Source of the DNA: Anaerolineae bacterium
GTDB taxonomy: Bacteria > Chloroflexota > Anaerolineae > Anaerolineales > UBA4823
Assembly (NCBI GenBank): GCA_003130835.1
Contig: QEXX01000081.1
Span: 4,467 to 68,466 of the forward strand
Direction of reading: 5' to 3'
Length of the DNA: 64,000 bases
The notes under the pieces were generated by a model, which saw only the letters and a list, made by a program, of their open reading frames with translations, had not been told where the DNA came from and did no database searches. Numbering within the stretch: the stretch's first letter is position 1; each line of letters begins with the position of its first letter. Below, one piece after another: positions 1 through 64,000 of the stretch. The translations under genes were made by a program, and so were the position numbers.

Positions 1-359
1 AGTTGCTACGCTTGGCTTGGCATGACCCAAGCCGCATCCCTCCTGAGACAATTGCCCTCTACCAAAAGCCCTTACAGGCAGAAAATTGGGACAAAGCCCT
101 GTGGGAATTGACTCTCGCCAGCCGCGAGTCGGACTTGCCCGCCCGCTTGCAGGAATTGCAAATGCCCTGCCTGGTGATCACCGGCGATGACGATCGCATC
201 GTGCCGACAGCAGATAGCCTGCGCCTGGCGGAAGAATTGCCCCAAGCGACCTTAGCGGTGATCGAAAACGCCGGTCATTTGCCTCATGAAGAACGCCCGC
301 AGGCGTTCATGCAAGCCGTAACGCAATTTCTGGTCGACCTCGGAGCATCTTCTCCATGA
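1..359 (+). CDS. alpha/beta hydrolase, C-terminal part (5' end outside window)
   Basis: C-terminal motifs LVITGDDDRIVP and ENAGHLPHEE (catalytic Asp/His region) typical of alpha/beta hydrolases. Confidence 0.85.
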   Translation, partial: LLRLAWHDPSRIPPETIALYQKPLQAENWDKALWELTLASRESDLPARLQELQMPCLVITGDDDRIVPTADSLRLAEELPQATLAVIENAGHLPHEERPQAFMQAVTQFLVDLGASSP

Positions 360-551
360 GGAAGCAGGATTGCAGGCTGAAGAACCGCGATCTGCGCCCA
401 ACTGACTCAGGTGGAGAGCTGTTTCGGCAGCCTCGGCAAGTTAAGCCTGAGGGCGGCTGGTGTCGCATCCCAAGCCAACGAGTGCCGAGCAGCTCGCCGA
501 TGCTTGTGCCTCAACCCGCGCTTCCCGTCACCCTTGTCCCGTCTTCTGCAG

Positions 552-746
552 GACGAGGGGAGTGCGGCGGGGCGCGTAGGTCATTAGCCCGTATCGAGAC
601 CCACCTACCGGGTTTCGATAGGCTCTACCCAGCGGGTTTCGGTACGATAGCCGGCGCTCGCAACTCAACCCCTTCCTTCACCCCCAGCCATCTCGCAGCC
701 GGCAAAGGGAGCATGACGGGTTTTGGTACACTGCGCTACTCAACCT
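552..746. repeat. degenerate composite REP/BIME-like repeat cluster
   Basis: GAGGGGAGTGCGGCGGG, GCCCGTATCGAGACC, CGGGTTTCGGTAC and TGCGCTACTCAACC match modules of the clusters at 23.7-24.0 kb and 29.3-29.6 kb. Confidence 0.8.
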
Positions 747-797
747 ACAACCCCGCCCCTTATGCTTCACTAACATTCTTATATTTAGGAGGAATCA

Positions 798-1277
798 ATG
801 CCCAGAGTTGCTCTAAACACCCCAGCACCTGACTTTACCCTGCCTGACTTCAACGGTAAGACAATCAAGCTGTCCGATTTTCGCGGCAGAGCGCATGTCT
901 TGTTGGTTTTCAATCGCGGCTTTGTCTGACCGTTCTGCCAGCGGCACATGGCGCAGTTGCGCCAGGACTATGCTCAATTCCAACAGCGCGGCGCAGAGAT
1001 TATCGTTGTCGGGCCGGAAAACGCCCGCGCTTTTGCAGACTACTGGCAAAAACAAGCCTTGCCCTTCATCGGCTTGCCCGACCCCAAAGCTAGCGTGTTG
1101 AAGCTCTATGGGCAGGAGGTCAATCTGTTCAAATTAGGGCGCATGCCGGCTCAAGTGATTGTCGATCGAGAGGGTTTGGCCCGCTTTGTTCACTACGGAC
1201 ACAGCATGGCAGACATCCCTGCAAACGAGGAACTGCTCGAGTTGCTTGACCAGTTAAATCAAACGGCAACGGCATAA
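798..1277 (+). CDS. peroxiredoxin-like (AhpC/TSA, redoxin) protein with UxxC motif; probable selenoprotein
   Basis: RBS AGGAGG then ATG 798; reads [43 protein letters not shown]-(TGA 927-929)-PFCQRHMAQ..., in frame with ORF 948..1277; hairpin TGGCGC-AGTT-GCGCCA at 949-964. Confidence 0.88.
949..964 (+). promoter_or_regulatory. candidate bacterial SECIS hairpin
   Basis: 6-bp stem TGGCGC/GCGCCA, loop AGTT (G at loop position 2), loop starts 25 nt after the in-frame TGA. Confidence 0.6.
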
Positions 1278-1278
1278 C

Positions 1279-2061
1279 ATGTCGTTCTGGGCAATTTACG
1301 CCGCCTTAGCTTTGGTCATTTTCGGGGCAATGACGTGCCTATGGCTGCTGAGTTTGCGCATCCACAATGCGGGCATCGTGGATGTCTTTTGGGGGATTGG
1401 TTTTGTGATGGTCGTTTGGGGCGCGTTCCTGCTCAGCGGAGATGAATTTGTCCCTCGCAAGCTTTTGATCGGCAGTTTGGTCACCGTTTGGGGCTTGCGC
1501 TTAGCGATGCATATTTTGATTCGTAATTGGGGCAAGCCGGAGGACTTTCGCTACGCTGCCTGGCGAGAGGCCGCCGGGCGTTCCTGGTGGTGTCGCAGTT
1601 ATTTCAAGGTTTTTCTATTGCAAGGACTGATTTTGCTCCTCGTGGCTGCACCGTTGTTGGATGTCCAAAGCAGGGCGGCTGCATCACCCCTTACCGGGTT
1701 GGATTGGGTGGCAGTTTTGCTTTGGCTCATTGGTTTCGTCTTCGAAGCCGGTGGCGATTGGCAACTGCTGCGCTTTAAGTCCAATCCTGCCAATCGCGGC
1801 GAGGTGTTGCAAAGCGGCTTCTGGCGTTACACCCGCCATCCAAACTACTTTGGCGATGCCTTGCAATGGTGGGCATTTTATCTCATTGCCCTGGCGGGTG
1901 GCGGTTGGTGGACGCTTTTCAGCCCTGTGTTGATGACTTATCTGTTGGTGCAGGTCTCTGGCGTAGCCATGCTGGAGAAAAGCCTACGCGAAGCCAAGCC
2001 GCAGTATCGCCAATACATCGAACGAACCAGCCCGTTTTTCCCTTGGTTCCCCAAGCGATAG
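1279..2061 (+). CDS. DUF1295 / steroid 5-alpha-reductase-like membrane protein
   Basis: hydrophobic; motifs IVDVFWG, EDFRY, D.QL..FK and GFWRYTRHPNYFGD. Confidence 0.88.
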   Translation: MSFWAIYAALALVIFGAMTCLWLLSLRIHNAGIVDVFWGIGFVMVVWGAFLLSGDEFVPRKLLIGSLVTVWGLRLAMHILIRNWGKPEDFRYAAWREAAGRSWWCRSYFKVFLLQGLILLLVAAPLLDVQSRAAASPLTGLDWVAVLLWLIGFVFEAGGDWQLLRFKSNPANRGEVLQSGFWRYTRHPNYFGDALQWWAFYLIALAGGGWWTLFSPVLMTYLLVQVSGVAMLEKSLREAKPQYRQYIERTSPFFPWFPKR

Positions 2062-2187
2062 GCAAAACAGATGCGATTTGGACAGGATTGCGCTTTCCCT
2101 GCGGCAAGGGATAAGTCAAGATAAGGGCAACGTCAGAACGCAGAGTTGTAGCCGTCAGAGGCATTCGGCGGGGGTTAGAGGCTGAAG

Positions 2188-2220
2188 GCGGGTTTCGATA
2201 CACTGCGCTACTCAGCCCGC
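2188..2220. repeat. single REP-like module
   Basis: GCGGGTTTCGATACACTGCGCTACTCAGCCCGC (GCGGG...CCCGC stem), same module as in the other clusters; lies between convergent genes. Confidence 0.7.
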
Positions 2221-2331
2221 CAGACCAGGGGGGTGGGCGTGTAAGTACCCACCTTCTTAACCTGTGAAAGAGGCAAGTTGGGAAGGGCAGCCCTCCAGGG
2301 CTGCCCGATACAGTCAGTTTTTGAAACCAGC

Positions 2332-4137
2332 TTACGCAGTCGGTTCAAACAGCGGCAGAATGGTCATCGCCGGCACAGCCACCAAGCCGCGGTCGGTCAG
2401 GCGCAGTTCGGGGATCACCGAGAGCGGCAGCAAATTAAAGCCCATATAGGGGATGGCAATGCCTTTTTCTTTCCACAAATGGTTGAAATGCTCCGACTCG
2501 GCGCGCACTTCGGTCGCCCGCTTGTCAGAGATCAGCCCCGCAATGGGCAAGGCAACCAACGCTTCTACCTTTCCTTGATCAACGATCACTAAGCCGCCGC
2601 TGTGTTCCTTGATGGTCTCTACCGCCAGGCGCATATCGGCTTCGTTCACGCCAGCGACAATGATATTGTGGGCGTCGTGTCCAACGCTGCTGGCGACGGC
2701 GCCGCTGCGCAAGTTGAAGCCTTGCAGCAAGCCATGCCCCACGCGCCCCGAACCCTGATGCCGTTCGACCACACTCAAGAAACACAGGTCGTGCTCGGCA
2801 AAATGCTCTTGCCAGCTTTTACCACCCTCAAGGGTGATCTTCTTATGGAAGGTCGTAATGCCGGGCAAAGCCACCTGGATGACATTGGCAACCACCGTTT
2901 CTTTGGGCAGTTCGGGCACGAGTTGATATTGGGGCGCCAGCTTGACGGTCTGATAGGCCGCCTGTGGATAGCGCCAGCGGTTTTCGAGTTGCTCTTCCAG
3001 CAGCGGGGTGATCTTGCGGTTTTCCACCATCAATTGACCGCCATACCAGGTGTTTTGCACTTCCAAGTCATCGTTGAGCAGGACAATATCAGCCCGCCGC
3101 GAATGTCCTAAGCCCCCGATTTCGTGATCCATGTGGTAGCGGGTTGCCGGATGGAGCGAACCCATGCTCCACGCAGTCAGTTTGGGGATGCCCAAGCGAG
3201 CGGCTTCCCGCACGCACCAATCCAAGCCAAAGAGGAAAAGGTCATCGGCGTCGCGATCATCGGTGCACAGGCAGAGGCGCTTGGTCGAGATTCCAAGCTC
3301 GGTCACCACTTTGATGATCTCCGGCAGGGAGTGCCAGGGCGTGGAAGGGTTGCCGGCGCGCATGAAGATCCATAAGCCACCTTCGAGGAAGTCCTCGGTG
3401 ATATCGCGGTCAATGGCTTCGTGGGTATCGGTGACGCCGGCTGCCGCGTAGGCAGCTACAAATTCGCGCCCGTAGCAGTGACCGCAGATCGGCAAGCCGC
3501 GCTTCAACGCCTCGGCGATCACGGCATGACTGCGGGTTTCGCTGAAGTAGACCGGCACATAATCCATCTTTTCGCCCAGCGCCACCGCCTCCGGCCAGGC
3601 ATCGAAAATAGCGCCGATCTTCTCGGGTGTTAGATCGCCACCAGCAGTTTCCAAATCTGGCGAGGTAGACGGGACCGTGCTGGGGACGGTGAGGAAAACG
3701 TTGAGCGGCGCATGGCGGGCATCCTCCAACATCCACTCAATGCCTTGGCGGTCGGCGACGTTGCCGATTTCGTGGCTATCGCAGAAGATGGTAGTATTGC
3801 CGTTTAGCAGGGCGCCTTCGGCGTAGGCACAAACAGTCATCATACTGCTCTCGACATGGATGTGGGGATCGACCAAACCCGGCGCCAAAATGCCGCCCTG
3901 CGCGTCGTAGAACTGAGCGCCGCTATCCCGTTTTGCCGTGCCGGCTTTTTGGACGGCGGCAATCCGTCCATGTTTGATCCAAATCTCTTTGTCCTCTAAT
4001 ATCCGCTCGGTATAGGTGGAGAGAATGCGGGCGTTGGTGATCACCAGGTCGGGTGCTGAGCGGCCGGCTGCCACATCGGCAAGCTCACGCGTGACTTGAT
4101 ACAGGGGGGGGACGGTGAAGCGGGTGATGCGAGTCAT
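2332..4137 (-). CDS. ade: adenine deaminase (amidohydrolase, AdeC-like)
   Basis: [25 protein letters not shown] and [12 protein letters not shown] motifs; RBS GAGGAGG before ATG 4137. Confidence 0.85.
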
Positions 4138-4379
4138 AGCAAACCTCCTCAATTAGACGATAATCATTAAACCAATTGTTATGCTTTGGCAAACATCCCA
4201 GCGCGTTAAGGTACACAACAACCATCTAAGGGGGGTTTCGCTGTGGCGATTGCCTGTCCCCCATGATACCATGAGCTGGGAAGCCCGAAAAGAGATTTGA
4301 GACGGCGATCTTAGCGGCGATGGACAAGCGAGAAAGCCAAACGGGTTGTCCTGTGAGGGTTAGACAAAAATAAAGAAGT

Positions 4380-5519
4380 TCAAGCATTGCGTCCAAGCAC
4401 GCAGTGAATCGCTTGATCAAACGTCTCTGCCATAGCTTCGACGTTGACTGCCTCAACTGCTAGGCGGAACGACTCGGCTCCCATGCGGCGCAGGCGGGCA
4501 GCATCGCTGAGCGCCTCGTCTAAGGCTTGCTTGAGAGTGGTCAAATCATTGGGCGGCACCAGCCACCCATTGGCGGGCTGCACCATGTCTTCTTGCGTGC
4601 CATCCCCCTCAGCCACAACGAGTGGCAAGCCGTGCGCCATGGCTTGCTGGACGGCTAAGCCACCGGTGCCCGGCAAGACGAACAAGTCTGCCCAGAAAAA
4701 GGCTTCACTGAGCGCTGCCCCGCGTCGGTCACCTAAAAAGCGGGCGGCAGGATAAAGTTGAGCCGCCAGCGCTTCTAGAGCCGAGCGTTCTGGGCCGTCG
4801 CCGACAATTGCCAGATGAGGTTGTCGGTGCGCTGGCAAGGCTGCACAAGCCTGTAGGAGCAAATCAACCCGTTTACGGGCTTGTAGGCGCCCGACGAAGA
4901 GCAGTTTGGGTTTCCCTTCAAAGGATGGCGGTTTGGGCGGCGGAGTTATCGTCGGGCGGCGCGCCACAGCATTGAGGGCGATAAAGACCCGCTCGGGCGG
5001 CAAACCCGCCAAGCGGTACTGCTCAGCGCCGCGGCGGCTGTAGGCAATGACCGCATCCATGCCCTGCAAAAAGTGGGCGCGTTCGGCTTGGCGCAAACGG
5101 CCGCTCACCCCCCTCAAAGGCGGTGCGCCCAATCCCCAGCCGATGATCTTTCCACCCCGCTGCCGCATCCATGACACTGCCAAGCGGGTCGCAAGATAGC
5201 GCGGGTTGGCTTCGACAATCAGTACTTGGGGCTGCCAAGCCCCCAGCCAACGTATTAGCCCTAACTGCCAACACAGATAGAGCGGATGGACGGGGTGGAA
5301 GAAATGCAGGTTGATGCCCGGCTGGAAGTGGGCGTTGGGGATGGCATGGGCAGGCCGAATCATCTCTTCTGCCAACGGCTGTCCGGCAAAAACGCTCAGC
5401 CCGCCCGGAAAGCGCTCGGCAAGGCACTCGAAAAACGCCACGCGGTAATCGGGCAGGACGCGCTGCTGCACCCCAATGCGCAGGCTAGCCTCTCTCGTCA
5501 ACGCGAAAGCTTTTGGCAT
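4380..5519 (-). CDS. GT4 family glycosyltransferase
   Basis: LLFVGRLQARKRVD, IVGDGPER and ADLFVLP...QAMAHGLPLV GT-B motifs. Confidence 0.9.
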   Translation of the reverse strand: MPKAFALTREASLRIGVQQRVLPDYRVAFFECLAERFPGGLSVFAGQPLAEEMIRPAHAIPNAHFQPGINLHFFHPVHPLYLCWQLGLIRWLGAWQPQVLIVEANPRYLATRLAVSWMRQRGGKIIGWGLGAPPLRGVSGRLRQAERAHFLQGMDAVIAYSRRGAEQYRLAGLPPERVFIALNAVARRPTITPPPKPPSFEGKPKLLFVGRLQARKRVDLLLQACAALPAHRQPHLAIVGDGPERSALEALAAQLYPAARFLGDRRGAALSEAFFWADLFVLPGTGGLAVQQAMAHGLPLVVAEGDGTQEDMVQPANGWLVPPNDLTTLKQALDEALSDAARLRRMGAESFRLAVEAVNVEAMAETFDQAIHCVLGRNA

Positions 5520-5529
5520 CTTCCCTCTC

Positions 5530-7833
5530 CTATGGCGGCGGAAAGGCGACCCAATACGAACGCCGTGGCCAAGCCGCTGGGCGGCTCAGGGGCGGATAGC
5601 CTTTCTTCATCCAACACAGGCGATACCCGCATTGCGTTAGAATCTGCCAAGCAGCCTCACTGCAGGCTGGATTGTGGGTTTCGAGCAGCACCAGCGGGCG
5701 CACTTGCTCAAGCAAGCGCCGCATGCCGCGTAGAACGGCTACTTCGCCGCCCTCGACATCGATCTTGACCACCTGGGGCGGCGGATAGCCCTGCTCAAAG
5801 ACGAGCGCATCCAGCGCCACGCCCGGCACAGCAAGCTGTTCGCTCCCCGCAGACACATCCGTTCCATGCTCCACAACCCGCCCGGTATCATCCGAAGGGC
5901 CAATCAAAAAGGTCACCGTTTGAGCGGCTTCCACCACCGCTGCGGCAACCACTTCCATCGGTGCTAAGCCGGCATTAGCCGCCAGATTCTGCTTTAGGCG
6001 GTGCACGTTGGCAGGGAACGGCTCAAAGGCGATCACCTTGCCCTGCTCGCCCACCCTGCGGGCGAACAAGAGAGTGACATAGCCCACATTGGCGCCCACA
6101 TCGTAAGCCGTCTGCCCGGCTTGCACCCATTCTTCAATTGCCCTTTGTAGATCAGGCTCATAGGTGCCCAACCAATAATCCTTCTCCTGAGAGAGGTCAA
6201 GGTACAGGCTTAGCCCGCGCAAACCGCCGGCGGTGATCTCCACCCACTGCAGGTTATTGCCCACAGCGCGGTTGACGCGGCGGCGCAGCCAATTGGCAAG
6301 CCACGGCAGGCGATAAACCCAGCGTTTGAGCGTTAAGGGCGTCAGGCGCGAGAGCTTGCCCAAACCTACCAGCCAGAGCGAAGTGCTCTGGGCGGCTTTC
6401 GAATCGCTCTCCTGCGCGCCGGCTTTCGAATCGCTCCCCTGCACCCCGCTACTCAAGCCGTTTTGGGGGCGCGGGTCGAGTAGGGCGTCAGCCCGTACCG
6501 AGACCTGCGCGCCGGGTTGCGAACTGCTCCCCTGCGCCCCGTTACTCAAGCCGCTTTGGGGGCGCGGGTCGAGTAGGGCGTCAGTCCGTACCGAGACCTG
6601 CGCGCCGGCTTTCGAACCGCTCCCCTGCGCCCCGTTACTCAAGCCGTTTTGGGGGCGCGGGTCGAGTAGGGCATCAGCCCGTACCGAGACCTGCGCGCCG
6701 GGTTGCGAACTGCTCCCCTGCGGCTCGTTACTCATGCTACCGCTTCCTCCTCCCGGCCTAGGAACAGGACTAGCGTTCAGGGCAATCCCCATCACTTGTG
6801 CATAAGCCTTTGCCATCTCACGCACATCGAAACAAGCTTCGGCGCGCGCCCGCGCTGCCGCACGCAGCGCCTCCTGTTGCAAAGCGATCTCCACGCCCGC
6901 TTGCGCTAAGGCGGCTACATCGGGCGTATCCAACCGCCAGGCATCTCCCCCATACGCCACCACGCGCCCACAAGTCTCGTTGACCAACTCCGGCAAGGCA
7001 CCGCTTTCGAAAGCCAGCACCGGCAAGCCACACGCCAATGCCTCGATCACAGAATTGGGACAGGCCGGATGGACATCTGCCGAGTAGAGCAAATGCGCCG
7101 AACGATCCAGAAAGGGGATTTCAGCCGCTGCCACGCGTCCCTGCCAGTGAATCGGCACACGGCTAAGCTTTTGATAAGCTTGGCGCACCGCTTCGGCAAC
7201 CTGCCCAACCACCATCAACTCTAGCCCTTGCGGATAGCGTTTGCCCCATTCGGGCTGCAAGGCGCGCAGTTCATCCATCAGGCGCATCGCCACGCCCAGC
7301 CCCCACTCATAACCACCCCCTAGCGTACCCTCGACCATGAGCACTCGCAGACGATCCTTGGGTCGTTGGTGCTCTCCTTGTGGACAAAACTGCTCTAAGT
7401 CAACCCCGTTGTAAATCACGCAGTGGGGCACAGGGGTTTTCCCATACACCCGTTCCCACCAGTCTTGAGCAAAGCGGCTCTGATAGACCACAGCCGTCGC
7501 CAAACGCCGCCGAATCAACGCCAAGGTGAGGTTGGCAATCTCGGCGCGCAGCCAGTGGCGCAGCGGCAATGTCCCCCCGCGCACGCTGGGGGGCAGGCGA
7601 TGCAGCCAATTCAGCCCATCCAAACGCTGTACAATCGGAATGCCGCGCCGCCGCACCCGCCACAAGTCTGCCAATTGGCGCGTGCCACCGATGACCAACA
7701 CGGCTTGATAGGGTCGGTCTTGCAAATCTTGCGTGACCTCAACTCCCCAGCTTTCCAAGACGGCCGTCAAGCGCTCCCGAAAAGAGACCATTCCCCCCAC
7801 TCCACTCACGCGCGGCACCAGACACACCTTCAT
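5530..7833 (-). CDS. GT4 glycosyltransferase joined in frame, via a repeat-derived linker, to an FkbM-family methyltransferase (possible internal start at 6735)
   Basis: N-part: IYNGVD, CPNSVIEALACGLPV. C-part: YDVGANVGY, AFEP, VKIDVEGGE. ATG 7833 overlaps the upstream stop (ATGA); no stop between the domains. Confidence 0.82.
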   Translation of the reverse strand: MKVCLVPRVSGVGGMVSFRERLTAVLESWGVEVTQDLQDRPYQAVLVIGGTRQLADLWRVRRRGIPIVQRLDGLNWLHRLPPSVRGGTLPLRHWLRAEIANLTLALIRRRLATAVVYQSRFAQDWWERVYGKTPVPHCVIYNGVDLEQFCPQGEHQRPKDRLRVLMVEGTLGGGYEWGLGVAMRLMDELRALQPEWGKRYPQGLELMVVGQVAEAVRQAYQKLSRVPIHWQGRVAAAEIPFLDRSAHLLYSADVHPACPNSVIEALACGLPVLAFESGALPELVNETCGRVVAYGGDAWRLDTPDVAALAQAGVEIALQQEALRAAARARAEACFDVREMAKAYAQVMGIALNASPVPRPGGGSGSMSNEPQGSSSQPGAQVSVRADALLDPRPQNGLSNGAQGSGSKAGAQVSVRTDALLDPRPQSGLSNGAQGSSSQPGAQVSVRADALLDPRPQNGLSSGVQGSDSKAGAQESDSKAAQSTSLWLVGLGKLSRLTPLTLKRWVYRLPWLANWLRRRVNRAVGNNLQWVEITAGGLRGLSLYLDLSQEKDYWLGTYEPDLQRAIEEWVQAGQTAYDVGANVGYVTLLFARRVGEQGKVIAFEPFPANVHRLKQNLAANAGLAPMEVVAAAVVEAAQTVTFLIGPSDDTGRVVEHGTDVSAGSEQLAVPGVALDALVFEQGYPPPQVVKIDVEGGEVAVLRGMRRLLEQVRPLVLLETHNPACSEAAWQILTQCGYRLCWMKKGYPPLSRPAAWPRRSYWVAFPPP
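6390..6735. repeat. intragenic 93-bp tandem repeat (three full units plus partial) derived from the intergenic REP family
   Basis: GGGTCGAGTAGGGCGTCAGCCCGTACCGAGACC (0-1 mismatch) at 6473, 6566 and 6659, exactly 93 bp apart; encodes 31-aa units such as PQNGLSNGAQGSGSKAGAQVSVRTDALLDPR. Confidence 0.95.
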
Positions 7834-8270
7834 GGACGCACGCCCACTTTGCGGGCTGGCACGCCAGCCCAAATCTCGTTCTCCCCGGTCGATTCGAGCA
7901 GCACCGCGTTGGCGCCCACCACCGTGCCGCGTCGCACTCGCAGGATACCCTCTTTGCCCAGCACTTTTGCACCGGGCGATAAGATGACATCGTCCTCGAT
8001 TACAATCCCTTCAAAGCGCGACTCGTGAATCGGCCGGTAGATGTCTGCCCTGCCCGTGCCCACGCCGGGGTAAATTTTGACCCGCTTGCCGATCACCGTC
8101 TTGGAGTGTATGACCACCCCAAAGCCGCCGTGTGCCAGCTCAAACCCTTCACCGATCGGCACACTGCGCGGGATCTCCACCCCCAACAGCTTGAGCAGGT
8201 AATAGGCGAAAATGCCCAAAATGGGCGCGTTGCGGGCATAGACCAAGCGGGTGTAAAAATCTTGCGCCAT
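7830..8270 (-). CDS. hexapeptide-repeat O-acyltransferase (serine acetyltransferase-like), polysaccharide modification
   Basis: IGEGFELAH, GVVIHSKTVIG, IEDDVILSPGAKVLG, VVGANAV and GVPARKV left-handed beta-helix motifs; heads an operon with two GTs. Confidence 0.85.
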   Translation of the reverse strand: MAQDFYTRLVYARNAPILGIFAYYLLKLLGVEIPRSVPIGEGFELAHGGFGVVIHSKTVIGKRVKIYPGVGTGRADIYRPIHESRFEGIVIEDDVILSPGAKVLGKEGILRVRRGTVVGANAVLLESTGENEIWAGVPARKVGVRP

Positions 8271-8672
8271 CCTTCCTTATTGGATCGAGAGGTGCGTCCT
8301 CTGAACGAGGGGTGTGGCAAGGGTAGGGGAATTTTATCATCGTTTGAAAGCAAACTGTGGGGCAAAAGGTCAACCCAACACCTTGCCGTGCCGCAACCAG
8401 CAGCGCAAGCGCCCAGCCCAGCGGAAACATCCACAGCCAACCATATAATGAAACTGAGCAATAGCAACCCGCATTCAGTAGCTGGCTGCTAGGCAACCGT
8501 TCTCCGTTGCAGTTGGCTCAGAACGGTCGGCGGTTGTGTCTCTGCAGGGATGGCCGGTAAGAAAAGAAAGAATCGATTCCCATCGCGCGAAATCACGTTG
8601 TCAGAAATTCCGACTACATTTATACTATAGGCGCGTTGAAAACACGTGTAATGCGCAAGAAAGGAAATCTTT

Positions 8673-9449
8673 ATGGCGTTATCCGTTGGGCAACTGGCAC
8701 CCGACTTTACTCTGTTCGACCAGCGCAAGCGCCCGGTCTCTCTGAGCGACTTTCGCGGGCGCAAGAATGTGGTCTTGGCTTTCTTCCCGCTGGCTTGGAC
8801 ACCAATATGAAGCAGCCAAATCCCATCCTATCAGGCGGCGCTCGACCGCTTTGAGCGGATGGATACCCAGGTTCTGGGTATTAGTGTGGACAGCAGCGAT
8901 TGTCTCTATGCTTGGGCGGAAAGCCTTGGCGGGATCACCTATCCCTTGCTGAGCGATTTCTTCCCGCATGGGCGCGTGGCGCAACTGTATGGGGTGCTGC
9001 GCCCTGAAGGGTATAGCGAGCGGGCGATCTTCGTCATCGACAAACGAGGGGTGATTCGCTATGTCGATGTGCACGAAATTGACGATCAGCCAGATAATGA
9101 GGTGCTGTTTGCTGAGCTGTATAAGCTCGAGCCAGAGTTAGCCGAAAAAGATCGCCAGATTCTGCAACGCCAGCAACAAGCCGAGGCTGCCAGCGAACCC
9201 GAAGCTCCTGCAGCCGAGGTGGTCATGTATTGCACCCCGTGGTGCCCAGCTTGCCGACGGGCGCGCGCCTACTTTAATGAGAAGAAAATTCCCTTTGTGG
9301 AGATCGACATCTCACGTGACCGAACGGCGGCTGCCCAAGTGCGCCAATGGGCAAAAGGCAACGAGACCACCCCCACCTTCCTCATCAAGGGCAAGGTGAT
9401 TGTAGAGTTCCGCATCGATGAAATCGAAGCGGCGCTAAAGCAAACGTAG
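8673..9449 (+). CDS. AhpC/TSA (AhpE-like) peroxiredoxin fused to a C-terminal glutaredoxin-like domain; probable selenoprotein
   Basis: ATG 8673 reads [14 protein letters not shown]...[13 protein letters not shown]-(TGA 8808-8810)-SSQIP..., in frame with ORF 8859..9449; TGA occupies the Cys of PxxxTxxC; C-terminal YCTPWCPAC and TTPT Grx motifs. Confidence 0.9.
8823..8863 (+). promoter_or_regulatory. candidate bacterial SECIS hairpin
   Basis: CGCTC/GAGCG upper stem (8839-8843 with 8853-8857), loop starting with G 33 nt after TGA; lower stem CCATC/GATGG also possible. Confidence 0.5.
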
Positions 9450-9616
9450 CGAGGGATGCAGCCATTGTGCTGGCGCACAATGGCTGCAAAAAGCTTTGTT
9501 CGTGCACAGCGTCGGGCTGCTCAGGCGCCATGCACACCCAGGGATGGCTGACTGGCTGCAGCTCGCCGCTGGACAGCCAGCGATAGAAAGCAAAATCGGT
9601 AGAAAGCGAGGTTGTG

Positions 9617-10972
9617 ATGTTAATCCTGAACGGTAAATTGATCACCTGGCAAGTCGAAAACCTTCTAATGGAGGGGATGGCAATCCGCATTGCTGACGGG
9701 CGCATTGCCGAGATTGCCCCCCAAGCGGATTTGCTCGCCCGCTACCCCCAGGAAGAGACTTTGGATGCGCATGGGCAGTATGTGATGCCCGGCAACATTT
9801 GCGCTCACACTCACTTCTACGGTGCCTTTGCGCGCGGCATGGCTATCCCCGGCCCAGCCCCCAAAGACTTCCCCGAGATCCTGCAGAAATTGTGGTGGCC
9901 GCTGGATCGTTCCTTGACCCTCGAAGACGTGCGTCTGTCCACGCAGGTCATGTTAGCCGATGCCATTCGCCACGGCACCACCACGCTGATCGATCACCAT
10001 GCCTCACCAAACGCCATCGAAGGCAGCTTGGATGTCATCGCCGAAGAAGTGGAAAAAGCCGGCTTGCGGGCTGTGCTGTGCTATGAGGTCACCGACCGCG
10101 ATGGAGCAGAAAAAACCCAAGCCGGAATCGAAGAAAACCTGCGCTTTTTGAAAGCTTGCGCCGACGGCAAACGCCCGCTGGTGCGCGCCACCTTTGGCTT
10201 GCATGCCAGCTTGACCCTCTCCGATGATACCCTAGAACGTTGCCGCTCGCTTGCTCCCGCCGGGGTGGGCTTTCACATACACGCGGCCGAATCGGACGCC
10301 GATGAATACGACAGCCTGGCAAAGTCGGGCTTACGTGTCGTCGATCGTTTAAATCGGCATGGCATCCTCGGCCCGAACACCATTTTAGCCCACTGCGTGC
10401 ATGTCGATGCCCGCGAGATGGAAATCCTTGCCGAGAGTGGTTCGTGGGTCACCCACCAGCCGCGTTCAAACATGAACAACGCTGTGGGGGTTGCCCCGGT
10501 CGAGTCCCTGCTGCGCATCGGTGTGCCGGTCTGTTTGGGCACCGATGGCTTCTCCTCGACCATGTGGGAGGAGTGGAAATTTGCCTATCTGGTGCAGAAA
10601 GTCTGGCACCGCGATCCGCGCCGTATGCCAGCCAATCTGATCGCCGATATGGCAATCTACAACAACGCCGCCTTGGCGCAACGCTTCTTTGGGGAAGCCC
10701 CCCTTGGCATCCTGCAAGAAGGCGCCTTTGCCGACCTGATCTTGGTCGATTATCACCCGCACACCCCCTTAACAGCCGATAACTTGCCCTGGCACATCGT
10801 CTTTGGCTTCCACGAAAGCATGATCACCACCACCATCGTTAACGGAAACATCCTGATGAAGGATCGCCAGCTCTTGACCGTTGACGAAGCTGCGGTGGCG
10901 GCGCGGGCGCGCGACTTTGCCCCGCGCGCTTGGCAACGCTATCAAGCCAATGTCCTTGGGCAAGAGGATTAA
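9617..10972 (+). CDS. ssnA: SsnA-like aminohydrolase (amidohydrolase superfamily)
   Basis: MPGNICAHTHFYG, TTTLIDHHASP, HIHAAES, LAHCVH, HQPRSNMNNAVG and LGTDG motifs. Confidence 0.8.
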   Translation: MLILNGKLITWQVENLLMEGMAIRIADGRIAEIAPQADLLARYPQEETLDAHGQYVMPGNICAHTHFYGAFARGMAIPGPAPKDFPEILQKLWWPLDRSLTLEDVRLSTQVMLADAIRHGTTTLIDHHASPNAIEGSLDVIAEEVEKAGLRAVLCYEVTDRDGAEKTQAGIEENLRFLKACADGKRPLVRATFGLHASLTLSDDTLERCRSLAPAGVGFHIHAAESDADEYDSLAKSGLRVVDRLNRHGILGPNTILAHCVHVDAREMEILAESGSWVTHQPRSNMNNAVGVAPVESLLRIGVPVCLGTDGFSSTMWEEWKFAYLVQKVWHRDPRRMPANLIADMAIYNNAALAQRFFGEAPLGILQEGAFADLILVDYHPHTPLTADNLPWHIVFGFHESMITTTIVNGNILMKDRQLLTVDEAAVAARARDFAPRAWQRYQANVLGQED

Positions 10973-10995
10973 CCCCCCATCTTTAGGAGCAATGC

Positions 10996-11658
10996 ATGAA
11001 TCAAGCAAAACCCGTTGTGGCAATTCTCGGCGGCACCGGTAAAGAAGGCCCCGGCTTGGCGTTGCGCTGGGCAAAAGCCGGATATCCCATTCTGATCGGC
11101 TCGCGGCAAGCGGAGAAAGCCCAAGCAACCGCCCAAGAGATCAATCAAACCCTCGGCCTCCAAACAGTGCAGGGATACGAAAATACCCAAGCCGCCCGTC
11201 AAGCCGAGATTTGTGTGCTGACCGTGGTGCAAACTGCCCATCAAGAAGCGCTGATCGGGCTGAAAGAAGCCCTGCAAGGCAAAATTTTGGTCGATGCCAC
11301 GGCGCGGGTAGATTTTCGAGATCCTAAACCCCCGGCGCCGCCGACGGCTGCCCGTATTGCGCAGGACTTGCTAGGAGAGGGCGTGCGTGTTGTGGCGGCT
11401 TTCCAAAATGTGCCGGCCGCCGCCCTGCGCAAGCTGGATCAACCCTTGCACAGCCATGTGTTGGTCTGTGCGGATGACCTGGCGGCTGCCCAAGCCGTTA
11501 TCCAACTCGCCCACGACGGCGGCATGAACGCCTATTATGCCGGCGGATTGGATAATGCCATTGTGGTCGAAGGCTTAACCGCCTTGCTCATCAGCTTGAA
11601 CAAGCATTACAAGACCAAAACCGCTAGTATCTGTGTTGCCGGGCTGCCAGAGGCATAG
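10996..11658 (+). CDS. npdG: NADPH-dependent F420 reductase
   Basis: ILGGTGKEG.GLA.RWA, IGSR, VVAAFQNV and LISLNKHYK pattern of the F420H2:NADP oxidoreductase family. Confidence 0.85.
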   Translation: MNQAKPVVAILGGTGKEGPGLALRWAKAGYPILIGSRQAEKAQATAQEINQTLGLQTVQGYENTQAARQAEICVLTVVQTAHQEALIGLKEALQGKILVDATARVDFRDPKPPAPPTAARIAQDLLGEGVRVVAAFQNVPAAALRKLDQPLHSHVLVCADDLAAAQAVIQLAHDGGMNAYYAGGLDNAIVVEGLTALLISLNKHYKTKTASICVAGLPEA

Positions 11659-11677
11659 CCCGGCGCACGCGGTGGCT

Positions 11678-13279
11678 TCATTCGGTGAGATAGTCTCGCA
11701 AATGGCGGCTGCGCGTGGGATGGCGCAGCTTACGCAAGGCTTTCGATTCGATCTGGCGAATGCGCTCGCGGGTGACGTTGAAGTATTGGCCCACTTCCTC
11801 CAGCGTGTGATCTTTGCCGTCCAGCAAGCCAAAACGCATTTCCAGCACTTGGCGCTCGCGTTCGGAGAGCACCGCCAGGGCGTTTTGGATTGATTCGCGC
11901 AGCATTTCACGCGCTGCAGCATCCATCGGTTCGATGGCATCTTGGTCTTCGATGAAATCTCCCAACTGGCTGTTTTCCTCACTGCCAACCGGGCTCTCCA
12001 ACGACATCGGTTCCTCGGCGGCTTGTAGAATGCGCTCGACCTTCAGGGCTGCCCGTTGCCAGCGGCGGCGCACTTCGGGAGGAATTGGGGTGCCTTCGGC
12101 GCGGCAGCGGCGGATGATCTGTTCGTCCTTGGGATCGAGAAAGCCGCCTTCCAGAGCCATCTCGTCATAGCCGGGTTCGCGTCCATATTGCTGCAACAGA
12201 CGTCGTTGGATGCGCAGTAAACGATTGATGGATTCGAAGACGTGCACCGGAATGCGGATGGTGCGCGCCTGATCGGCTATCGAACGGCTGATCGACTGCC
12301 GAATCCACCAGGTGGCATAGGTGCTGAACTTGTAGCCGCGGGCTGGGTCAAACTTTGCTACCGCCCGCAGCAAGCCGATATTGCCTTCTTGGATTAGGTC
12401 CAAGAAGGCACTCCCCCGTCCAAGATAGCGTTTGGCAACCGAAACCACCAGACGCAAGTTGGCGCGAATCAGGGCATACTGTGCTTCAGCAGCCGCCTGA
12501 CGAATCTCTTCGATTTCCTGCCGAAAAACCGCTTCATCGGGGGGATAGTTTTTCAATCGAAGCAGGGTCGGAATGTCCTTTTTCGCAACGATGTATTCCT
12601 TCAGTTCCGCAATGCTAACTTCAGGAAATAGATAGAGGTGCACATAAACCGAGAACACATAGCGCGCTAGGGTATCCCAACGCCGATCTTCACCCCAGCG
12701 TCCGTTGTCCAGATAGGAGCGCACGTAAGATGGTTCAGCCAGCTTCCAATTTTGGCGTAGGGCGCGCGCTTCGTGTAGGATTTTCTCCAACTCTGGACGG
12801 TCATATTTCAGGCGTTGAGTATCCTCTTTGACCCGCTTCCAAGCTGTGCGCGTCTCATCTAACAGGGCTTCGTAGTAGGCTTGGGCGGTTTTTTGTACCG
12901 CTTTGCTCTCGCCGGGCAAGAGGGCTTCCAAACGCCGTAAGGCATCCAGACGGGTCGCCAGCCAGAACTCCTGGTCGGAGTCGAGAAGCTCAATTCCGCC
13001 GATTTCCTTGAGGTATAAGCGCACCGGATCTTCCCCTAATTCGGCAAGCAGGCGCGGGTCTTCTAAGAGCTTCAGGGGTTCCTCGGCAATGATTTGCTCG
13101 ATTTCTTGGTCTTTGATGGAGAGGAGCTCCTGGTCGGGTTCCTCTAAATCGGTGGGTTCTAAGTCCACCAAGAGATCATCTGCTCTTTCGGGCAGGAAAA
13201 AATCTTCTAAGGAATCGCTTTTAGCTGCGTCTTCGAACCCAGAAGCTCTTTTCTTTCCTCTCGGTTGAGATGCGTCCAT
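11678..13279 (-). CDS. rpoD: primary-type sigma-70 factor (RpoD/SigA) with inserted segments
   Basis: [11 protein letters not shown] (1.2), [47 protein letters not shown]; directly downstream of dnaG. Confidence 0.9.
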
Positions 13280-13321
13280 GCTCACCTCTCTCCTCACATA
13301 AAACCACTTCTATCCGTTGAC

Positions 13322-15229
13322 CTAATGACTGGTAACCTTTTTCAGGGCTTTGTCGAGCTTAAAGCGCGTTTGCGCCAAGAGCAACATCTTCTGCTGATAG
13401 GATTGGCTGGCAGATGGGTCGTTTTGTGGAGTTTCTTGCAGGGCAAAGCGCAGGTAATCGATCTGCTGGTTCAAGTTGCGTTGGCGGCGTTGCAGCACAG
13501 CCCGCAATAAGTCATCCAACAAGCGTTGCGGATTGCTCTGCAAACCTTCGGTCTTCTCTAGGATTGTATCGGCAATCTCCAACAGTGGCAAGGAGAGATG
13601 TTGTAAGACGTACTGGAGCGGTTCGAGCAGGTCTTGTTCAAGGGATTCTTGCAAGAGGCGCAATAGCGTTTGATGTTCAGCAGAGGAGAAATCGTTTGGC
13701 GACAGACGTTCCAGTCCTTCTTCCTGTAAGGCACGGTCGAGGCGGTAAAGTAGGTCGGGAAAGCGCAATAACAACCCAAGGATATGTTGTTCCAGGCTGA
13801 GCAAACTCTGAGCCAGCAAGGGCATAGCCGGCGCTGTCGGTGATGAGGCAGTCGTCTCTTTTTTCTTTTTTGGCTGCTGCGCTACCTTTCGCGTCGCCGC
13901 TAGGCTCGACATTAGGGAGCGCTCATCCACCCGCAGCAGACGAGCCAGGCGCTGTAGGTACGTATCCCGCTCCAGGGGGTTAGAAACCTCTCGGATTAAG
14001 GGCAAGACATGGCTAGCGATTTCGCTCTTCTGCTTGGGGTCGTTTACGTCCCGTTGGGCAGCCAGGGTTTCCATCACATGCACGACAATCGGTTGGGCAG
14101 TGGCGATCAACTGTTGCCACTGCTGCGGGTCTTTTTGGACGACTTCATCCGGGTCCAAGCCCGGCGGTAGAGTCGCCACGCGGATATCAGCCTGCAAGCG
14201 CGCTTCAAAGCGCAACAAGCCATGGCTATCGAAGAACAGCTCCTGGCTGTGATCCATTGCCTGGCGAGCGACTTCCAAGCCGCGCAGGGTAGCTTGCTCG
14301 CCGGCCGCGTCGGCATCCAATGCCAGCACCAAGCGTTTGGTGAAGCGCTTGAGCAGAAAGAGCTGTTGCTCAGTGAGCGCCGTGCCCATCGGGGAGACCA
14401 CGTTGCAAAAGCCTGCCTGATGTAAGGCAATGACATCCAGATAACCTTCTACCAAAACCACTTGATCGGCTTCTCGAATGGCGCGCCGGGCGCGATCCAA
14501 GCCATATAGCAGGCGGCCCTTGTCAAACAACGGCGTTTGAGGAGAGTTGAGGAATTTCGGCACATCGTTCGGATCGAGGATGCGCGCCCCAAAACCAGCC
14601 AGGCCGCCCCGCTCATCCCGAATTGGGATCATAATGCGATGGCGAAAGCGATCATGCAGACGGCCTTCCTGCCCCTCACTGAGCAAGCCAACCTGCAACA
14701 AATCTTGCATCTCAACCCCCTTGGCGGCGAAATGCTGTAGCAGGGCATCCCAACGGTTTGGGGCATAACCGATGCCAAAAGCTTCTAATGTGTCATCACG
14801 CAGTCCCCGCCCACGCAGATACTCCAGCGCCTGCTTGCCCGCCTCTGTGTTCAGCAACTGATGGCGGTAAAAGGTGACAGCATCTTCTAGCAAAAAGCGA
14901 TACCGCGCATGTTCTTCCTGCTCGACAGCCTCTTGAGGGGTGGGCGGCTTGAGGGTGACACCAGCCTTTTGGGCGAGAATTTGCAAGGCTTGCGAAAAAT
15001 CAACCCCTTCCTTTTTCATGACAAAGGCAAACAGATCACCGCCCTCGTTGCACTGCCCAAAGCAGCGCCAGGTGCCGCTCTCGGGAAAGACGACAAAAGC
15101 TGGCGTACGCGTGTTGCTGTGAAAGGGACAAAAACCGATATAGTTCTTTCCCGAGCGGCGCAAGCTCACGCTTTCGGAGATGAGATCGACAATATCCAAG
15201 CGGGCTTTGATTTCATCGATTACCGACAT
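13322..15229 (-). CDS. dnaG: DNA primase
   Basis: CPFH...C..C zinc finger, KFLNSPQT, VEGYLDVIAL and DADAAG TOPRIM motifs; start set at MSVIDEIK (15229). Confidence 0.96.
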   Translation of the reverse strand: MSVIDEIKARLDIVDLISESVSLRRSGKNYIGFCPFHSNTRTPAFVVFPESGTWRCFGQCNEGGDLFAFVMKKEGVDFSQALQILAQKAGVTLKPPTPQEAVEQEEHARYRFLLEDAVTFYRHQLLNTEAGKQALEYLRGRGLRDDTLEAFGIGYAPNRWDALLQHFAAKGVEMQDLLQVGLLSEGQEGRLHDRFRHRIMIPIRDERGGLAGFGARILDPNDVPKFLNSPQTPLFDKGRLLYGLDRARRAIREADQVVLVEGYLDVIALHQAGFCNVVSPMGTALTEQQLFLLKRFTKRLVLALDADAAGEQATLRGLEVARQAMDHSQELFFDSHGLLRFEARLQADIRVATLPPGLDPDEVVQKDPQQWQQLIATAQPIVVHVMETLAAQRDVNDPKQKSEIASHVLPLIREVSNPLERDTYLQRLARLLRVDERSLMSSLAATRKVAQQPKKKKETTASSPTAPAMPLLAQSLLSLEQHILGLLLRFPDLLYRLDRALQEEGLERLSPNDFSSAEHQTLLRLLQESLEQDLLEPLQYVLQHLSLPLLEIADTILEKTEGLQSNPQRLLDDLLRAVLQRRQRNLNQQIDYLRFALQETPQNDPSASQSYQQKMLLLAQTRFKLDKALKKVTSH

Positions 15230-15429
15230 CCTTTGTATTATACATTCATCTTCCCTACACATCCGCTTCATATTTCCTTCACAGGATTTGACTAAAATGG
15301 CTTGCAGGATGATAGAGACGCTCATCCTTATCCCTTCCTCCTGTAAAGGGGTTGGGAATGCACTCCCCATCCCCTACACTGTGGGTGAGAGGTGCGAGCT
15401 TGCTGAAAAATCATCTTTGGAGGTGGCAC

Positions 15430-15957
15430 ATGACACTGAAAAATTTTTTACTGGATCTCTTGATCTTCATCGCCGCGTTGATCGCCTTCGAGCCGCGCCT
15501 AACCGGTATCCCGGTACATGAATGGCTGAGTTTGGCTTTGGGCATCACGCTAACCGTTCATTTGCTCTGGCATTGGGACTGGATGCTCAACGTGGGCAAA
15601 CGGTATTTCAAACGGTTGTTTCACATTTCGCGCCTGAAGTTTTTCGTTGATCTCTTGTTCTTGGTTGCTTTTATTACCGTCCTGTTGAGCGGTCTGTTGA
15701 TCTCGCGCAGCATCTTGCCGCTCTTTGGCATTCAAACCGAGCACCGTTCGATCTGGAGGCCGCTTCATTCGCTCTCTGCCGATCTCAGTCTATTGTTCTT
15801 GGCAATTCACCTCGGCTTGAATTGGGATTGGATCGTCTGCACCTTGAAGCGCTACCTTTGGACGCCCTTGCGGCGTGGCTTTAGCAGCCTCTTGACTCCA
15901 TCCAATATTGAGGGCGAACTCTGCCCGCAACCCGTTGAAGAAACGAATCGGAGGTGA
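15430..15957 (+). CDS. DUF4405 / cytochrome-b-like small membrane protein
   Basis: four hydrophobic segments with His residues (VHEW, HLLWHW, LHSLSA, HLGLNW); RBS GGAGG before ATG 15430. Confidence 0.75.
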   Translation: MTLKNFLLDLLIFIAALIAFEPRLTGIPVHEWLSLALGITLTVHLLWHWDWMLNVGKRYFKRLFHISRLKFFVDLLFLVAFITVLLSGLLISRSILPLFGIQTEHRSIWRPLHSLSADLSLLFLAIHLGLNWDWIVCTLKRYLWTPLRRGFSSLLTPSNIEGELCPQPVEETNRR

Positions 15958-15959
15958 CC

Positions 15960-16400
15960 ATGAAAACCATCTTTCGTCTGACCGTCATTGTCTTCGTCAT
16001 GCTCTTGATCGGCATTGGCTTGTATGCCGCCTTCCAAAACCCAACCATCCAGAGTCAATTGGGCTTAACAAGCGCTTTTGGTTGGCGTGGCAGAGCAGCC
16101 GAAGGCACGGGAGAGTTGTTTCTAAGAGAAAGTGGTGAACAGGCTTGGAGAGGCACAGGCAACGGGCGCGGTTTTGGCGGCGGGCAAGGCGGCGCTTTTG
16201 GACGCCGCGCAGGCAGGGGAGAAGGGCATGGTGAATTGGGTAACTTGCCTTCCAGCAGTGGTTGGTTGGGGCTTTTGGGGGTCTTGCTGCGGTTGGCTAT
16301 CCTAATGGCTATTGTGGTGGCTTTGGTCAAGTTTGGGCGCTGGATCGGGCGCAAATTCAAGCCTAGCGAAAGGATGAATGCCCAAAATGTCGCTAACTAG
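15960..16400 (+). CDS. small membrane protein with Gly/Arg-rich central region
   Basis: two hydrophobic segments flanking GRGFGGGQGG; RBS GGAGG; abuts the upstream gene. Confidence 0.7.
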   Translation: MKTIFRLTVIVFVMLLIGIGLYAAFQNPTIQSQLGLTSAFGWRGRAAEGTGELFLRESGEQAWRGTGNGRGFGGGQGGAFGRRAGRGEGHGELGNLPSSSGWLGLLGVLLRLAILMAIVVALVKFGRWIGRKFKPSERMNAQNVAN

Positions 16401-16427
16401 CTAGCGCTTCGAGGCTATAATTAGGGC

Positions 16428-16937
16428 ATGGTAACCCATTCTTACCCAAACAAACCGCTGGATTGGAGCGGTGCCTTGCAGCGAAGGGTATTTTTGGATG
16501 AAGCCGTGACCGAGTTCCGCAAGTTTCAACGCTATGGACATCCGTTTGCCTTCTTGATTCTGGACATCGATGAGTGGCAAGCCTTCAGCCAACGCACGGC
16601 GCCGCAAATAGCCGAGACAGTGCTCAAACAGCTCGTCACGGCTTTGACCCAAATGCTGCGTGAACATGATCGCATTGGGCGGCTGGGTAGCGATGAGTTC
16701 GGTGTGCTCCTGCTGGAGACCGACCGCCAAGCCGCCCTGCGCACGGCCGAGCGCATCCGCCAAGATTGTGCGGCTCTGGTCTTCAGCCTGGGCGAACAGG
16801 ATTACACCCTCACCCTCAGCATCGGCGGCAGCTTACCCCGCGTCGAAGATTCATCGTTTGAGAAAGTGTTTCTGCGCGCCGATCAAGCCTTGCAGCGCGC
16901 CAAACAAAATGGGCGCAATCGGGTTGAACTCGAATAG
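16428..16937 (+). CDS. stand-alone degenerate GGDEF-domain protein (GSDEF)
   Basis: LILDID, REHD I-site, RLGSDEF, TLSIG and ADQALQRAKQNGRN. Confidence 0.85.
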   Translation: MVTHSYPNKPLDWSGALQRRVFLDEAVTEFRKFQRYGHPFAFLILDIDEWQAFSQRTAPQIAETVLKQLVTALTQMLREHDRIGRLGSDEFGVLLLETDRQAALRTAERIRQDCAALVFSLGEQDYTLTLSIGGSLPRVEDSSFEKVFLRADQALQRAKQNGRNRVELE

Positions 16938-17005
16938 GGGCTCTCTGCTCCATGCGAGGGTCTGCCTCCCGCGTGTCGCCTTTAGCACAGCCAGAAAACC
17001 ACCCT

Positions 17006-17047
17006 GCCTGCGCCCTCCAGAACAGCAAGGGCGCAGGCGACTTTTTC
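17006..17047 (+). terminator. probable rho-independent terminator
   Basis: 11-bp perfect stem GCCTGCGCCCT/AGGGCGCAGGC followed by GACTTTTTC. Confidence 0.6.
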
Positions 17048-17302
17048 ATCTCCATTCGTTTCGCAGGCATGCTCGACTGATCTGCTGCGGAGTGGTGTGC
17101 ATCTGCGCCCACGCTCCGCACGGGTCGGGGGGTAAATGACCGCATCCACCCAACCCTACCGGCAAGGACGGCTACGGCTGCCGTGAAGGGTCAGCGCAGA
17201 TACCGGCGCTTCACGAGACTGAAAGCCTAAGCTCCTGAACGATGGGGGAAGTCTATCGTTGCGCTCTTATTAATGAGGTAAAATCTTTGTCAGAGAGGTA
17301 GA

Positions 17303-18847
17303 ATGCGATCACGCCTTCATCGATTAGGCAGCAGTTTGTGGGTTGGCATCCTTTTTCTGTGCGGGCTGGCTTGTGCGCGCAGTCTTGTGCCGGACAAGCC
17401 CAATTGGATTGCCCCCAATTCATCGCATCCCGAAATAAAGCCCACCGCTTTTTCGTTTTTTCCACCCACTCGCCCTGCTGGAGCGCCGATCTACACGCCA
17501 ACCCCGGATTTGCCTCACGATTTGCCACCCTTGCGGAGTGAGCCCGAACGCTATCTTGTCAAAGCCGGTGACACGTTAGGCAGCATTGCCCTTGCCTACA
17601 ATTTGCCTCTCGCCCAACTTGTCGAAGCGAATCAATTGAGCAACCCCGATGTCCTTGAGGTCGGTCAAGAATTGGTGATTCCTCAACCCACGCCGCAGGG
17701 CAGCGCGCCGGCATTCAAGGTCATCCCCGACTCGGAGTTGGTCTATGGGCCGATGACGATCCCCTTCGATGTGGCTGGGTTCATCGCCCAACAGCCCGGC
17801 TATATCGCCAAGTACAGCGAGGAAATCAACGATCAAAAGAAAAGCGCCGCTGAAATCGTCCAGCGCGTTGCCCAAGACTACTCGGTAAATCCGCGTTTAC
17901 TGCTTGCCATCCTCGAATACCAAAGCGGTTGGTTGAGCAACCCCAATCCCGGCAAGCAACAGCGCACCTATGCGGTTGGGCTGGTGGATGAGGAGCGCAA
18001 AAGCCTCTACCGCCAACTGGCTTGGGCAGCCAATCAACTCAACCGTGGTTATTACTTATGGCGGGTGAATGGCTTGGCGTTGTGGAATTTGATCGATGGC
18101 ACAACCCTGCGCATCGATCCGACCATCAACGCCGGCACGGCCGCCGTCCAGCATTTCTACGCTCAACTTCTGCCGTTCGAGCAGTGGCGGGCGGCTATCT
18201 CCGAGAATGGCTTGTTTGCCACCTATCAACGTTGGTTTGGCTACCCCTTTGATTACGCCATAGAGCCGTTGTTACCAGCAGGACTCTATCAACCGCCGCT
18301 TCAGTTACCTTTCGAGCCGGGCGTTCAGTGGGTCTTTACCGGCGGCCCTCATGGTGGCTGGGATAGCGGTTCGGCTTGGGCAGCGCTGGATTTCGCCCCC
18401 GACCGCGAAGCTGTCGGCTGTGTCCCTGCGGATGAGTGGGTGGTTGCAATGGCAAACGGGCCGATCGTGCGGGTCGGGGAAGGGGTGGTGATTCAGGATG
18501 TGGATGACCCCCAGAGTTCGCCGGCGGATGGCTATGAACAAACCGGCTGGGTGATCCTCTATATGCATATCGAAAGCCGTGATCGAGTCAGCGCTGGGGT
18601 TTATCTCAAAGCAGGGGAGCGCATCGGCCATCCCTCCTGCGAGGGCGGGATTGCCAGCGGGACGCATGTTCACATTGCGCGGAAGTATCATGGGGAATGG
18701 ATCCCGGCTGACCAGAACCTGCCTTTTGTCTTGGATGGCTGGGTCTCGGTGGGGACAGGGGTCGCTTATAATGGCTTTCTGCGGCGGGATGGCGTCAAAA
18801 TCGAAGCCTACGCTGGGCAGTCCGAGAAAAACCAGATCAGCCGATGA
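17303..18847 (+). CDS. LysM + M23-like peptidase lipoprotein (paralogue 1)
   Basis: lipobox-like GLAC; LysM YLVKAGDTLGSIA...NQLSNPDVLEVGQELVIP; GGPH...LDF and THVH. Confidence 0.85.
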   Translation: MRSRLHRLGSSLWVGILFLCGLACARSLVPDKPNWIAPNSSHPEIKPTAFSFFPPTRPAGAPIYTPTPDLPHDLPPLRSEPERYLVKAGDTLGSIALAYNLPLAQLVEANQLSNPDVLEVGQELVIPQPTPQGSAPAFKVIPDSELVYGPMTIPFDVAGFIAQQPGYIAKYSEEINDQKKSAAEIVQRVAQDYSVNPRLLLAILEYQSGWLSNPNPGKQQRTYAVGLVDEERKSLYRQLAWAANQLNRGYYLWRVNGLALWNLIDGTTLRIDPTINAGTAAVQHFYAQLLPFEQWRAAISENGLFATYQRWFGYPFDYAIEPLLPAGLYQPPLQLPFEPGVQWVFTGGPHGGWDSGSAWAALDFAPDREAVGCVPADEWVVAMANGPIVRVGEGVVIQDVDDPQSSPADGYEQTGWVILYMHIESRDRVSAGVYLKAGERIGHPSCEGGIASGTHVHIARKYHGEWIPADQNLPFVLDGWVSVGTGVAYNGFLRRDGVKIEAYAGQSEKNQISR

Positions 18848-20439
18848 AGCAAAAACCTTTCCACCGCTCCATAATCCTGCTGGTCAGTTTGGGGTTGTTG
18901 AGCCATCTGGCATGTCTGAGCACACCCTATTTTATTGCACCTCAGGCTTCTCCTACGCTGCCGGCAGAGCTTGCCATCTTTTCCGGCACCTTGCCGCCGA
19001 CCTATGCCCTCTTGCCCACCTCCACCGCTACTCCCGAGGCAACGAGCGGTGACCCAGGTGGGCTGCTTTTCGCCACTCCAACACCGATCACCCAGATGCC
19101 AACCGAGACGGTTGAGAGCCTGCCCATTCTCTACAACGCCCAAGCGGGTGACACTCTGGCGGCGGTTGCCGTGCGATTTGGCGTTTCGCCAGCCGAAATC
19201 AGCTCGCCCGATCCGTTGCCCGAAAAAGCGCTTCTACAGCCTGGCCAATTGTTGATCATCCCGCGGCGTTTGGCAAACACCACCACATCGGAACATATCT
19301 TGCCGGATAGTGAGCTGGTCTATTCCCCCTCCGCAGCCGATTTTGATGTCGAGGCGTATGTCGCACAGACCTCAGGCAAACTGCGCACCTATGAAGAATG
19401 GATGAAAAGCACCGGCACCATTAGCGGGGCACAGGTGCTGCAACGAGTAGCCATCGAAAACTCGATCAACCCCCGCCTTTTGCTGGCGCTCTTGGAATAT
19501 CAGAGCGGCTGGGTCAACGGTCAGCCCACAGAGGCGGAGAAATTGCGCTACCCAATGGGCTACATCGACCCCTTTCAGCCAGCCTTATTCCATCAATTGG
19601 TCTGGGCGGTCAATCAACTTTCCATCGGCTATTATGGCTGGCGTGAAGGCCGCTTGACCGAGCTGACCTTTGTCAAAGACCGCTATAAAGCCCGCTTGGC
19701 GCCGGACCTCAACGCCGGCAGCGTTGCCATCCTATACTACTTTGCCCAACTCTATGACAGCCAAGGTTGGCTGAAAGCGGTTGACCCGCAAAGCGGCTTC
19801 CCGGCTTTTTATCGCCAGATGTTCGGCGATCCTTGGGCACGGGCGGCCCTGGTCGAGCCCCTTTATCCACCGGGCTTGGAACAACCGCCGCTCAGCTTGC
19901 CGTTTGAACCCAATCAGATTTGGAGCTACACCGGCGGTCCGCACGGCGCCTGGGAGCGGGATGGCTCGTATGCAGCCTTGGATTTTGCGCCCCCCTCCTC
20001 TGAGCCGGGCTGTGTTGCCTCCAATGCATGGGTAACCGCTTCAGCCTCCGGGCTGGTTGTGCGTTCAGAACGCGGCTTGGTGGTCTTAGATTTGGATGGC
20101 GACGGGCGCGAGCAGACCGGATGGGTGCTGATTTATTTGCATGTCTCTTCAGAAAGCAGTGTTCCGGTCGGTACTTGGGTAGCGCGCGGTGACCGTTTGG
20201 GCCATCCCTCCTGTGAGGGCGGCATTGCTACCGGCACGCATGTCCATATTGCCCGCAAGTTCAACGGCGAATGGATTGCCGCCGATGGCCCGGTGCCCTT
20301 TAATCTAAGTGGTTGGATTGCCGTGGCAGGTGAAGAAGCCTATAAGGGTTTTTTGGTGCGCGGCGATCAAGTCGTGGTGGCAAACACCAATGCCTCACGG
20401 AAGTCGTTCATCATGCTCAGCGATGCAGATCTTCAATAA
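18844..20439 (+). CDS. LysM + M23-like peptidase lipoprotein (paralogue 2)
   Basis: HLAC lipobox; LysM YNAQAGDTLAAVA; GGPH...LDF and THVH; ATGA overlap with paralogue 1. Confidence 0.85.
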   Translation: MKQKPFHRSIILLVSLGLLSHLACLSTPYFIAPQASPTLPAELAIFSGTLPPTYALLPTSTATPEATSGDPGGLLFATPTPITQMPTETVESLPILYNAQAGDTLAAVAVRFGVSPAEISSPDPLPEKALLQPGQLLIIPRRLANTTTSEHILPDSELVYSPSAADFDVEAYVAQTSGKLRTYEEWMKSTGTISGAQVLQRVAIENSINPRLLLALLEYQSGWVNGQPTEAEKLRYPMGYIDPFQPALFHQLVWAVNQLSIGYYGWREGRLTELTFVKDRYKARLAPDLNAGSVAILYYFAQLYDSQGWLKAVDPQSGFPAFYRQMFGDPWARAALVEPLYPPGLEQPPLSLPFEPNQIWSYTGGPHGAWERDGSYAALDFAPPSSEPGCVASNAWVTASASGLVVRSERGLVVLDLDGDGREQTGWVLIYLHVSSESSVPVGTWVARGDRLGHPSCEGGIATGTHVHIARKFNGEWIAADGPVPFNLSGWIAVAGEEAYKGFLVRGDQVVVANTNASRKSFIMLSDADLQ

Positions 20440-21874
20440 AGTCCTTAGATACCTGCGCCCGGCGATAACCCTGTTGGCAGGTGCAGGCTTGGTGGCGCTC
20501 AGCGCCTGTCAAAGGCAGGCGGTTGCCGCTCCGAATCAAGGGCTTATCGATTCGGGGTTTACCCTTACCCAACCTGTCCTTGCCTCCCCGCAGCCTTCTG
20601 CCCGGGCTACTTTGCCTTGGCTTCTTCCTTCCCTCACCGCTACGGCTTTGCCTGCACGCCCGACACCAACCTTGACACCATCCCCAAGTTTTGCCCTGCC
20701 CGATAGTGAGGTGGTTTACTCGCCTTCGGCAATCGATTTTGACGTCCACGCTTATTTAGACCAGACCTCAGGATTCCTGCGAAGTCACCGCGAATACCTG
20801 AAAAGCACTGCTTGGACCAGTGCAGCCGACATCGTGCAACGCGTTGCCTTAGAGAACTCGATTAATCCCCGCCTGCTGCTCACGTTGCTTGAGATGCACT
20901 GTGGTTGTGTCAGCGGTGATCTGCGCCAAGGTGTGCCAATCGACTATCTGCTCGGCAACACCGATTTCCGCCGTCAGGGATTGTTCCGGCAATTGAGCTG
21001 GGCAGCCAGTCGTTTATCGGCTGCATACTATGGCTGGAAGGCCGGTCAGGTTTCAGAAATCGTCCTTCAAGATGGCTCGCTCATCCGGCTCGATCCCCGT
21101 TGGAACGCCGGCAGTGTCGCGGCGCTGTATTTCTTTGCTTTTTATGACGTGCAGACTGTCCACCGTGTCCTGCATGCGGAATCCGGCTTGCTGGCGACTC
21201 ATCGACGCTTGTTTGGGGATTTCGAGCACAGGGCTGCCGCTGTTGAACCTTTGCTGCCTGAGGGGCTAAGCCAACCTCCTTTTATCCTGCCATTTGAAGT
21301 TGGGCGGATGTGGGCTTTGACCAGCGGGCCCCATGTGGTTTGGGAAACAGAAGGGGCAATGGGGGCATTAGATTTTGCCCCGGCAACGTATGATCATGGG
21401 TGTGTCCCGACCGATGCTTGGGTGACCGCCGTAGCCGATGGCAGGGTGGTGCGCTCGGAGTTCGGGGCGGTCGTGTTAGACTTGGACGGCCCGAACGGCG
21501 AGCCAGCCGATGGGTTTGAGCAAAGCGGGTGGGCGGTGCTCTATCTGCACATTGCGGAAAAAGGGCGCGTCTCGGTTGGCGAGCGGCTAAAGGCTGGCGA
21601 CCGCATTGGGCAGCCCTCCTGTGAAGGCGGACGTGCCACCGGCACACACGTTCATATCGCCCGCAAGTATAATGGGGAGTGGATCCCGGCGGCTGGGGCG
21701 ATTCCGTTCGAGCTGGATGGTTGGATTGCCCAAGCCGGTGAGAAGCCTTACGAAGGCAGTTTGGTGAAAGATGGACAACAAGTCATTGCCCAACCGGTTG
21801 GTTCCTATGTTACGAAAATTGCGCGACCGACGTTTACCCCAACGTTACCCTCCCCCCCAACTCCATTCCCATAG
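20423..21874 (+). CDS. M23-like peptidase lipoprotein lacking LysM (paralogue 3)
   Basis: LSAC lipobox; same core (PDSEVVYSP, NPRLLL, SGPH...LDF, THVH), no LysM segment; start set at ATG 20423. Confidence 0.8.
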   Translation: MQIFNKVLRYLRPAITLLAGAGLVALSACQRQAVAAPNQGLIDSGFTLTQPVLASPQPSARATLPWLLPSLTATALPARPTPTLTPSPSFALPDSEVVYSPSAIDFDVHAYLDQTSGFLRSHREYLKSTAWTSAADIVQRVALENSINPRLLLTLLEMHCGCVSGDLRQGVPIDYLLGNTDFRRQGLFRQLSWAASRLSAAYYGWKAGQVSEIVLQDGSLIRLDPRWNAGSVAALYFFAFYDVQTVHRVLHAESGLLATHRRLFGDFEHRAAAVEPLLPEGLSQPPFILPFEVGRMWALTSGPHVVWETEGAMGALDFAPATYDHGCVPTDAWVTAVADGRVVRSEFGAVVLDLDGPNGEPADGFEQSGWAVLYLHIAEKGRVSVGERLKAGDRIGQPSCEGGRATGTHVHIARKYNGEWIPAAGAIPFELDGWIAQAGEKPYEGSLVKDGQQVIAQPVGSYVTKIARPTFTPTLPSPPTPFP

Positions 21875-22130
21875 CGAAAGGGAGGAGAGCTTCCCATCCT
21901 CCGTCAAGAACGGGGCTAGGGGTGAAGACAGGCGGCGTGATGCTTCTGCCCCCCGGAAACGATCGGCTCGGTTGTCTTCACTCATTGGGAGCCGCACGAG
22001 CGGTCAAGAGAGACCGCCTCACGCTCCTGCCCAAAGCGAGCAATCGCTTCGCTTTCCTTCTCCCCTAGGGAAAAGGGCTGGGGATCAGGGCATGCTCCCC
22101 TCGCCCAGCGGGCGAGGGGCTAGGGGTGAG
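21868..22130. repeat. CCCTCxCCC...GGGxGAGGG-type palindromic repeats
   Basis: GGGGCTAGGGGTGA occurs twice; CTCCCCTAGGGAAAAGGG and CTCCCCTCGCCCAGCGGGCGAGGGG hairpins resemble the module at 23.97 kb and 29.41 kb. Confidence 0.65.
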
Positions 22131-23606
22131 GGCATTTTCTTGGTGTTTCTTCTCCTCACCCTGCTGCTCGGCAGTTGCAATTTTCCCATGCCCAGCCAAT
22201 CGGAGGCCGAACCTTTGCCGGCCTTTGCCCAGGCATGGCAAGAGAACGCTACCCCTACCCCGCAAGCGACTCCTCTCCCAACCCGCCCGATCTATGCGCC
22301 CGGTGAGCTGGTGGATTACACTGCGCAAAGCGGCGATACGCTGCCCCTGCTGGCTTTGCGCTTCAACACGAGCGTGGAAGAAATTTTAGAAGCCAACCCC
22401 TTTATCCCCCAATCGGCGACGACCATGCCGCCGGGCATGCCGATGAAGATCCCCATTTATTACAACCCTCTGTGGGGCAATCCCTATAAAATCATCCCAG
22501 ACAGCGTATTCGTCAACGGGCCGCGCGCCAAAACCTTTGATACCGCTGCGTTTGTCGCTCAACAGCCTGGCTGGTTGAACGGCTATCGCGAGTACGCCGC
22601 CCGAGCCACTCGCTCTGCGGCCGAGATTGTGGACTATGTTGCCCGCCATTACAGCGTCAGCCCGATGCTCCTGCTTGCCCTTTTGGAAGTTCATTCGGAA
22701 GCTTTAAGCAACCCACAGCCGAGTGCGGACGCTCTCACCTACCCACTTGGCTACCATAATCCATATCGCAAAGGGCTGTATTCCCAACTGATTTGGACAG
22801 CGAACACCCTCAACAATGGATATTACGGCTTTCGGGCTGGTCAACTGTTGGGGGTGGAGTTCGAGGACGGACGCGAAGAGCGTTTTGACCCCTGGCTCAA
22901 CGCCGCAACGGCTGCTCTTCATTATTATTTCAATATCCTGCTCGATGACGAAGCCTACCGCTGGGCAGTCAGTCCGCAAGGTTTTGCCTCAACCTATCAA
23001 CGCCTGTTTGGCGATGCTTGGTTGGATGATGAACCTCATCTGCCCGGCAGTCTGGAGCAGCCACCCTTGCGCCTGCCCTTTCAGCCGGGTGGCGTTTGGG
23101 CGTATACCGGGGGTCCTCATACCGCGTGGGGAACAGGTCAACCCTTTGCGGCGATTGATTTTGCGCCGCCTTCAGTGGCTACAGGGTGCGTCTCTTCGGA
23201 ACAGTGGGTGACGGCGGTTGCCGATGGGGTGGTGACCTATGTCGATGTCGGCGAGGTCACGTTGGATTTGGATGGGGATGGAGACGACCGCACCGGTTGG
23301 GCAATTTTTTACCTGCATGTTGCCTCGAAAGACCGCGTACCCTTGGGAGCACAACTCAAGGCTGGCGATCCCATTGGTCATCCTTCCTGTGAAGGGGGAA
23401 CTGCGACCGGCACGCATGTCCATATTGCCCGCAAGTATAACGGCGAGTGGATTCTTGCCGAAGGTGTGTTAGCTTTCAACCTCGAAGGGTGGATTGCTTA
23501 TAACGGCTCCCGTCCGTATTTGGGTACCCTCAAACGCAATGGGGTAACGGTCATTGCTTCGGATAAAGCGGTTGCCTCTAGCCATCTTGAAGCCGGCTTG
23601 CCCTAA
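22092..23606 (+). CDS. LysM + M23-like peptidase lipoprotein (paralogue 4); start uncertain
   Basis: LLLGSC lipobox; LysM YTAQSGDTLPLLA; GGPH...IDF and THVH; ATG 22092 chosen, although the frame is open back to 21771. Confidence 0.8.
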   Translation: MLPSPSGRGARGEGIFLVFLLLTLLLGSCNFPMPSQSEAEPLPAFAQAWQENATPTPQATPLPTRPIYAPGELVDYTAQSGDTLPLLALRFNTSVEEILEANPFIPQSATTMPPGMPMKIPIYYNPLWGNPYKIIPDSVFVNGPRAKTFDTAAFVAQQPGWLNGYREYAARATRSAAEIVDYVARHYSVSPMLLLALLEVHSEALSNPQPSADALTYPLGYHNPYRKGLYSQLIWTANTLNNGYYGFRAGQLLGVEFEDGREERFDPWLNAATAALHYYFNILLDDEAYRWAVSPQGFASTYQRLFGDAWLDDEPHLPGSLEQPPLRLPFQPGGVWAYTGGPHTAWGTGQPFAAIDFAPPSVATGCVSSEQWVTAVADGVVTYVDVGEVTLDLDGDGDDRTGWAIFYLHVASKDRVPLGAQLKAGDPIGHPSCEGGTATGTHVHIARKYNGEWILAEGVLAFNLEGWIAYNGSRPYLGTLKRNGVTVIASDKAVASSHLEAGLP

Positions 23607-23723
23607 GGCGCTTTGATGAACTGCTGAGAGGCAGCGCATCCTGGTTGCGCCTTGCTCGGAGTGGCAGGCGTCCTCGCCTGCGCCATTGGGCGGACGGGGA
23701 CGTCTGCCCTCTGGGGCGTTCGC

Positions 23724-24020
23724 TTACGGGTTGCGTAGCGCAACGTATCGAAACCCGCTGGGTTGAGCAGTGTGCTGAGCTTGTCGAAGCGCCTGTCGAA
23801 ACCCGCTGGGTTGGGTCTCGGTACGGGCTGACGCCCTACTCGACCCACAGGAAGGCGCGGGTTGAGCTTGCATTGAGTTTGTCGAAATGTAGCGAGCGCC
23901 AGCGAGCGTACCGAAACCCGCTGGGTTAGGTCTCGGTACGGGCTGAGGCCCTACTCGACCCGCCATACTCCCCTCGCTCCTCGTGGGAGAGGGGTTGGGG
24001 GTGAGGGTCACTCCCCTCGC
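23724..24020. repeat. composite REP/BIME-like cluster (inverted relative to the 29.3 kb cluster)
   Basis: 33-bp core GGTCTCGGTACGGGCTGACGCCCTACTCGACCC at 23814-23846 and 23929-23961 (1 mismatch); GAAACCCGCTGGGTT three times; GAGCTTGTCGAAG module; GGGAGAGGGGTTGGGGGTGAGGG module. Confidence 0.9.
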
Positions 24021-24136
24021 CTGTGCAGCACACGGGGATGGCCGCACCCCGGCAGAGCCTTTGCAACCTTCAGCAACAGCCGATTGAGCGACGCAGCAAC
24101 CCATTCGGCGCAGATAATCGGAAAAAGGTAGAGTGA

Positions 24137-25021
24137 CTAAACTTCGGGATATAACCCCTTGCCAGGGATCACGTGACGGATTCCCCCACGCGGATCTTCC
24201 ACATCGCCTTTATAGCGGGGGATGATATGAATGTGCACATGTGGGATGGTTTGTCCTGCCGCTTCTCCTACATTGAAACCCACATTAAACCCCTGCGGTG
24301 AGAATCGCTCTTTGAGGATTTCCTTGACCCGTTCGACTACGATCCACAAAGCTGTCTTGTTATGGGTGGAGAGTTCAAAATAATCCGCTAGATGTTTCTT
24401 GGGAATCACCAGGGCATGGCCGGGTGAAACAGGATACTTATCCAAAATGGCATAAGCCGTCGCCGACTCGGTTAGCAATTCTCGCTCCGTATCCGGAGCA
24501 CAGAAGGGACACTGCTGCGGTTGTGCATGAGTCTGTTGGTTATAGTGCTGATAAACATAAATTTCTGAACTCTCCGAACAATAGATGCTCTTGTACGGGA
24601 GTTTTACATTGCATTGATACACACTGACGCCGTGTTTTAAGTGAGTGCGAAAACCGTCGCGGCGGATATCGCGGCGAACCGAAAAATAAGCTTTTCCCTG
24701 CGGTTTCAACAATTCAGAGACAGCCATCAAGACCTGCACCTGTTCCTCAGGGAGCAAAACATTAAGAACATAAAAGCATAAAATCGTATCAAACTTTCCT
24801 TGTGGTTCAGCCGGAAAATAATGGGGGTCGTAGCCTACTACGTCCAAGCCTTTCTGACGCAAGAATTCTACATCCACGCCAAGCCCGCAACCGAAATCCA
24901 ATATTCGTCCACATAGGTATCCTTGTTTCCACAGATAGCGAACCGGAAACGAAGGCTCTTTCCGCTCTTTGACGGTCAGATGGCTATAAGGATTCTGGGG
25001 AGAACGGTAAACCAAGTTCAT
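24137..25021 (-). CDS. class I SAM-dependent methyltransferase fused to a HIT-family nucleotide hydrolase
   Basis: ILDFGCGLGVD, GYDPHY and FYVLNVL (MTase); CPFC, KYPVSPGHALVIPK and HVHIHIIPR (HIT triad); ATG overlaps the HNH gene stop (ATGA). Confidence 0.9.
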   Translation of the reverse strand: MNLVYRSPQNPYSHLTVKERKEPSFPVRYLWKQGYLCGRILDFGCGLGVDVEFLRQKGLDVVGYDPHYFPAEPQGKFDTILCFYVLNVLLPEEQVQVLMAVSELLKPQGKAYFSVRRDIRRDGFRTHLKHGVSVYQCNVKLPYKSIYCSESSEIYVYQHYNQQTHAQPQQCPFCAPDTERELLTESATAYAILDKYPVSPGHALVIPKKHLADYFELSTHNKTALWIVVERVKEILKERFSPQGFNVGFNVGEAAGQTIPHVHIHIIPRYKGDVEDPRGGIRHVIPGKGLYPEV

Positions 25022-26133
25022 GAGCGAAATCTCCAACCCGTTACAAAACCCATATTCGCCGCAATTTGGATCTGAGGCGCAATCACCTCGTACAACTTAT
25101 CCCGAAAGGTTGAAAAACTCATACTTTGCAACTCCTCAAGCGTTGGGATTCTAAAAAGAAGCACATAATCTTCAAGCAGTCTTTCCTTTCGGGGTGTTTC
25201 TAACACAATCTGAATAGCTTGATGTTGAAGCTGAGCAAAACGGTCAAAATAAGAAAGGTCGGGGACACAATCACTTTTGGCAGAGTTAACCCTTCGGCTA
25301 GTCGGCGCAAGATTCCATAGAGAATCATGGGCAACAAAGCGCCAGGGTAAAAAATGATCGATTGAATAAGCGCCTCGATGCAACGGCTCCTCAGAATAAA
25401 TGCAATTTATCTGTCCCTTTCTTGACAACACGAGATTCCAAAATTCCCTTGCCAAGTGTAAGTCTCGTTGGGTTGGAGCAAACAATTTCGCAGCGATATT
25501 AGGAATGTTGGGATTATTCTTCTGCAAATAATTGAGCAGATTCCACAAACAGAAATCGGTCAGAATCGCTAAGTGTTGTTGTAGATATTCGTACCAATCG
25601 GGATGAATTTCGATCCCCCATTCGGGGCTTTCAACAAAGCGATATAGGCAAGGTTCAGGCGAAGAGAAAGATGCTTCCGCTAGTTGACGAATGCTGCGAT
25701 TGATTTTCCAATCCACCATGCCCCGTAAAGACTGTGCAAAGAAAGGACGCAAAAAACGATAGGGGACAAAGTCCGCCAAGTGCGCAATTTGACGCCCTAT
25801 CTCATCCCGCTGTGAGAGATGTTGATGGGCGACCTCGATAATCTGGTGTTGGGGACTATTTGCATCCAAATCTGACCCTGTGCCTATCAAAGTGACCAAC
25901 TTTCCGATTTGATCCTGTTTTCCAAACGAAAGGCGGTAAAAATTCAATGGATACCAGGAATGACCGATCATATATGCTAAAAGAGAATCGATAGCAATTA
26001 CCCTCCCCATTCCCTGACGCACATGGTCTAAAATTACCAGAAACCAATAGAACTTATAGGAATTCGTTACTTGTTCAAAACTTGAACTCAGTGCGGAGAT
26101 GGGTAATTTTGGAGAATTCGGAAGCGCAATCAT
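25018..26133 (-). CDS. HNH endonuclease domain protein with N-terminal helical domain
   Basis: C-terminal CIYS...SIDHFLPW...WNL.......NSAKSD HNH motif; N-terminal TNSYKFYWF motif. Confidence 0.88.
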   Translation of the reverse strand: MIALPNSPKLPISALSSSFEQVTNSYKFYWFLVILDHVRQGMGRVIAIDSLLAYMIGHSWYPLNFYRLSFGKQDQIGKLVTLIGTGSDLDANSPQHQIIEVAHQHLSQRDEIGRQIAHLADFVPYRFLRPFFAQSLRGMVDWKINRSIRQLAEASFSSPEPCLYRFVESPEWGIEIHPDWYEYLQQHLAILTDFCLWNLLNYLQKNNPNIPNIAAKLFAPTQRDLHLAREFWNLVLSRKGQINCIYSEEPLHRGAYSIDHFLPWRFVAHDSLWNLAPTSRRVNSAKSDCVPDLSYFDRFAQLQHQAIQIVLETPRKERLLEDYVLLFRIPTLEELQSMSFSTFRDKLYEVIAPQIQIAANMGFVTGWRFRS

Positions 26134-26419
26134 TATCCCACGCTATTTCTTGAGTTAAGGCAACACCAGTATTTATTTTACCCGCATTCCCTCTTCATCA
26201 CACGAGTTCTTGATTTTTAAGAAAATGATTGCATGGCTGAATTGATGATAAAGAACGAGACTTCCAGTCTTCCTTTCATCACCTTATGTTTTCTGTGGTA
26301 ATTTGACGTTTGCAAACAGACTTATCGGTACACCACTTATTCGGATTACCCCAACCTTTTGGTGGGGGTCGGACTATACTCTATAGCGTGAGCGCTCACC
26401 TTATGCCTTGTGGAGGACG

Positions 26420-26983
26420 ATGGACGAAGAGACTGCCATCCGACGCTTGAAAGCCGGCGATCTGGCCGGGCTGGAGTTCCTGGTCTTACGCTACCAAGTT
26501 AAGGCATTGCGGGTTGCCAACCTGATCACGCGGGATTTACCCCTTGCCGAAGATGTGGTGCAAGATTGTTTCCTGCGCCTCATCCGTGCCATCCGCAGTT
26601 TCGACTCGCAACGCCCGTTTGAACCTTGGTTTCTGCGCAGTGTGGTGCGCGCAGCGGTCAGAGCGGCTCAGCAGGCAAAACGCAACCTTCACGCCCAAAG
26701 CCAGGCGGAGGAAGATTGGTTTGAAAACCTGCTGGGCAGCCTTCAATCTGCCGAAGCGGAAGTGGAGGCGAGGCAGACTCGCCAAAGCGTACAAGATGCG
26801 CTGCAACAGCTTTCCCCTCGTCAGCGGGCGGTGCTGGTGCAACGCTATTACTTGGGTTGGAGTGAAAAAGAGATGGTTGACGAGCTTGGACTGCGCCCCG
26901 GAACGGTGAAGTGGTTGTTGAACGCTGCTCGCACCCGTCTGCGCGCCGTGTTGGAGAAAGGAGGGCGAGATGAAACCCGATGA
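26420..26983 (+). CDS. ECF (sigma-70 group 4) RNA polymerase sigma factor
   Basis: AEDVVQDCF, FEPWFLR, LQQLSPRQRAVLVQRYY and GTVKWLLNAAR; RBS GGAGG before ATG 26420. Confidence 0.93.
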   Translation: MDEETAIRRLKAGDLAGLEFLVLRYQVKALRVANLITRDLPLAEDVVQDCFLRLIRAIRSFDSQRPFEPWFLRSVVRAAVRAAQQAKRNLHAQSQAEEDWFENLLGSLQSAEAEVEARQTRQSVQDALQQLSPRQRAVLVQRYYLGWSEKEMVDELGLRPGTVKWLLNAARTRLRAVLEKGGRDETR

Positions 26984-29027
26984 GCGTCTAACGGCTGCCT
27001 TGCAAGCCATCGCCCGCCAGGAAGTGCCAGACACGGTCAACCTTTGGCCACAACTGGCAACGCACCTCGAACAAACGGAGATGAAAACGATGAAACCCAC
27101 CTTGAAGATCATTGCTTTGTTGCTGTTGGTTTTGTTAACGCTTGCGCTGGTGAGCGGCGCAGCTTATGCCCTCTATCAGTACTTGCGCGGCGATGCCGGC
27201 CTAGAAGCGGTCAGCCAAGCCGGGTTGGTGAGCGAACCGAATATCACGGCTCTGCCCACGCCTCTCCCCACACCCACCCCCTTGCCGCCCGCCGCGCGGT
27301 TGGGGCAAGCCCAAACCCTGCAGCAGGTCACCCTCAGCCTCGATTGGGTGTATCTGGACGATGGGTGGCAGGCAATCGGGTTTTCGGTGCAGGGCTTGAA
27401 AGCATACCAAAGGTTAGGCATGCCTCAACTCGATTTTGGCGAGCTTCAACCCGAACAATACCGCGGCGCGGGCATGGCGCTTTTGCCAAGCGAGACGGGG
27501 TTGCAAGGCCGCTATGTTGTCTATCAAATCCTGCGCCATCCAGAAACCTACCCGGCCGCCGACACCTTCGTTGACCTCAACCTCACGATTCCCTTACTCG
27601 ATGGGAACGGCAATCTTCTGGACACCTTCCGCTTTACCGCCCCACATCTGCCGCTGCACCAAACTCCGTTTGGTGGCGCAAACACCTATGCCGTGCGGTT
27701 GAGCGGCTTGGAGATGCGCCTCGAGTGGGTGGTAGCAACCCCGCAAGAGACGCGCCTCAAGCTCTGCTATCAACAACCTCGCCCTCCCCACCTGAAGCTA
27801 AAACCGATTGTCAAAGCGCAAGCAGGGCAGGGGCAAGAAAGCGCAGCGGTCTTGGATGGCCCGGCTGTGCCAGCGCAACAGGTGATCGAAATCGCCGCCC
27901 AAGTTGGTTGGCGCTGTGTAGAGGCGGTCTTTCCCCCTCTCCCTGAGCAGGTGTCGGCCGTCATCGTAGTGGCTGACGGGCTCACAGACGCGGAGGGAAA
28001 AGACCTGGCCGCAAGTCCGGAGTTCGTTTGGGCAGAATTGCCGTGGCAGAAAGCCATTGCGGGTATTGATCCCCTTCCTGTGCAGTCCATTGGCGAGGTT
28101 AAAGTGACCCTCTTGCAAGCCTATGTGGACGCTTTGCGCGCTGCCCTGGTTTACCGCATCGAAGGATTGACCTCCGAGCCGTTTATCGATGTCCAACTGA
28201 CCGATCTAGAAGGGAAACCCTTCTTCGCCTCCAGCGGCGGCTTTAGCACCTATGAAAACGATCCGAGCATCTATATCGCCACCTTAACGTTTGCCAAACC
28301 ATCTGGGCGCAAAGCCGACAGCGATTTCTTCTCGCAACGCGAGCCAATTTTGAACGGACGCTTCGTCGGCAAAGTGACGTTGCTCCTCAACCCATGGGAT
28401 GCGCAAGGAGGGCAGGAGTTCACCTTCGATCTGGATGTACCGGCTTTCCCGGCTGTGACCCTCACCCCTGCCCAAAGCGTCCTTTCTCAAGGTTTGGAGA
28501 TGCGTTTAGAACGCTTGGCGATCAGCCCCTCTTACACCAAAGCCTACCTATGTTATCAGAAACCCAGTCAGGCGGATTGGATGCTCTCCGATCAGACCAG
28601 CTTACAGATCGGGCAAGCCCAAGCTGGGCTGAACGAGTTTGCCTTGGTGTATGATGAGGATTTCGGGATGCAAGCCCGTCCCGAATGGGCGAGTTTGTCT
28701 GGCAGGGTGCGTTGTGTTGAAGCTGGCTTTGCCGTCGGCCATCACAGCCAGCCCGAAACCCTGCTCCTGACGGTCAATGAATTGTCTCAAAGTGTCCCGG
28801 AAGTCATCCCCGACGATCAATTGCAAGCTGCCAAAGAGAAACTGCGTCAGCAAGGGATTGAAATCGAATGGATGACTTTTAGCGAAAACGGGGGCGGCGG
28901 TGCAGCCCCGCAGATCAAACAAAAACCCGACCATCTGACGGATATGGACGTGATGCGGCTGTTCTACGAAGCGCTTGGCTATACCTTTAAGGGCAATTGG
29001 GCATTTCAGGTGCAGATTCAACCCTGA
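26970..29027 (+). CDS. putative anti-sigma factor, membrane-anchored, large extracytoplasmic region (DUF4179-like)
   Basis: overlaps the ECF gene 3' end; short N-terminal segment, one hydrophobic helix, then repeated beta-rich modules (VTLSLDWVYLD, LEMRLEWV, VKVTLLQAYVD, LEMRLERL). Confidence 0.65.
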   Translation: MKPDERLTAALQAIARQEVPDTVNLWPQLATHLEQTEMKTMKPTLKIIALLLLVLLTLALVSGAAYALYQYLRGDAGLEAVSQAGLVSEPNITALPTPLPTPTPLPPAARLGQAQTLQQVTLSLDWVYLDDGWQAIGFSVQGLKAYQRLGMPQLDFGELQPEQYRGAGMALLPSETGLQGRYVVYQILRHPETYPAADTFVDLNLTIPLLDGNGNLLDTFRFTAPHLPLHQTPFGGANTYAVRLSGLEMRLEWVVATPQETRLKLCYQQPRPPHLKLKPIVKAQAGQGQESAAVLDGPAVPAQQVIEIAAQVGWRCVEAVFPPLPEQVSAVIVVADGLTDAEGKDLAASPEFVWAELPWQKAIAGIDPLPVQSIGEVKVTLLQAYVDALRAALVYRIEGLTSEPFIDVQLTDLEGKPFFASSGGFSTYENDPSIYIATLTFAKPSGRKADSDFFSQREPILNGRFVGKVTLLLNPWDAQGGQEFTFDLDVPAFPAVTLTPAQSVLSQGLEMRLERLAISPSYTKAYLCYQKPSQADWMLSDQTSLQIGQAQAGLNEFALVYDEDFGMQARPEWASLSGRVRCVEAGFAVGHHSQPETLLLTVNELSQSVPEVIPDDQLQAAKEKLRQQGIEIEWMTFSENGGGGAAPQIKQKPDHLTDMDVMRLFYEALGYTFKGNWAFQVQIQP

Positions 29028-29161
29028 GCGGCTGTTCACAAGAACCGGGCATCGGTTGTGGCGAAGCGGTGGGGTTGTCAAAATCCCCTAGGGAGGAAGC
29101 ATTTTCTGCCAAGCCTGCGATTGGGCTTGAGAGTCTCTTTCGATTAGAGGGGGACATTCTT

Positions 29162-29286
29162 GACTCTACTGAAAAAAGCCTGTTCACCACGAAGACACAA
29201 AGGCGCTAAGACAATATAAAAACGAAAACTTCGTGGCTTTGTGTCTTTGTGACTTTGTGGTTCCATACCCTTTTTACAGTGGACTC
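29162..29286. mobile_element. MITE-like element, 125 bp
   Basis: imperfect 17-bp inverted ends (GACTCTACTGAAAAAAG / CTTTTTACAGTGGACTC, 14/17), flanked on both sides by ATTCTT; internal CACCACGAAGACACAAAG...CTTTGTGTCTTTGTG palindrome. Confidence 0.6.
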
Positions 29287-29337
29287 ATTCTTCTTTTCTT
29301 ATCTTAGAGAGATGATTTGTCCGCTGGTGTTTTACGC

Positions 29338-29640
29338 AGGTCGAGTAGGGCGTCAGCCCGTACCGAGACCCAACCCAACGGGTTTCAGTACGCTGCGCTA
29401 GTCAACCTGTCCCTCACCCCCAACCCCTCTCCCACGAGGGGCGAGGGGAGTGCGGCGGGTCGAGTAGGGCGTCAGCCCGTACCGAGACCCAACCCAACGG
29501 GTTTCGGTACGCAACCTGTCCCCTCACCCCCAACCCCTCTCCCTCGAGGGGCGAGGGGAGTGCGGCGGGTCGAGTAGGGCGTCAGCCCGTACCGAGACCC
29601 AACCCAACGGGTTTCAGTACGCTGCGCTACTCAACCCGCA
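29338..29640. repeat. composite REP/BIME-like cluster, three units
   Basis: 33-bp core at 29338, 29457 and 29567, each followed by CAACCCAACGGGTTTC; alternates with CCCTCACCCCCAACCCCTCTCCC...GGGGCGAGGGGAG; lies between convergent genes. Confidence 0.92.
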
Positions 29641-29755
29641 AGGTAACGCCGCAGGGCGGACGAGGGGTTGGGCACCTTCCTAAGGGAAGCCCTGTGCTTA
29701 TCAAAGTGCCAGACGCAAGCTGAAGGCCGTTCCTCAAACGCATCCGTATCCCGCC

Positions 29756-31168
29756 TCAAGCCCCGTCTGAGCTTATCGACTGGTTATCTTGCGTTTCGAC
29801 CTTTGCCAACAAGGCTTTGGCTTGTGCCAACTGGCGTTGGACGGCTTCGGGAGCGGTGCCCCCTTCGGCGCGGCGGCGGCTGACACTGCGCAGCGGATCG
29901 AAGACCGCATAGAGGTCTGCTTCAAAGCGCGGACTGACGGACTGATAGACTTCCAGCGGTAGCCGATCGATCGGAACCCCTCGTTCTTCCGCCAGCCGCA
30001 CCACCTTACCGACCAACTCATGCGCCAAGCGGAAAGGCAGCCCTTTTTCTACCAAATAATCGGCTAAATCGGTGGCATACAGAGCCGCATCCAGGGCAGC
30101 GGCTAAGCGCGGTGGGTTGACCTGCAAGGTGGCAAGCGCGCCGCTCAGGGCTGGCAATAACTCCATCAGCGTATCGTAAGCGGCAAACACCGGCGGCTTG
30201 TCTTCCTGTAGGTCTTTGTCATACGTGGAGGGCAATCCTTTTAGGGTGGTTAGCAAGCCGCCTAGCAGTCCCACCAACTTGCCGGCTTTGGCGCGCCCCA
30301 GCTCGAACAGATCGGGGTTTTTCTTTTGCGGCATCAAACTGGAACCGGTGGAATAGGCATCGGCTAGGGTAAAGAAACCGAACTCGGCGCTGGTAAAGAT
30401 CACCATGCTCTCACACAGGCGCGAGAGATGCAAGCCGATCAGGCTGGCGCAGAAAAGGAACTCGGCGGCAAAATCGCGGTCGGAAACGCCATCCAAGCTG
30501 TTGGCACAAGGGGCTTCAAACCCCAACTCGGCCGCCAGGGCTTGACGGTCAATGGGGAACGGCGCCCCAGCCAAGGCACCGCTGCCCAAAGGTAAGATGG
30601 CGGTGCGTTTACGCAGGTCGTGCAGGCGTTCTCGATCCCGTTGCAAGGGCCAAAAATGAGCCAACCACCAATGGCTGAGTAAAATCGGTTGGGCGCGTTG
30701 TAAATGGGTGTAGCCGGGCAGGACGAGAGCGCCGGCTTGCTCGGCGCGCTGCACCAAAACCGACTGAAATTCTCGCAAGGAGGCCCCAAGTCGAGCAATC
30801 GCTTCTAAAACCCACAACCGGAAATCGGTCGCCACTTGATCGTTGCGGCTGCGCGCGGTATGCAGTTTGCCGGCCGGCTCTCCGATCAGCTCTGCCAGAC
30901 GCCGTTCGACGGCGGTGTGAATATCCTCATCCTTGGGTTGGAATCGGAACGAGCCTTCGCGCAGCTCGGTTAAGATCGTCTCCAGCCCAGCCTGGATTTG
31001 GGCATTCTCTTGCGGCGTGAGCAAGCCACTGTTGCACAGCGCCTTTGCCCACGCCTGACTGCCGCGCACGTCTTGTTCTGCCAGGCGCCGGTCAAACGCA
31101 ATCGAAGCGTTCAACTGCCAGGCAGAATCTTCCAAAGAATCCCGAAAGCGGCCACCCCATAATGTCAT
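29756..31168 (-). CDS. argH: argininosuccinate lyase
   Basis: LWGGRF, EDIHTAVE, RSRNDQVATD, GYTHLQRAQP and STGSSLMPQKKNPD. Confidence 0.97.
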   Translation of the reverse strand: MTLWGGRFRDSLEDSAWQLNASIAFDRRLAEQDVRGSQAWAKALCNSGLLTPQENAQIQAGLETILTELREGSFRFQPKDEDIHTAVERRLAELIGEPAGKLHTARSRNDQVATDFRLWVLEAIARLGASLREFQSVLVQRAEQAGALVLPGYTHLQRAQPILLSHWWLAHFWPLQRDRERLHDLRKRTAILPLGSGALAGAPFPIDRQALAAELGFEAPCANSLDGVSDRDFAAEFLFCASLIGLHLSRLCESMVIFTSAEFGFFTLADAYSTGSSLMPQKKNPDLFELGRAKAGKLVGLLGGLLTTLKGLPSTYDKDLQEDKPPVFAAYDTLMELLPALSGALATLQVNPPRLAAALDAALYATDLADYLVEKGLPFRLAHELVGKVVRLAEERGVPIDRLPLEVYQSVSPRFEADLYAVFDPLRSVSRRRAEGGTAPEAVQRQLAQAKALLAKVETQDNQSISSDGA

Positions 31169-31181
31169 CGCTTGTCCTTTC

Positions 31182-32441
31182 TTAATCTCGCTTGAAGCGC
31201 GAATAGTCCGGTTGGGGCATATCCAAACCGGAAACGGGCAGTCCGTTCAGCGCCCGCACCTTGAGCGGCAAACCAAACAAGCGGATAAAGCCCTGAGCAT
31301 CGGTTTGGTTATAGACATCCTCCTGCCCAAAGGTGGCAAAATCTTCGCGGTATAGGCTGAAGGGACTCTTGCGTCCGGCGACTAAGAGATTGCCCTTATA
31401 CAGCTTCAAGCGCACTTCGCCGCTTACCGGTCCTTGCGTGTTATCCACAAAGGCATCCAGGGCTTCCCGCAGGGGCGAAAACCACTGGCCATTGTACACC
31501 AACTCGGCATATTTCAACGCCACCAGGTCTTTGAAGTGCAAAGTCTCTTTATCCAGCGTGAGCGATTCCAATTCGCGATGGGCAGCCAGCAGGATGGTGC
31601 CGCCCGGCGTTTCATAGACGCCGCGCGATTTCATCCCCACCAAACGGTTCTCAACCAAGTCAACGCGCCCGATGCCGTGTTTGCCGCCCAAGCGGTTTAG
31701 GCGTTCGATTAAGGTGGCTGGCGAGAGCTTTTCTCCGTTCAGTGAAACCGGTGTGCCGCTTTCAAACCCGATTTCGATCGTTTCGGGTTGGTCGGGGGCG
31801 TTTTGGGGCGAAACGCTCAACTGGAACATCTCTTCTTCGGGTTCGTTCCACGGGTCTTCGAGAGGGCCGCCTTCATGCGAGAGGTGCCACAAGTTGCCAT
31901 CGCGGCTGAAGATCGACTTCAACGATGCCTTGATCGGCACGTTGTGCTTTTGAGCGTAGGCAATGGCATCCTCCCGCGAGCGAATATCCCACTCTCGCCA
32001 CGGGGCAATCACCTTCAAGCGCGGGTCCAGCGCCATATAGGTCAGCTCAAAACGCACCTGATCGTTCCCCTTGCCCGTTGCCCCGTGAGCGACGGCATCG
32101 GCGCCGACCTGATGGGCAACCTCAACTTGATGTTTGGCAATCAAGGGCCGGGCTATCGAGGTGCCGAGCAGATATTTGCGCTCATAGACGGCTCCAGCGC
32201 GCAAGAGGCGAAACAGATAGTCGCGGGCAAACTCTTCGCGCAGATCGCGCACGATCAATTGACTGGCGCCGCTCGCCAGCGCCTTTGCCTCTAAACCTTC
32301 CAACTCCTCAACCTGGCCGACATCGGCAGTGAAGCAAACCACTTCACAGCCATAGTTTTCCTTGAGCCAGGGGACGATGACGGAAGTATCCAGGCCGCCC
32401 GAATAGGCGAGAACAACTTTTTGAACGGTGGGTTTGATCAT
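31182..32441 (-). CDS. argG: argininosuccinate synthase
   Basis: [36 protein letters not shown] and [13 protein letters not shown]; RBS GGAG before ATG 32441. Confidence 0.97.
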
Positions 32442-32669
32442 ATCCTGCTCCTTATGCGAGAAGTTAATAACAAAACGAGCCCTTTGGGAAGGAGGGCTCG
32501 TTCTTATCAAAAATTGAGCGATTTTATCGCCTGCTCTTATCAACCCACGCAGACATCCCTTCCTTCCCTGGGCAGGGTCGGAAGCGACGACGCATGCGGG
32601 TAGCAAGAACAAAGCCGGTTTTCATTGGCACGCAGTTTACCATAGGATGCGCTGTTCGTCAAATGGGAG

Positions 32670-33488
32670 TTAGCCTAAGAAAAACCATCCCATTGCCCCT
32701 GCCACCACTCCTCCCAGAACCGTGCAGGCAAAGTTGACCCAGTCGTTATTCAACCAAGTTAGTCCGCGCTGGAAAACGGTGGCTTCTCCACAGGAATGGA
32801 AGGGATGGCGTTCGGTCTCTTTTTGGCAGCGCGGACAGAAATACACGGCTTGCAAACTCGCCCCCAAGATCGAATCCAGCAGGCTGCCCAGCAATCCACC
32901 CAAGCTGACGGCAACCAGTGCCCAGCCTGCCTGCTCGACAAAGAACGCAGCCACTCCGCCGATCAGCAAAGCCCCCAGCAACGAAGCCAAAAGCCCCCAT
33001 CCAGTCACCCCTCCCGATGCCCCGCGCGGCACGATCTTGCCGTTGGTGAGCAAGCGCGGCGGTTGGGGAGAGAGCACACCTAGTTCGGTCGCCCACGTAT
33101 CGGCATTGGCGGCTGCCAAACTGCCACAAAACGCCAGAAACGGCAAGGACCAAGGCGGGGAGAGCAGCCCTGCGAGCAGGCAGAGAGCGCCAAATCCTCC
33201 ATTGGCAAGCACTTGAGCAGCATCGCGTTGCGAACCCTTGAGGACGATACTGGTCAAACTCTCTTTGCGTTGCGCAAATGCCCGTGAGAGCAAGCTGGAA
33301 GTGACAAAAAAAGTCAACAAAACCGCCGCCGCCCCCCAACCACCCACGCCAAAGACAATCCCGCCCATCACAAAGGCCGCCACGGCGCCGCTGAGTGAGA
33401 GCGTTTTTGCCCGCCAGGCTGCCCATGCAACCAGAAAACTGAGCAAAAAAGCCTCTCCAAGCCGAGCGAGAGAAAATTCATTCCACAT
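32670..33488 (-). CDS. DUF92 family membrane protein
   Basis: RDAAQVLANGG, ADTWATELG, SGGVT, DSILGASLQ and LNNDWVN. Confidence 0.88.
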   Translation of the reverse strand: MWNEFSLARLGEAFLLSFLVAWAAWRAKTLSLSGAVAAFVMGGIVFGVGGWGAAAVLLTFFVTSSLLSRAFAQRKESLTSIVLKGSQRDAAQVLANGGFGALCLLAGLLSPPWSLPFLAFCGSLAAANADTWATELGVLSPQPPRLLTNGKIVPRGASGGVTGWGLLASLLGALLIGGVAAFFVEQAGWALVAVSLGGLLGSLLDSILGASLQAVYFCPRCQKETERHPFHSCGEATVFQRGLTWLNNDWVNFACTVLGGVVAGAMGWFFLG

Positions 33489-34437
33489 AGGTCAAGAAGG
33501 AGATCGCAAAATAAAAGAAGAACGTGGTCAGCAAACTGCAGCCCCACAGCAGATAGGCATACCACTTACCAAGTGGACTAGAAGCTGGAGAGGCTTGGTC
33601 CTCTGGTGCCGCCAGCGGTGGCAAGCTGCGGCGGTAAAAATAGAGCCCGCCTAAGGCGTCCAGCACATAAAAAAAGCTGTTTGCCAGGGGTAACAGCAGC
33701 AAGAAGGCTGGCGGTGCCGGCTCTTCGGCGGCGTAACCCAAATAGACTTCATCCAGATTTGGCACCATTAGGCTCACCCAAGTCAGTAAAGCCAGACTGC
33801 CGATCAAACCCAAGCCAAGCAGCAGACGCGCCGCCCGGTTGCGCCAGACCTCGCCAAGGAAGAAGATGGGGTTTTGGGAACGCCGCTGCCAGGGGGAGAT
33901 GGCACCGAATTCCAGCAACCGCTGAGCGAGGTATATAAAATCATCCAACTTGGCAGGGGAGAGAATGAACACGCGCTCATCGGTTGCCACCAAGACCATC
34001 TTCGAGAAATCGGATGCCAAGTAGTCTAACTTCGTCCCATCTGCCAACTGCCGAGTGCCCAAGATGGCACCCGGCAAGGCTGCTAGCGGCAAGGGCAAAC
34101 GCCGCCCTAATTGACGGCGGACGTCTGCCTCAGAGCGCACCCAGCGCACACTGCTCATGGGAATCTCTTCCACCCGCAAGCCCCAGCGAATGCGCAGGCC
34201 GTTGCGCTCCAGCAGATAAACCGCCCCGCGTAGGGCAAACCAGCGATAGACCGCCCAGGACACAAAGACCGCCGCCACGCAGGCAGCCACCAGATAGAAG
34301 ATGAATTCCAGTCCGATCGGCGTGCGAAACATCCAAATCAGGCTGAGGATGCTGGCAGAGCCAAAGATGACGGCTAAAGCAGCTTGAAAGAGCAGCCCTT
34401 GACGGCGCGGGGGGGCAAAGGCATATTTCTCATCCAC
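33478..34437 (-). CDS. membrane protein with bacterial PH-like domain
   Basis: two N-terminal TM segments, then LRIRWGLRVEEIP...FILSP, then further TM segments. Confidence 0.6.
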   Translation of the reverse strand: MDEKYAFAPPRRQGLLFQAALAVIFGSASILSLIWMFRTPIGLEFIFYLVAACVAAVFVSWAVYRWFALRGAVYLLERNGLRIRWGLRVEEIPMSSVRWVRSEADVRRQLGRRLPLPLAALPGAILGTRQLADGTKLDYLASDFSKMVLVATDERVFILSPAKLDDFIYLAQRLLEFGAISPWQRRSQNPIFFLGEVWRNRAARLLLGLGLIGSLALLTWVSLMVPNLDEVYLGYAAEEPAPPAFLLLLPLANSFFYVLDALGGLYFYRRSLPPLAAPEDQASPASSPLGKWYAYLLWGCSLLTTFFFYFAISFLTYVE

Positions 34438-34473
34438 AGCGCGTATCTTATCATAAAAGCCATTGAAATCTAG

Positions 34474-34502
34474 TTGACAAGGAGAAAAATCTTGGCTATT
34501 CT
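34474..34502 (+). promoter_or_regulatory. sigma-70 promoter
   Basis: TTGACA (34474-34479), 17-nt spacer, TATTCT (34497-34502); no credible ORF follows on this strand. Confidence 0.65.
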
Positions 34503-34508
34503 ACGAAT

Positions 34509-34791
34509 ATAGGGTGTTTGTCCGATAGAAAGGAGGATAGCCACGCAATCGATCTCTTAATGATGAATTGAACAATCAACGGTCTTGTAAGGCGTCCCTG
34601 TCCTCGAAGCCCGTGATCCGGTCTTGGGATCGACTCTCCGTGAAGGCAAGTTGGCTTTTTCGGTGATGTCGGGGACAAACAAAGGCTTCGGGACGCGTTG
34701 CTCGATGACCAATATCTGGCTTTGGGAACTGAAGTAAACGTGGCACAAGCCAAAAGCAAAACCCTCTCCATTCGGGAGAGGGTTTTGCTTT
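34509..34791 (+). ncRNA. candidate structured ncRNA (6S-RNA-like rod)
   Basis: ORF-less interval between a consensus promoter and a terminator; nested pairings GCCACG/CGTGGC, GGTC/GACC, GCGTCCC/GGGACGC and GAAGCC/GGCTTC. Confidence 0.45.
34753..34791. terminator. bidirectional rho-independent terminator
   Basis: 17-bp perfect inverted repeat AAAGCAAAACCCTCTCC/GGAGAGGGTTTTGCTTT with T-rich tails on both strands; 11 bp from the SIMPL gene stop. Confidence 0.85.
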
Positions 34792-34801
34792 ACCTGCGGA
34801 A

Positions 34802-35542
34802 TTACTTCAAGGCATAGGTGATGCTGACATCCACCTGCAACACGGTCTGGCCAGGGGCAATCGGTACGGCTGCTTGCATCGCAACGCCAGCGCCGCCTCG
34901 ACCATCGTAGATTGGATAAGGGGTAGAAGCATAGGTGGAGATATTCGTAATCTCGCCGAGGGTTACGCCGGCTGCTTTGGCAAGTTCTGCGGCTTGCTTT
35001 TGGGCATCTGCCACAGCCGCTTGCCGCGCTTCGGCAAGGGCAGCGGTCTTGTCTTCGACATCAAAGCTGATGCCGCTGATGGAGTTGGCGCCGGCGTTTA
35101 CCACGGCATCCAGCAAATCCCCAATCTTGGTCAGATCGCGCAGGGCGACATAGACGGTGTTGTCCACCACATAAATCACGCCGGTCACCTTCCCTTGTGG
35201 GTCGAACTGCTGCTGCGGAAAGATGCTGAAATTGGTGGTTTGGATGTCTTTGTCAGCGATGTTGAATTTCTTCAGCGCTTCGGTGACCTTCTGCGAGCGA
35301 GCCGTGTTCTCCGCCACCGCTTTACTGGCTTCGGCGTTCTCGGTGTGGACGCCAATGTAGATGTAAGCAATATCTGGAACGAGGTAGGATTTTCCTGTGC
35401 CGGTGACCGATAGCGTGCGCGGTTGGGTTTCACTGCCCGAGGCCGAGGGGGTTTGGGCATAGGCTTGCCCACCAGCACAGGCTGAAAGCAACCAAGCACC
35501 ACTCAACAAGACAAGCAGGGTCAAAAGGGATAACTTACGCAT
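34802..35542 (-). CDS. SIMPL domain (DUF541) exported protein / lipoprotein
   Basis: LLSAC lipobox; LSVTGTG...PDIAYI.IGV, DIQTTNFSIFP and ARQAAVADAQKQAAELAKAAGV. Confidence 0.92.
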   Translation of the reverse strand: MRKLSLLTLLVLLSGAWLLSACAGGQAYAQTPSASGSETQPRTLSVTGTGKSYLVPDIAYIYIGVHTENAEASKAVAENTARSQKVTEALKKFNIADKDIQTTNFSIFPQQQFDPQGKVTGVIYVVDNTVYVALRDLTKIGDLLDAVVNAGANSISGISFDVEDKTAALAEARQAAVADAQKQAAELAKAAGVTLGEITNISTYASTPYPIYDGRGGAGVAMQAAVPIAPGQTVLQVDVSITYALK

Positions 35543-35778
35543 AGAACTTCTCCTGAAATGAATAGATTTTGTCGTTTGTAGTTCTTAGACGACAGAGAGC
35601 AAGGTTTTGTTCCTGCTTAAGGCGATCAAGCTTTCTGCAAACCAAGGCTTTTTGTTGCGCTCTTCGTGGTATCTTCGTGCGAGCCCAAGAGTCAAACCCA
35701 CACCAAGTCCTCAGGGCACAAGGGTTTTCGGACGATTCTCTTGGTGTAAATCAGGGTTCGCCTGGCTGTCTTTAAGCT

Positions 35779-36465
35779 CTAGCGCGCTTCCAGAAAAGCC
35801 TGCAGGCGTTGATAGAGCGCTTCACTGAGTCTGGTTCCTTTTTGGGGGATGACACGCTTCAGGTGCTCAGCCTTGACGACCGGAATCGGCGTTTCCTCCA
35901 CTTCCAGCACACAGCGCGGGTGGGTAAAGACGACCACCGCGCTGAGTGGGATCGCCTCTCCACCCTCGATTTTCTGGCTAAACTCACGCCGCAGGTATGC
36001 CTGGGAGGAAAGGGCGGCTTTGATCGGGTCTCCCAAATGCTCCTCAACGATATAGCGCAGGGCGCGGCCCAAGCGCATCAATTCCTTCCAGCGCCCGTTT
36101 TTGTAAAGAAAACGCCCCTCTAAATTGACTGTTTCCAATACGGTCACCCCAAAGGGCGTGAGGAGGAGATGATCGGCAGCCTTATGGGCGTAATGATAAA
36201 GGCGATAGCTGTTGCTCAGGCTTTTTAATTCGCTATCCAGAACCGCCTCGGGGCGTGGTTTGCGCACCCAGCGATTGGCAAAATAAATGCCGATCATAGC
36301 GGTGAACAGCCCGATCACCATCAAGAGCGAGGCAATCAACTGGCTGCCGGCGATAAAGTATGGCAAAAGGGTAGCCGCCAAGAGGGTGAGCAAGCCGCTC
36401 AGGCTGGCAAGATTGGCAAAGCGGGCGCGCCGCGCCACCTTGCGCGCATCAAGGATCGACTTCAT
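35779..36465 (-). CDS. membrane-anchored NERD-like (nuclease-related domain) protein
   Basis: two TM segments, then RPEAVLDSELKSL...YRLYH...ADHLLLTPFGVTVLETVN; 4-bp overlap with the kinase gene. Confidence 0.6.
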   Translation of the reverse strand: MKSILDARKVARRARFANLASLSGLLTLLAATLLPYFIAGSQLIASLLMVIGLFTAMIGIYFANRWVRKPRPEAVLDSELKSLSNSYRLYHYAHKAADHLLLTPFGVTVLETVNLEGRFLYKNGRWKELMRLGRALRYIVEEHLGDPIKAALSSQAYLRREFSQKIEGGEAIPLSAVVVFTHPRCVLEVEETPIPVVKAEHLKRVIPQKGTRLSEALYQRLQAFLEAR

Positions 36466-37997
36466 GGGATTTGGTACATCCGCCGGTAAATAGGAGCCAA
36501 GGCGGTATATAGCTCCCGATAGGCATGGTACAGATCGGTGTAGCGGGCGTGTAATTCCCGATTCGGCTCGACAACTTTCCGAATGCCGATCAAATCGTCA
36601 ATGTCATCCACGCTGGAATAAATGCCCATGCCTACGGCGACCACCAGGGCAGCCGCCATTGCCCCAGCCTCCAACGGATGTTCAACAATGTGGAGGGGAT
36701 GACCGGTGACATCGCTGATGATCTGCGGCCAAACCTCACTGCGACAGCCACCACCGATGGCATTGATGGCGTCGAACTCAAAGCCCAGCTTATTCAACGC
36801 TTCGCAAATCCAGCGGATATGGTAGGCAACGCCTTCCATCACGGCGCGGGTGAAGTGCGCCCGCTGGTGCCCCATCTGCACCCCGATAAAGCCGCCGCGG
36901 GCATAATGGTCTAGCACCGGGGCGCGCTCGCCTGATAGCCATGGCAGAAAAATCAGCTTATCCGCCCCGGGCGGCACCTCGCCGGCTAGCTTGCTCAACA
37001 ACGTATAAGTTGATTCCCCTTCGGCGCGGGCTTGTTGCGATTCGGCTTGGAAGAAAACATCTCGAAACCACATTAAGGCGCCGCCACCGGTTTCCATCTC
37101 ACCGGCAATGACCCACTTTTCGGGGTGATAATGGCTCAAGCCCCAAAAGGGCTTTTCCGGGTCGTTGCGAAACTGGTCGGCTGAGATGCCCACCCAAGTG
37201 GCCGTGCCGATGCACAGATGGGCTTTGCCAACACGGTTGGCGCCAGCTCCCGATTGAGCGGCCGAGACATCCCCGCCGGCGTTGACCACCGGCGTGCCGG
37301 GCAGCAAACCGGTCAAGCGGGCGGCTTCTTCGGTCACTTCGCCGATGACCTCTGTGCAAGGCAAGGCCGGTGGCAGCTTTTCGATCGGGATTCCCAGCAA
37401 ATCGCAGGCTTCTTTTGACCAGGTGCGCCGGTGCGGATCAAACAGGAAATAGCATGAAGCGCCCACCCAATCCGTAACCACCTTGCCGGTTAGCTTGAAT
37501 AAAATGTATTCCTTACAATCGAAGAGATAGGCGGTGCGCTCCCAGATGTCAGGCCGTTCCTCTTTTATCCACAGAATTTTTGGGGGGACATCTTTTGCGG
37601 TGGGAATATTCCCCGTATATTGAAAGAGCTTGCGGGGGGTATTACCTTCCATTAGGCGGTCGGCTTGGGGAACACTGCGCAAGTCCAACCAACTGAGCAT
37701 CGGCAACAAGGGGCGGCAGTGTTCGTCGACCGGCAAGGTGTTGAACATTTGCGCCGAGATGCCCACCCCCAAAATTTCCGCCGCGTCTACGCCGGATTCT
37801 TGAATGACCTTGCGGGTGGTCGCAGCCACCGTTTGCCACAGCTCCTCCGGGTCTTGTTCCACCCAATCCGGTTTCGGGTAAGACAGTCCATAATCTTGAT
37901 AGGCAGAATGGATCACCACCCCCCGCAGGTCGGTCAGGACGGCTTTATCGCCGCCGGTACCGGTATCGTGTGCCAGAATATACTTCTTTTCTGCCAT
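36462..37997 (-). CDS. FGGY-family carbohydrate kinase (xylulokinase-like)
   Basis: LAHDTGTGGDKA, WVEQDPE, WLDLR, FLPWLSGERAP, AVMEGVA and IGGGCRS. Confidence 0.9.
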   Translation of the reverse strand: MAEKKYILAHDTGTGGDKAVLTDLRGVVIHSAYQDYGLSYPKPDWVEQDPEELWQTVAATTRKVIQESGVDAAEILGVGISAQMFNTLPVDEHCRPLLPMLSWLDLRSVPQADRLMEGNTPRKLFQYTGNIPTAKDVPPKILWIKEERPDIWERTAYLFDCKEYILFKLTGKVVTDWVGASCYFLFDPHRRTWSKEACDLLGIPIEKLPPALPCTEVIGEVTEEAARLTGLLPGTPVVNAGGDVSAAQSGAGANRVGKAHLCIGTATWVGISADQFRNDPEKPFWGLSHYHPEKWVIAGEMETGGGALMWFRDVFFQAESQQARAEGESTYTLLSKLAGEVPPGADKLIFLPWLSGERAPVLDHYARGGFIGVQMGHQRAHFTRAVMEGVAYHIRWICEALNKLGFEFDAINAIGGGCRSEVWPQIISDVTGHPLHIVEHPLEAGAMAAALVVAVGMGIYSSVDDIDDLIGIRKVVEPNRELHARYTDLYHAYRELYTALAPIYRRMYQIP

Positions 37998-38002
37998 GTT
38001 TC

Positions 38003-38785
38003 TCACCTGTGCATCAGTTCTTCAACGTCTTTGTACCACTTGATGCGCTCCCCCACCGCCCCGCGCAGCTTCCACTTGCGGGTTTTCGGTTCAGCTTCGA
38101 TCATCGCTTGAAGCTTATGGATGCGTTGGCGCACCACTTGGCGGTCTTCGTCCGTCAAGCGTTGATAGTGGTCTAATTCTTCATCCACCAACTTGAGATT
38201 TGCCGTTACGGTACGCCAAAAACCCCAGTCGTTGGCGAGGATTTTGGCGATTAACACCCCGTTGATGGTTTCTTGATCATGGTCGCCGACCTCATGCTCG
38301 CGCAACAACATAATGGTATCGATCAGGTCTTTCTCGTTGATCTGCACAATCTGCATCTTTTCCAGCAGCAGTTCTGCCAGCGGCAGGGTGAGCGTTTCGA
38401 CCTCCAAGCGGCCGGTAAAATCGATCACATGGCAAAAATCAAGTTTATTGAAGAAAATATCGATATGGCGTCCATAGATCGGATCATGGAACAGCAGGCG
38501 CGATTCGCTGAACAGTTGGGTTACCGTCTTGTCCTCTTCATACCCTAATTCTGCCATTAGGCGACTGATGTCCTTAAAAAAACGCGGATAGGAAGCAAAA
38601 TCGATGTCAGTAAATTTGCGCCCCAAGTCGTCCTGAATGTAGCCATATTGAGGACAATGGGTACGAAAGGCCAAGGCGCCGATGAGGCGTAGGATCATGT
38701 GCTGATTTTCCGGCTGAGCAAGAGCATCCAGAATACGGGTGCGTTCGGTGTAAAAATCCTCTTGTATCTCTCCGTATTTACCCAT
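38003..38785 (-). CDS. uncharacterised nucleotidyltransferase-fold protein
   Basis: LRLIGALAF...TDIDF (G-[SA]...DxD) pattern, then HIDIF; LLLEKMQI...EKDLID. Confidence 0.6.
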   Translation of the reverse strand: MGKYGEIQEDFYTERTRILDALAQPENQHMILRLIGALAFRTHCPQYGYIQDDLGRKFTDIDFASYPRFFKDISRLMAELGYEEDKTVTQLFSESRLLFHDPIYGRHIDIFFNKLDFCHVIDFTGRLEVETLTLPLAELLLEKMQIVQINEKDLIDTIMLLREHEVGDHDQETINGVLIAKILANDWGFWRTVTANLKLVDEELDHYQRLTDEDRQVVRQRIHKLQAMIEAEPKTRKWKLRGAVGERIKWYKDVEELMHR

Positions 38786-38796
38786 GGGTATCCTCT

Positions 38797-39777
38797 CTAT
38801 CCAGAGATGAGCAGGTGACCCTTCACCTTTCCATCTTCTAGATTGATAATGGCAGCTTTCATGATTCCTTCGGCGTACTCACTGCCAGCATTGATACACA
38901 GGGTTCGCCCAATGCGCGCATGGCCGGGCGACTCGTGGATGTGACCATGCAAGGTTAACAAGGGCTGAACCTTTTCGATAAAGTTTCGCACAGCAGTAGA
39001 GCCAGCCGACTTCATAACGACTTGCCCCCCTTGGGTGACAATCTTCAGATCCTTATCCAGCTCTGGGCACGTATCCAAACCCGAATTATAGGGCGGCACG
39101 TGCAAAACGCAGATGGCGCGTTCGGGATTTTGCACCATCTCAGCCAGTTGATCCAGCTTCTTTTGCAATTCCTCTTCTTCCAGGTCTCTGGCGCATGCCC
39201 AGGGGGTCATATTGGCATTGGAGTTACCATATAACTCGTAGCCGCCTTCGATTTCAAAACGGCGCATGTCTGGGTTATGAATGTGTTCAAAGCCTTCGAT
39301 TACCGCATCGATGGAAGCCAAATCATCGTTGCCGGGCATGAAATATAGGTGCTTATTTTGGGGAGCTAGTCTTTCCTCAGCCAGAATCATCCATTGGCGC
39401 ACCCGTTTACACATCTCCTCTTCAAAACGGGCATCCAACTTTCGCCGGTCCTTCTCCAGTTCTTCGGCTTCGTCTTTTTCCAGCACAATGGGATAGAAAC
39501 CGACGTTGCTGATGGTGCGTTTGACTTTCTCAAGTTCATCGGGCGTGCGGGCTTCTTCTCGGCGCCCGAAGAGGTAACCCACATAGACACCGTTTCCCTC
39601 ATTGACGATTGGAATCATCGCCTTGCCGGTGATGTCTCCACCAACAATCAGCACCTGCGCTTGATATTGGTTGGCAGCGTTCAAAAATTTGCGAAAAACC
39701 TGCTCCGAGCCGTGAAAATCCGATCCGTATAAGATGCGTGTAATTTTCGAACCACCAAATAAATTGCCAAGTTTCAT
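38797..39777 (-). CDS. Icc-related metallophosphoesterase
   Basis: SDFHGS, GGDITG, MPGNDD, LHVPP and LHGHIHES calcineurin-like motifs. Confidence 0.9.
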   Translation of the reverse strand: MKLGNLFGGSKITRILYGSDFHGSEQVFRKFLNAANQYQAQVLIVGGDITGKAMIPIVNEGNGVYVGYLFGRREEARTPDELEKVKRTISNVGFYPIVLEKDEAEELEKDRRKLDARFEEEMCKRVRQWMILAEERLAPQNKHLYFMPGNDDLASIDAVIEGFEHIHNPDMRRFEIEGGYELYGNSNANMTPWACARDLEEEELQKKLDQLAEMVQNPERAICVLHVPPYNSGLDTCPELDKDLKIVTQGGQVVMKSAGSTAVRNFIEKVQPLLTLHGHIHESPGHARIGRTLCINAGSEYAEGIMKAAIINLEDGKVKGHLLISG

Positions 39778-40074
39778 TGTTTACTCCTTATCCTCCCCTC
39801 TTTCGAGCAGAGAGGAGCCGGGTTGAGGTCGCTCTTTTCGGCTTATCCTTTTCGGAGAGCGACCAGCGTTGCGATGCGTGGCCTGGCATGACTGTCAGAC
39901 AATCAACACCACATGCCCTGCCAGGCAAGAACATTTTGAACGCTTCGCTCACCCTGTTCCAGAAAAGGGAGATTTCTATCTCACCTGCACTTTGAAGCAA
40001 GGGCAGGGAGAACGTTCACTCCATGCGCGCCTGTAACAGGGTATAGAAGCAGCTAGCCAGCAGAGACCAACGTC

Positions 40075-40190
40075 TTCTCTCCCTCACCCTCCCTCAAATG
40101 GGAGATGACCCTTTGGTCTCCCACCACTGGAATGGAGAGGGGTTGGGAAGTGAGGTCCGCTCCCCTCTCCACATCAGAGGGTTTGGGATG
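40075..40190. repeat. CCCTCxCCC...GGGAGAGGG-type palindromic repeats
   Basis: CTCCCTCACCCTCCCTCAAATGGGAGA, TCTCCCACCACTGGAATGGAGAGGGGTTGGGAAGTGAGG and CCCCTCTCCACATCAGAGGG; related to the module at 29.41 kb. Confidence 0.6.
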
Positions 40191-40199
40191 AGTCCCTGT

Positions 40200-41813
40200 C
40201 TAAACTGGCGGGATGGACTGGAAGGTCCAGTTGATATCGATGCCTTCGTTCTTGAGCCGATAGGCTCGGGCAGCGTAGAAGACGATCAAGCCGCTAATAA
40301 TGAAGGCTGCCAAGGTGCCCAAGGTGCCGATGCCAATCCGGCCACCAACCGCCGGGAAGGCAAAGGAAGCGATGATCATCCACAGCAGGTAGGCAAGCGT
40401 GATACCGCCCACAATGGTGACCACCGGCACATTCCCGATCTTACGACGCACAAAGGCCGATGCGTTTTCAAACAAATCTGGCCTACGATACGGGAACAAG
40501 GTCATGGCTACCACCGGCACCAGTTGCGTACACACGGCAAAGAAGACAAAATTCAACTGAGCACCCATCACCCCACCCAACGCAGCGTCGATCACGCCAA
40601 TCTCGGCGATGATCGTGATGATGGCGATGGCGACGATTGGGCTGTGTAGTTTGGGGTGAATGTAGCACACCTTCTCCGGGATCAAGCGGTCGAACGACCA
40701 GGCGAAGATGATGCGGCTACAATAGAAGAAGTAGGTCTGGGCAAGGTTGATCAGGGTGTAAATCCAGCCCACCAGGACGATGAGCAAAAGCGGGAAGCTG
40801 GGGCGTAGGATGGCAGCGTAGAAGATGATCCACGGCATGGTTAGACCTTCATACCCCGACTGGCTCAAATAGCTCTCGGCAGCGATCCACTCCAGCGGCA
40901 CAAGGCGCTGTAACAGCAGCGCGCCGACCACAAAGATTGCCCAAGTGACGATCAAAGATGACCAGCTACCGGCAATCAGGGTCGATTCGGCTTGTTTGAC
41001 TTCGCCGGCGAAGAAGGTGGGGATATAGTAGCCATAGAAAATCCAGAAGCCCATAATCAAGCCAGCTAAGGTCATCACTGCCACGTTGGGGTTGATCACC
41101 ATGCCATATTGTTTTGCCAGCTCGATGCGTCCCTCATAACTGCCCGGTCCCATAAATTTATTCCAAGCGGCCGGGAAGGCATCTGCCGGCGCCGTGCCGA
41201 GTTGGAAGTAGATCACCACCCAAGCCAGCAGACCGAGGAAGAAGCCCACCTCCAAAATGCGCAAGATGGTGCGGGTCGGCAAAATCATGGTGAGAAAGGT
41301 GATGATGGTGCAAATGGTGCCAATGACGATAATTCCTGTAGCCGATTGTGACCAGGCGGCAAAATCCAAGAAACTTTGATTGTTCAGGACGATGCCCATG
41401 GTCTGCATCAACGTCGGCAAGGCGCTGCTGGGAATCCAAGCGATCAGAGCCCCAGCAACCATTGCACTGAAGATAACCAACGTCCAGCTTGCTGCAAAGG
41501 CTAGGGGAGCGCTCAAAGTGCGGCTGGCAAGCGTATAGTCCGCAGCCGAACGCGGCATGGTTGCCCCGATGGCGGCATAGGTATAGGCGTGGAACAAACA
41601 CAGGATCATCGCCACAGTCAGAACGCCGATGATGCTACTGCCAGGCCAAACGCCAGCCACCCATGAGTAGGGGATCAAGCCGGATGAAGACAGACTGATG
41701 CAGTGAACGCCGAACACCATGGCGCCGAACACGCCGATCGTGCGTACCAACCCGGAGCTTTTGCGGGCGTATAGACGGCGATCACCGCTGATGGTTGTTT
41801 CAGCTTGTGCCAT
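40200..41813 (-). CDS. APC-superfamily (amino acid/polyamine/organocation) permease
   Basis: LYARKSSGLVR, ATMPRSAADY..SRTL, FAGEVK and SRIIFAWSFDRLIP; about 12-14 TM segments; RBS AGGAGG before ATG 41813. Confidence 0.9.
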   Translation of the reverse strand: MAQAETTISGDRRLYARKSSGLVRTIGVFGAMVFGVHCISLSSSGLIPYSWVAGVWPGSSIIGVLTVAMILCLFHAYTYAAIGATMPRSAADYTLASRTLSAPLAFAASWTLVIFSAMVAGALIAWIPSSALPTLMQTMGIVLNNQSFLDFAAWSQSATGIIVIGTICTIITFLTMILPTRTILRILEVGFFLGLLAWVVIYFQLGTAPADAFPAAWNKFMGPGSYEGRIELAKQYGMVINPNVAVMTLAGLIMGFWIFYGYYIPTFFAGEVKQAESTLIAGSWSSLIVTWAIFVVGALLLQRLVPLEWIAAESYLSQSGYEGLTMPWIIFYAAILRPSFPLLLIVLVGWIYTLINLAQTYFFYCSRIIFAWSFDRLIPEKVCYIHPKLHSPIVAIAIITIIAEIGVIDAALGGVMGAQLNFVFFAVCTQLVPVVAMTLFPYRRPDLFENASAFVRRKIGNVPVVTIVGGITLAYLLWMIIASFAFPAVGGRIGIGTLGTLAAFIISGLIVFYAARAYRLKNEGIDINWTFQSIPPV

Positions 41814-41950
41814 TTTTTGCCTCCTAAGATTTAAGTTTAGGTCTTGGTAGAAGGGCAATTCACTATGGAGAGCAAGCACTGCACCTTCTGCAATTTAGGG
41901 GAGAACAAAAAGCATTCCGCAAAGTCTTATCTGCCGTCTGAACCTCCTTT

Positions 41951-42745
41951 CTAACCTGTTGCGTGCGAGGCAACCTTTGAAGCCGAATGCTCGGCTGGTT
42001 CGACCTCTGAACGGGGGGTTTGGAGGGTAACCTCCATGTGAATGCGAGCGAAATCACTGCGCAAAAAATCCTGCGAATATTCAATCGGTTTGCCACTGGC
42101 AGCGTTATACAGAACGCGCGAGAGCATCAACAAGGGAAAGCCTTCTTCCACGCGCAATTGTTTGGCGACCACATCGTTGGCTGCCACGGCTTCAACCGTT
42201 TGAGAAATGCGCTGCAGGTTCGCGCCATAAACGCCCACCAACAGATCGAAAATGGGCGTTTTTTCCAAATCCCATTCTTCTAGGTTTGGGCAACGGGAAC
42301 AGGGGAAAAAAGCGCGTTCCAGAATGACCGGAACGCGATTGGCAAAACGCAGGATAACGACCCGATAGAGGGGATGCCCGACCTCGACTTCGAGTTGCTC
42401 GGCGAGACGGCGACTGGCGACCACTTCGCTAAATTCGAGCAACTGGCTGGCAGTTGCCAGATTGCGGTCGCGCAGGGCTTTGAGGTTGTTGATCAATTCG
42501 TGAGATTCATAGGTAACGCGTGGCCTGGCAACGTAGGTGCCAGAGCCGTGGCGGCGTTCTAACAGCCCTTCGCTGACCAATTCGGTCAAAGCTTTGCGCA
42601 CCGTCATGCGGCTGACGCCGAGTTCCTCACTGAACTCGCGTTCGGATTGCAGCTTGCTCTCAGGGGGCAATTTGCCGGAGAGAATCAGCTCGGCAATGTG
42701 TTCTTGGATTTGAACGTAGAGCGGTTTATTGAGTCCGCTGGTCAC
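41951..42745 (-). CDS. GntR/HutC-family transcriptional regulator (wHTH + UTRA)
   Basis: PLYVQIQEHI...SEREFSEELGVSRMTVRKAL...GSGTYV, followed by a UTRA-type C-terminus. Confidence 0.93.
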   Translation of the reverse strand: MTSGLNKPLYVQIQEHIAELILSGKLPPESKLQSEREFSEELGVSRMTVRKALTELVSEGLLERRHGSGTYVARPRVTYESHELINNLKALRDRNLATASQLLEFSEVVASRRLAEQLEVEVGHPLYRVVILRFANRVPVILERAFFPCSRCPNLEEWDLEKTPIFDLLVGVYGANLQRISQTVEAVAANDVVAKQLRVEEGFPLLMLSRVLYNAASGKPIEYSQDFLRSDFARIHMEVTLQTPRSEVEPAEHSASKVASHATG

Positions 42746-42792
42746 TTATACCACTTCCTTTGATTTCGGCATATTTTGTTTGAATAGGAATT

Positions 42793-42971
42793 AAGTGGTA
42801 TATGGTATAGTTTGGATTGAATCAACAATCAGAGGGCTGATATAGGTTAATTATAGCGCTTTTTTGGTAAAAATCAAGAGGAACAACCCCAAAATCTCGC
42901 TTAAATGCGCATTTTGCTCCCACTACATCCCGATCAGGCTCTAAGTTCCCAAAAGTGGTATATGGTATAGT
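42793..42971. promoter_or_regulatory. candidate operator: exact 19-bp direct repeat upstream of gntR
   Basis: AAGTGGTATATGGTATAGT at 42793-42811 and 42953-42971; inverted half-site (TATACCACTT) at 42747-42756 next to the gntR start codon. Confidence 0.6.
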
Positions 42972-43004
42972 AGGGCTGAGATAGCCTGTCGCTTTCAGCC
43001 CCTC

Positions 43005-44201
43005 TTAGAAGACAACCGGCAAAGCCTTCAAGCCCCGAATGACAAAATTTGGACGATATTCCACGGTCTGGTTTGCTAGGCGCAGGTGGGGCAGCCTTTC
43101 CATCAGGACTTGAAAAGCAACTTGCATTTCCACACGCGCCAAAGGAGCACCAACGCAATAATGGATGCCGGCGCCAAACCCCAAATGAGCATGGTCTTGA
43201 CGGGTGATGTCAAAGCAATGGGGCTTTGGAAAGCGCGCTGGATCACGGTTGCCAGCCCCATAGAGTAGGGCAATTTGTTGCCCTTTTTGGAAATGAAAGC
43301 CCTGATAGTCTACCTCTTCCCTGACCCAGCGATGAAACAATTGCAAGGGAGTGTCATAGCGTAAGACTTCCTCAACAGCGCTCTTGATCAGCTCAGGAGA
43401 TCGTTTCAACAAATCGTATTGCTCAGGATGGCGCAAGAAGGCTAAGATGCCATTGGCGATGGCATTCACCGTTGCTTCATGCCCAGCGTTGAGCATCAGG
43501 ATGCAGGTTGCCACCAATTCCGCTTCGCTGAGACGGTTGCCCTCCTCTTCCGCCTCCACCAAGGCACTGATTAAATCCTGACGCGGCGCTAGTTTGCGCT
43601 CGTTGATCAAGCCTTGAAGGTAGGCAGAGAACTCACTCACCGCTTGGTTGGCTTTGCGGGCATCCTCAGGGCTGGGCGAAAGTTCATACATTGCCACAAT
43701 TGCCTGAGACCAAGGGCGCAGCCAAGCGCGCCCCTCCTGCGGCACCCCTAACAACTCGGCAATCACAATTACCGGCAGTGGTTCGGCAAAATCGGCTAAT
43801 ACATCCATTTCCCCACGCGGTTGAACAGCATCTAACAGGCGATGGGCAATGGCGCTGACCTGTGGTCGCAACGCTTCGACCCGCGCCGGCGTAAAAGCCT
43901 TGTTGACCAAACTGCGCAGGCGAGTGTGATGGGGGGGTTCTTTTTCCATGAGGGAATTCTGATGCAGCTCGCCGAAGGGTGTGTGCGGATCGGGTTTCGG
44001 AGCTCCTTCCATATCCCGCCCCAAACGTCGATCCCGCAACAGGGTAGAGATATCCTCATACGTACTGACAAACCATCGTTGCCAATCGGGGTCAAACATG
44101 ATCGGACTTTCCTGACGTAAAACGTCATAGGTTGGATAGGGATCCGCGATGAACGTTGCCGAATGAAAATCGATTCCCAGCTCACGGAGTCCTTTTGGCA
44201 C
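43005..44201 (-). CDS. cytochrome P450
   Basis: AGHEAT (I-helix), EEVLRY (ExxR) and HLGFGAGIHYCVGA heme-binding Cys motif. Confidence 0.96.
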   Translation of the reverse strand: MPKGLRELGIDFHSATFIADPYPTYDVLRQESPIMFDPDWQRWFVSTYEDISTLLRDRRLGRDMEGAPKPDPHTPFGELHQNSLMEKEPPHHTRLRSLVNKAFTPARVEALRPQVSAIAHRLLDAVQPRGEMDVLADFAEPLPVIVIAELLGVPQEGRAWLRPWSQAIVAMYELSPSPEDARKANQAVSEFSAYLQGLINERKLAPRQDLISALVEAEEEGNRLSEAELVATCILMLNAGHEATVNAIANGILAFLRHPEQYDLLKRSPELIKSAVEEVLRYDTPLQLFHRWVREEVDYQGFHFQKGQQIALLYGAGNRDPARFPKPHCFDITRQDHAHLGFGAGIHYCVGAPLARVEMQVAFQVLMERLPHLRLANQTVEYRPNFVIRGLKALPVVF

Positions 44202-44502
44202 AGTACTTCTCCTTTACACAACGATCTTGACGAAAAATCAACCAGGCTTCTTTATCGAAACATACATCGGCTATTCAAGTCTTTAACAGACATTAATTCT
44301 ATCTCAAATTAGAGGAAAAACCTCTAAAAAGTTATCCTTCAAAGATAAATTCCCGTCCCTCCCATCCACCGAAACCATCTTGTCCGAAAAATCATGGAGG
44401 CATTCTTGTTCGTTGCTTCAGGCTTAATTCCCAATCTCAAAACGCCTCGCCAAGACTATAATAAGCCCAACAAGTTCATTCTCGTCGGTTACTGGAAGCG
44501 AC

Positions 44503-45663
44503 ATGGATAATCAACCTCTACACTTGCTCCACCTGGATGTTTTTACCCCTCAAGGCTGGATCAACGATGCCTGCCTGACCATCACCGCAGGGCGCATCAC
44601 GCAACTGGCTCCCAGCAGGGTTGCCAAGCTCCCTGCAGGCGAGAAAACCATTGATTGCAAAGGTTGCCTTGCCTCGCCCGGTTGGATTGAGCTACAGATC
44701 AACGGCGCCTTTGGGGTGGATTTTGCCGAACAACCTCACCGGATGTGGGAAATTGCCGCCCGTTTGCCCGAATTCGGCTTTACCGCCTTTCTGCCGACCA
44801 TTGTCACCTCCCCCATGACGGTTTTCCAACAGGCAATCGAAGTTTGGAAGGCTGGCCCACCAGCGGGCTGGCGAGGCGCCATCCCCTTAGGCCTGCACTT
44901 CGAGGGGCCCTTCTTAAACCCCAAGAAAAAAGGCGCTCACAACCCACAGTTTTTGCAATTGCCAAACCCAGAGCTGATCTCGGATTGGAACGCAGCCAAT
45001 GGTGTCCGCTTGGTCACACTGGCGCCCGAGTTGCCCGGCGCCTTTGAACTTGCCCAATGCCTGCGGGAAAGGGGCATCGTGCTGGCGATCGGGCATTCCT
45101 TTGCCAGCTACGAAGAAGCCACGCTGGCTTTTGAGCAAGGCTTTCGGTACGTCACGCACCTCTATAACGCCATGACTCCCATCGAACCCCGCTCGCCCGG
45201 TTTGGTCGGCGCCATCCTGACCAATGCAGAGATTACCGTTAGCCTCATTGCCGATGGGATTCACGTTCATCCCGCAATGTTAAAGCTGGCTTACCAAACG
45301 CGCACCCCAGAGCAAGTGGTGCTGGTGACGGATGCCATGAGCGCCTTGGGCATGCCGCCAGGCCGCTATCCTTTGGGTGGGAAGCAGGAAGTGTGGGTTG
45401 ATGACCAAAGCGCCCGCCTAGCAGATGGCACATTGGCAGGCAGCTTGTTGAAACCTGCCGTTGCCCTGCGAAACATGATGGCGTATTGCAGCGTTCCGAT
45501 GGAAGCCGTGCTGCCTTGTCTCACCAGCACGCCCGCCCGCGTGCTTGGGCTGACTAGTAAAGGGCGTTTAGAAGTCGGCGCAGATGCCGACTTAACCCTG
45601 CTTGATCGCCAAGGCAACCCCATGATGACCCTCGTTGAGGGACAAATCGTTTATCAAGCCTGA
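44503..45663 (+). CDS. nagA: N-acetylglucosamine-6-phosphate deacetylase
   Basis: GLHFEGPF, TLAPE, GHS, THLYNAM, IADGIHVHP, VTDAM and LAGS. Confidence 0.92.
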   Translation: MDNQPLHLLHLDVFTPQGWINDACLTITAGRITQLAPSRVAKLPAGEKTIDCKGCLASPGWIELQINGAFGVDFAEQPHRMWEIAARLPEFGFTAFLPTIVTSPMTVFQQAIEVWKAGPPAGWRGAIPLGLHFEGPFLNPKKKGAHNPQFLQLPNPELISDWNAANGVRLVTLAPELPGAFELAQCLRERGIVLAIGHSFASYEEATLAFEQGFRYVTHLYNAMTPIEPRSPGLVGAILTNAEITVSLIADGIHVHPAMLKLAYQTRTPEQVVLVTDAMSALGMPPGRYPLGGKQEVWVDDQSARLADGTLAGSLLKPAVALRNMMAYCSVPMEAVLPCLTSTPARVLGLTSKGRLEVGADADLTLLDRQGNPMMTLVEGQIVYQA

Positions 45664-45670
45664 AAAGCGG

Positions 45671-47086
45671 ATGTCTTCCCGGCCAGAATTTACCCCTCGC
45701 CAAGCATTCGATGAGCAATTTTACCGACAGACCCTAAGTGCCGGCGTTGCCGCCGTCAAGGGCGGCGATTTTGCCGAAGCGCGCCTTTTGCTACGCAAAG
45801 CCGCCCAGATGAAACCGAGCGACCCTTTGCCTTGGCTCTGGCTCTCCGCCACCACCCAAGAGCCAGCCGAACAAAAGGAGTATCTCGAATATGCGTTGGC
45901 GGCCGATCCAAATAACAGCGCGGCTCGCCGGGGTCTCGTCCTTCTTTCAGGCAGGGTAGCTGGCGAGCGTCTGCTCGCTGAAGGCGAAGCCGTTCAAGCC
46001 CGCCAGCCCCAAGAACCCCTCCAGGCACAAGCCGAACAAGTCTATCGGTGCGAAAACTGTGGCGGTAGAATGCGCTACCAAGTTTCTAAACAGTGGCTGA
46101 TTTGCGAAAACTGTGGCAGCCGCCGATCCCTCCCCTTAACTTCCGCAGCCGATGAAGCCGAGCAAGTGTTGGATTTTGTGTTACCCACCCGGCGCGGTCA
46201 CACCTGGGCAGAAGCGCGGCATCGCCTTACTTGCCACCAATGCGGCGCAGTCACCCTGTTGGATATCGGCGAGCGGGCGGTTACCTGTCCGCATTGCGGC
46301 TCAGCTCAGTTGATCGAGTCGGAAGAAAGCGCAGACCTTCTTCAACCCAACGCCATTGCCCCTCCAAAAATTAGCCCTGAACAAGCCTCCGAACTCGTTA
46401 ACCAGTGGCTCGGTAAAGGTTTGTTCATCCCCGACGACCTAAAAAAATTAGCCCAGCCTTCTGCTCTGCGAGCAGTCTATTATCCTTTTTGGACTTTCGA
46501 TGGCATTCTGAAGATGACCTGGGCCTGCGAAGTCAACCGCGGCTCATCCCAAAACCCGATCTGGCTGGTCGAACGTGGAGAGGAATTTGAAATCTTCGAT
46601 GATGAATGGGTGGCAGGGTTATCCTCGCTCTCTCAGGCAGACCTACAGCGGCTGGCTCCACTCGATTTCAAAGCAATTGTCGCTTATGATCCGGGATTTC
46701 TGGCTGATTGGAGCGTGTTGGCATACGATCATTCTTTGGCCGAAGCTTCTCTTGATGCGCGGGAGCGCGTCGCCAAACGCCTGCGTCAAAGCCTGCATGA
46801 CAAAGTGCTTGCCGGACAGGAAAAGCGCAATTTACAAAGCAGTGCGCCAGAATGGAGCGGGATGACGTACAAATTGGTCTTATTTCCGTTCTACGTGGGT
46901 CACTATGTTTATCGCGGCAGAGCGTATCGGCTCTTCGTCAACGCCCAAAATGGGAAGGTCAGCGGCCGAAAACCCATCGATCGGGTGAAGCAGGGAGCAT
47001 TTTTCTTGCTGGTGGCGATGAGCTTGATCGTCTTTTTGCTAGCGATGTACCTGCTCGGTTTAAGTTTTGGCTGGTTTGCATCCTAG
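45671..47086 (+). CDS. TPR + four-CxxC zinc-ribbon protein with C-terminal TM helix
   Basis: N-terminal TPR-like helices (PWLWLS...ALAADPNN); CENC twice, CHQC, CPHC; YYPFWTFD; VNAQNGKVSG. Confidence 0.75.
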   Translation: MSSRPEFTPRQAFDEQFYRQTLSAGVAAVKGGDFAEARLLLRKAAQMKPSDPLPWLWLSATTQEPAEQKEYLEYALAADPNNSAARRGLVLLSGRVAGERLLAEGEAVQARQPQEPLQAQAEQVYRCENCGGRMRYQVSKQWLICENCGSRRSLPLTSAADEAEQVLDFVLPTRRGHTWAEARHRLTCHQCGAVTLLDIGERAVTCPHCGSAQLIESEESADLLQPNAIAPPKISPEQASELVNQWLGKGLFIPDDLKKLAQPSALRAVYYPFWTFDGILKMTWACEVNRGSSQNPIWLVERGEEFEIFDDEWVAGLSSLSQADLQRLAPLDFKAIVAYDPGFLADWSVLAYDHSLAEASLDARERVAKRLRQSLHDKVLAGQEKRNLQSSAPEWSGMTYKLVLFPFYVGHYVYRGRAYRLFVNAQNGKVSGRKPIDRVKQGAFFLLVAMSLIVFLLAMYLLGLSFGWFAS

Positions 47087-47344
47087 CATCAATTATCGGT
47101 TAAAATAGCAAAGCTTTTTCGGGGCGCAGGGTTGTCACCTAGGCATCCCGGAATCGGCGAACCGGGACATCTGGTTGTCAGTTGACCGAACGATCACCCA
47201 CAACGCGCTCGAACGAAGTGTGCTCTCGAAAGCCCCCTCTTATTTGTTTCTCGGCAAGCGAGGGGAAGCAGCGAACAGACAAACGCCTTTATCCTTCATG
47301 ACAGACCAAAGGATCACCTTTTGACGATAGGATTTTCAGTGAGT

Positions 47345-50300
47345 ATGGAAAAAGACTATTCTTTTCAATCCATTATCATGACTTTACAAGACTTTTGGGC
47401 GCAAGAGGGCTGTTTGATTTGGCAACCCTATTACACCCAGGTCGGCGCAGGCACGATGAATCCCGCCACAGCCTTGCGCGTTTTAGGTCCCGAACCTTGG
47501 AATGTAGCCTACGTCGAACCCTCAATCCGCCCTGACGATGGGCGTTATGGCGAAAATCCCAACCGCCTGCAGATGCACTATCAGTTTCAGGTGATTCTCA
47601 AGCCCGATCCCGGCAATCCCCAAGAAATTTATTTGCGTTCGCTCGAAGCTCTGGGCATCGATCCGCGCCAACATGACATCCGCTTTGTTGAGGATAACTG
47701 GGAATCACCAGCCCTGGGAGCTTGGGGACTGGGCTGGGAAGTCTGGCTGGATGGTCAAGAAATCACCCAATTCACCTACTTCCAGCAGGCCGGTGGTCAA
47801 GTTTTAGAGCCGGTCTCGGTTGAAATCACTTATGGATTAGAGCGCATTGCCATTGCCTTGCAACGGGTGAGCAGTTTTCGCGAAATCCAATGGAACCAAG
47901 CCTTCACGGATGGGGATGTCAACCTGCAAGCCGAGCAGGAACACAGCAAGTATTACTTTGAAATCGCCGATGTGGAACGGCTGCGCCAAATGTATGACCT
48001 ATTCGAAGCCGAAGCGCGCGCTTGTTTGGAACAAGGCTTGGTCTTGCCGGCCCACGATTACGTCTTGAAATGTTCGCACACTTTTAATGTGCTGGATACG
48101 CGCGGCGCTATCGGCGTCACCGAACGGCAAGCCTTTTTCGGGCGCATGCGCGATCTCTCCCGCCGCGTTGCCGAGGCTTACCTTGCCCAGCGGCAAGCCT
48201 TAGGCTTTCCCTGGCTGCAACGCCAAGTCCGCTTGGCATCGGCTGTCGATCTGCCAACACTTTCTCCAGCGAAAAGCAGCAGCCCGGAAAGGGTCAGCGC
48301 TCAACCTTCCGTAGAGAAGGATACTTTGCCCTTCCTGCTTGAAATCGGCACGGAAGAGTTGCCCGCTCAAGACTTGGCAGACGCCCTAGAACAATTGCGC
48401 ACCAGTCTGCCCGCTTGGCTTGACGACCTGCGCTTAGCCTACCGCTCGTTGCAAGTGATGGGCACGCCGCGCCGCTTGGTCATCTATATTCCAGAACTTG
48501 CTACCCGGCAAAGCGATCATGAGAGCTTGGTCAAGGGGCCGCCGGCAGCACGCGCTTTCAACCCAGATGGTAGCCCCACTGCGGCTGCCGAAGGATTTGC
48601 TCGCAGCAAGGGGCTAAGCGTCAAAGATTTACAAGTGCGGGAAATCGACGGCGGGCAATATGTTGTGGCAATCCTACGCCAAGCAGGGCAACCTGCAACC
48701 GCCGTGCTTGCCCAAGCCTTACCGGAATGGATTGCTTCCTTGCGGTTCGAGAAATCGATGCGTTGGAACCAGAGCAACATCGCCTTTTCGCGCCCGATTC
48801 GCTGGCTGATGGCATTGTTCGGGAGCACCCCCATTTCCTTCGAGTACGGCGGTCTCACAGCTCAGCCGCGCACGCGCGGCTTGCGCTTCCTTCAACCCAG
48901 CGAAAAGGAGCTTATTTCGGTCGAAGCATATTTCCAATTTCTCCAAGATCAGGGCATTGTCCTTGAGCCGCAACAACGCCGGGCACAAATCGCCGCTCGA
49001 GTACAAGCGCTGGCGCAAGAGGTCGGCGGAATGTGCGAGATGGATGCAGACTTACTGGACGAAGTGACCCATTTGGTCGAAGCTCCGGCCGTCTTGCGGG
49101 GCAGTTTCGAAGCTGCCCACCTTGAATTGCCTCGCGAAGTGCTGATTTCGGTGATGAAAAAGCATCAGCGTTATTTTCCCGTCCAAAAAGAGGATGGAAC
49201 GCTCTTGCCATATTTCATCACCGTCGCCAATAAGCCGGTCACCAACGGCAGTTGCGAAGGCGCTGAAGTCATCCTTGAAGGGAACGAGCATGTGATCCGC
49301 GCTCGCTTTGCCGATGCAGCCTATTTTGTGCGCGAAGACCTCAAGCAGCCTTTGGAGAGCTTCTTGCCGCGCTTGAACACGCTTACCTTCCAATATAAAC
49401 TCGGCTCGATGTTGGATAAGGTGCGACGCATCGAACAATTGGTCGATACCATCGGAGCAATGTGCGGCTTGGAGAAGGGGGAAATGGCCGTTGCCAAGCG
49501 CGCCGCCCATCTGTGTAAAGCCGACTTAGCCACCCAAATGGTCGTCGAAATGACCTCTCTGCAAGGCGTGATGGGACGTTACTATGCTTTGCAAAACGGG
49601 GAAAGCCCAGCGGTTGCCGAAGCAATTTTTGAACATTATTTGCCGCGCTTTGCCGGGGATGGTTTTCCCAAAACCAAAGCCGGTTTGGTGGTCGGCTTAG
49701 CCGACCGTTTGGATACGCTGGCCGGCTTGTTTGCCGCCGGATTAGCCCCTTCGGGCAACAAAGATCCCTTTGCTCAGCGGCGGGCTGCTTTAGGGTTGGT
49801 GCAAAACCTCTTAGCTTGGAAATTGGATTTCTCGCTGCAAAAAGCCTTACAAGCCGCCGCCCAACTGTTGCCGCTTGAAGCAACCAGCGAAAGCTTGGCG
49901 ACCTGTCAGGCATTCCTCATCGAACGCCTGCGCAACTACTTGCTCGAACAGGGCTATCGCTATGATGTCGTTGAAGCCGTGCTGGCAGTCCAAGGGGAGA
50001 ATCCCTTCGCTGCCGAACAAGCCATCCAAGCCTTAAGCCAGTGGGTAGGGCGCGAAGACTGGCACACCATCCTGCCGGCTTATGCCCGCTGTGTGCGCAT
50101 TACCCGCGAATTCACCCAACGCTTCCCCCTCGATGAAGCCCTTTTGCAAGAAACCGCTGAACGTGCTCTGTATGACGCTTTCGTTCAAGCGCAAGCTGTG
50201 CCACGGCGGCCTGGCTCGGTGGATGACTTCTTGAACGCCTTTTTACCCTTAATTCCAGCGATCAATCGCTTTTTCGACCAGGTACTGGTGATGTGCGAAG

Positions 50301-50395
50301 ATCAAAATCTGCGCCAGAATCGACTTGGGTTGCTGCAACGCATTGTTGCTCTAGCCGATGGGGTGGCTGATTTCTCGCGCCTAGAAGGATTTTAG
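47345..50395 (+). CDS. glyQS: glycine--tRNA ligase, fused alpha and beta subunits
   Basis: alpha: [26 protein letters not shown]; beta: [29 protein letters not shown]; one ORF with an S/P-rich linker. Confidence 0.96.
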
Positions 50396-50434
50396 AGCAA
50401 ACCCTGTGGCACTTCATCCCAAGCAAACCCTCAA

Positions 50435-50470
50435 CTCCCCTGGATTTGCAGGGGGGTGTTTTTCTTTGCC
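50435..50470 (+). terminator. rho-independent terminator after glyQS
   Basis: CTCCCCTG/CAGGGGGG stem followed by TGTTTTTCTTT. Confidence 0.6.
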
Positions 50471-50555
50471 CCTAACTATCTATCGATGCTCCCTCCCCCT
50501 CCTAAATTGTAGTATAATAACGCTTTAGTTTTCATCCTTCCCCAAGGGATAGAAG

Positions 50556-51707
50556 ATGCCCGAGACAACCCAACGAATGGTTTATGAGGACACCAACAGC
50601 CTCCTTCAACCCCCAGCAGAGTTAACCGAACCACTGCAATGCGAGTTAGAGGAAGTGCGCCAGCTCTTTGCTGCCCAGCCCTTGTTGGTGCAACGCTTCA
50701 TCGAAGCTCAAGCCGCAAATCTGGCTGATGCCATCATAAACAATGCCACTGAAGTTCGTTTCACGCTCCCCGATCGGCTTGTGGTGCCCTCTAAAGGAGA
50801 TGGCATGCAAACGCTGTCCATCCCGGTCGAACAGCGCCAGGTTCAAGTGGGAGGTTGGGCGAAACGTCTGCGCCGCACGGAATTGCGCGTTTTGGCAAAG
50901 CAACGTCTGCTCGAATTAGAGCAAAGCGAGAACCAAGCGGTGCGCGAAGCGGCGCGTCTCCTGCGTCACGCCACTGCGGTGCATATCGTTTATAACCTGC
51001 TCCCTGCGGGTCGTTCGGTGCATTACCTTGCCGAAGAAGGCGAAAGCATCCCAAGCATCCCAGCCGAAGAAGAACAAATCGAATCAGCCCTAACCGCTAC
51101 CACCGACGCCATTGCTGAAGAAAAGGTTGAGGACAAAGGGCGCGGAGAATTGCTCGTCCCTTACGTTCCTTATGCCCGCCGCTTTTTCTTGCCTCAATGG
51201 GTCGCCTTCGACGAAAATAGCAACCTGTTGCTCTCCAACGTCCAGGAAGCCGAATCGCACATCGAATCCATGCAGCGTTATTTGCGCTTGCTGCACTATG
51301 CCGTTGCCTTTTCACCCTGTTTGATTGCAGATGAGGTTTACCAACAAAAACGGTATGGCATGTTGGGACAATTGGTCAATCAAGGTCGTGCCCTTGCTAT
51401 CTATCAAACGCGCCAAATTATTGAGACCATCAAAAAGCGAGCTCAAGCTCAAAACCTCAACCGCGGCCTGACTATCCGTTTACCTTATTTTGACGATCAA
51501 GACCTAACGATGAAGATCTACCCGTTTGTCGTTATTCCGGCAGGACGGATTATGTTCGTGCCAGCCTTCGTGGTGCGTGCTGTGCGGGAAGAAGAAGTCA
51601 AAGTGGCTCAAGACACGCGCCTTAATCCGACCACGCGCAAGCACATCCTCAAGCAGCTCAAGATGCTTGAACAAGCGTTCCTAAACTTCTCCCTGCATAG
51701 AACCTAA
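50556..51707 (+). CDS. hypothetical soluble protein, first gene of the K+ transport cluster
   Basis: 383-aa ORF with ordinary composition, 31 bp upstream of the KimA-like gene; no family recognised. Confidence 0.75.
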   Translation: MPETTQRMVYEDTNSLLQPPAELTEPLQCELEEVRQLFAAQPLLVQRFIEAQAANLADAIINNATEVRFTLPDRLVVPSKGDGMQTLSIPVEQRQVQVGGWAKRLRRTELRVLAKQRLLELEQSENQAVREAARLLRHATAVHIVYNLLPAGRSVHYLAEEGESIPSIPAEEEQIESALTATTDAIAEEKVEDKGRGELLVPYVPYARRFFLPQWVAFDENSNLLLSNVQEAESHIESMQRYLRLLHYAVAFSPCLIADEVYQQKRYGMLGQLVNQGRALAIYQTRQIIETIKKRAQAQNLNRGLTIRLPYFDDQDLTMKIYPFVVIPAGRIMFVPAFVVRAVREEEVKVAQDTRLNPTTRKHILKQLKMLEQAFLNFSLHRT

Positions 51708-51738
51708 ACGAACTTAGAATCTACCTCTAGAGGTTGAT

Positions 51739-53556
51739 ATGTTATTTGCCATCGGCTTAATCATCGTCTTTTTCTTTGTTTCTTATCGACTTGCCCCGCG
51801 CGAACGCCAAGAAGATGCCCTCGTGCACGGTGCCGGCCAAGTGGGGATGCTGGCTGCCTTAGCGCTCTTCGGGGTCGATTACTTTACTTCTTACTACTAT
51901 GCCACCGGCGAGATGATGAGCGCTCTGCATCCCTATGGCCTTGAGAGATATGCTTTTATTTGCGTTGCGGTGATCGCTTTGGCAAACTTTGTCTTCGGGG
52001 CATTGTATATGTATTCTTTAGGGGTATTTAACGAGGGAGGCGGCTCATTTACCGCCGCTATGCGCTACTTAGGGCCTTCGCTTAGTTTGATTGTGGCGGT
52101 TGTTTTAATCCAGGATTATGTCTTGACCATTGTGGTATCCACCCTCTCGGGAAGTGATCAACTGCTTTCGATCATCGGCGCATACAACATCAATTGGTTT
52201 TGGCATTTCTTGATCGGCGCCGCCTTGGCATCCACAACCTGGTATTTGACCATTCGGGGGCGAGGCGAGTCGGCGCAGGTTGTTTTCACTTTGTTAGGGC
52301 TGTTTGCCGGCTTGACGTTAACCATGTTGATCGGCTTAATCCTCGCCCATTCACGAGGTGTCCCACCAGCGCCAACCGAACCGCCTCTACCAGCCACCTT
52401 AGGTCAAGCGCTGTATCACATGTTGACCGCCAGCATGAAAGGCATGGTCGCTCTAACCGGCCTGGAAGCCATGTCTAACGGCATTCAATTCGTCATCGAT
52501 GAAGACTATCCTCTAATCCGATGGGGCAAGCGCCGACTACCGCGCTTGAATTGGCTGTGGAATTTTTACAGCGGCAAATCGGGAATTGGGAGAACCGTTC
52601 AGACAGCTTTTCTGTTCTACGGTGGTCTCACCACGTTATTCCTGACCATTTTCTCGTTGCGCTTTAATGTTTTTGACGGAACCTTTGGACGGACGTTGGT
52701 AGGCAATCTAGCTTTTATTGGCTTTGAGCAGCTCCCCGGAGGGATCATTCTATACTGGTTCTATCAGTTCCTTGCCGTGGCGCTGCTTTCGGCTGCCTCG
52801 ATGACCGCCTACCAAGACATGCAAGCCATCACGTGGCGCAATGTCGCCATCGGCGAGATCCCCGAAATTGTGGTCTATCGCAATCCGAAAGGCACCTTTA
52901 CCCGCCCGGTAACGGCTGCTTTTATCGCTGCAATCATTATCCAATTGCTCGTGCGCGGTGATACTAGCCATGCCGTCCCCTATTATGGGGTGGGGGTTTT
53001 CCTGCCAATCACCGCCATGGGACTTGCCATGCGGCAACACATCCTAACCCACGAAAGTGGCCGCCGGCGGACTTGGGGATTAGTTGGCGTGAACTTCTCG
53101 ATCGCCCTTTCTAGTTTTGTCTTTGTGGGACAGATCGTCGGCAAGTGGCAAGAAGGGGGATGGTTGGTCTTAATTGCCTTAATCGTTATTATCCTGATGG
53201 CGCATGCCATTCTCATCTCTCCCATTGGCTATCGCGACCCCGATCAGATCTACCGCATTATACGGGTGAAGTCCCGCATCGAAGGGCCGATGGGTGCCAT
53301 TGTCGAGTGGCAGTCGCTTAAGGTACAAGAATACCGCTTCAAGTTGTTGGTCGCGATTACCAAGTTTTGGGAATTGTTCGGCGTACGCCGGCCGGTGCGC
53401 TTCGAACCGCCAGTGATCGCCGGCGAATTCGAAGAAGCCGTGCAAGCCGGTCATAGCAACCATTCCTACCTTGAACCCTATTTAAACCAAACTCAACCCT
53501 CACCCCAGCCAACCGCACCGCCCAAGGAAGAGCCTTCCGCTAATCCACCCTCATGA
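51739..53556 (+). CDS. KimA/YdaO-like (KUP/APC fold) potassium transporter
   Basis: DYFTSYYYATGE, DYVLTIVVS and ALTGLEAMSN align by eye with KimA DALSSVAYGTE, DYILTVAVS and ALTGVEAISN. Confidence 0.75.
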   Translation: MLFAIGLIIVFFFVSYRLAPRERQEDALVHGAGQVGMLAALALFGVDYFTSYYYATGEMMSALHPYGLERYAFICVAVIALANFVFGALYMYSLGVFNEGGGSFTAAMRYLGPSLSLIVAVVLIQDYVLTIVVSTLSGSDQLLSIIGAYNINWFWHFLIGAALASTTWYLTIRGRGESAQVVFTLLGLFAGLTLTMLIGLILAHSRGVPPAPTEPPLPATLGQALYHMLTASMKGMVALTGLEAMSNGIQFVIDEDYPLIRWGKRRLPRLNWLWNFYSGKSGIGRTVQTAFLFYGGLTTLFLTIFSLRFNVFDGTFGRTLVGNLAFIGFEQLPGGIILYWFYQFLAVALLSAASMTAYQDMQAITWRNVAIGEIPEIVVYRNPKGTFTRPVTAAFIAAIIIQLLVRGDTSHAVPYYGVGVFLPITAMGLAMRQHILTHESGRRRTWGLVGVNFSIALSSFVFVGQIVGKWQEGGWLVLIALIVIILMAHAILISPIGYRDPDQIYRIIRVKSRIEGPMGAIVEWQSLKVQEYRFKLLVAITKFWELFGVRRPVRFEPPVIAGEFEEAVQAGHSNHSYLEPYLNQTQPSPQPTAPPKEEPSANPPS

Positions 53557-56393
53557 TCTCGCAACCAATCTATCGCCTGCGTGCCAATGAAGTCTATGGC
53601 GCTCTGGAAACCTCTCCGCAAGGGCTAAATGCGGAACAGGTGAGAGAGCGCCTTTCCCTTTATGGAAAAAACGTCATTCAAGAACCAACGCCACCGCCGT
53701 GGTGGAGCAGAGTCTTGATTCATACCATTCACCCGATGGCGATCCTCTTATGGGTGGCCGGTATTTTAGCCTTGATCGTCGGTGAAGTCAGCTTGGCTTT
53801 TGTCATTTGGTCGGTCGTAGTGATCAACGCCGCTTTTTCTCATTGGCGAGAATATCGCGCCAGCTTGGCAATTGCCAGCTTGAAAGACCTGCTACCCTCC
53901 TTTAGCCGCGTGCTCAGAGATGGACAAGAAGTCTTAATCCCAACGCCTGAAGTCGTGCCAGGCGATATCCTCGTCTTAGCTGAGGGAGATAACATTGCGG
54001 CCGATGCGCGCGTGGTGCAGGAATATGGTCTGCGCGTCAACCAAGCCATCTTAACGGGCGAAGCCATGCCAGCCCGCAAAACAGCCGATGCCTCGCTGCG
54101 CGAGGAAATCAGCGAGCTGGAAAGGCCAAATTTGATCTTTGCCGGCACTTCGGTATTCAGCGGCACAGCCAAAGCGGTGGTGTACGCCACCGGCATGTTA
54201 ACCCAGTTTGGTCGCATTGCCCATCTCTCTGGCAAAGTTGAAGAAGAGCCTTCGGCACTGCAACGGGAAATTATCCACCTCACTCGGCGCTTATCGGTGA
54301 TCGGATTGGCAATCGGCACAATCGTCTTCGTGGTTGGCGCTTTTGATCCGGAAGTGCAATTATTTGAACCGGAAAACCGCTTGATTCAGGCTTTCCTCTT
54401 TGCGCTGGGCATTCTGGTCGGAGTCGTTCCCGAAGGCTTACCTGCAACGCTCTCCCTGTCTTTGGCAATGGCTGCGCAACGTTTAGCGCAACGCGGCGTG
54501 TTGGTCAAGAAATTGGCAACGGTTGAGACGCTAGGCAACATCTCGGTGATCTGCACCGACAAGAGTGGAACGCTGACCCAAAATCAGATGACCGTACGGG
54601 AAATTTGGGTCGGCGGCTCAAAGCTGAGTGTAAGCGGTCTTGGCTATGAACCGCAGGGCGAATTTACCCCTGCTCCCCAGTCGCCGCAAGTTCAATCCAG
54701 CCTCAACCTGTTGCTCACGGCAGCCACCTTATGTAATAATGCGCGCTTGATCCCTCCGAACCCTGAGCATCCCTATTGGTCGGCCTTGGGCGACTCGACC
54801 GAAGCTGCTTTGCACGTGGTCGCTCGCAAAGGTGGCCTTTCTGAAGAGACCCTCCAAAGAAGATACCCCCGTTTACACGAGATTCCTTTTGAAGCGCGCC
54901 GCAAACGGATGACAACCATCCACCGCTGGGACGAAGCTGAGATCGCCTTCGTGAAAGGCGCGCCGCGCGAGGTCTTGCAACTCTGCCAAACTTGGCAATG
55001 CGGGGACGAGGTTTTGCCGTTGGAAAATGCTCGGCGCGAAGAAATTCTGGCTGCCAATGATGACTATGCCCGCAACGCCCTGCGCGTCTTAGCCTTTGCC
55101 TATCGCCGCCTGCCACCGCGCAGTAGTTATGCCGAGCAAAATATAGAGCGAGATCTCACCTTTTTAGGCTTGATGGCCATGCACGATCCACCCCGGCCCG
55201 AGGTCACCCACGCAGTTCAAATTTGCCAACAAGCCGGCATCCGCATCATTATGGTCACCGGCGATTATGGTTTGACCGCCGAAAGCATCGCTAGGCGCAT
55301 TGGAATGCTGACAACCCCTAATCCCCAAATTGTAACGGGGGTTGAACTAGAAGAGATGAATGAAGTGCAATTGCAGAATCTCCTAGAGAGAGAGGTCATC
55401 TTTGCCCGCATGGCGCCCGAACACAAATTGCGGTTGGTGGCGGCCCTGCAAAACAAAGGAGAGGTGGTGGCAGTCACCGGGGATGGCGTCAACGATACCC
55501 CAGCTCTGCGTAAGGCAGATGTCGGTGTTGCGATGGGCATCGTCGGCACCGATGTCGCCCGCGAAGCCGCAGATGTCATCTTGACCCAAGATAATTTCAG
55601 TACGATTGTCAATGCCATCGAAGAAGGACGAGCCATTTACGACAACATCCGCAAATTCATGACCTATATCTTCACCAGCAATGTCCCAGAGTTGGTGCCC
55701 TTTATTGTCTCTGCCCTTGCCCAAATCCCTCTGGCGCTAACCGTACGCCAAATACTGGCAATCGACATGGGTACCGACATCTTGCCAGCCCTGGCTTTAG
55801 GAGCAGAGAAACCCGAACCGGATATCATGAGTCGTCCTCCTCGAAAGCGAGGTCAACCCATCATCGACCGACGCCTGCTGATGCGTTCTTTTGCTTGGTT
55901 AGGGATGATCGAAGCCGCATTGTGTTATTTGGGTTTCTTCTACATATACGCCCGAGCCTATAATCTGCCTTTAGAGCAATTTTTATCTGCCCCGGAGAAC
56001 ATTCCTGCCCTGCTCCATGCGCTCCCGCAGCACGTCCATGTTCTGGCTGTTACTATGTTTCACGCCGGGGTGGTGATGGCGCAGGTAGGCAATGTCTTAG
56101 CTTGTCGGTCTGAGCGACTTCGCGTTAGCGAGGTCGGTTGGTTCTCCAATCCCCTAATCTGGTTGGGGATTGGAGCCGAAATTGCGTTAATATTAATCCT
56201 GATCTACGTTCCACCCTTAGCGGATGTCTTTGACCATCAGCCTTTGCCATTGGAATATTGGTTCCCCTTGGCGCTATTTGCACCGTTGCTATATGGTTTA
56301 GATCGCATGCGCAAACAGCTCCTTCACTTTTTCCGTTGGCTTAGGACGAGTCGGGATAACCCGGCAGATACTCTGTCCATATCAGGAGGATAA
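53553..56393 (+). CDS. cation-transporting P-type ATPase, type II with Na/K-ATPase-like (IIC) membrane motifs
   Basis: TGE, VPEGL, DKSGTLT, KGAP, TGDGVND; M5 YIFTSNVPE; M6 ILAIDMGTD. Confidence 0.92.
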   Translation: MISQPIYRLRANEVYGALETSPQGLNAEQVRERLSLYGKNVIQEPTPPPWWSRVLIHTIHPMAILLWVAGILALIVGEVSLAFVIWSVVVINAAFSHWREYRASLAIASLKDLLPSFSRVLRDGQEVLIPTPEVVPGDILVLAEGDNIAADARVVQEYGLRVNQAILTGEAMPARKTADASLREEISELERPNLIFAGTSVFSGTAKAVVYATGMLTQFGRIAHLSGKVEEEPSALQREIIHLTRRLSVIGLAIGTIVFVVGAFDPEVQLFEPENRLIQAFLFALGILVGVVPEGLPATLSLSLAMAAQRLAQRGVLVKKLATVETLGNISVICTDKSGTLTQNQMTVREIWVGGSKLSVSGLGYEPQGEFTPAPQSPQVQSSLNLLLTAATLCNNARLIPPNPEHPYWSALGDSTEAALHVVARKGGLSEETLQRRYPRLHEIPFEARRKRMTTIHRWDEAEIAFVKGAPREVLQLCQTWQCGDEVLPLENARREEILAANDDYARNALRVLAFAYRRLPPRSSYAEQNIERDLTFLGLMAMHDPPRPEVTHAVQICQQAGIRIIMVTGDYGLTAESIARRIGMLTTPNPQIVTGVELEEMNEVQLQNLLEREVIFARMAPEHKLRLVAALQNKGEVVAVTGDGVNDTPALRKADVGVAMGIVGTDVAREAADVILTQDNFSTIVNAIEEGRAIYDNIRKFMTYIFTSNVPELVPFIVSALAQIPLALTVRQILAIDMGTDILPALALGAEKPEPDIMSRPPRKRGQPIIDRRLLMRSFAWLGMIEAALCYLGFFYIYARAYNLPLEQFLSAPENIPALLHALPQHVHVLAVTMFHAGVVMAQVGNVLACRSERLRVSEVGWFSNPLIWLGIGAEIALILILIYVPPLADVFDHQPLPLEYWFPLALFAPLLYGLDRMRKQLLHFFRWLRTSRDNPADTLSISGG

Positions 56394-56395
56394 AG

Positions 56396-57055
56396 ATGAA
56401 GATCATTGTGATGGGATGTGGTCGGGTGGGTGAGCAATTTGCCCGCCTCATGGACGCCGAAGGCCATGAGGTCACTGTGGTCGATACCGATGAAAGCGCC
56501 CTAGAAAGGATGAAACAAGGCTTCGGCGGCCGGGTGATTTTGGGTGTGGGTTTCGACCGTCAAATCCTCATCCAAGCAGGCATTGAACGGGCAGAGGCCT
56601 TTGCCGCCACCAGCAACTCGGACAATGCCAATATCGTTGCAGCCCGCATTGCTCGCAACATCTTTCACGTGCCAAAAGTCGTAGCCAGCCTGTATGACCC
56701 CCGACGGGCAGAAATCTATCGCCGTCTAGGCTTGTTAACCTTCTCTTCTACCGCTTTAGGCGCTGAGCGGGTAAGAGAATTGTTGACCTATCAAGAGCTG
56801 GAACCGATGATGACCTTTGGCAGCGGCGAAGTCGCCTTGGTCAATCTCGAAGCCTCGCCTTTGCTCGAAGGAAAACAAGTGCGCGACCTAACTGTGGCAG
56901 GAGAAATCCATGTCGTCTCCATCTCGCGCCAGGGTCAGGCAATCTTACCCTTACAGGGTACAACCATACGAACCCGGGATTTGATCTATATCGCCGTGCT
57001 CACCTCGGCATTAGAGCGGCTAAAAGCGCTTTTAGGCTACGCAGGAGGAGTTTGA
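56396..57055 (+). CDS. trkA: TrkA-family (RCK) potassium uptake regulatory protein
   Basis: IIVMGCGRVG, GVGFDRQIL..AGIERA and TNSDNANI; C-terminal TrkA_C. Confidence 0.9.
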   Translation: MKIIVMGCGRVGEQFARLMDAEGHEVTVVDTDESALERMKQGFGGRVILGVGFDRQILIQAGIERAEAFAATSNSDNANIVAARIARNIFHVPKVVASLYDPRRAEIYRRLGLLTFSSTALGAERVRELLTYQELEPMMTFGSGEVALVNLEASPLLEGKQVRDLTVAGEIHVVSISRQGQAILPLQGTTIRTRDLIYIAVLTSALERLKALLGYAGGV

Positions 57056-57057
57056 AA

Positions 57058-57726
57058 ATGTTTGTGATGATTGTTGGCGGTGGAAAGACCGGCTCCTTTT
57101 TGGCCGGGCATTTGCTTCAACTTGGACATCAGGTGCGGCTCATCGAAAATCGTCCTACGATTGTTGAGCGTTTAGTAAAAGAGTTTGGGAAAGAAATTGT
57201 CTTGCTGGGGGATGGCAGTTCGCCAAGTGTGCTCGAACAAGCCGGCATTCACGAAGCCAATGTCCTGGCAGCCGTCACCGGAGAAGACGAGACCAATCTG
57301 GTGGTCACTACCTTAGGGCGTTTCGAATTTCATGTGCCGCGCACCATTGCGCGCGTAAACAACCCCAAGAACGCTTGGTTGTTCAATCAAGAGATGGGGG
57401 TAGATATCGCCGTCGATCAGACCGACATCATGGCGAAATTGATTGTAGAAGAAATGTCTTTGGGCGATATGATGATTCTCCTGCGTTTGCGCAGTGGCGA
57501 ATTTTCCATTGTCGAAGAGCGCGTCGATCCACAGGCGGCTGTGGTTCGTAAGGCGATCAAAGATGTCCAATTTCCATCCAACTGTACCTTAGTGGGCATT
57601 TTCCGCGAGGATCAATTGATTATTCCGAAAGGGGATACCGTCTTCCAGCCGCACGATGAGGTGATTGCGCTTGCCCACACCCAGCAGATTGGGCAGTTAG
57701 CCGCCTTGTTTGGCGCACAATCCTAA
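57058..57726 (+). CDS. trkA: TrkA-family (RCK) potassium uptake regulatory protein
   Basis: IVGGGKTG, GDGSSPSVL, VTGEDETNL, ARVNNPKN and PKGDTVFQPHDEV. Confidence 0.9.
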   Translation: MFVMIVGGGKTGSFLAGHLLQLGHQVRLIENRPTIVERLVKEFGKEIVLLGDGSSPSVLEQAGIHEANVLAAVTGEDETNLVVTTLGRFEFHVPRTIARVNNPKNAWLFNQEMGVDIAVDQTDIMAKLIVEEMSLGDMMILLRLRSGEFSIVEERVDPQAAVVRKAIKDVQFPSNCTLVGIFREDQLIIPKGDTVFQPHDEVIALAHTQQIGQLAALFGAQS

Positions 57727-57737
57727 ACAAAAGCGCG

Positions 57738-59474
57738 TTATCGCCGCGCTGCCAACCAATCCAGCAAGCGCTGAATTGACCACGTGTTGAGCACCGCTTC
57801 GGCTGTAACCCAGGCGCGGCGGGCAACCGTGACACCGAAGTGCAACAGATCAAAGTCACTTTCGCTGTGGGCATCGGTGTTGATCGCCAGCAGGCCGCCC
57901 ATTTCGACAAAGCGCCGCGCCGGCAGATCGTCCAAATCTAACCGCGATGGATGGGCATTGATCTCTAAAGCTACACCATATTCCCGAGCTGCTTGGAAGA
58001 TTCTCTCCATATCCAAATCCGCGCCTTCGCGGTTGGGGAACATCCGCCCGGTAGGATGACCGATGATGTCCACATGGGGGTTGCAAATCGCCTTGAGCAA
58101 GCGTTCGGTGACCTGCTGACGGGGCTGACGCAAGCTGGTGTGCATCGACGCTGTGACGATATCGAATTCAGCCAACACCTCATCCGGGAAGTCTAAACTG
58201 CCATCGGCACGGATTTCGACCTCAATGCCATGTAACAAGCGAATCGACTCACCGAGTTCCGCCTGCACTTGGCGGATTTCTTGGCGCTGTCGCAACGCGG
58301 CTTCAGCTGTAAGCCCGCCGGTGATGGCAAGGCTTGCCGAATGATCACTGATTGTCAACAACTGACGGCCTCGCTTGCGGGCTGCCTCAGCCAATTCCCG
58401 CACCGATAGCTTTCCATCGCTCCAAGTGGTGTGGGCGTGAAGCTCACTGCAGATGTCGGATAGCTCGATCAGGCGGGGTAAACGGCCTTCTAAGGCAGCT
58501 TGAATCTCGCCGCGGTCTTCCCGCAGTTCCGCTGGAATCCAAGGTAACCCTAGTAGCTGATACACCTCTTCTTCTGTAGCGCAAAGCACTTCCCTGCCAT
58601 CTTTGTGGGTGAGCGCATGTTCCGAAAGCGAAAAGCCTTGTTTGAGCGCCAACTCACGCAAACGAACATTGTGATCTTTTGAACCGGTGGCGTATTGCCA
58701 GGCTGTGCCAAACCGTTCGGGCGGGTGAACCCACAATTGGGCGCGCAAGCCATGCCCATATTCGAGGCTGCTTTTGGTCTCGCCGGCTGCCACCACCCGC
58801 GTAACCTCGGGATCGTTTAAGAAAGCTTGCATGACAGCATTAGAGTCGTTTGCGGCGGCTAACAGGTCTATATCCCCTACGGTGGAACGACCCCGCCGCA
58901 AGCTGCCTGCCATTTCAACCCGTTGCACGCCTGGCACCGCTTGCAGGCGGGCGATTAAGCGGACGGCAAACGGATAAGCACGCCCAATGGGAATCCGCTC
59001 CGAACGCCGTTTATAGGCTTCAATGCCGGCGAGGATGCGCGCTTCGGACTTTTCACCCATGCCCGGCAAACTGCGCAGTTTGCCCGCTCTAGCCGCTGCT
59101 TCAAGCTCTTGCAAGGTGGTAATGCCGAGTTCTTTCCAAAACAGGGCGATCTTTTTGGGGCCTAAGTCTGGGACCGGGAGCATTTCTGCCAAACTGGGTG
59201 GCACTTCTGCAGTTAACTTCTCCAAAAAGCCCAGCTTTCCGGTGGTGAATAACTCCTCGATCTTTTCGGCAATGGCTTTGCCAACGCCGGGAATTTCGGT
59301 CAGCTTACCAGATTGCCAAATATCAAACGCCTCTCGGTTCAGCTCGGCAAGCGATTCGGCTGCCTTGCGGTAAGCCAGCACTTTATAGATTACCTCGCCC
59401 TTGATTTCGGAGAGGTCAGCAATCTGTTCGAAAATTTCCGCCAATTGGCGGTTGGTGAAGCGGTGGAACGTCAC
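57738..59474 (-). CDS. polX: DNA polymerase X with C-terminal PHP domain
   Basis: AGSLRR...GDIDLL, YATGSKDHN, HAHTTWSDG, ISDHS, EINAHP.RLD and NTDAH; GTG start set at 59474. Confidence 0.95.
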   Translation of the reverse strand: MTFHRFTNRQLAEIFEQIADLSEIKGEVIYKVLAYRKAAESLAELNREAFDIWQSGKLTEIPGVGKAIAEKIEELFTTGKLGFLEKLTAEVPPSLAEMLPVPDLGPKKIALFWKELGITTLQELEAAARAGKLRSLPGMGEKSEARILAGIEAYKRRSERIPIGRAYPFAVRLIARLQAVPGVQRVEMAGSLRRGRSTVGDIDLLAAANDSNAVMQAFLNDPEVTRVVAAGETKSSLEYGHGLRAQLWVHPPERFGTAWQYATGSKDHNVRLRELALKQGFSLSEHALTHKDGREVLCATEEEVYQLLGLPWIPAELREDRGEIQAALEGRLPRLIELSDICSELHAHTTWSDGKLSVRELAEAARKRGRQLLTISDHSASLAITGGLTAEAALRQRQEIRQVQAELGESIRLLHGIEVEIRADGSLDFPDEVLAEFDIVTASMHTSLRQPRQQVTERLLKAICNPHVDIIGHPTGRMFPNREGADLDMERIFQAAREYGVALEINAHPSRLDLDDLPARRFVEMGGLLAINTDAHSESDFDLLHFGVTVARRAWVTAEAVLNTWSIQRLLDWLAARR

Positions 59475-59476
59475 GC

Positions 59477-59761
59477 TTAGCGCTCTACGACCTGAACACC
59501 TTTCCAAAAGGCGATGTAGCCCTTGATTTGTTTGGCAGCCTCTTTGGGTTCAGGGTAGTACCAAGCTGCATCACGATTGATCTGGTCTCCCACTTGGAGA
59601 TGATAGTAACTGGCAACCCCTTTCCACGGGCAAGTGGTATGCGTATCGCTGGGCACCAGATACTCCTGGCGTACCGCTTCAGGCGGGAAGTAGTGATTCC
59701 CTTCGAGGAGAATGGTTTGATCGCTTTCTGCAAGCACTTGGCCGTTCCAAATTGCTTTCAT
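59477..59761 (-). CDS. DUF427 domain protein
   Basis: LAESD, EGNHYFP, TTCPWKG.ASYY and AAWYYPEP. Confidence 0.92.
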   Translation of the reverse strand: MKAIWNGQVLAESDQTILLEGNHYFPPEAVRQEYLVPSDTHTTCPWKGVASYYHLQVGDQINRDAAWYYPEPKEAAKQIKGYIAFWKGVQVVER

Positions 59762-59834
59762 GTTTTTTCTATGCCTTTCTGCAGATGGATAAGATCAAGG
59801 GATAATTTGTCCCGAAAAATTATACCAATGAACT

Positions 59835-62099
59835 CTAAGAGAGATGAGTCAAACTGGCAACCCCCACTTGGTTGCGACCGCTCTGTTTGGCGCGATAGAG
59901 GGCTTGATCGGTGCGCTCGATGAGCGCTTTAAGGGTATCTCCTGCTTGCAACTCAGCCAAACCGACACAAATTGTCGTGCTAATCACCTCTCCATTGTGG
60001 GGAAAACGAAGGTCGGCAATGCGGGTACGCAGGCGCTCCGCAGCCGGCAAGGCTTCTTGCAACGAAGTCTCTGGCAGAAGAACCACAAATTCGTCGCCGC
60101 CATAGCGAGCTACGATATCGACTTGGCGCAACTCTGCCCTGCAGTTGGCACTGACCGCAGCCAAAATCTTATCTCCCATGAGGTGGCCATACGTATCATT
60201 GATTTCCTTAAACCGGTCAATATCAATCAGAATTAAGGTTAGAGGACGATGAAAACGATGCGCGCGCAAGAGCTCGTGTTCAGCCAGATCCCAAAAACCG
60301 CGTCGGTTGTACAGGCCGGTCAGGGGATCTGTGATGGCTTGTTGCTGCACCGCAGCATGGAGTTGAGCATTGCGCAGGGCGGTTGTCGCTGTAGCGGCAA
60401 AACTTGTCAACAAGCGCAAGTCAGCGGGGGTGAAGGCGGCTTTATGGGTTGATCCCAGCGAAAGGGCTCCATAGACGCGTTCTTCGGTGAGTAGCGGAGC
60501 AACGATCAAGGAGGAGATGAGTGGCATATCAGGAAAATCTGCCTCTACTCCAACCGAATCTTCCATTTGGATATCTTCGATTAGGAAAGGTCGGCGGTGG
60601 CGAACTGCTCGAGCGGAATAACTCTCCACGGCCGTCGGTTTGAATAAGCGGATGCGCGACGCCTCACCTGCTTGTGTGGCGCGAACCTGCAACTCACCGG
60701 TCTCCGGTACAACCAGATGTAACAGGCCGGCCTCCGCAGCCGGGATGGCACTGATGGCAGCATCTAGAATTTGCCCCAACAAGGCCTCTAACTCCAGCGT
60801 AGAAAGTAACGCTGTAGTGGCTTTTTGTAAGGCGTCCAGTTCTTTGGCGCGATGTTGAGCAATTTCCAGGGCATGTTCTTTGGAGATCGCCAAAGCAATT
60901 TGATTGGCAGCTTGTTCTCCAAAGGCAAGCTCCATTGGGCTAAACGCATGGCGAATACGGTAGGAAATCAAGATCACCCCTAGTTTTCTCTCATCGGCAA
61001 TCAGCGGTAAAGCCAAGAGGCTTTGGCTCTCTAACCGCTCGACTAAACGGGGGTTGATCCAGGGTGAAATGGAGGGTTCAGCAATGGGAATGACACGTTC
61101 ACTGTTGACCAGAGCACTGCCAAGCACCTTCAAGGCTGGCTCTCGCAGAGGGCTGTTGATCCATTCGGCTTGATAACCGTGAGCGTGGTAGATCAACGGA
61201 TATTTTTGTTGTTCATCCCACAAGGCAAATAAGCAAGTATCCGCCGAAAACAAATGACAGATTTGATCACTGAGTGCGGTTATCATCGAATGGAAACTGC
61301 GGGCTTGTAAGGCTTCTCTAGTAATTTGATTGAGCAGTGCCAACGATTGTTCGCGTTGGGCTAATTCGCGTTGGCGTTGTTCAGCTTCGCTTTGGCGGCG
61401 CTGTTGCTCTTTATAGTGAAAAACATTCTGGAGTGAAATCGATACCAAGTTGGCGACCGCATACACCACACTCAATTCCTCAGGTGTGAAGGGATTCGTG
61501 CGTTGGCTTGCAACCATCAGTTGTCCAAAATGAGCGGTCGCATTGCGCAAAGGCGCACGGATGCGCAAGACCGCGGTAGCAGGTTGGGATGACGAAGGTA
61601 ACGAAGAAGTCTGCGATGGCGATGACAATGGCTCTCCTCGAAAGTTTGATATTTGTTTCAGTTCAGGCTCTTTGGGTAGCTCCGCTGAATGTGAAAAAAT
61701 GCGTCGCTTGCCACTTCCCTGCTCTTGCAGGATAATGTAAGCGCGTTGATACCCAATTTCCTGCTCCAAGGTCTGGATGGCCGTTCGACAAATTTGCTCT
61801 TCGTCTCTCAGCGTTGCCAGACTCGAACTTAGATCGATCAATGCCTTCTGATTGTGAATGCGGCGTTCGCTTTGGAGTAATTGTTCTGCGAGGCGTTGGT
61901 TTAAGGAATAATATTTGCGGTAAATCAATTCAATGATCCCATAAGCGATCAAGCTGCCAATACCCCAGTGAATCACATGACCCCAAACCAAACGGCCGTA
62001 GAGAGATTGGACAAATAGCGTGGCAGTAAGGATGAAAATGACAGCAATTTGGGTTAAGAGTTTCAAGCGCAGCCATTTTTTGCGGCTGTCAACATCCAT
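59835..62099 (-). CDS. GAF-domain diguanylate cyclase
   Basis: two N-terminal TM segments, three GAF-like domains, DPLTGLYNRR, RQVD I-site and intact YGGDEF. Confidence 0.92.
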   Translation of the reverse strand: MDVDSRKKWLRLKLLTQIAVIFILTATLFVQSLYGRLVWGHVIHWGIGSLIAYGIIELIYRKYYSLNQRLAEQLLQSERRIHNQKALIDLSSSLATLRDEEQICRTAIQTLEQEIGYQRAYIILQEQGSGKRRIFSHSAELPKEPELKQISNFRGEPLSSPSQTSSLPSSSQPATAVLRIRAPLRNATAHFGQLMVASQRTNPFTPEELSVVYAVANLVSISLQNVFHYKEQQRRQSEAEQRQRELAQREQSLALLNQITREALQARSFHSMITALSDQICHLFSADTCLFALWDEQQKYPLIYHAHGYQAEWINSPLREPALKVLGSALVNSERVIPIAEPSISPWINPRLVERLESQSLLALPLIADERKLGVILISYRIRHAFSPMELAFGEQAANQIALAISKEHALEIAQHRAKELDALQKATTALLSTLELEALLGQILDAAISAIPAAEAGLLHLVVPETGELQVRATQAGEASRIRLFKPTAVESYSARAVRHRRPFLIEDIQMEDSVGVEADFPDMPLISSLIVAPLLTEERVYGALSLGSTHKAAFTPADLRLLTSFAATATTALRNAQLHAAVQQQAITDPLTGLYNRRGFWDLAEHELLRAHRFHRPLTLILIDIDRFKEINDTYGHLMGDKILAAVSANCRAELRQVDIVARYGGDEFVVLLPETSLQEALPAAERLRTRIADLRFPHNGEVISTTICVGLAELQAGDTLKALIERTDQALYRAKQSGRNQVGVASLTHLS

Positions 62100-62103
62100 T
62101 CGT

Positions 62104-63210
62104 TTACCCCGTTTCTTTACGCTCTTGATTCTCCTCAAGTGGCAAAAAACCTCGGCCGAGGATTTCCTGCGCTGGGATGACGATCACAAAGGCTTTTTGA
62201 TCGACTTTGCGGACGGAGGATTTGAGTTGGTTGATTTCGGTTATCGTCAAAGCGCAAATCAATATGCGGTGTTCCTTGCCGGTGTACATGCCGGTGCCGG
62301 CCAAGGCTGTGACGCCGCGGTGCATATCCTTTAGGATAATCTCCGCAATTGCTTGTGCTTGGTCGGTAATGATCATTGCCACCAACTGCTTGCGGCGGCG
62401 AGAGGGGCGGAACCACGGTTTGCCGGCTTCAGCGGTCGGCTGACTCAGCGGCAGGCCGCGCGTCTCTTCCAGATAGCGGGGCAAAACTTCGCCGCTTGCC
62501 TGCTGCAGGGGAGCAGTCGCCAAACTGATGGCAGCCATGAGGAAGTAAAAAAGAATTCCCCCCGCTAGGACCACAATGCCAGGAATGCTGCCAATGGCTG
62601 CCCGCTGCATCAGCTCATCCCAATGGGCGATCATGGTCGGATACATGGTCAGCTTGGCAAGCCATGAGATGCCTAAGATTAAGTAAATCCACAAATAATT
62701 ACGGCGCAGACGTCGTCCAATGGCTTCCCACATGGAGATGGGAAAATCGGGGTGGAGCAGGTTTTCAGCCAGGCTCTCTGCCCAATCCGGGGCAGGGTGG
62801 AAGGGAGGCACCAGCATAGCAGCGTAGAAATCCGTCTCCATCAGGCGCACTCGATAGGACCACAATTCGTAGTAACGGTATCGACGCGCCTCGATGTAGA
62901 GGAACAGGGTGATCAAGAGCGTGTTCAGGATGATCACCCCATGAAAACCATTTGGGTCAAACGCCAAGGCAATGGCTGCGCCGGTAGTGATGACCGCCCA
63001 GTTGGTGGTCGCATCCAGCCGCTGCCGCCAGACATTGGCACGCTGGACCTCGGCGCGGAAGAAGTGCACCATTGCCGTGGTAAATTCGCTCGCCTTTAGG
63101 CGATAACCGCGGTAGGTCCACACCGCCTCGGAGGTTGTAGATGAAGCCTCCTCTGGAGCAGACGACTCAAAGGGCGATGTTTCGGTTTGCTTCTCCTCGT
63201 TTGTTGCCAT
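62104..63210 (-). CDS. DUF2270 membrane domain fused to a DUF2179 (YitT C-terminal-like) domain
   Basis: HFFRAEVQRANVWRQRLDATTNWA and EARRYR (DUF2270); RGVT...G.GMYTG...LIC...VDQKAFV...EILGRGF (DUF2179). Confidence 0.8.
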   Translation of the reverse strand: MATNEEKQTETSPFESSAPEEASSTTSEAVWTYRGYRLKASEFTTAMVHFFRAEVQRANVWRQRLDATTNWAVITTGAAIALAFDPNGFHGVIILNTLLITLFLYIEARRYRYYELWSYRVRLMETDFYAAMLVPPFHPAPDWAESLAENLLHPDFPISMWEAIGRRLRRNYLWIYLILGISWLAKLTMYPTMIAHWDELMQRAAIGSIPGIVVLAGGILFYFLMAAISLATAPLQQASGEVLPRYLEETRGLPLSQPTAEAGKPWFRPSRRRKQLVAMIITDQAQAIAEIILKDMHRGVTALAGTGMYTGKEHRILICALTITEINQLKSSVRKVDQKAFVIVIPAQEILGRGFLPLEENQERKETG

Positions 63211-63227
63211 TTTACAATAGTTAGATT

Positions 63228-64000
63228 TTACACCCAAGTCGGTTCCCGGTATACTCCAAAGACACGCTTCATCACGCCGATAATCTCGCCTAGCGTGGCG
63301 TAGGCGCGCACGGCCTCCAAAATGTAGGGCATGGTGTTTTCACTTCCTTCGCAGGCGATGCGCAGCCGGTCAAGAGTTTGCCCAACGCGTCCGTTGTCGC
63401 GCTCCTGACGCAACTTGCGCAGTCGCTCGATCTGGCGCGGGTAGCCCTGCGGATCCATTTCTAATAGCGGGATGGTGATCGGTTTCTCATCCTGATAGGC
63501 GTTAACGCCGACAATGCGGCGCTCGCCTCGGTCGATTTCCTGCTGATAGCGATAGGCTGAGTCGGCAATTTCGCCTTGGAAGAAGCCTTTCTCGATCGCC
63601 GGCAGAACGCCACCCAAGGCTTCGATGCGGCGAAAATAGTCATACGCCTGCCGCTCGAGGCGATTGGTTTGTGCTTCGACAAAGAACGAGCCCCCCAAAG
63701 GATCGACCGTGTTTGCCACCCCCGATTCCTCGGCAATAATCTGTTGAGTGCGCAGGGCGATGGTCACCGCTTGTTCGGATGGCAGGGCAAGGGCTTCATC
63801 CATGCTGTTGGTATGCAGAGACTGAGTGCCCCCTAACACGGCTGCTAAGGCTTGAATGGCAACGCGCACGATATTATTTTCGGGTTGCTGGGCAGTGAGC
63901 GAAACGCCGGCCGTCTGGGTGTGAAAACGCATCAGCCAAGAACGGGGATTCTGTGCCTTGAACGTGTGGCGCATCTCGCGCGCCCAAATCCGCCGCGCGG
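63228..64000 (-). CDS. methylmalonyl-CoA mutase family, large (substrate-binding) subunit, partial
   Basis: [40 protein letters not shown] and ATLGEI; frame open to the window end. Confidence 0.95.

Follow-up and report, generated by a model that had tools for sequence, protein, structure and literature searches.

Positions 798 to 1277 of the stretch of DNA analysed here (64,000 nucleotides, referred to as the window) very probably encode one intact, cytoplasmic selenoprotein of 159 residues with a thioredoxin fold, of the kind known as 'Prx-like UxxC', and we infer that selenium is incorporated at its residue 44 (U44). The start codon at 798 follows a Shine-Dalgarno sequence with a spacing of 5 nt, and a purine-rich GGAG-type box was also found upstream of the ATG in most of 20 orthologues. 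A run of 43 sense codons leads from this ATG to an in-frame TGA, which is followed in the same frame by codons for PFC and by the rest of the gene up to the TAA at 1275–1277. The initial annotation had reported a ribosome binding site, a redoxin N-terminus of 43 codons, the TGA and the PFC, and all of these are present as described. Translation with TGA as U resulted in a product of 159 residues, U44 included, while ORF calling with table 11 gave two pieces, 798–929 (43 aa) and 948–1277 (109 aa). The features of the locus are:

787–792, forward strand: Shine-Dalgarno sequence AGGAGG (direct reading)
798–1277, forward strand: complete coding sequence of the predicted 159-aa UxxC selenoprotein (translation with TGA as U, Pfam, pN/pS, AlphaFold2)
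927–929, forward strand: UGA, codon 44, predicted to be read as Sec (U44), first residue of U-P-F-C (conservation, Cys forms, independent contigs)
936–938, forward strand: TGC codon of Cys47, predicted resolving partner in UxxC (phmmer alignments, conservation)
948–1277, forward strand: 109-aa ORF from the internal Met51, an annotation artefact (ORF list, public protein P0018, structure model)
949–964, forward strand: SECIS hairpin with UGGCGC (949–954), loop AGUU (955–958) and GCGCCA (959–964) (fold, codon conservation, covariation)
1279–2061, forward strand: DUF1295 membrane protein of 260 aa (Pfam PF06966, 250 bits)

Both sides of the TGA contribute to a single protein domain. The translation with TGA as U contains a complete AhpC/TSA domain (PF00578, 82.3 bits against a gathering score of 26), and this match extends over residues 8–127 and bridges the TGA. 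Redoxin was matched with 66 bits, and the two Pfam matches together lie within residues 7–135, across the TGA. An AlphaFold2 model built with 52 homologues as input shows a single domain with a mean pLDDT of 93.5 and a pTM of 0.90. In the 20 orthologues pN/pS was 0.33 for codons 2–43 and 0.27 for codons 58–155, with synonymous sites close to saturation (pS about 0.75–0.79). Purifying selection thus acts on both sides of the TGA, and therefore both halves are maintained as coding sequence in the same frame. The view that this is an intact gene for 159 amino acids and no pseudogene is borne out by the bridging Pfam match and by the selection on both halves.

The TGA itself is strongly conserved. 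A six-frame search of 60 relatives revealed about 27 genomes with an orthologue (55–87% identity) that contains exactly one in-frame TGA. In the extracted orthologues (64–87% identity) the TGA was at the matching column in 20 of 20 cases, at codon 44, or at codon 43 in one orthologue with a deletion. The orthologues share the motif FNRGFxU-P-F/Y-C, so that UPFC or UPYC is found in all of them. A scan with one genome per prokaryotic species resulted in 557 confirmed relatives, and among the best 80 of these 557 codon 44 was TGA in every record. The best 80 records are mostly MAGs from Anaerolineae, with a few that carry other labels. They also include Leptolinea sp. HRD-7 with its complete genome, where the orthologue lies within 551102–554563 of AP024710.1. 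The orthologue group, dominated by Anaerolineae, is nearly obligate for Sec, judged from TGA in 80 of 80 among the best 80 of 557 relatives. The column of C47 is similarly constant, with Cys in 51 of 52 homologues and the codon TGC in all 20 orthologues.

Database entries show other residues at the UGA column. The stored residue in 51 full-length database homologues is Trp in 45, Cys in four, Leu in one (P0019) and Arg in one (P0029). According to the initial annotation, Cys in homologues at this column would support Sec in our protein, and Cys was indeed found in P0005 (codon TGT), P0031 (codon TGC), P0009 and P0043. It is also present in L052, a more distant orthologue in a relative, with 46% identity and the motif CPFC.

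Independent sequence data confirm the gene as assembled. Reads from a run that probably represents the source sample (X1) covered it with a depth of 59.5 and 0 differences. A contig from an independent hot-spring metagenome (X3) covers positions 778–1393 with 0 differences, the TGA included. A contig from a microbial-mat metatranscriptome (X2) covers positions 828–1500 with no change in the gene and reaches into the DUF1295 gene. Transcription of the gene is likely from this contig, with the reservations that such contigs are without orientation and that DNA may be present in metatranscriptomes.

The reading of UGA as Sec depends on a complete Sec machinery, and selA, selB, selC (tRNA-Sec) and selD are all present in the genome (assembly of 3.45 Mb, 94% complete). 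The tRNA-Sec was found with 75.5 bits and was called as tRNA-SeC(tca) by ARAGORN, with the anticodon UCA. SelB (370 bits), selA (554 bits) and selD (365 bits) all scored above their cut-offs. The selD gene contains an in-frame TGA of its own (SSCAGU-ASK) at the position of Cys17 in E. coli, and is thus a known selenoprotein. SelA was found in every relative with a TGA orthologue, and the orthologue was present in none of the seven relatives that lack selA; owing to shared ancestry these counts are not statistically independent.

Downstream of the UGA a hairpin is formed by U949-GGCGC-AGUU-GCGCC-A964, with 6 bp and G956 within the loop. Its stem begins 19 nt past the TGA (22 nt from the U of the TGA), and its loop begins after 25 intervening nt. 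The initial annotation was right about the 6 bp and the G in the loop, while its start at 25 nt downstream holds for the loop and not for the stem. Bacterial SECIS elements are defined by a stem-loop directly after the UGA with a small apical loop that contains a G (PMC1088965). Positions 949–964 have the form of such a stem-loop, with a small apical loop containing G. Folding of the 64 nt after the UGA was no better than that of shuffled sequences (z = +0.7), and stability of the fold was therefore dropped as evidence for a SECIS.

The codons in this region are constrained beyond the protein sequence. Among 53 columns with an invariant, degenerate amino acid in the 20 orthologues, four use a single codon (C47 TGC, A52 GCG, Q53 CAG and L54 TTG), and all four lie at most 30 nt after the TGA. 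Elsewhere the codon entropy of invariant residues with at least four synonymous codons is about 1.75 bits. The codon for Arg55 is CGC in 16 orthologues and CGT in four, and this exchange turns a G-C pair into a G-U wobble. Other variants of the stem, found in the best 80 of the 557 relatives, are GGCAC/GUGCC, GACGC/GCGUC and one with an A·C mismatch, so that pairing is kept or nearly kept. The hairpin is a clean natural case of an RNA signal that is superimposed on coding sequence.

Three paralogous families with TGA in the relatives (B, FNxGFVUPHC; C, FFVREYxUxQC; D, FLRHLGULPC) have a hairpin with the loop starting at an equal offset and the loop sequence AGUU(A/G). Stem pairs are swapped in these paralogues, as in GUCGCCC-AGUUA-GGGCGGC and GUGGCAC/GUGCCAC. 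For 17 representative sequences 89% of the cells were paired and two pairs had both sides changed; since the hairpin is nearly invariant in the orthologues, most of this covariation stems from the comparison of paralogue families, where it is partly confounded with conservation of A-Q-L in the protein. The covariation score was reached by 0 of 500 shuffles and was lower in every slid register. In one orthologue (L044) the hairpin is shifted 9 nt further upstream with an unchanged loop (GCGCGC-AGUUG-GCGCGC).

Among the Cys forms, the hairpin is missing from the distant L052 and is still present in the close P0005 and P0031. Retention in these close forms is to be expected from a recent change of TGA to TGY, and it follows that the hairpin alone is no proof of Sec decoding. 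A scan of positions 1–2500 of the window against Rfam (E ≤ 1) gave no match. A covariance model of UGA plus hairpin, applied to the whole genome, scored high at its own locus only and revealed no convincing second site. The next matches (C57:3380-3416, C18:18889-18920 and C33:3451-3493) were rejected as chance, as none has a plausible split ORF.

Three explanations would deny that this gene encodes a selenoprotein. An error of assembly or sequencing, with TGC or TGT (Cys) as the true codon, could be imagined in view of the close Cys forms, which are one base away from TGA. This was one of three objections foreseen by the initial annotation, next to a genome devoid of Sec machinery and homologues with neither Cys nor Sec at the column, and none of the three holds. 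We consider an assembly error excluded for all practical purposes: the reads of X1 and the contigs X3 and X2 all have the TGA, as do all 20 orthologues and the 80 other assemblies among the best 80 of 557. It is hardly more credible that a nonsense mutation split a peroxiredoxin-like gene, leaving a pseudogene or two small genes with the 109-aa piece as the sole product, if there is any. The two pieces from table 11 and the internal ATG (Met51) would fit this idea. Against it, over 100 independent genomes keep the TGA at this column, and purifying selection acts on both sides. Moreover, the active site and the strands beta1–beta3 of the modelled fold are missing from the 109-aa piece, and no Shine-Dalgarno sequence precedes the ATG at 948 (positions 936–947 read TGCCAGCGGCAC). 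The ORF at 948–1277 is an annotation artefact rather than a gene of its own.

The third possibility, that the UGA is read through or reassigned with no Sec involved, by near-cognate insertion of Trp, Cys or Arg or by a code similar to code 4 or code 25, is very unlikely, if somewhat less remote than the other two. The Trp stored in 45 of 51 aligned homologues and the single Leu and Arg seem to speak for it. In the one case where the encoding contig of a Trp form was fetched (P0003), codon 44 is a TGA and the gene translates only with TGA as W; this Trp is an artefact of gene calling with code 4 on a short contig. TGA terminates 11 of 33 long ORFs in the window and also the gene itself in six orthologues, and therefore there is no genome-wide reassignment of TGA. 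The codon specifies what is predicted to be the nucleophile in a CxxC motif, a catalytic position at which the enzyme would not tolerate Trp or Gly without loss of activity, and the true substitutions at this column are Cys. The full Sec machinery and the conserved hairpin are likewise in conflict with decoding as another amino acid.

With UGA decoded as Sec, the position of U44 in the fold gives an idea on the enzyme. In phmmer alignments to solved structures, U44 falls on the first Cys in the CxxC motif of ResA, and C47 aligns with the peroxidatic Cys (Cp) of 5enu and of AhpE 5c04. In the peroxiredoxin alignment U44 takes the position of the conserved Thr of Prx. Helix alpha1 (residues 45–56) begins directly after U44 in the AlphaFold2 model. 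The peroxiredoxin signature PxxxT/SxxC(U) is absent in both registers: with C47 as Cp, R40 is found at −7 and U44 at −3, and with U44 as Cp the corresponding residues are V37 and G41. The homologue alignment shows N39, R40, F42, H50, R115, P117 and a C-terminal HYG..M.DIP block as invariant. R115 aligns one position off the Arg that is catalytic in AhpE, and the alignment has a gap at P117. P117 itself is at the cis-Pro position of thioredoxin-fold proteins. No signal peptide or membrane anchor was found; the domain begins at residue 7–8 and no hydrophobic leader precedes it.

From these alignments the enzyme is most likely a thioredoxin-like UxxC oxidoreductase on a Prx/BCP scaffold and, because PxxxTxxC is absent, not a canonical peroxiredoxin; this assignment is less certain than the identity as a selenoprotein. 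This refines the earlier description as 'peroxiredoxin-like': the fold resembles Prx and BCP, and the PxxxTxxC signature is missing. In the mechanism that we propose, SelB and Sec-tRNA(Sec) would be recruited to the ribosome at the UGA (927–929) by the hairpin at 949–964, Sec would be inserted, and translation would run on to the TAA at 1275. At the N-terminus of helix alpha1, U44 would correspond to the nucleophilic first Cys in the CxxC of thioredoxin and ResA. Its selenolate would attack an oxidised substrate, which may be a disulfide, a sulfenate or a peroxide. C47 would then resolve the intermediate with formation of a selenenylsulfide, and a thioredoxin-type reductant would regenerate the enzyme. 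The catalytic cycle and the class of substrate are thereby predicted from sequence comparison.

The most serious alternative for the function is a selenoperoxidase, with U44, or else C47 at the Prx Cp position, as the site of direct reduction of H2O2 or organic hydroperoxides; we regard it as possible and rather unlikely. The nearest folds are the peroxiredoxins Bcp1, AhpE and BCP (TM 0.77–0.85), AhpC-TSA is the best Pfam family, the invariant Arg115 is at most one alignment position away from the catalytic Arg in AhpE, and C47 is aligned with the peroxidatic Cys. Selenolates also react quickly with peroxides. Against a peroxidase stand the signature missing in either register, the thioredoxin-like motif of CxxC type with the invariant Pro117 at the cis-Pro position, and the presence of a canonical PxxxTxxU peroxiredoxin in the same window (8673–9449). 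We therefore favour the thioredoxin-like oxidoreductase.

Predictions of Prx-like UxxC selenoproteins in bacteria go back to 2004–2005, and in metagenomes these proteins rank with the more abundant selenoprotein families. The Sargasso Sea survey described a selenoprotein family 'Prx-like protein' (PMC1088965), the GOS survey counted 225 selenoproteins of 'Prx-like 1' (pfam00578, UxxC; PMC2398784), and in a 2026 review on prokaryotic selenoproteomes (PMC13188914) a Prx-like thiol:disulfide oxidoreductase (PF00578, UxxC/UxxU) has the status 'predicted with high confidence'. The family is defined by PF00578 and UxxC (PMC1088965, PMC13188914), and our protein has both, the latter as U44-P-F-C47. 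By these published criteria it is a further member of this known kind. It shares with the family a PF00578 match above the gathering score, the thioredoxin-like UxxC, homologues with Cys and a SECIS with a small loop containing G. It differs in that its group is dominated by Anaerolineae, is nearly obligate for Sec and has a nearly invariant hairpin of 16 nt. The biology itself is ordinary and will not surprise a specialist.

No NCBIfam model reached its cut-off on the protein. The best match was NF040769 (SelL-related redox protein) with 84.1 bits over residues 9–105, and the position of UxxC and the context of AQL and SECIS agree with this family. Membership was rejected, since the score is below the cut-off of 120 and the match covers profile positions 2–99 of 173 only, while the C-terminal half is unlike. 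A paralogue in the relatives (L053, of family D) is a true member of NF040769 with 174.9 bits.

Foldseek gave a TM of 0.85 to Bcp1 (3drn) and of 0.79–0.80 to AhpE, and the protein is further like the BCP/PrxQ/AhpE peroxiredoxins in having C47 at Cp. It differs from canonical peroxiredoxins, including PrxU (PxxxTxxU), in lacking the Pro and the Thr, with U44 on the position of the Thr, and was not assigned to them for want of the signature. The NCBIfam models for PrxQ, BCP and PrxU scored 25–45 bits, far under their cut-offs of 140–270.

ResA (3c71) was the best sequence match among solved structures (E = 4e-10), and U44-x-x-C47 falls exactly on its C-x-x-C. TM values for ResA, normalised to the target, were 0.82–0.85 in Foldseek. 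ResA and TlpA are membrane-anchored and active outside the cytoplasm. Our protein has no hydrophobic leader, and NF002854 scored 52.5 bits against a cut-off of 170. Membership in ResA/TlpA was rejected: the CxxC aligns, but a membrane anchor or signal peptide is missing.

In the databases the protein is incomplete or altered. The public protein for the contig (P0018) is exactly the 109-aa piece, with 100% identity over 69% of the query. Close relatives are represented in public collections almost only by C-terminal fragments of 105–124 aa or by full-length products with W44, which is what the initial annotation had anticipated in stating that standard annotation would miss the active site. Where names are given, they are 'peroxiredoxin', 'peroxiredoxin Q/BCP', 'Thiol peroxidase, Bcp-type' or 'hypothetical protein'. 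As no NCBIfam model reaches its cut-off, automatic pipelines will go on missing this protein. The orthologue group is present in hundreds of species genomes of Anaerolineae and is systematically mis-annotated, and the value of our finding lies mainly in annotation. Correct gene models would alter estimates of selenium dependence for Chloroflexota from hot springs, digesters and sediments.

More speculatively, Anaerolineae may have a lineage-specific SECIS that is compact and fixed in sequence (GGCGC, a tetraloop containing GU, GCGCC, with the loop 25 nt past the UGA) and is common to four paralogous UxxC redoxin families at the same offset. The selD gene of the genome has a similar element, GGCGCAG-GUG-CUGCGCC. 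In addition, the nearly obligate Sec group, found in over 500 species genomes, might act on a substrate of its own lineage, perhaps tied to the adjacent DUF1295 membrane protein, which resembles a reductase. If a SECIS of this type exists, one ancestral selenoprotein together with its SECIS would have diversified into a family of Sec redoxins, and the motif could be a specific recognition code for SelB, of use in finding the remaining selenoproteome of Anaerolineae.

The DUF1295 gene starts 1 nt after the TAA of the selenoprotein gene, and the two are probably co-transcribed. It is found directly downstream within the genus only (L021, L022, L024), and 8 of 20 loci retain an alpha/beta-hydrolase gene upstream. 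Both associations are too weak for deriving a function from operon context, and this approach was abandoned. In positions 300–2400 a promoter scan found no promoter-like site, and a terminator scan found one weak terminator-like site at 2299–2315, fewer than in shuffled sequences. A crude scan of the window for ORFs split by TGA in a redox context gave many chance candidates; the one at 8808 (WTPIU) matches a selenoprotein family of the relatives' genomes.

The following features of the window flank the gene of the Prx-like UxxC selenoprotein (798-1277) or resemble it:

360-797: about 440 nt of intergenic DNA preceding the selenoprotein gene
1279-2061, + strand: DUF1295 membrane protein, steroid-5-alpha-reductase/ICMT-like, starting 1 nt past the selenoprotein stop
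8673-9449, + strand: second TGA-split redox gene (258 aa), with the in-frame TGA at 8808-8810

The product of the second split gene has a canonical PxxxTxxU motif, in which Sec occupies the peroxidatic position, and a glutaredoxin-like CPAC domain is fused C-terminally behind this part. Comparison to NCBIfam gave 62 bits for GlrX_YruB and 61 bits for PrxU, all matches being under the cut-off. Orthologues sharing the TGA are present in three relatives' genomes (G003, G005, G030).

Within the same order, three more UxxC selenoprotein families are encoded in the genomes of relatives (loci L046-L051, L053 and L056), with the motifs FNxGFVUPHC, FFVREYxUxQC (family C) and FLRHLGULPC, the last of these corresponding to NF040769 (SelL-related). 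A hairpin with an AGUU loop is common to all three and lies at an identical offset from the UGA. In G012 a family-C gene is located 3 kb away from the orthologue of the 798-1277 gene. In another orthologue (L044, G050:C98; peptide UPFCRAQLARMR) the hairpin GCGCGC-AGUUG-GCGCGC is 9 nt closer to the UGA, and thus the SECIS has apparently shifted its position while retaining the loop.

Two close homologues, P0005 (L073) and P0031 (L074/L075), have Cys codons (TGT and TGC) at the Sec column, and the hairpin ATGGCGCAGTTGCGCCA is still intact in both, which suggests that Sec was replaced by Cys only recently. P0031 is present in separate JGI and ENA assemblies, where its neighbours are genes for a reverse transcriptase (RVT_1) and for DsbA. 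The Cys orthologue of genome G054 (L052, contig C99) has no hairpin. In this genome selA consists of two adjoining pieces (230 and 206 bits; G054:C6:30365-31518), reflecting either a frameshift or a pseudogene, yet a family-C TGA gene (L049) is retained. Leu or Arg is found at column 44 in P0019 and P0029, in each case a single base from TGA (TTA, CGA); these residues could be sequencing errors or mark inactive variants.

The source genome encodes a selD with an in-frame TGA:

G000:C59:4576-5511 (L018): selD, in-frame TGA within SSCAGU-ASK

This TGA is at the position of E. coli Cys17. About 30 nt 3′ of it lies a candidate hairpin, GGCGCAG-GUG-CUGCGCC, similar to the stem of the redoxin SECIS; the minimum-energy structure calculated by RNAfold is a different one.

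Upstream of the 798-1277 gene, neither an Rfam match nor, by a simple scan, a sigma-70-like promoter was found within 360-797, and this stretch is covered by metatranscriptome contigs. Adjacency of the DUF1295 and selenoprotein genes is conserved within the genus only.

Follow-up and report, generated by a model that had tools for sequence, protein, structure and literature searches.

How does a hairpin repeat that otherwise lies between genes come to be read, in frame, within a long protein, and what has become of it there? We address this question for a locus in the MAG of a hot-spring bacterium of the Anaerolineae (Chloroflexota; genome G000, a bin of 158 contigs), of which a stretch of 64,000 nucleotides, called the window in the following, was analysed. 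A preliminary description had proposed that a non-coding repeat was caught in frame by a glycosyltransferase-FkbM gene, was exapted or at least tolerated there, and was then amplified in tandem. The reading we prefer, with a probability of roughly three in four, is that a tandemly amplified composite hairpin repeat sits, and has expanded, in the linker of a bifunctional GT4-FkbM enzyme, where it is a tolerated spacer.

The gene and its two catalytic modules are:

5530..7833, minus strand: GT4-FkbM gene, 767 aa from ATG 7833 (ORF list and translation, Pfam, neighbouring genes)
6784..7833, minus strand: GT4 (GT-B fold) glycosyltransferase module (Pfam PF13692/PF00534/PF13439; outgroup C-termini)
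5530..6381, minus strand: FkbM-family methyltransferase module (Pfam PF05050; alignment with stand-alone outgroup FkbM genes)

The ORF covers 5530-7872 on the minus strand and is also present as database protein P0003. Its open frame reaches a TTG at 7872; the probable start is the ATG at 7833, which lies in an ATGA overlap with the stop codon of the hexapeptide-transferase ORF upstream. Together, hexapeptide acyltransferase, GT4-FkbM and GT4 form a small glycan-synthesis operon. Both catalytic domains are recognisable in the single ORF, with zero stops between them: Pfam places Glyco_trans_1_4/Glycos_transf_1 (PF13692/PF00534) at residues 203-323 and the FkbM domain Methyltransf_21 (PF05050) at residues 591-752 (E 2.7e-21; score 76.9 bits, cut-off 22.7). 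The GT4 module ends with ...AKAYAQVMGI at the exact stop-codon position of the separate GT genes of other genera, and the FkbM module includes the N-terminal helices (SLWLVGLGKLSRL...) and ends with the stop codon 5530-5532. Judged by its sequence, 5530..7833 thus encodes a bifunctional GT4-FkbM enzyme.

Between the two modules lies a linker that consists largely of the repeat:

6382..6783, minus strand: inter-domain linker, 134 aa, S/G/A/Q/P-rich, at a position homologous to the stop codon and intergenic spacer of unfused relatives
6385..6735, minus strand: REP-derived tandem array, 93-bp period, 3.5 units (Tandem Repeats Finder and unit layout)
6735-6694, minus strand: 5' partial unit of the array in coding direction (MSNEPQGSSSQPGA)
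6693-6601, 6600-6508 and 6507-6415, minus strand: full 93-nt units of 31 aa each, QVSVR[A/T]DALLDPRPQ[N/S]GLS...
6414-6388, minus strand: 27-nt partial duplicate in coding direction, QESDSKAAQ

Tandem Repeats Finder reported the window segment 6411-6734 with a period of 93, 3.5 copies, 91% matches and zero indels. The array with its partial units accounts for 117 aa of the linker, in agreement with the approximately 115 aa estimated before. On the coding strand of the array only the used frame is open (0 stops vs 4 and 7 in the others). For residues 354-476 of P0003, which belong to the linker, AlphaFold2 predicted no secondary structure at a pLDDT of 20-27; the input, only 16 sequences, gave mediocre models of the domains (mean pLDDT 56.7), and the model was used for the linker only.

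The repeat is built around module A, a 32-nt sequence (GGGTCGAGTAGGGCGTCAGCCCGTACCGAGAC) whose translation in the array is QVSVRADALLDPR. Its copies in the window are:

6473..6504, plus strand: module A in the array, hairpin with GTAG-containing core GTAGGGCGTCAGCCCGTAC, 0 mismatches to the genomic consensus
6566..6597, plus strand: module A in the array, 1 mismatch
6659..6690, plus strand: module A in the array, 1 mismatch
23815..23961, minus strand: intergenic cluster of two module A copies (23815-23846, 23930-23961), accompanied by variants of module B and by a 'PSP' hairpin element
29338..29632, plus strand: intergenic cluster with three copies of module A (29338, 29457, 29567), a loop and then an inverted module B coming after each

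These eight matches, which reproduce both the coding and the intergenic copies of the preliminary description, compare with 0 expected from 100 shuffles. Genome-wide, 73 copies were found at up to 3 mismatches and 77 at up to 4, while the reversed-pattern control gave 0. All module A loci except the GT4-FkbM array are non-coding (short or junk ORFs). No other protein-coding host of module A or of the peptide VSVRADALLDPR was found in the genome; the ORFs spanning such clusters (up to 282 aa) are domainless translations of repeats. The capture of a non-coding repeat by a single coding gene is thereby borne out. In the host genome the tandem periods of the repeat clusters are 53, 74-77, 83, 92-94 and 110-119 nt, and the 29338..29632 cluster is interleaved with the 'PSP' element (CTCACCCCCAACCCCTCTCCC...GGGGCGAGGGGAG). 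An Rfam scan of the window gave zero matches.

Folding indicated that module A forms a local hairpin. It contains a GTAG (GA-GTAG-GGCGTCAGCCC-GTAC), whose GTA pairs with TAC in the predicted folds, such that the GTAG is not clearly an unpaired terminal tag. In the 29338..29632 cluster modules A and B fold together as a long hairpin (z -5.2 and -3.4), and the non-coding A-loop-B doublets reach -37.8 kcal/mol (z -5.2) and -50.9 kcal/mol (z -4.4). Module A is thus a REP-like short imperfect palindrome, dispersed and mostly extragenic, and the A+B composite, in which module B is the diverged partner, makes a REP/REPIN-like doublet of two inverted REPs forming a long hairpin. In the coding copies this long A:B hairpin is degraded or lost: the ORF units fold at z -1.2 to -1.8 vs -4.4 and -4.7 for the unit of a non-coding array on contig C140. 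In the ORF, module B is longer than its intergenic counterpart and has diverged from it, as had been described, with SERQRAYRNPHLR-type residues changed to NGAQGSGSKAGAQ-type residues; no non-coding source of this variant was found in G000 or six congeners. The C140 array also has a 93-bp period, is open in the corresponding frame and can be aligned over the whole coding unit (64/93 identical ungapped, ~70% gapped). The unit of the gene is indeed a multiple of three and free of stops, as stated before, but in view of C140 these properties are not special to the gene. As a separate observation, module A in the ORF stays close to the genomic consensus and module B is unique to the ORF, an asymmetry for which simple neutral decay does not account and which speaks against the preferred reading.

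The array units are 91-96% alike vs ~70% to the nearest copy outside, which supports the proposed amplification in situ, as does a difference in unit number between two near-identical contigs. An independent JGI contig of 110 kb (L026), whose flanks are 99.4-99.6% identical to the window, carries 5 full units vs 3 in the window, the latter corresponding to L026 units 1, 3 and 5. Reads in three runs contain a further variant of 6566..6597 (6585 T>C, 6587 C>T) identical to L026 unit 2, and the reads of the likely source sample carry a unit variant missing from the window, such that the true unit number in the source may be 3-5. The Logan unitigs of the reads (k=31) are too short to resolve a 93-bp period. 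Since the unit is divisible by 3 and its copy number differs between near-identical contigs, the array is a coding-region, in-frame VNTR.

One rival reading is that the array, or its in-frame length, was produced by faulty assembly of a short-read metagenome bin: many of the bin's contigs end in module A, the unitigs do not resolve the period, and neither the source-run variant nor the five-unit state is represented in the window. We consider this extremely unlikely. Independent DNA and RNA sets of three studies, and the JGI contig as well, contain both flank-array junctions and the module B variant specific to the array, contradicting the misassembly that the preliminary description had considered; and whole 93-nt units always preserve the frame, so an error in copy number leaves the conclusion intact. 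In these studies, DNA and metatranscriptome contigs lead into the array from the FkbM side (5900-6479, 6090-6486) and from the GT side (6693-7296), with array-specific pieces between the contigs of the two sides. The array is transcribed together with both flanks, the RNA evidence being unstranded Logan contigs of metatranscriptomes in which DNA carry-over is possible. Splicing or removal of the array at the RNA level was ruled out, as zero joints were seen in the RNA contigs.

The place of the array becomes understandable from the related loci. In 5/5 other genomes of the genus with both parts on one contig, GT and FkbM lie in one open frame; outside the genus they are adjacent but separate genes. 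A census of loci gave 9/11 in frame without stop and 2/11 out of frame within the genus, and 0/25 fused outside it. The linker edges coincide with the stop of the outgroup GT genes and the start of the outgroup FkbM genes. Because the genus is fused and the other genera are not, the origin of the linker lies in the former stop codon together with the spacer between the two genes. The insertion in a protein that was previously proposed needs correction in that the landing site was not an ordinary protein.

Among representatives of the genus the linkers range from 31 to 184 aa (some strains have longer ones), and their contents are unrelated. Module A occurs within the genus only in G000 and G003. 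G000 clusters with G005 and G001 (support 95/98), both of which lack module A; their linkers are built from the different, 41-47-nt 'PSP' hairpin family, which is found in all genomes of the genus. At the place of the array, the closest sampled species have unrelated repeats or short non-repeat linkers. As far as these sequences tell, each species' linker holds whatever hairpin repeats its genome carries. In two ENA assemblies of a sister species, GT and FkbM are out of frame inside the repeats; therefore, either the fusion is not strictly required or these assemblies are wrong. The sister-species units of 41-47 nt are not divisible by 3, such that gain or loss of one unit shifts FkbM out of frame; two such variants were found.

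These out-of-frame natural variants, together with gene callers that predict separate GT and FkbM genes, would fit a locus with two products, in which FkbM is made mainly from an internal start and the repeats are its N-terminal extension or a C-terminal tail of the GT. A candidate start is present at the 5' edge of the array:

6733..6753, minus strand: possible internal start, ATG (6735-6733) with SD-like GGAGGAGGA (6753-6745) 9 nt upstream (read from sequence)

In that case the open frame would follow from a repeat rich in GC and poor in stops and not from selection for fusion, and module A is indeed open in 4/6 frames and the whole array in 3/6. We nevertheless hold two products to be unlikely. 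Without a stop between GT and array, ribosomes started at the GT must read into FkbM. The ATG and SD are made by the repeat itself, the ATG arising inside the last module B, and other species have no conserved ATG or SD there; the out-of-frame variants, too, lack a convincing start or SD before the FkbM domain. Moreover, the genus-wide majority of in-frame loci persists despite wholly different linker lengths, and the other sense frames do contain stops: in three repeat-filled linkers the other two sense frames have 5/10, 2/2 and 3/3 stops and the used frame 0.

If the array belongs to a fused enzyme, its 31-aa units, e.g. the VSVRADALLDPR motif, could have gained a sequence-specific role by exaptation, for instance in contacts between proteins, in binding to membranes or glycans, or as a spacer tuned in length under positive selection. 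Module A, and hence this motif, is near-unchanged in all units with the remainder of the unit strongly diverged from the non-coding copies, the altered residues of module B are benign for a linker, and strains differ in copy number. Against this, ~70 non-coding copies keep module A just as well, and its conservation therefore belongs to the DNA element rather than to the peptide. Of 11 sites variable among the array units, 10 are non-synonymous and 1 synonymous, including R>Q and A>T within the motif; the linker has no predicted structure; and the insert is missing in the closest sampled species. In the comparison of orthologues for presence and copy number, the insert was absent from the sister species and had five units in a 99.5%-identical contig. 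Between the two fates left open in the preliminary description, the tolerated spacer is retained and exaptation is very unlikely.

The tolerated-spacer reading suggests the following course of events. In an ancestor of the Anaerolineae genus the GT stop codon would have been lost, turning GT and downstream FkbM into one ORF with a formerly intergenic linker. This linker appears to tolerate nearly any stop-free sequence and would have been colonised, lineage by lineage, by the active hairpin families of the respective genome. In the host species the 93-nt (31-codon) unit probably arrived after the split from the nearest sampled relatives and multiplied, putatively via slippage or unequal recombination; since 93 is divisible by 3, the frame survives any change in unit number (3 to 5). 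Translation presumably turns the array into a disordered tether that is rich in Ser/Gly/Ala/Gln/Pro and has no role specific to its sequence. Frame conservation and transcription point to one polypeptide with both domains, in which the linker presumably acts as a passive spacer.

A more speculative, and in our judgement quite improbable, idea is that the repeat-filled linker is an evolvable or switchable joint and not inert filler. It would then provide a natural on/off switch of glycan methylation, i.e. a contingency locus, perhaps driven by phages or grazing at the cell surface, and the 93-nt unit of the host species would have 'locked' the fusion in frame, tuning linker length only.

The tolerated-spacer reading offers a stepwise view of how selfish hairpin repeats may turn into protein sequence: loss of a stop codon fuses neighbours, the ex-intergenic linker stays a site of landing and expansion, and frame-preserving linker states are the only common ones. 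It would be a concrete, datable case in which a linker was born de novo from non-coding DNA, here in a lineage of free-living thermophiles. Practical warnings concern annotation, since the repeats yield long spurious ORFs (e.g. 280 aa on C140), and assembly, since short-read assemblies break or collapse at them.

Mosaic tandem clusters of REPs are familiar from the BIMEs of E. coli, which lie outside genes and are bound by IHF, gyrase and Pol I. The repeats described here resemble them in combining a conserved palindrome with variable companion modules, giving several periods. With GTAG REPs and REPINs (PMC3733652; Bertels & Rainey 2011, PMC3116915) module A shares the short imperfect, GTAG-containing palindrome in tens of copies per genome, nearly all intergenic, the inverted doublets forming a longer hairpin, the tandem mosaic clusters and the restriction of the family to a lineage. 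GTAG REPs have been recorded in Chloroflexi (PMC3733652). Unlike for REPs and REPINs, no REP-flanked RAYT, nor any other transposase linked to the family, was found in the host genome, in a search covering incomplete assemblies that break at repeats: the sole Y1_Tnp domain of G000 lies within a methylase ORF on contig C151 with module A absent nearby, and the Y1 genes of G001, G002 and G003 are likewise without neighbouring module A-like sequence.

Intragenic GTAG/CGTC-tagged REPs lie wholly within ORFs, and in Thauera and R. conorii their clusters account for 43-82 aa of protein (Di Nocera et al. 2013, PMC3733652); their insertion has been proposed to be neutral and to fall in loops or flexible linkers (PMC3733652). 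The present array differs in being longer (117 aa, ~179 aa in the five-unit variant) and in that its linker is itself a former intergenic spacer. A full-text literature search for REP-bridged gene fusions gave nothing relevant. MIRUs, as far as they are described in PMC12548453, are similar in being 40-100 nt tandem repeats at the junction of co-transcribed genes, with strain-variable copy number and a build that lets translation of the downstream gene survive. By that account they have their own small ORF coupled by stop/start overlap and the neighbours stay separate, whereas here the repeats are presumably read through in one polypeptide.

The analogy to the Rickettsia palindromic element (RPE) drawn in the preliminary description is apt. 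According to the summary in PMC10969869, RPE is a selfish hairpin family present between genes and in frame within functional genes (Ogata et al. 2000). The likeness is one of behaviour only: both are tolerated because they land in fold-compatible regions. As summarised there, RPEs are inserted singly, measure ~100-150 bp and reside in an obligate intracellular alpha-proteobacterium; their sequences are presumably unrelated. Unlike them, the 93-nt composite is tandemly amplified, has a variable copy number and is subject to turnover between congeneric species. With intragenic REPs and RPEs documented before, little is new in principle; the array is a clear and well-supported further case of what has already been described for Rickettsia and other bacteria.

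Tandem Repeats Finder located at 6411-6734 of the window a repeat with a period of 93, 3.5 copies, 91% matches and zero indels. The 32-nt hairpin module A (GGGTCGAGTAGGGCGTCAGCCCGTACCGAGAC) had eight window matches at 0-1 mismatch, where chance predicts none. Together with the Pfam domains, these matches bear out the preliminary description, which placed a 93-bp tandem repeat with module A inside the ORF joining a glycosyltransferase to an FkbM methyltransferase (GT-FkbM).

Features of the array, its host gene and the related hairpins in the window
5530-7872, minus strand: GT-FkbM ORF holding the array, probable ATG at 7833
Residues 72-323: GT4 glycosyltransferase domains (Pfam)
Residues 591-752: FkbM methyltransferase domain (Pfam)
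6473, 6566, 6659: the 3 module A copies of the array
23815-23961, 29338-29598: two clusters holding the 5 intergenic module A copies
Array, 5' part in coding direction: 42-nt partial unit, MSNEPQGSSSQPGA
Array body: three 31-aa units, QVSVR[A/T]DALLDPRPQ[N/S]GLS[N/S]G[A/V]QGS[G/S/D]S[K/Q][A/P]GA
Array, 3' end in coding direction: 27-nt partial duplicate
29403-29440, 29513-29550, 23962-24010: 'PSP' hairpin family, CTCACCCCCRACCCCTCTCCC ... GGGGCGAGGGGAG, translating LTPNPSPxGRGE

In its source bin the window is contig C39. This bin, an uncultured member of the Anaerolineae/Anaerolineales from hot-spring microbial mats (3.45 Mb, 158 contigs, 51% GC), holds 73 copies of module A at ≤3 mismatches and 77 at ≤4. 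Tandem clusters are frequent, with periods of 53, 74-77, 83, 92-94 and 110-119 nt, and many contigs terminate in the module. Recognisable protein domains flank it at one site only, the GT-FkbM gene; the remaining copies lie in short ORFs or in longer ones that plainly translate repeat clusters. 'PSP' elements alternate with module A within clusters. Their copies number 48 in this genome and 30-273 across all seven genomes of the genus, and they are nearly absent outside it. Modules A and B are approximate reverse complements of each other, and non-coding A-loop-B arrangements fold into one extended hairpin (-37.8 kcal/mol, z -5.2, and -50.9 kcal/mol, z -4.4), the same architecture as in the REPIN, a REP doublet (PMC3116915). 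The module A core also shares the GTAG of the GTAG-tagged REP superfamily, which is on record in Chloroflexi (PMC3733652). A cognate transposase was sought in this genome and at the Y1 genes of three congeners and was not found: the genome's sole Y1_Tnp domain lies on contig C151, inside a 1281-aa DNA-methylase ORF with no module A nearby, and none adjoins the congeners' Y1 genes. On these grounds the element is termed REP-like.

The C151 ORF (6969-10892, plus strand) carries the IS200-like, RAYT-type Y1 transposase domain (PF01797, residues 551-627) in frame, with similar peptides at its two edges (GRDVRNPG ... GRDIRDPRV). An N6/N4 DNA-methylase domain (PF01555, residues 734-1047) follows downstream. 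Either fusion of a domesticated Y1 enzyme to the methylase or a mobile insertion in frame could account for this arrangement.

The whole GT-FkbM protein was searched against 30 related genomes. GT and FkbM share one open frame (732-883 aa) in the five other genomes of the genus with both parts on one contig; elsewhere in the family and order, other genera have them side by side as two distinct ORFs. The fusion is specific to the genus. Outgroup GT genes stop directly after a motif matching ...AYAQVMGI and outgroup FkbM genes begin 10-15 codons upstream of ...LKRxxYRLP, so that the entire linker corresponds to a former stop codon and a short spacer, a few tens of bases long. In a census of 36 loci sorted by tblastn anchors, most from one metagenome-contig scan, 9 of the 11 genus-level loci were in frame without a stop (anchor gaps 108-831 nt), two were out of frame (328 and 622 nt) and none was in the same frame with a stop. 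Outside the genus (n=25) the gap was mostly 40-115 nt; none was in frame without a stop, 19 were out of frame and six had a stop in the same frame. This gene context explains why the array is tolerated.

Linkers of GT-FkbM in the source genome (G000) and in other genomes of the genus
G000: 134-135 aa (edge-dependent), module A/B units
G005 and G001: 103 and 184 aa, 41-47-nt 'PSP' hairpin units translating LTPDPSPxGRGE and similar
G003: 31 aa, one module-B-like and one 'PSP' piece
G004 and G006: short, without repeats

The three repeat-filled linkers have 0 stops in the used frame, against 5/10, 2/2 and 3/3 in the other two sense frames. Among the genus genomes module A is limited to G000 and G003. 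A two-domain tree clusters G000 with G005 and G001 (support 95/98), both of which lack module A; from this placement and distribution, the array entered an already coding linker in the G000 lineage. The insertion is thus younger than the fusion. The comparison of orthologues proposed in the preliminary description thus yielded species-specific linker content and a genus-only fusion. The G003 orthologue (locus L006) has a second in-frame repeat-derived insertion within the GT domain, in the loop after ...NWLHRLP. Two module-B variants of the GGTTTCGACAAG.TCAAC type, which has 21 copies in G000, are contained in its DNA, and the insertion is shorter in database protein P0018 (STRFRQDQPPSSGG) than in P0020 (STRFRQDQPASTSASSVRHSGQRTSTGFQQAQLASSGG).

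The data support the claimed tandem amplification and place it in situ. Units within the array are mutually 91-96% identical, the closest match outside it covers only 57 nt at 89%, and the ORF-type module B variant had no other copy in G000 or six congeners. An independent 110-kb JGI metagenome contig (L026) with the same gene order and flanks 99.4-99.6% identical carries five full units, and the window's three match its units 1, 3 and 5 exactly. The two-base variant defining its unit 2 (6585 T>C, 6587 C>T) occurs in reads of three runs, one of them from the likely source sample, and therefore the three-unit state may be a collapsed or minority form. Any whole number of 93-nt units preserves the frame, and the array behaves as an in-frame VNTR.

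Misassembly was checked in Logan contigs of sequencing runs. In DNA run X1, contigs extend from the FkbM side (5900-6479) and the GT side (6693-7296) into the array, with array-specific unitigs of similar depth between them; DNA run X6, from a third study, contains an array-specific piece. Two metatranscriptomes of one study, different from that of X1, cover 5900-6479, 6543-6665 and 6812-7296 (X2) and 6090-6486, 6507-6584, 6643-6722 and 6693-7273 (X5). No joints skipping the array were seen in the DNA or RNA contigs. The locus is therefore real and transcribed through the array, with the proviso that the contigs carry no strand information and that DNA may be present in RNA libraries.

That the unit is a multiple of three and stop-free holds for the ORF but is not specific to the gene. 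A non-coding array on contig C140 (11680-12330, 6-7 units) likewise has a 93-nt period, and its unit aligns to the ORF unit end to end (64/93 identical, ungapped). The same frame is free of stops there, which yields a domain-less ORF of 280 aa (C140:11489-12331, plus strand) that reads ...LRVLVRADALLDPRPQSGLSSERQRAYRNPH... and is likely to be annotated by gene callers as a hypothetical repeat protein. The stop-free 93-bp unit thus belongs to the element and not to the protein. Three of the six frames of the coding array are open, so that a random array insertion has about an even chance of leaving a gene uninterrupted.

The repeat had been proposed to be exapted, or at least tolerated. Ten of the 11 variable sites among the five units change the amino acid, including R>Q and A>T within the module A peptide. 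AlphaFold2 (16-sequence alignment) gave residues 354-476 a pLDDT of 20-27 and zero secondary structure, with parts of both catalytic domains >85. Ser/Gly/Ala/Gln/Pro make up 64% of the linker, and in sister species unrelated sequences occupy this position. Module A is equally conserved in ~70 non-coding copies, and its conservation therefore reflects the DNA element, not the peptide. These five points fit tolerance, with the array as a predicted passive, flexible tether, and speak against exaptation. With z values of -1.2 to -1.8, the coding units have lost the long hairpin of A with B. At module B they code for small polar residues of a benign kind (NGAQGSGSKAGAQ); the non-coding C140 array would yield SERQRAYRNPHLR at that position. 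Selection may have acted here, against stable mRNA folds or against awkward residues; alternatively, the coding copies may simply descend from an unsampled module B subfamily.

The preliminary description had also offered an N-terminal extension besides the linker. The tether reading fits the linker; the extension is also possible, through an internal ATG at 6735 that arose within the last module B, with GGAGGAGGA 9 nt upstream, from which a separate FkbM product might be made alongside the fusion. In two ENA assemblies of the G001-like species (L027 and L028; see also proteins P0023-P0025) the linker measures 601 and 307 nt, respectively, each length leaving 1 on division by 3. It is composed of 41-47-nt hairpin units, and GT enters the FkbM N-terminus out of frame. 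Gene callers predict there a 252-aa FkbM of its own, starting at a GTG that has no Shine-Dalgarno motif; further assemblies of this species keep the frame and encode proteins of 762-919 aa. L027 and L028 may reflect faulty assembly, natural alleles that have lost the fusion, or phase variation; together with the internal ATG they weaken a simple fusion picture. Nearby (window 8673-9449, plus strand), an AhpC/TSA-glutaredoxin ORF (8859-9449) matches the AhpC profile from position 60 only, and in the near-identical contig L026 gene calling gives a 45-aa AhpC piece of its own directly upstream, as would fit a gene interrupted by an in-frame stop.

In-frame hairpin-repeat insertion is already well documented, as had been stated for the Rickettsia palindromic elements (RPEs; reviewed in PMC10969869). 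GTAG/CGTC REPs lie within ORFs of several species, some of them as clusters encoding 43-82 aa; for such REPs, neutral insertion into flexible linkers or loops was suggested (PMC3733652). MIRUs represent a related solution at gene junctions, but there the genes stay separate via coupled small ORFs (PMC12548453), whereas the GT-FkbM repeats lie inside a fused ORF. The GT-FkbM case is unusually well documented and adds three aspects: the linker of this young gene fusion is demonstrably former intergenic DNA, congeneric species have had the same linker occupied by different repeat families, and the array acts as an in-frame VNTR.

Follow-up and report, generated by a model that had tools for sequence, protein, structure and literature searches.

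The window analysed here, 64,000 nt from contig C39 of an Anaerolineae bacterium whose genome assembly spans 3.45 Mb and is 94% complete, contains on its forward strand a frame of 258 codons that begins with an ATG at 8673-8675 and has a single in-frame interruption, a TGA at 8808-8810 (codon 46). Directly before this TGA, codons 37-45 encode FFPLAWTPI, and past it the frame stays open until a TAG at 9447-9449, giving a product of 258 residues. Coordinates and translation thus bear out the initial annotation, which had placed the TGA at the peroxidatic position of a PxxxTxxC signature; with selenocysteine (U) at codon 46, the motif reads P39-x3-T43-x2-U46. An ORF list compiled under translation table 11 gives only a 196-aa ORF from ATG 8859 (M63) at this locus.

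The coding sequence (8673-9449) divides into three parts. Residues 1-153 (8673-9131) form a peroxiredoxin domain delimited by Pfam, alignment and Foldseek, with R117 as the catalytic arginine; the AhpC-TSA model (PF00578) matches residues 5-131 (E 1.7e-39, 135 bits against a gathering cut-off of 26). A Glu/Gln-rich linker follows at residues 154-182 (9132-9218), the first 20 of which (154-173) are predicted by the AF2 model to be one long helix. Residues 183-258 (9219-9446) make up a glutaredoxin-fold domain, as indicated by Pfam, a structure-database sequence search and alignment. Here, the Pfam Glutaredoxin model matches residues 183-243 (E 3e-15, 56.6 bits against a cut-off of 22.9), and the CPAC motif (C191-P-A-C194) lies at 9243-9254. 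All of the elements that had been described before, namely an AhpC/TSA domain, an acidic linker and a CPAC glutaredoxin domain, were therefore recovered. We consider it very probable that the locus is a genuine selenoprotein gene, encoding an AhpE-type Sec-peroxiredoxin joined by a helical acidic linker to a mycoredoxin/NrdH-type dithiol domain, and we infer selenium insertion at U46 from the sequence, the decoding machinery, the conservation and the RNA structure that are laid out below.

The Sec-AhpE gene is transcribed. RNA contigs from four hot-spring microbial-mat metatranscriptomes extend from 8643 to past 9800, show zero differing letters and have the TGA intact. They start at 8643/8645, i.e. 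17-19 nt downstream of a sigma-70-type promoter-like element (TTGTCA-17 nt-TATACT, 8598-8626, forward strand, 10/12 matches), and none of the four shows RNA coverage of the upstream interval 8402-8605. Adapter sequence at the contig start in one of the runs shows this start to be a true fragment end. The 5' untranslated leader defined by these starts (8643-8672, forward strand) holds a Shine-Dalgarno-like AAAGGAAAT (8660-8668) upstream of the ATG. Just past the stop codon lies a perfect 13-bp inverted repeat with a 4-nt loop and no T-run (9458-9487, forward strand, read from the sequence). A terminator scan made no call at this repeat, which is not a canonical terminator, and the RNA contigs read on across it into the gene that follows. 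This downstream gene (9614-10972) encodes an SsnA-family aminohydrolase (ssnA, 'putative selenium metabolism protein', 506 bits) and is followed by npdG; the upstream neighbours, an acetyltransferase and a GT4-FkbM fusion, lie on the opposite strand. Despite RNA contigs that join both genes, we rejected a functional link to ssnA: the adjacency recurs in the three closest relatives only and is best described as local synteny. As the neighbourhood is shared by no more than these three genomes, the gene context says little on function.

Two scans of GTDB species-representative genomes for orthologous loci found a TGA at column 46, with conserved protein on both sides of it, at 117 other loci (45-93% identity), including those of the cultured Anaerolinea thermolimosa IMO-1 and A. 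thermophila. Six further fused loci in these scans have a Cys codon at the same column, and across the homologues column 46 holds TGA or Cys codons only. An even sampling of the class (301 genomes) gave 28 full-length matches (the window's genome included), with one TGA in 27 of them and none in the remaining one; a recurrence on this scale is well beyond chance. U46 aligns with Cys45 of Mycobacterium tuberculosis AhpE, with the cysteine of 39 protein clusters and with that of the 6 fused Cys loci. In a FastTree phylogeny of 165 sequences, the Cys forms sit at no fewer than nine separate, well-supported places within a Sec-dominated tree (the placement of two long-branch unfused outgroups, L085 and L090, inside the ingroup was disregarded). 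Such nesting is what one sees in a living selenoprotein family in which Sec and Cys have replaced one another repeatedly, and not what a private nonsense allele would show. An alignment of homologues at column 46 had been proposed as a check of the initial annotation, and a private nonsense mutation as the result that would speak against it; Sec/Cys alternation is what we see, and the allele is shared by the 117 other loci. Among 158 fused sequences, P39, T43, P44, U/C46, R117, W190, C191 and P234 are invariant, while C187 and C194 are nearly so. The only other cysteine of the peroxiredoxin domain, C77, is present in 81% of members, being mostly Ser or Thr in the other 19%, and could serve as a resolving Cys ahead of the redoxin domain.

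Public annotation reflects this family poorly. Among the best 120 protein clusters, 53 start at M63, 25 print a Trp and 2 a Gly at the active site, and 39 are true Cys forms; Trp or Gly at this position in 27 of the 120 is what one expects if the TGA is translated under genetic code 4 or 25. The Sec-AhpE fusion is common in Anaerolineae and is routinely truncated or mistranslated by gene callers.

The genome is equipped to decode UGA as selenocysteine. Profile searches identified three sel genes that pass their curated cut-offs, namely selA (554 bits), selB (370 bits; C1:25302-27191) and selD (365 bits), and ARAGORN detected a single tRNA-SeC(tca) at C18:19157-19251. The selD gene itself has an in-frame TGA (SSCAGU-ASKL), so that a look for selABCD, which the initial annotation had recommended, returned selA, selB, a Sec-containing selD and tRNA-Sec from one and the same genome. 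Besides, the assertion of two UGA-at-Cys genes within 8 kb proved right: the second occupies 798-1277, with its TGA (927-929) inside a U-P-F-C redoxin motif. Taken with the TGA-bearing orthologues and the Sec/Cys alternation, the sel genes support the earlier view of a Sec-peroxiredoxin of 258 aa as opposed to a nonsense allele.

As to the kind of peroxiredoxin, the top seven PDB sequence matches of the N-terminal domain are all M. tuberculosis AhpE (E ~5e-33), well above 2-Cys peroxiredoxins. An AF2 model built with 50 homologues (pLDDT 92, pTM 0.83, confidence lowest at the active-site loop 41-50) agrees with this, since its top 12 Foldseek hits are again M. tuberculosis AhpE (TM 0.91-0.94, rmsd 1.3 Å, 42% identity). 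The PxxxT/SxxC(U) motif and the catalytic Arg are present, P39, T43, U46 and R117 being invariant among the 158 sequences. We thus assign the peroxiredoxin domain to the AhpE subfamily, to which it is closest by both sequence and structure and with which its lack of a universal resolving Cys is in keeping. The best solved relative of the C-terminal domain is mycoredoxin-1 (2LQO, E 4e-8), with small NrdH/thioredoxin-like proteins next. Its invariant or near-invariant positions are Y186-C187-T188-x-W190-C191-x-x-C194 and the cis-Pro P234, and by sequence this CPAC domain is of the mycoredoxin/NrdH-like glutaredoxin fold. It scores below the curated cut-offs for mycoredoxin (TIGR02200, 43.9 versus 89.5) and YruB (TIGR02196, 62.2 versus 88.55), so that no family assignment indicates its reductant. 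Likewise, no NCBIfam model reached its cut-off with the 258-aa protein, including the PrxU model NF040737 (60.8 bits versus 270), and the protein cannot be named from a curated family.

The initial annotation had noted one hairpin after the TGA. A hairpin is indeed there, yet not a single one: what is conserved is a pair, at 8823-8862 (hairpin I) and 8863-8881 (hairpin II), both on the forward strand. The minimum free energy of 8800-8880 is -29 kcal/mol (z = -2.4 versus shuffles). Hairpin I, as defined by folding and covariation, measures 40 nt and starts 12 nt past the UGA, with a base that covaries and a variable apex. Hairpin II (AUACCCAG-GUU-CUGGGUAU, loop at 8871-8873) is supported by folding, covariation and entropy; it is a candidate SelB-binding stem-loop and overlaps the codons for T65-Q-V-L-G69. 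In individual folds, nearly all Sec forms have this layout, which runs from the UGA through 11-12 unpaired nt, hairpin I (40-42 nt) and 0-2 nt to hairpin II (8 bp with a 3-nt loop). Across 98 distinct sequences, 79.7% of the cells of the two-hairpin structure are paired; sliding the 3' partners lowers this to 26-45%, and not one of five pairing measures was matched in 500 shuffles. Helix II alone is paired in 95.9% of cells. Its pair 67/81, GC in 47 and AU in 45 sequences, couples the first base of a Thr/Ala codon (non-synonymous) to the third base of a Gly codon (synonymous). For hairpin I, a fixed single register fits just 71.6% of cells, as its base is shifted in the window's clade. Third-position entropy is 1.11 bits at V67, 0.0 at L68 and 1.06 at G69, and 1.4-2.0 bits at most other conserved four-fold codons across the gene. 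The 6 Cys loci are missing both hairpins, and their folds are weaker by 10-20 kcal/mol. The RNA structure after the UGA is under selection. Rfam at its gathering thresholds returned no match in the window. Unfused Sec-AhpE genes of ~155 aa, which exist in the same class, carry both hairpins too; the signal thus comes with the peroxidase module and did not arise through the fusion.

Which of the two hairpins recruits SelB is a finer question. The bSECIS model prescribes a stem of 4-16 bp and a loop of 3-9 nt that has a G in its first two positions and lies 16-37 nt from the UGA (PMC13188914). Hairpin II conforms to the stem and loop rules but not to the distance rule: its loop reads GUN or GGUNN in 94 of 98 sequences, and it sits ~60 nt past the UGA, beyond 16-37 nt. 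G23 and U24 of the loop are essential in the E. coli fdhF SECIS. The fdhF apex is CAGGUCUG, which hairpin II resembles with CAGGUUCUG; an 8-bp stem, a 3-nt loop opening with G-U and a single-stranded spacer of 11-12 nt after the UGA are likewise common to our locus and the fdhF/bSECISearch model. Unlike in that model, the G-U loop here is ~60 nt away from the UGA, with a hairpin of 40-42 nt in between.

A G-U loop on a G+C-rich stem also follows the UGA in the other Sec genes of this genome, at G22 U23 in an AhpC-type peroxiredoxin (on C94), G30 U31 in the redoxin at 798-1277 and G37 U38 in selD. The last of these repeats the hairpin-then-G-U-hairpin layout on a smaller scale, with a 14-nt hairpin first and GGCGCAG-GUG-CUGCGCC second. 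When the intervening hairpin is subtracted, the loop G falls at 22-24 in the Sec-AhpE family and at 23 in selD, counted from the U of the UGA. Moreover, in three orthologues without hairpin II it is hairpin I that is topped by GCCA-GUU/GUC-UGGC. The corrected distances, the shared G-U loops and this swap together favour hairpin II as the SelB site, a reading to which we lean, if only slightly, over any other. On this reading, UGA 8808 would be read as Sec by SelB and tRNA-Sec in response to an RNA structure within the coding sequence, and hairpin I would be a spacer whose folding places hairpin II at a canonical effective distance from the UGA. A genome scan for CAG-GUN-CUG hairpins 3' of in-frame TGAs fits in here; since its requirement for 180 nt of upstream open frame excluded the Sec-AhpE gene itself, it was relaxed and then gave 50 candidates, three of which have recognisable selenoprotein sequence (the Sec-AhpE fusion, selD and the AhpC-type peroxiredoxin), while the remaining ones look like noise.

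The same selenoprotein could be made with the roles exchanged, hairpin I being the SelB-binding SECIS and hairpin II an accessory element, e.g. a ribosome pause or a refolding clamp. Hairpin I begins 11-12 nt after the UGA, as the E. coli minimal stem-loop does, its base covaries, and its apical loop lies 22-30 nt from the UGA and thus inside the 16-37 nt range; a G occupies loop position 1 or 2 in 69 of 98 sequences. However, the sequence of this loop is not conserved: the commonest one occurs in 4 of 98, and G followed by G or U in 11 of 98, compared with the near-uniform loop of hairpin II. That the orthologues lacking hairpin II acquired a GUU/GUC loop on hairpin I, and that the other Sec genes of the genome share the G-U loop and no feature of hairpin I, likewise speaks against the exchange, which strikes us as rather improbable but far from negligible. 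With hairpin II as the SelB site, one may go further and ask whether a G-U hairpin ~60 nt from the UGA behind a folded-out spacer, present in fused and unfused Sec-AhpE genes and in miniature in selD, constitutes a distinct bacterial SECIS class. We put this forward tentatively, at somewhat less than even likelihood. If true, the linear 16-37 nt rule of SECIS-based gene finders would not be a physical requirement; a distal G-U hairpin behind a folded spacer is directly testable against the accepted distance rule.

Far less credit is due to the two readings in which no selenium is inserted. In one of them the TGA is a true stop, leaving a 45-residue peptide and/or a 196-residue protein from ATG 8859 (M63) as the remains of a decayed peroxiredoxin. 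This genome does use TGA as a normal stop, and proteins of 196-204 aa are annotated automatically in the 53 clusters mentioned above. Yet the N-terminal third of the peroxiredoxin fold, P39 and T43 included, is encoded by the 135 nt that precede the TGA and is conserved at all 117 loci, and a decaying fragment would not stay in frame across a class. The active site would be missing from any protein starting at M63, the RNA structure is specific to the TGA forms, and the transcript starts upstream of ATG 8673, all of which makes a true stop exceedingly improbable. Recoding of the UGA to Trp, Gly or Cys through a variant code or near-cognate read-through deserves equally little credence: the W or G printed in 27 clusters comes from JGI and other pipelines, whereas every non-TGA homologue and M. 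tuberculosis AhpE have Cys at column 46, a Trp or Gly at the peroxidatic site would leave the enzyme inactive, 565 of 1659 long ORFs (a third) end in TGA, which is thus an ordinary stop in a standard genetic code, and the genome has a complete Sec system and further Sec genes that share the loop motif.

Returning to the selenoprotein, family chemistry suggests a catalytic cycle, an electron path and a substrate. With T43 and R117 activating it, the selenolate of U46 would reduce a hydroperoxide and become a selenenic acid. C191 of the fused redoxin domain, be it from the same or from the partner subunit, would then attack the selenenic acid to form a selenenylsulfide, which C194 would resolve, leaving a C191-C194 disulfide. 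The latter may be re-reduced by NADPH/thioredoxin reductase, either directly, as in NrdH-type redoxins, or via thioredoxin. Judging from the architecture, the enzyme is probably self-recycling by means of its fused redoxin domain. A thioredoxin reductase gene is present in the genome (C49:78782-79675; 386.7 bits, above cut-off), whereas searches of the 94%-complete assembly with one marker per thiol synthesis pathway gave no MshC above cut-off and did not find BshC or GshB. NADPH/thioredoxin reductase is hence a likelier electron source than a low-molecular-weight thiol such as glutathione, mycothiol or bacillithiol, although with one marker per pathway and a genome of this completeness, the absence of the thiol pathways is not proven. 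Of the two reductants that had been suggested for an assay, glutathione is accordingly the less likely one, with GshB not found, and thioredoxin keeps its standing through the thioredoxin reductase gene.

Viewed against known systems, the protein combines familiar parts in an unfamiliar manner. The prototype of the Sec peroxiredoxins, PrxU of Eubacterium acidaminophilum, was reportedly described by Sohling and colleagues in 2001. Like PrxU, the window protein has Sec in place of the peroxidatic Cys in PxxxTxxU, coexists with Cys homologues and has its SECIS within the coding sequence; unlike it, PrxU being of the Prx1/AhpC type, the window protein is AhpE-type, is fused to a redoxin domain and has a two-hairpin signal. 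Sec peroxiredoxins with PxxxTxxU (PF00578, TxxU) are an established bacterial selenoprotein family (PMC1794560, PMC13188914). As for AhpE, M. tuberculosis AhpE (Rv2238c; 1XXU, 1XVW, 4X0X) is likewise of the one-Cys type and 42% identical to the N-terminal domain, and mycoredoxin-1 (Rv3198A; 2LQO) is the best solved relative of the C-terminal one. Mrx1 is the reductant of AhpE in mycobacteria, whether or not mycothiol takes part (PMC6178380, citing Hugo et al. 2014). With its N-terminal domain nearest AhpE and its C-terminal domain nearest Mrx1, the fusion brings together a peroxidase and a reductant that are known elsewhere as partners. It differs from that pair in having Sec for Cys45, in uniting two proteins in one chain, in showing CPxC plus an additional near-invariant Cys187 instead of the CGYC of Mrx1, and in belonging to a host from Chloroflexota, not Actinomycetota, in whose genome no mycothiol ligase MshC was found.

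A second point of reference is PGdx of Haemophilus influenzae (1NM3), a Cys-based, glutathione-dependent hybrid of a Prx5-type peroxiredoxin with a CPYC glutaredoxin. Both proteins have the peroxiredoxin at the N-terminus and the glutaredoxin at the C-terminus, and are peroxidases with a reductant domain of their own. However, the peroxiredoxin of the window protein is AhpE-type and has Sec, not Cys, and its genome yielded no GshB. The structural likeness is limited as well: 1NM3 ranks 21st in Foldseek (rmsd 10.4 Å over 259 columns, 23% identity), and its glutaredoxin part matches the C-terminal domain with an E of 5e-4 in the sequence search. The initial annotation was thus right about a peroxiredoxin fused to a CPAC glutaredoxin-fold domain, while the precedent it invoked, the Prx5-Grx hybrids, does not hold for a peroxiredoxin that is AhpE-type (42% identity, TM 0.94). 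Rather, the Sec-AhpE-redoxin looks like a fusion independent of, and parallel to, these hybrids. In the literature, which we covered incompletely, we found no description of an AhpE-type Sec enzyme, of a Sec peroxiredoxin-glutaredoxin fusion or of Anaerolinea selenoproteins; nor, within the same coverage, of the combination reported here, a Sec AhpE with a mycoredoxin-like domain that is Anaerolineae-wide and is accompanied by a two-hairpin signal with a distal G-U loop.

In summary, more than 100 species-level genomes carry this gene, and public annotation shows it as a 196-aa stump or mistranslates it with W or G. A dedicated model for the Sec-AhpE fusion would fix this recurrent annotation error. 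The at least nine natural Sec/Cys switches among close thermophile orthologues are good material for learning what Sec adds to a peroxiredoxin. Finally, the fusion of AhpE to a mycoredoxin-like domain supports the AhpE-redoxin partnership from outside Actinobacteria and points to a route that is independent of a thiol cofactor.

The redoxin domain of the fused selenoprotein holds a third near-invariant cysteine, C187, which opens a C-x3-C-x2-C arrangement (Y-C-T-x-W-C-P-x-C; residues 187-194, positions 9231-9254 of the window). Mycoredoxin-1 has a threonine at the position of C187. This residue could serve as a relay thiol or, alternatively, as a ligand for a metal or cluster.

Directly 3' of the selenoprotein gene, on the same (forward) strand, lies a gene for an aminohydrolase of the SsnA family (9614-10972), which scores 506 bits with the TIGR03314 model ('putative selenium metabolism protein'; cut-off 455.5). 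Metatranscriptome contigs link the two genes, and the transcripts read through a perfect inverted repeat of 13 bp (9458-9487), which follows the stop codon of the selenoprotein gene, has TGGC as its loop and is devoid of a T-run. Of the relatives, only the three nearest retain ssnA next to the selenoprotein gene.

Selenocysteine (Sec) use extends to other genes of this genome. At 798-1277 (forward strand), the window contains a second predicted selenoprotein gene, whose 159-aa product is a redoxin bearing the motif U-P-F-C (TGA at 927-929). Its top NCBIfam match is 'SelL-related redox protein', whose cut-off of 120 bits it does not reach (84 bits), and in its hairpin, GGCGC-AGUU-GCGCC, the G-U occupies positions 30-31 downstream of the UGA. 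The selD gene (locus L010, contig C59:4576-5511, forward strand) likewise encodes a selenoprotein (SSCAGU). Downstream of its UGA stand two hairpins in tandem, first AGCGC-GGCA-GCGCU and then GGCGCAG-GUG-CUGCGCC, resembling in miniature the layout of the fused gene. Besides, contig C94 carries, on the reverse strand, a Sec-peroxiredoxin of the AhpC/Prx1 type (FYPGDFTFVU; TGA at 31249 of the reverse-complemented contig). Its SECIS, AGCGGC-GGUC-GCCGCU, is canonical, the loop G-U occupying positions 22-23. With this gene, the selenoprotein genes of the genome therefore number at least four, and three of these belong to the peroxiredoxin fold.

In 27 of the 120 best-matching protein clusters (P0021, P0023, P0025 and 24 others), public pipelines put W or G at the Sec codon, which suggests that contigs with such Sec genes are sometimes wrongly assigned genetic code 4 or 25.

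Within a sub-clade of fused Sec forms (L061, L065 and L086), hairpin II, the second stem-loop after the UGA, is lost, its codons now reading VEII, VEIF or VELI, and GCCA-GUU/GUC-UGGC stands at the apex of hairpin I in its place. Here the G-U loop has naturally moved to the canonical distance. Both hairpins are also present in unfused AhpE-type Sec-peroxiredoxins of ∼155 aa from other genomes of the class (L153 and L156-L160), among whose hairpins AUACCCAGGUUCUGGGUAU is near-identical. The occurrence of both hairpins in these unfused forms indicates that Sec and its hairpin signal are older or more widespread than the fusion.

Follow-up and report, generated by a model that had tools for sequence, protein, structure and literature searches.

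The segment between positions 24105 and 26349 of the window, i.e., the complete stretch of 64,000 nucleotides analyzed here, carries genes for an HNH endonuclease and for a methyltransferase-HIT fusion protein that by their distribution and base composition form a real, horizontally acquired two-gene unit which is both widespread and mobile. Most likely, this cassette is a defense-type nuclease module with a partner acting on nucleotide or DNA phosphate groups. The lineage to which it belongs repeatedly sits inside clusters of DNA phosphorothioate genes (Ssp, Dnd, BREX type 4-like). A more specific proposal, to which we assign about an even chance of being correct, holds that the segment is a self-contained mobile nuclease cassette of the kind found in anti-phage defense islands, that the methyltransferase-HIT protein acts on phosphates and that the cassette restricts foreign DNA. 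The locus is organized as follows:

21771-23606, plus strand: M23 peptidase, one neighbor of the cassette
24105-24136, no strand assigned: left boundary of the low-GC segment, located between the REP-like repeats and the fusion gene's stop codon
24137-25021, minus strand: methyltransferase-HIT fusion gene, 294 aa plus stop from the ATG (ORF 24137..25036/25021)
24140-24544, minus strand: HIT domain, aa 160-294, with the intact triad H261-V-H263-I-H265 at 24227-24241
24548-25021, minus strand: class I SAM methyltransferase domain, aa 1-158, with motif I LDFGCGLGVD, motif IV region CFYVLNVL, and VRRD
25018-25021, minus strand: ATGA stop/start overlap joining the HNH and methyltransferase-HIT genes, read in the sequence
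25018-26133, minus strand: HNH endonuclease gene, ORF of 371 aa plus stop, with Pfam HNH_4 at aa 244-291
25261-25404, minus strand: beta-beta-alpha-Me HNH core of the Cas9 type, with D259-H260 at 25354-25359 and also N274 and N283
25414-26133, minus strand: N-terminal region of the HNH protein, aa 1-240, mostly helical and family-specific, including a nearly invariant TNSYKFYWF helix
26134-26349, no strand assigned: AT-rich upstream spacer of the cassette (GC 41-42%) and right edge of the inserted segment
26408-26983, plus strand: ECF sigma factor, the other neighbor of the cassette

An earlier, sequence-only reading of this DNA had described an AT-richer unit of two genes that are joined by an ATGA overlap, run opposite to both neighbors and adjoin a REP cluster, and each element of this description holds. 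Both cassette genes lie on the minus and both neighbors on the plus strand, the GC content of the cassette amounts to 45.6% vs. 55.7% for the rest of the window and 51.2% for the whole genome, and a REP-like unit (cgaaacccgctgggtt...) is repeated in the left flank at 23747, 23796, and 23912. When measured in 400-nt windows, GC ranges from 42 to 48% between 24200 and 26400 and from 55 to 64% in the flanks. The overlap at 25018-25021 (...cgctcATGAacttgg...) predicts translational coupling of the two genes. Nucleotide homology with genus relatives, including some that lack a cassette at this site, begins at window position 26349/26350, and the spacer at 26134-26349 is a probable promoter region of the cassette. 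Consensus scanning found neither a sigma-70-like promoter in this spacer nor a terminator-like site in 24105-24136, with nothing around the cassette above shuffled expectation.

The HNH protein matches Pfam HNH_4 with 37.2 bits (cut-off 22), and all of its 552 homologs are about 370 aa long. Residues D259, H260, N274, and N283 are invariant among 32 aligned homologs, and the best family and fold matches of the core are Cas9 HNH domains; judged by sequence, the catalytic site is intact and Cas9-like. With the HNH domain of Cas9 it shares the D-H...N...N beta-beta-alpha-Me core and the lack of zinc-binding cysteines, whereas RuvC, REC, and the guide-RNA apparatus of Cas9 are missing and the likeness is confined to about 50-100 residues. 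No Pfam or NCBIfam model matches aa 1-240, and comparison of the AF2 model (pLDDT 94.4) with PDB and BFVD returned only weak matches to the HNH core and no significant fold match for the N-terminal region. A profile of this region retrieved 2040 representative clusters, nearly all of one architecture; a DUF4007/BrxA-like DNA-binding module was considered for it and rejected (hhalign probability 0.15%). A second, divergent HNH branch is homologous across nearly the full length (hhalign 98.6%) and is partnered by methyltransferase-HIT or by HIT alone, one archaeon included. ScoMcrA-type SBD(wHTH)-SRA-HNH type IV enzymes of Dnd loci likewise combine an HNH endonuclease with an N-terminal DNA-reading region, a putative one in the case of the window protein, and likewise adjoin phosphorothioate genes. 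However, Pfam detected no SRA or SBD domain in the window HNH protein, which thus falls outside this type, has a core of the Cas9/HNH_4 type and is accompanied by an enzymatic partner gene. No ScoMcrA-type chain occurs among the 50 best Foldseek PDB matches listed, and of the McrA type EcoKMcrA appears weakly (E 0.6).

The product of the second gene (AF2 model, pLDDT 92.7) has 3327 homologs, to which NCBI gives the name [quoted passage not shown] Only small-molecule-type Pfam models match its methyltransferase domain, i.e., Methyltransf_23 with 50.3 bits (cut-off 27) as well as Methyltransf_25/11/12, and its solved relatives by sequence are weak and belong to small-molecule types such as TehB and UbiG. 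The motifs TVKERKEPSFPV, DFGCGLGVD, GYDPHY, and YVLNV that had been quoted before are all present in the translation, and none of about 50 full-length cassette copies has lost the methyltransferase motifs. Neither a (D/N/S)PP(Y/F/W) or PC motif, the motif IV region reading CFYVLNVL, nor a target-recognition domain is present in the methyltransferase, which ends after about 155 residues, and judged by these features it is not of the DNA-base methylase type. A word-indexed search with the methyltransferase domain yielded the same fusion family alone in the top 120, with no alternative architecture among them, and a fold search with the model of the whole protein gave HIT chains alone among the 50 best matches listed.

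A resemblance to TIGR04096, the [quoted passage not shown] had also been proposed, and it stands insofar as both belong to the same methyltransferase subfamily. The match is partial, however, as the window protein reaches 53.1 of the 150 bits required by the cut-off and aligns to positions 5-90 of the 478 model positions, well short of full length. The TIGR04096 protein WP_011153563.1 from plasmid pSYSM of Synechocystis PCC 6803 is 30% identical to the window methyltransferase over about 140 residues, and common to both families are an R..S.P.R lid, motif I D(F/Y)GCG.G.D, G(Y/W)DP, and YV(L/I)NV(L/I). TIGR04096 proteins, which are usually found with the TIGR04095 restriction enzyme, and the cassette methyltransferase alike occur beside phosphorothioate genes and adjoin nucleases. 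On the other hand, the window protein has a HIT domain where the 690-aa Synechocystis protein has long flanking regions instead. TIGR04096 itself is uncharacterized.

Membership of the C-terminal half in the HIT superfamily is clear from Pfam HIT (83.3 bits, cut-off 21.5), from HVHIHII at aa 261-267 and from fold matches to 1y23, 3imi, and Fhit at probability 1.00. Among solved structures, it is nearest to bacterial Hit (1y23/3imi), Ap4A phosphorylase (3ano), and Fhit, a branch with which the window domain shares the fold, the HxHxHxx triad and up to 40% identity (3imi, 2eo4) and from which it differs by its fusion to a methyltransferase and its coupling to a nuclease gene. A further difference is that the nucleophile histidine, intact in the window copy, has been lost in about 20 of 52 copies (about 40% of the relatives), such that HIT chemistry is dispensable in many lineages, which argues against a universal nucleotide-hydrolysis signal.

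With regard to the linkage of the two genes, the sequence-only reading had listed rare co-occurrence as a result that would speak against its defense-system proposal, and the two were found to be tightly linked across phyla. Of 80 related loci, about 50 have methyltransferase-HIT immediately downstream of HNH, and the loci come from at least ten phyla, including Chloroflexota, Bacteroidota, Calditrichota, and Ignavibacteriota. When the fusion protein served as the query, the HNH gene was found directly upstream in 8 of 9 methyltransferase-bearing loci, the contig of the ninth starting at the fusion gene; otherwise, this pattern search mostly returned stand-alone housekeeping HIT genes of Gammaproteobacteria that are not relevant here. 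Pairwise divergence of the HNH protein and of the methyltransferase half is correlated (r=0.67). In the natural protein P0355, EEP is joined to this methyltransferase and to both the N-terminal region and the HNH domain within one polypeptide, and this triple fusion indicates that the parts belong to one machine. In one Spirosomataceae clade a Tpt1/KptA domain is inserted where the HIT nucleophile is lost, and in one HNH-only lineage NUDIX adjoins HNH; the evidence for domain swaps thus comprises one fusion protein, one clade and one lineage. In about 20 loci, a catalytically intact HNH gene stands without methyltransferase-HIT, and the fusion protein is therefore not a universal antidote.

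These observations bear on two alternatives. Conservation of the methyltransferase motifs while other parts vary, as if their loss were lethal, would fit a classical restriction-modification system in which the methyltransferase methylates a base of the host DNA and HNH cuts unmethylated incoming DNA, and the same applies to the translational coupling of a nuclease gene with a methyltransferase gene in a single operon and to the existence of HNH-type restriction enzymes (KpnI). We nevertheless regard this explanation as distinctly unlikely in view of the small-molecule type of the 155-residue domain with its missing base-methylase features, of the loci with catalytically intact HNH lacking any methyltransferase, and of the HIT, EEP, and KptA companions that would be left without a role. 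A toxin-antitoxin or abortive-infection module, on the other hand, would consist of an HNH toxin kept in check by methyltransferase-HIT, with the Fhit-like HIT domain sensing or degrading an alarm nucleotide, e.g., ApnA. That the nearest relatives of the HIT domain are Fhit, Ap4A phosphorylase and bacterial Hit, that ThsC of some Thoeris systems is a HIT protein, that the two genes are coupled and that an SMODS nucleotide cyclase or a NUDIX hydrolase adjoins some HNH-only relatives all point in this direction. Still, this alternative appears unlikely, given that the HIT nucleophile decays while the methyltransferase never does, that HNH is found without its partner and that Pfam and Foldseek searches against PDB revealed no recognizable nucleotide-sensor domain in the HNH protein.

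Horizontal acquisition, as claimed by the sequence-only reading, is borne out by a patchy distribution, by relatives without a cassette at this site and by base composition. We found the HNH gene in 4 of 7 genomes from the organism's own genus, in none of 34 further genera sampled from its family and order and in 1 of 300 sampled genomes of the phylum. Two genus relatives (G004 and G005) possess the sigma-factor ortholog without a cassette beside it, and the GC content of the cassette is lower than that of its flanks in 43 of 43 loci. Homologs occur on 22 plasmid records. The phage collection yielded a single weak and unannotated homolog (27% identity), so that the cassette cannot be counted among typical phage genes.

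Phosphorothioate-type neighbors accompany the cassette in 15 of the 60 loci that offered at least 4 kb of upstream sequence. Relatives are enriched beside ssp, dnd, and BREX type 4 genes, which is what a neighborhood check suggested earlier was meant to look for. The phosphorothioate-type neighbors comprise DUF4007/SspB (255 bits), an SspC/BrxC-like ATPase, PAPS reductase, a DndA-like desulfurase, dndCDE, BrxL, and the TIGR04095 restriction enzyme (384 bits, below the cut-off of 600), with matches to DndA-like, BrxL, and PAPS_reduct models among them. Further neighbors are PglZ-like proteins, AEP-TOTE, SMODS, NERD, a NucS-like nuclease, a PIN-domain protein and Schlafen/AlbA_2. The gene order in such relatives is DUF4007(SspB) - SspC/BrxC-like ATPase - (SspD) - HNH - methyltransferase-HIT - (cysteine desulfurase), and PglZ-like and BrxL genes sometimes follow. 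Loci such as L029, L056, and L065 contain DUF4007 and an SspC-like ATPase, with PAPS reductase undetected and a cysteine desulfurase in L029; there is a slim chance that in loci of this kind the pair stands in for SspD/BrxP as part of a variant pathway of modification. In the HNH tree, orphan copies intermingle with copies linked to phosphorothioate genes, and phosphorothioate-linked loci are among the closest relatives of the window copy from outside the genus. About two thirds of the cassettes are without any Ssp, Dnd, or BREX4 gene. In the organism's own genome (whole assembly, 94% complete), tblastn with 12 DUF4007 proteins and with SspC-like, SspD-like, DndC/D/E, PglZ-like, and BrxL proteins found no SspB/C/D, DndC/D/E, PglZ, or BrxL, and the only related genes encode ordinary cysteine desulfurases. 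The window copy is thus an orphan, and the cassette cannot depend on phosphorothioate as its substrate.

Hint and Fhit enzymes can desulfurate nucleoside 5'-phosphorothioates. A role in phosphorothioate housekeeping rather than in defense, with HIT desulfurating nucleoside phosphorothioates and the methyltransferase methylating sulfur species, would therefore be conceivable; it would also agree with the position of the cassette between sspB/sspC-type and desulfurase genes in many loci and with the weak TehB/TPMT-type similarities of the methyltransferase. The cassette would then be idle in this phosphorothioate-free genome. We consider such a role highly improbable, as all catalytic motifs are kept although neither most cassette loci nor the own genome provide phosphorothioate genes, and as both the constant endonuclease partner and the EEP-methyltransferase-HNH fusion would go unexplained. 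It is also very unlikely that the cassette is a selfish or decaying remnant of a lost phosphorothioate or BREX4-type island, functionless in this organism. All partner system genes are indeed missing from the genome, and the HNH gene of two genus relatives is interrupted by a stop (TAG) or a frameshift, such that the cassette may be decaying in its own clade. Both window genes, however, are full length with every catalytic residue intact. Moreover, identities within the genus of 74% for HNH and 78-87% for methyltransferase-HIT are comparable to those of the flanking genes (80-84% for the sigma factor, 65% for the anti-sigma factor) and thereby indicate purifying selection.

In loci of the SspABCD plus SspE/SspFGH type and of BREX type 4, cassette relatives occupy the position of a restriction partner. 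At the thresholds used, Pfam and PADLOC searches linked neither protein of the cassette to an Ssp or Dnd restriction component, and the HNH protein is without similarity to DUF4007. No system model of PADLOC-DB v2 matches the pair, in line with the earlier remark that it was not recognized as a named system; the matches are generic and at the domain level, namely Cas9 HNH, ThsC HIT (3e-13), mad2 methyltransferase (6e-6), and PDC-M01B (0.024). Component homology of the phosphorothioate systems Ssp and BREX type 4 has been described (PMC12914056; PMC12839542), and neither of these articles mentions the HNH and methyltransferase-HIT pair. Likewise, we found no description of it in the literature searched, which included recent comparative articles on Dnd, BREX, and BREX type 4, DefensePredictor, and a preprint on component modularity, and no phage-challenge or toxicity result for it in these sources.

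We propose that the defense-type nuclease module would work as follows. The HNH protein would be the effector, a DNA endonuclease whose helical, family-specific N-terminal region may select the DNA to be cut, while methyltransferase-HIT would be made in fixed proportion via the ATGA overlap and would work together with the nuclease. The companion of the methyltransferase appears to be interchangeable between HIT, EEP phosphoesterase, Tpt1/KptA, and NUDIX, enzymes that are all expected to act on nucleotide phosphoester or phosphoanhydride bonds or on terminal phosphates of nucleic acids, and on this basis methyltransferase-HIT is proposed to act on a phosphate or phosphorothioate group. This target could be located in DNA, either in the backbone or at nick ends, or in a nucleotide. 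Methyltransferase-HIT might thereby either license or restrain the nuclease or render its cuts irreparable, and the net outcome would be restriction of foreign DNA. The overall interpretation put forward in the sequence-only reading is retained as far as an acquired, linked nuclease unit is concerned and is weakened by the missing DNA-base methylase motifs and regarding a universal antidote and a universal nucleotide-hydrolysis signal; an antitoxin or self-protection role of methyltransferase-HIT is a putative one. There is, in addition, a slim chance that methyltransferase-HIT and an HNH nickase perform or read an undescribed chemistry of the DNA backbone or of DNA ends. This could be SAM-dependent methylation of the phosphorothioate sulfur or methylation of the 5'-phosphate at a nick made by HNH, in which case HIT, EEP, KptA, or NUDIX would handle a nucleotidyl or ADP-ribosyl intermediate.

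Phosphorothioate-based defense (Dnd, Ssp, BREX type 4) is actively studied, and the identity of the nucleases responsible for restriction in these loci is still a matter of debate. Among the occupants of such loci, the cassette is both frequent and strongly conserved, and it also travels alone, as it does here. The pair is carried by the cultured organisms Runella aurantiaca, Fibrella musci, Arundinibacter roseus, and Alkalitalea saponilacus, and the HNH branch by plasmid pSYSM of Synechocystis PCC 6803, which makes these ideas directly testable. If the cassette is a defense system, it would provide restriction biology with a new effector and a new partner logic, and it might also bring to light a novel type of modification of the DNA backbone or of DNA ends.

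The cassette of the HNH nuclease gene and the gene for the methyltransferase-HIT fusion lies on the minus strand between neighbouring genes that are both on the plus strand, and the ATGA at 25018-25021 serves as stop of the HNH gene and start of the fusion gene, in agreement with the two-gene arrangement described in the sequence-only reading. The relevant features of the window are as follows.

21771-23606, plus strand: M23 peptidase, last of four tandem paralogues, neighbour of the cassette
23740-23960: REP-like repeat cluster cgaaacccgctgggtt..., directly left of the cassette
24137-25021, minus strand: methyltransferase-HIT ORF, 294 aa counted from ATG
25018-26133, minus strand: HNH ORF, 371 aa
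26408-29027, plus strand: ECF sigma/anti-sigma pair, the other neighbour of the cassette

An in-frame TTG five codons upstream of the ATG of the fusion gene is also open. The REP cluster noticed earlier is indeed present; its repeat unit, cgaaacccgctgggtt[ga]ggtctcggtacgggctga.gccctactcgaccc, is also found near 29300-29600, and PVPRPNPAGF peptides in spurious ORFs on both strands are translations of these repeats. GC content is 42-48% over 24200-26400 vs. 55-64% in the flanks, with averages of 45.6% for the cassette, 55.7% for the remaining window and 51.2% for the entire 3.45-Mb assembly. The AT-richness claimed from spot counts is thus real, at about 6 points relative to the assembly, but not of the 10-20 points that these counts implied.

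With regard to the HNH protein, HNH_4 at residues 244-291 is the sole Pfam match, and comparison with NCBIfam and PADLOC returned HNH domains of Cas9 only. For the gene pair as such, there was no match in PADLOC and no description in the literature searched, in line with the earlier failure to recognize a named system. Residues D259, H260, N274 and N283 are invariant among 32 HNH homologues from many phyla, as is a TNSYKFYWF helix close to the N-terminus. A confident AlphaFold2 model (pLDDT 94.4) predicts, from N- to C-terminus, some 240 residues that are mainly helical, a beta-beta-alpha-Me core and a helical tail. In Foldseek searches with this model, PDB matches were limited to weak ones with Cas9-HNH and McrA (best E 0.09), and no significant match came from BFVD, which leaves the N-terminal region without a solved relative. 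DUF4007 was considered as a relative of this region and ruled out (hhalign probability 0.15%). Variants of the family carry an added C-terminal S24 LexA-like peptidase (protein P0339) or an added N-terminal HTH_3 domain (protein P0347 and the member on the Synechocystis plasmid pSYSM).

The second protein is a fusion of a class I SAM methyltransferase (aa 1-158) and a HIT domain (aa 160-294), already annotated by NCBI, by name only, as 'bifunctional class I SAM-dependent methyltransferase/HIT family protein'. The compact methyltransferase domain features LDFGCGLGVD, D65-P66, CFYVLNVL and VRRD, all motifs quoted earlier being found in the window sequence, and a conserved N-terminal lid, HLTxKERxxPSFP. 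Its match to TIGR04096, the DNA phosphorothioation-associated putative methyltransferase, is partial (53 bits where the cut-off is 150, over model positions 5-90 of 478), and its identity to the corresponding domain of the pSYSM TIGR04096 protein is 30%; the resemblance noted in the sequence-only reading therefore holds for the domain but not for family membership. The HIT domain has an intact HVHIHII triad and is nearest to bacterial Hit (1y23, 3imi), Ap4A phosphorylase (3ano) and Fhit. Neither a (D/N/S)PP(Y/F/W) nor a PC motif was detected in the methyltransferase domain, a target-recognition domain is absent, and the methyltransferase does not resemble enzymes that methylate DNA bases. With a methyltransferase of the wrong type, and with HNH genes that occur on their own, classical restriction-modification by base methylation is an unlikely reading.

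The two genes are far from co-occurring rarely. In about 50 of the 80 loci retrieved with the HNH protein as query, the fusion gene is located directly downstream of the HNH gene, mostly overlapping or a few bases apart, and the HNH gene is directly upstream in eight of the nine fusion-query loci that contain the methyltransferase part; in the ninth (L090) the contig starts at the fusion gene. Three fusion-query loci (L088, L089, L091) encode an HNH protein of a divergent branch, homologous across nearly its full length (hhalign 98.6%), and in a Methanolinea archaeon and a Chitinophagales bacterium this branch is paired with a stand-alone HIT gene, which marks HNH plus HIT as the older core. 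Pairwise divergence of the HNH protein tracks the divergence of the methyltransferase half (r=0.67) more closely than that of the HIT half (r=0.31). Moreover, the 824-aa metagenomic protein P0355 unites an EEP (Exo_endo_phos) domain, a methyltransferase 35% identical to that of the cassette, the HNH-family N-terminal region and HNH_4 in one polypeptide, a fusion that is direct evidence of the cassette parts working together.

All neighbouring ORFs were clustered, and representatives of recurrent clusters were annotated. Recurrent neighbours comprise DUF4007/SspB (255 bits), an SspC/BrxC-like P-loop ATPase, a PAPS reductase of the SspD/DndC type, a DndA-like cysteine desulfurase, the 'DNA phosphorothioation system restriction enzyme' TIGR04095, BrxL and PglZ-like proteins, the usual order being DUF4007 - ATPase - (PAPS reductase) - HNH - methyltransferase-HIT - (desulfurase). 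A complete dndC-dndD-dndE-dndA row is present in L033. Neighbourhood analysis, proposed earlier as a check, shows the cassette to be enriched at phosphorothioate and defence loci: phosphorothioate-type neighbours occur in 15 of the 60 loci that extend 4 kb or more upstream and in 13 of the 38 that have a fusion gene; for comparison, sspBCD clusters are reported in 3% of genomes (PMC12914056). The other neighbours, AEP-TOTE helicase, SMODS cyclase, NERD, NucS-like nuclease, PIN-domain protein and Schlafen/AlbA_2, are ordinary defence-island genes. In six loci (L029, L056, L065, L040, L010, L021) DUF4007 and ATPase genes precede HNH and methyltransferase-HIT and a PAPS reductase was not detected; L010, L021 and L029 among them also contain a cysteine desulfurase. 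In L021 and L015 the row runs on into PglZ-like and BrxL genes, resembling BREX type 4 without the BrxP PAPS domain.

On pSYSM of Synechocystis PCC 6803, the HTH-tagged HNH member is situated between genes for DUF4007, a truncated DUF6079-like ATPase and a cysteine desulfurase, and the TIGR04096 methyltransferase gene, about 5 kb away, adjoins a small HNH gene (97 aa). In this locus (L168, pSYSM record 17880-31183) the ATPase gene is cut short beside a LAGLIDADG endonuclease gene, and MNT/HEPN and RelE/HigA pairs are also present.

Phosphorothioate-linked copies are interleaved in the HNH tree with orphan copies, to which the window cassette belongs. When the whole assembly (94% complete) was searched by tblastn with 12 DUF4007 proteins, SspC-like, SspD-like, DndC/D/E, PglZ-like, BrxL, TIGR04095 and KptA sequences, ordinary cysteine desulfurases were the only matches. 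Whatever its role, this copy acts without phosphorothioate-writing genes.

The distribution of the HNH gene is patchy and not that of a gene vertically conserved across the clade: four of seven genomes of the own genus have it, sampling of 34 further genera in the family and order yielded no copy, and a phylum-wide sample of 300 genomes yielded one. Homologues stem from Chloroflexota, Bacteroidota, Ignavibacteriota, Calditrichota, Cyanobacteriota, Latescibacterota, Planctomycetota and others, including 22 plasmid records; in the HNH tree phyla form broad clusters, with Chloroflexota orders and classes intermixed at short distances. GC content of the cassette is below that of its flanks in 43 of 43 loci (mean difference 6.6 points). 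Together with the patchy occurrence, this bears out the proposed horizontal acquisition. Nucleotide homology with genus relatives, both those with and those without the cassette at this site, begins at 26349/26350, delimiting an inserted segment of approximately 24105-26349. In genomes G001 and G003 the cassette occupies the site that it has in the window, and its divergence from the window copy (HNH 74% identical, methyltransferase-HIT 78-87%) resembles that of the flanks (sigma factor 80-84%, anti-sigma factor 65%). In G004 and G005 the sigma ortholog is present and the cassette is not beside it, a copy in G005 lying 22 kb away.

Two of the four genus HNH copies are interrupted (G003:C70:1602-2708 in L002 and G005:C18:336707-337817 in L004/L005), one by an in-frame TAG and the other by a frameshift near codon 16-33, and the adjacent methyltransferase-HIT genes align full length. 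These interruptions could be real decay or MAG assembly errors; plain decay of the cassette in its own clade is possible. Near-identical NUDIX - HNH - Schlafen/AlbA_2-HATPase_c_4 rows in Latescibacterota and Gemmatimonadota MAGs (L083/L084/L085), and an almost identical HNH plus 129-aa ORF locus in Brevefilum (L016) and a 'Thiomargarita' MAG (L022), reflect either recent transfer or mis-binning.

The methyltransferase motifs are the same in all of about 50 full-length fusion copies. In the HIT triad, about 20 of 52 copies have another residue in place of the central histidine (HASIH, HAALH, HFSIF etc.), which serves Fhit and Hint as nucleophile. The Spirosomataceae clade with HASIH/HAALH carries a Tpt1/KptA RNA 2'-phosphotransferase gene (NF002014, 258 bits) between the HNH and fusion genes in four loci (L050, L056, L068 and L069, e.g., L069:9103-9651). 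In P0355 the EEP domain takes the place where HIT would be, and in a Latescibacterota/Gemmatimonadota lineage that has no fusion gene, the gene directly upstream of HNH codes for a NUDIX hydrolase. HIT, EEP, Tpt1 and NUDIX proteins act on nucleotide phosphoester or phosphoanhydride bonds or on terminal phosphates of nucleic acids, and the domain swapping, seen in a few lineages, consistently points to a phosphate-centred substrate.

Judged by comparative sequence analysis, the cassette is a mobile, tightly coupled unit of nuclease and methyltransferase-HIT with intact catalytic residues, and the core of the sequence-only reading, a horizontally acquired candidate defence module akin to dnd-associated methyltransferases, is upheld. 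The HNH protein would be the DNA-cutting effector, its novel N-terminal region may pick the target, and the methyltransferase-HIT protein may act on a phosphate or phosphorothioate group of DNA or of a nucleotide and thereby control or complement HNH cutting. A toxin-antitoxin or nucleotide-signal model is possible, as is a phosphorothioate-salvage model, but the evidence gives no support to the specific antitoxin or signal-sensing role proposed for the fusion protein in the sequence-only reading. Widespread and standing alone in its own genome, the cassette joins, as a candidate member, the nuclease-based defence modules already known in connection with phosphorothioate systems, and pSYSM in the model cyanobacterium Synechocystis PCC 6803 offers a tractable place for testing the HNH family.
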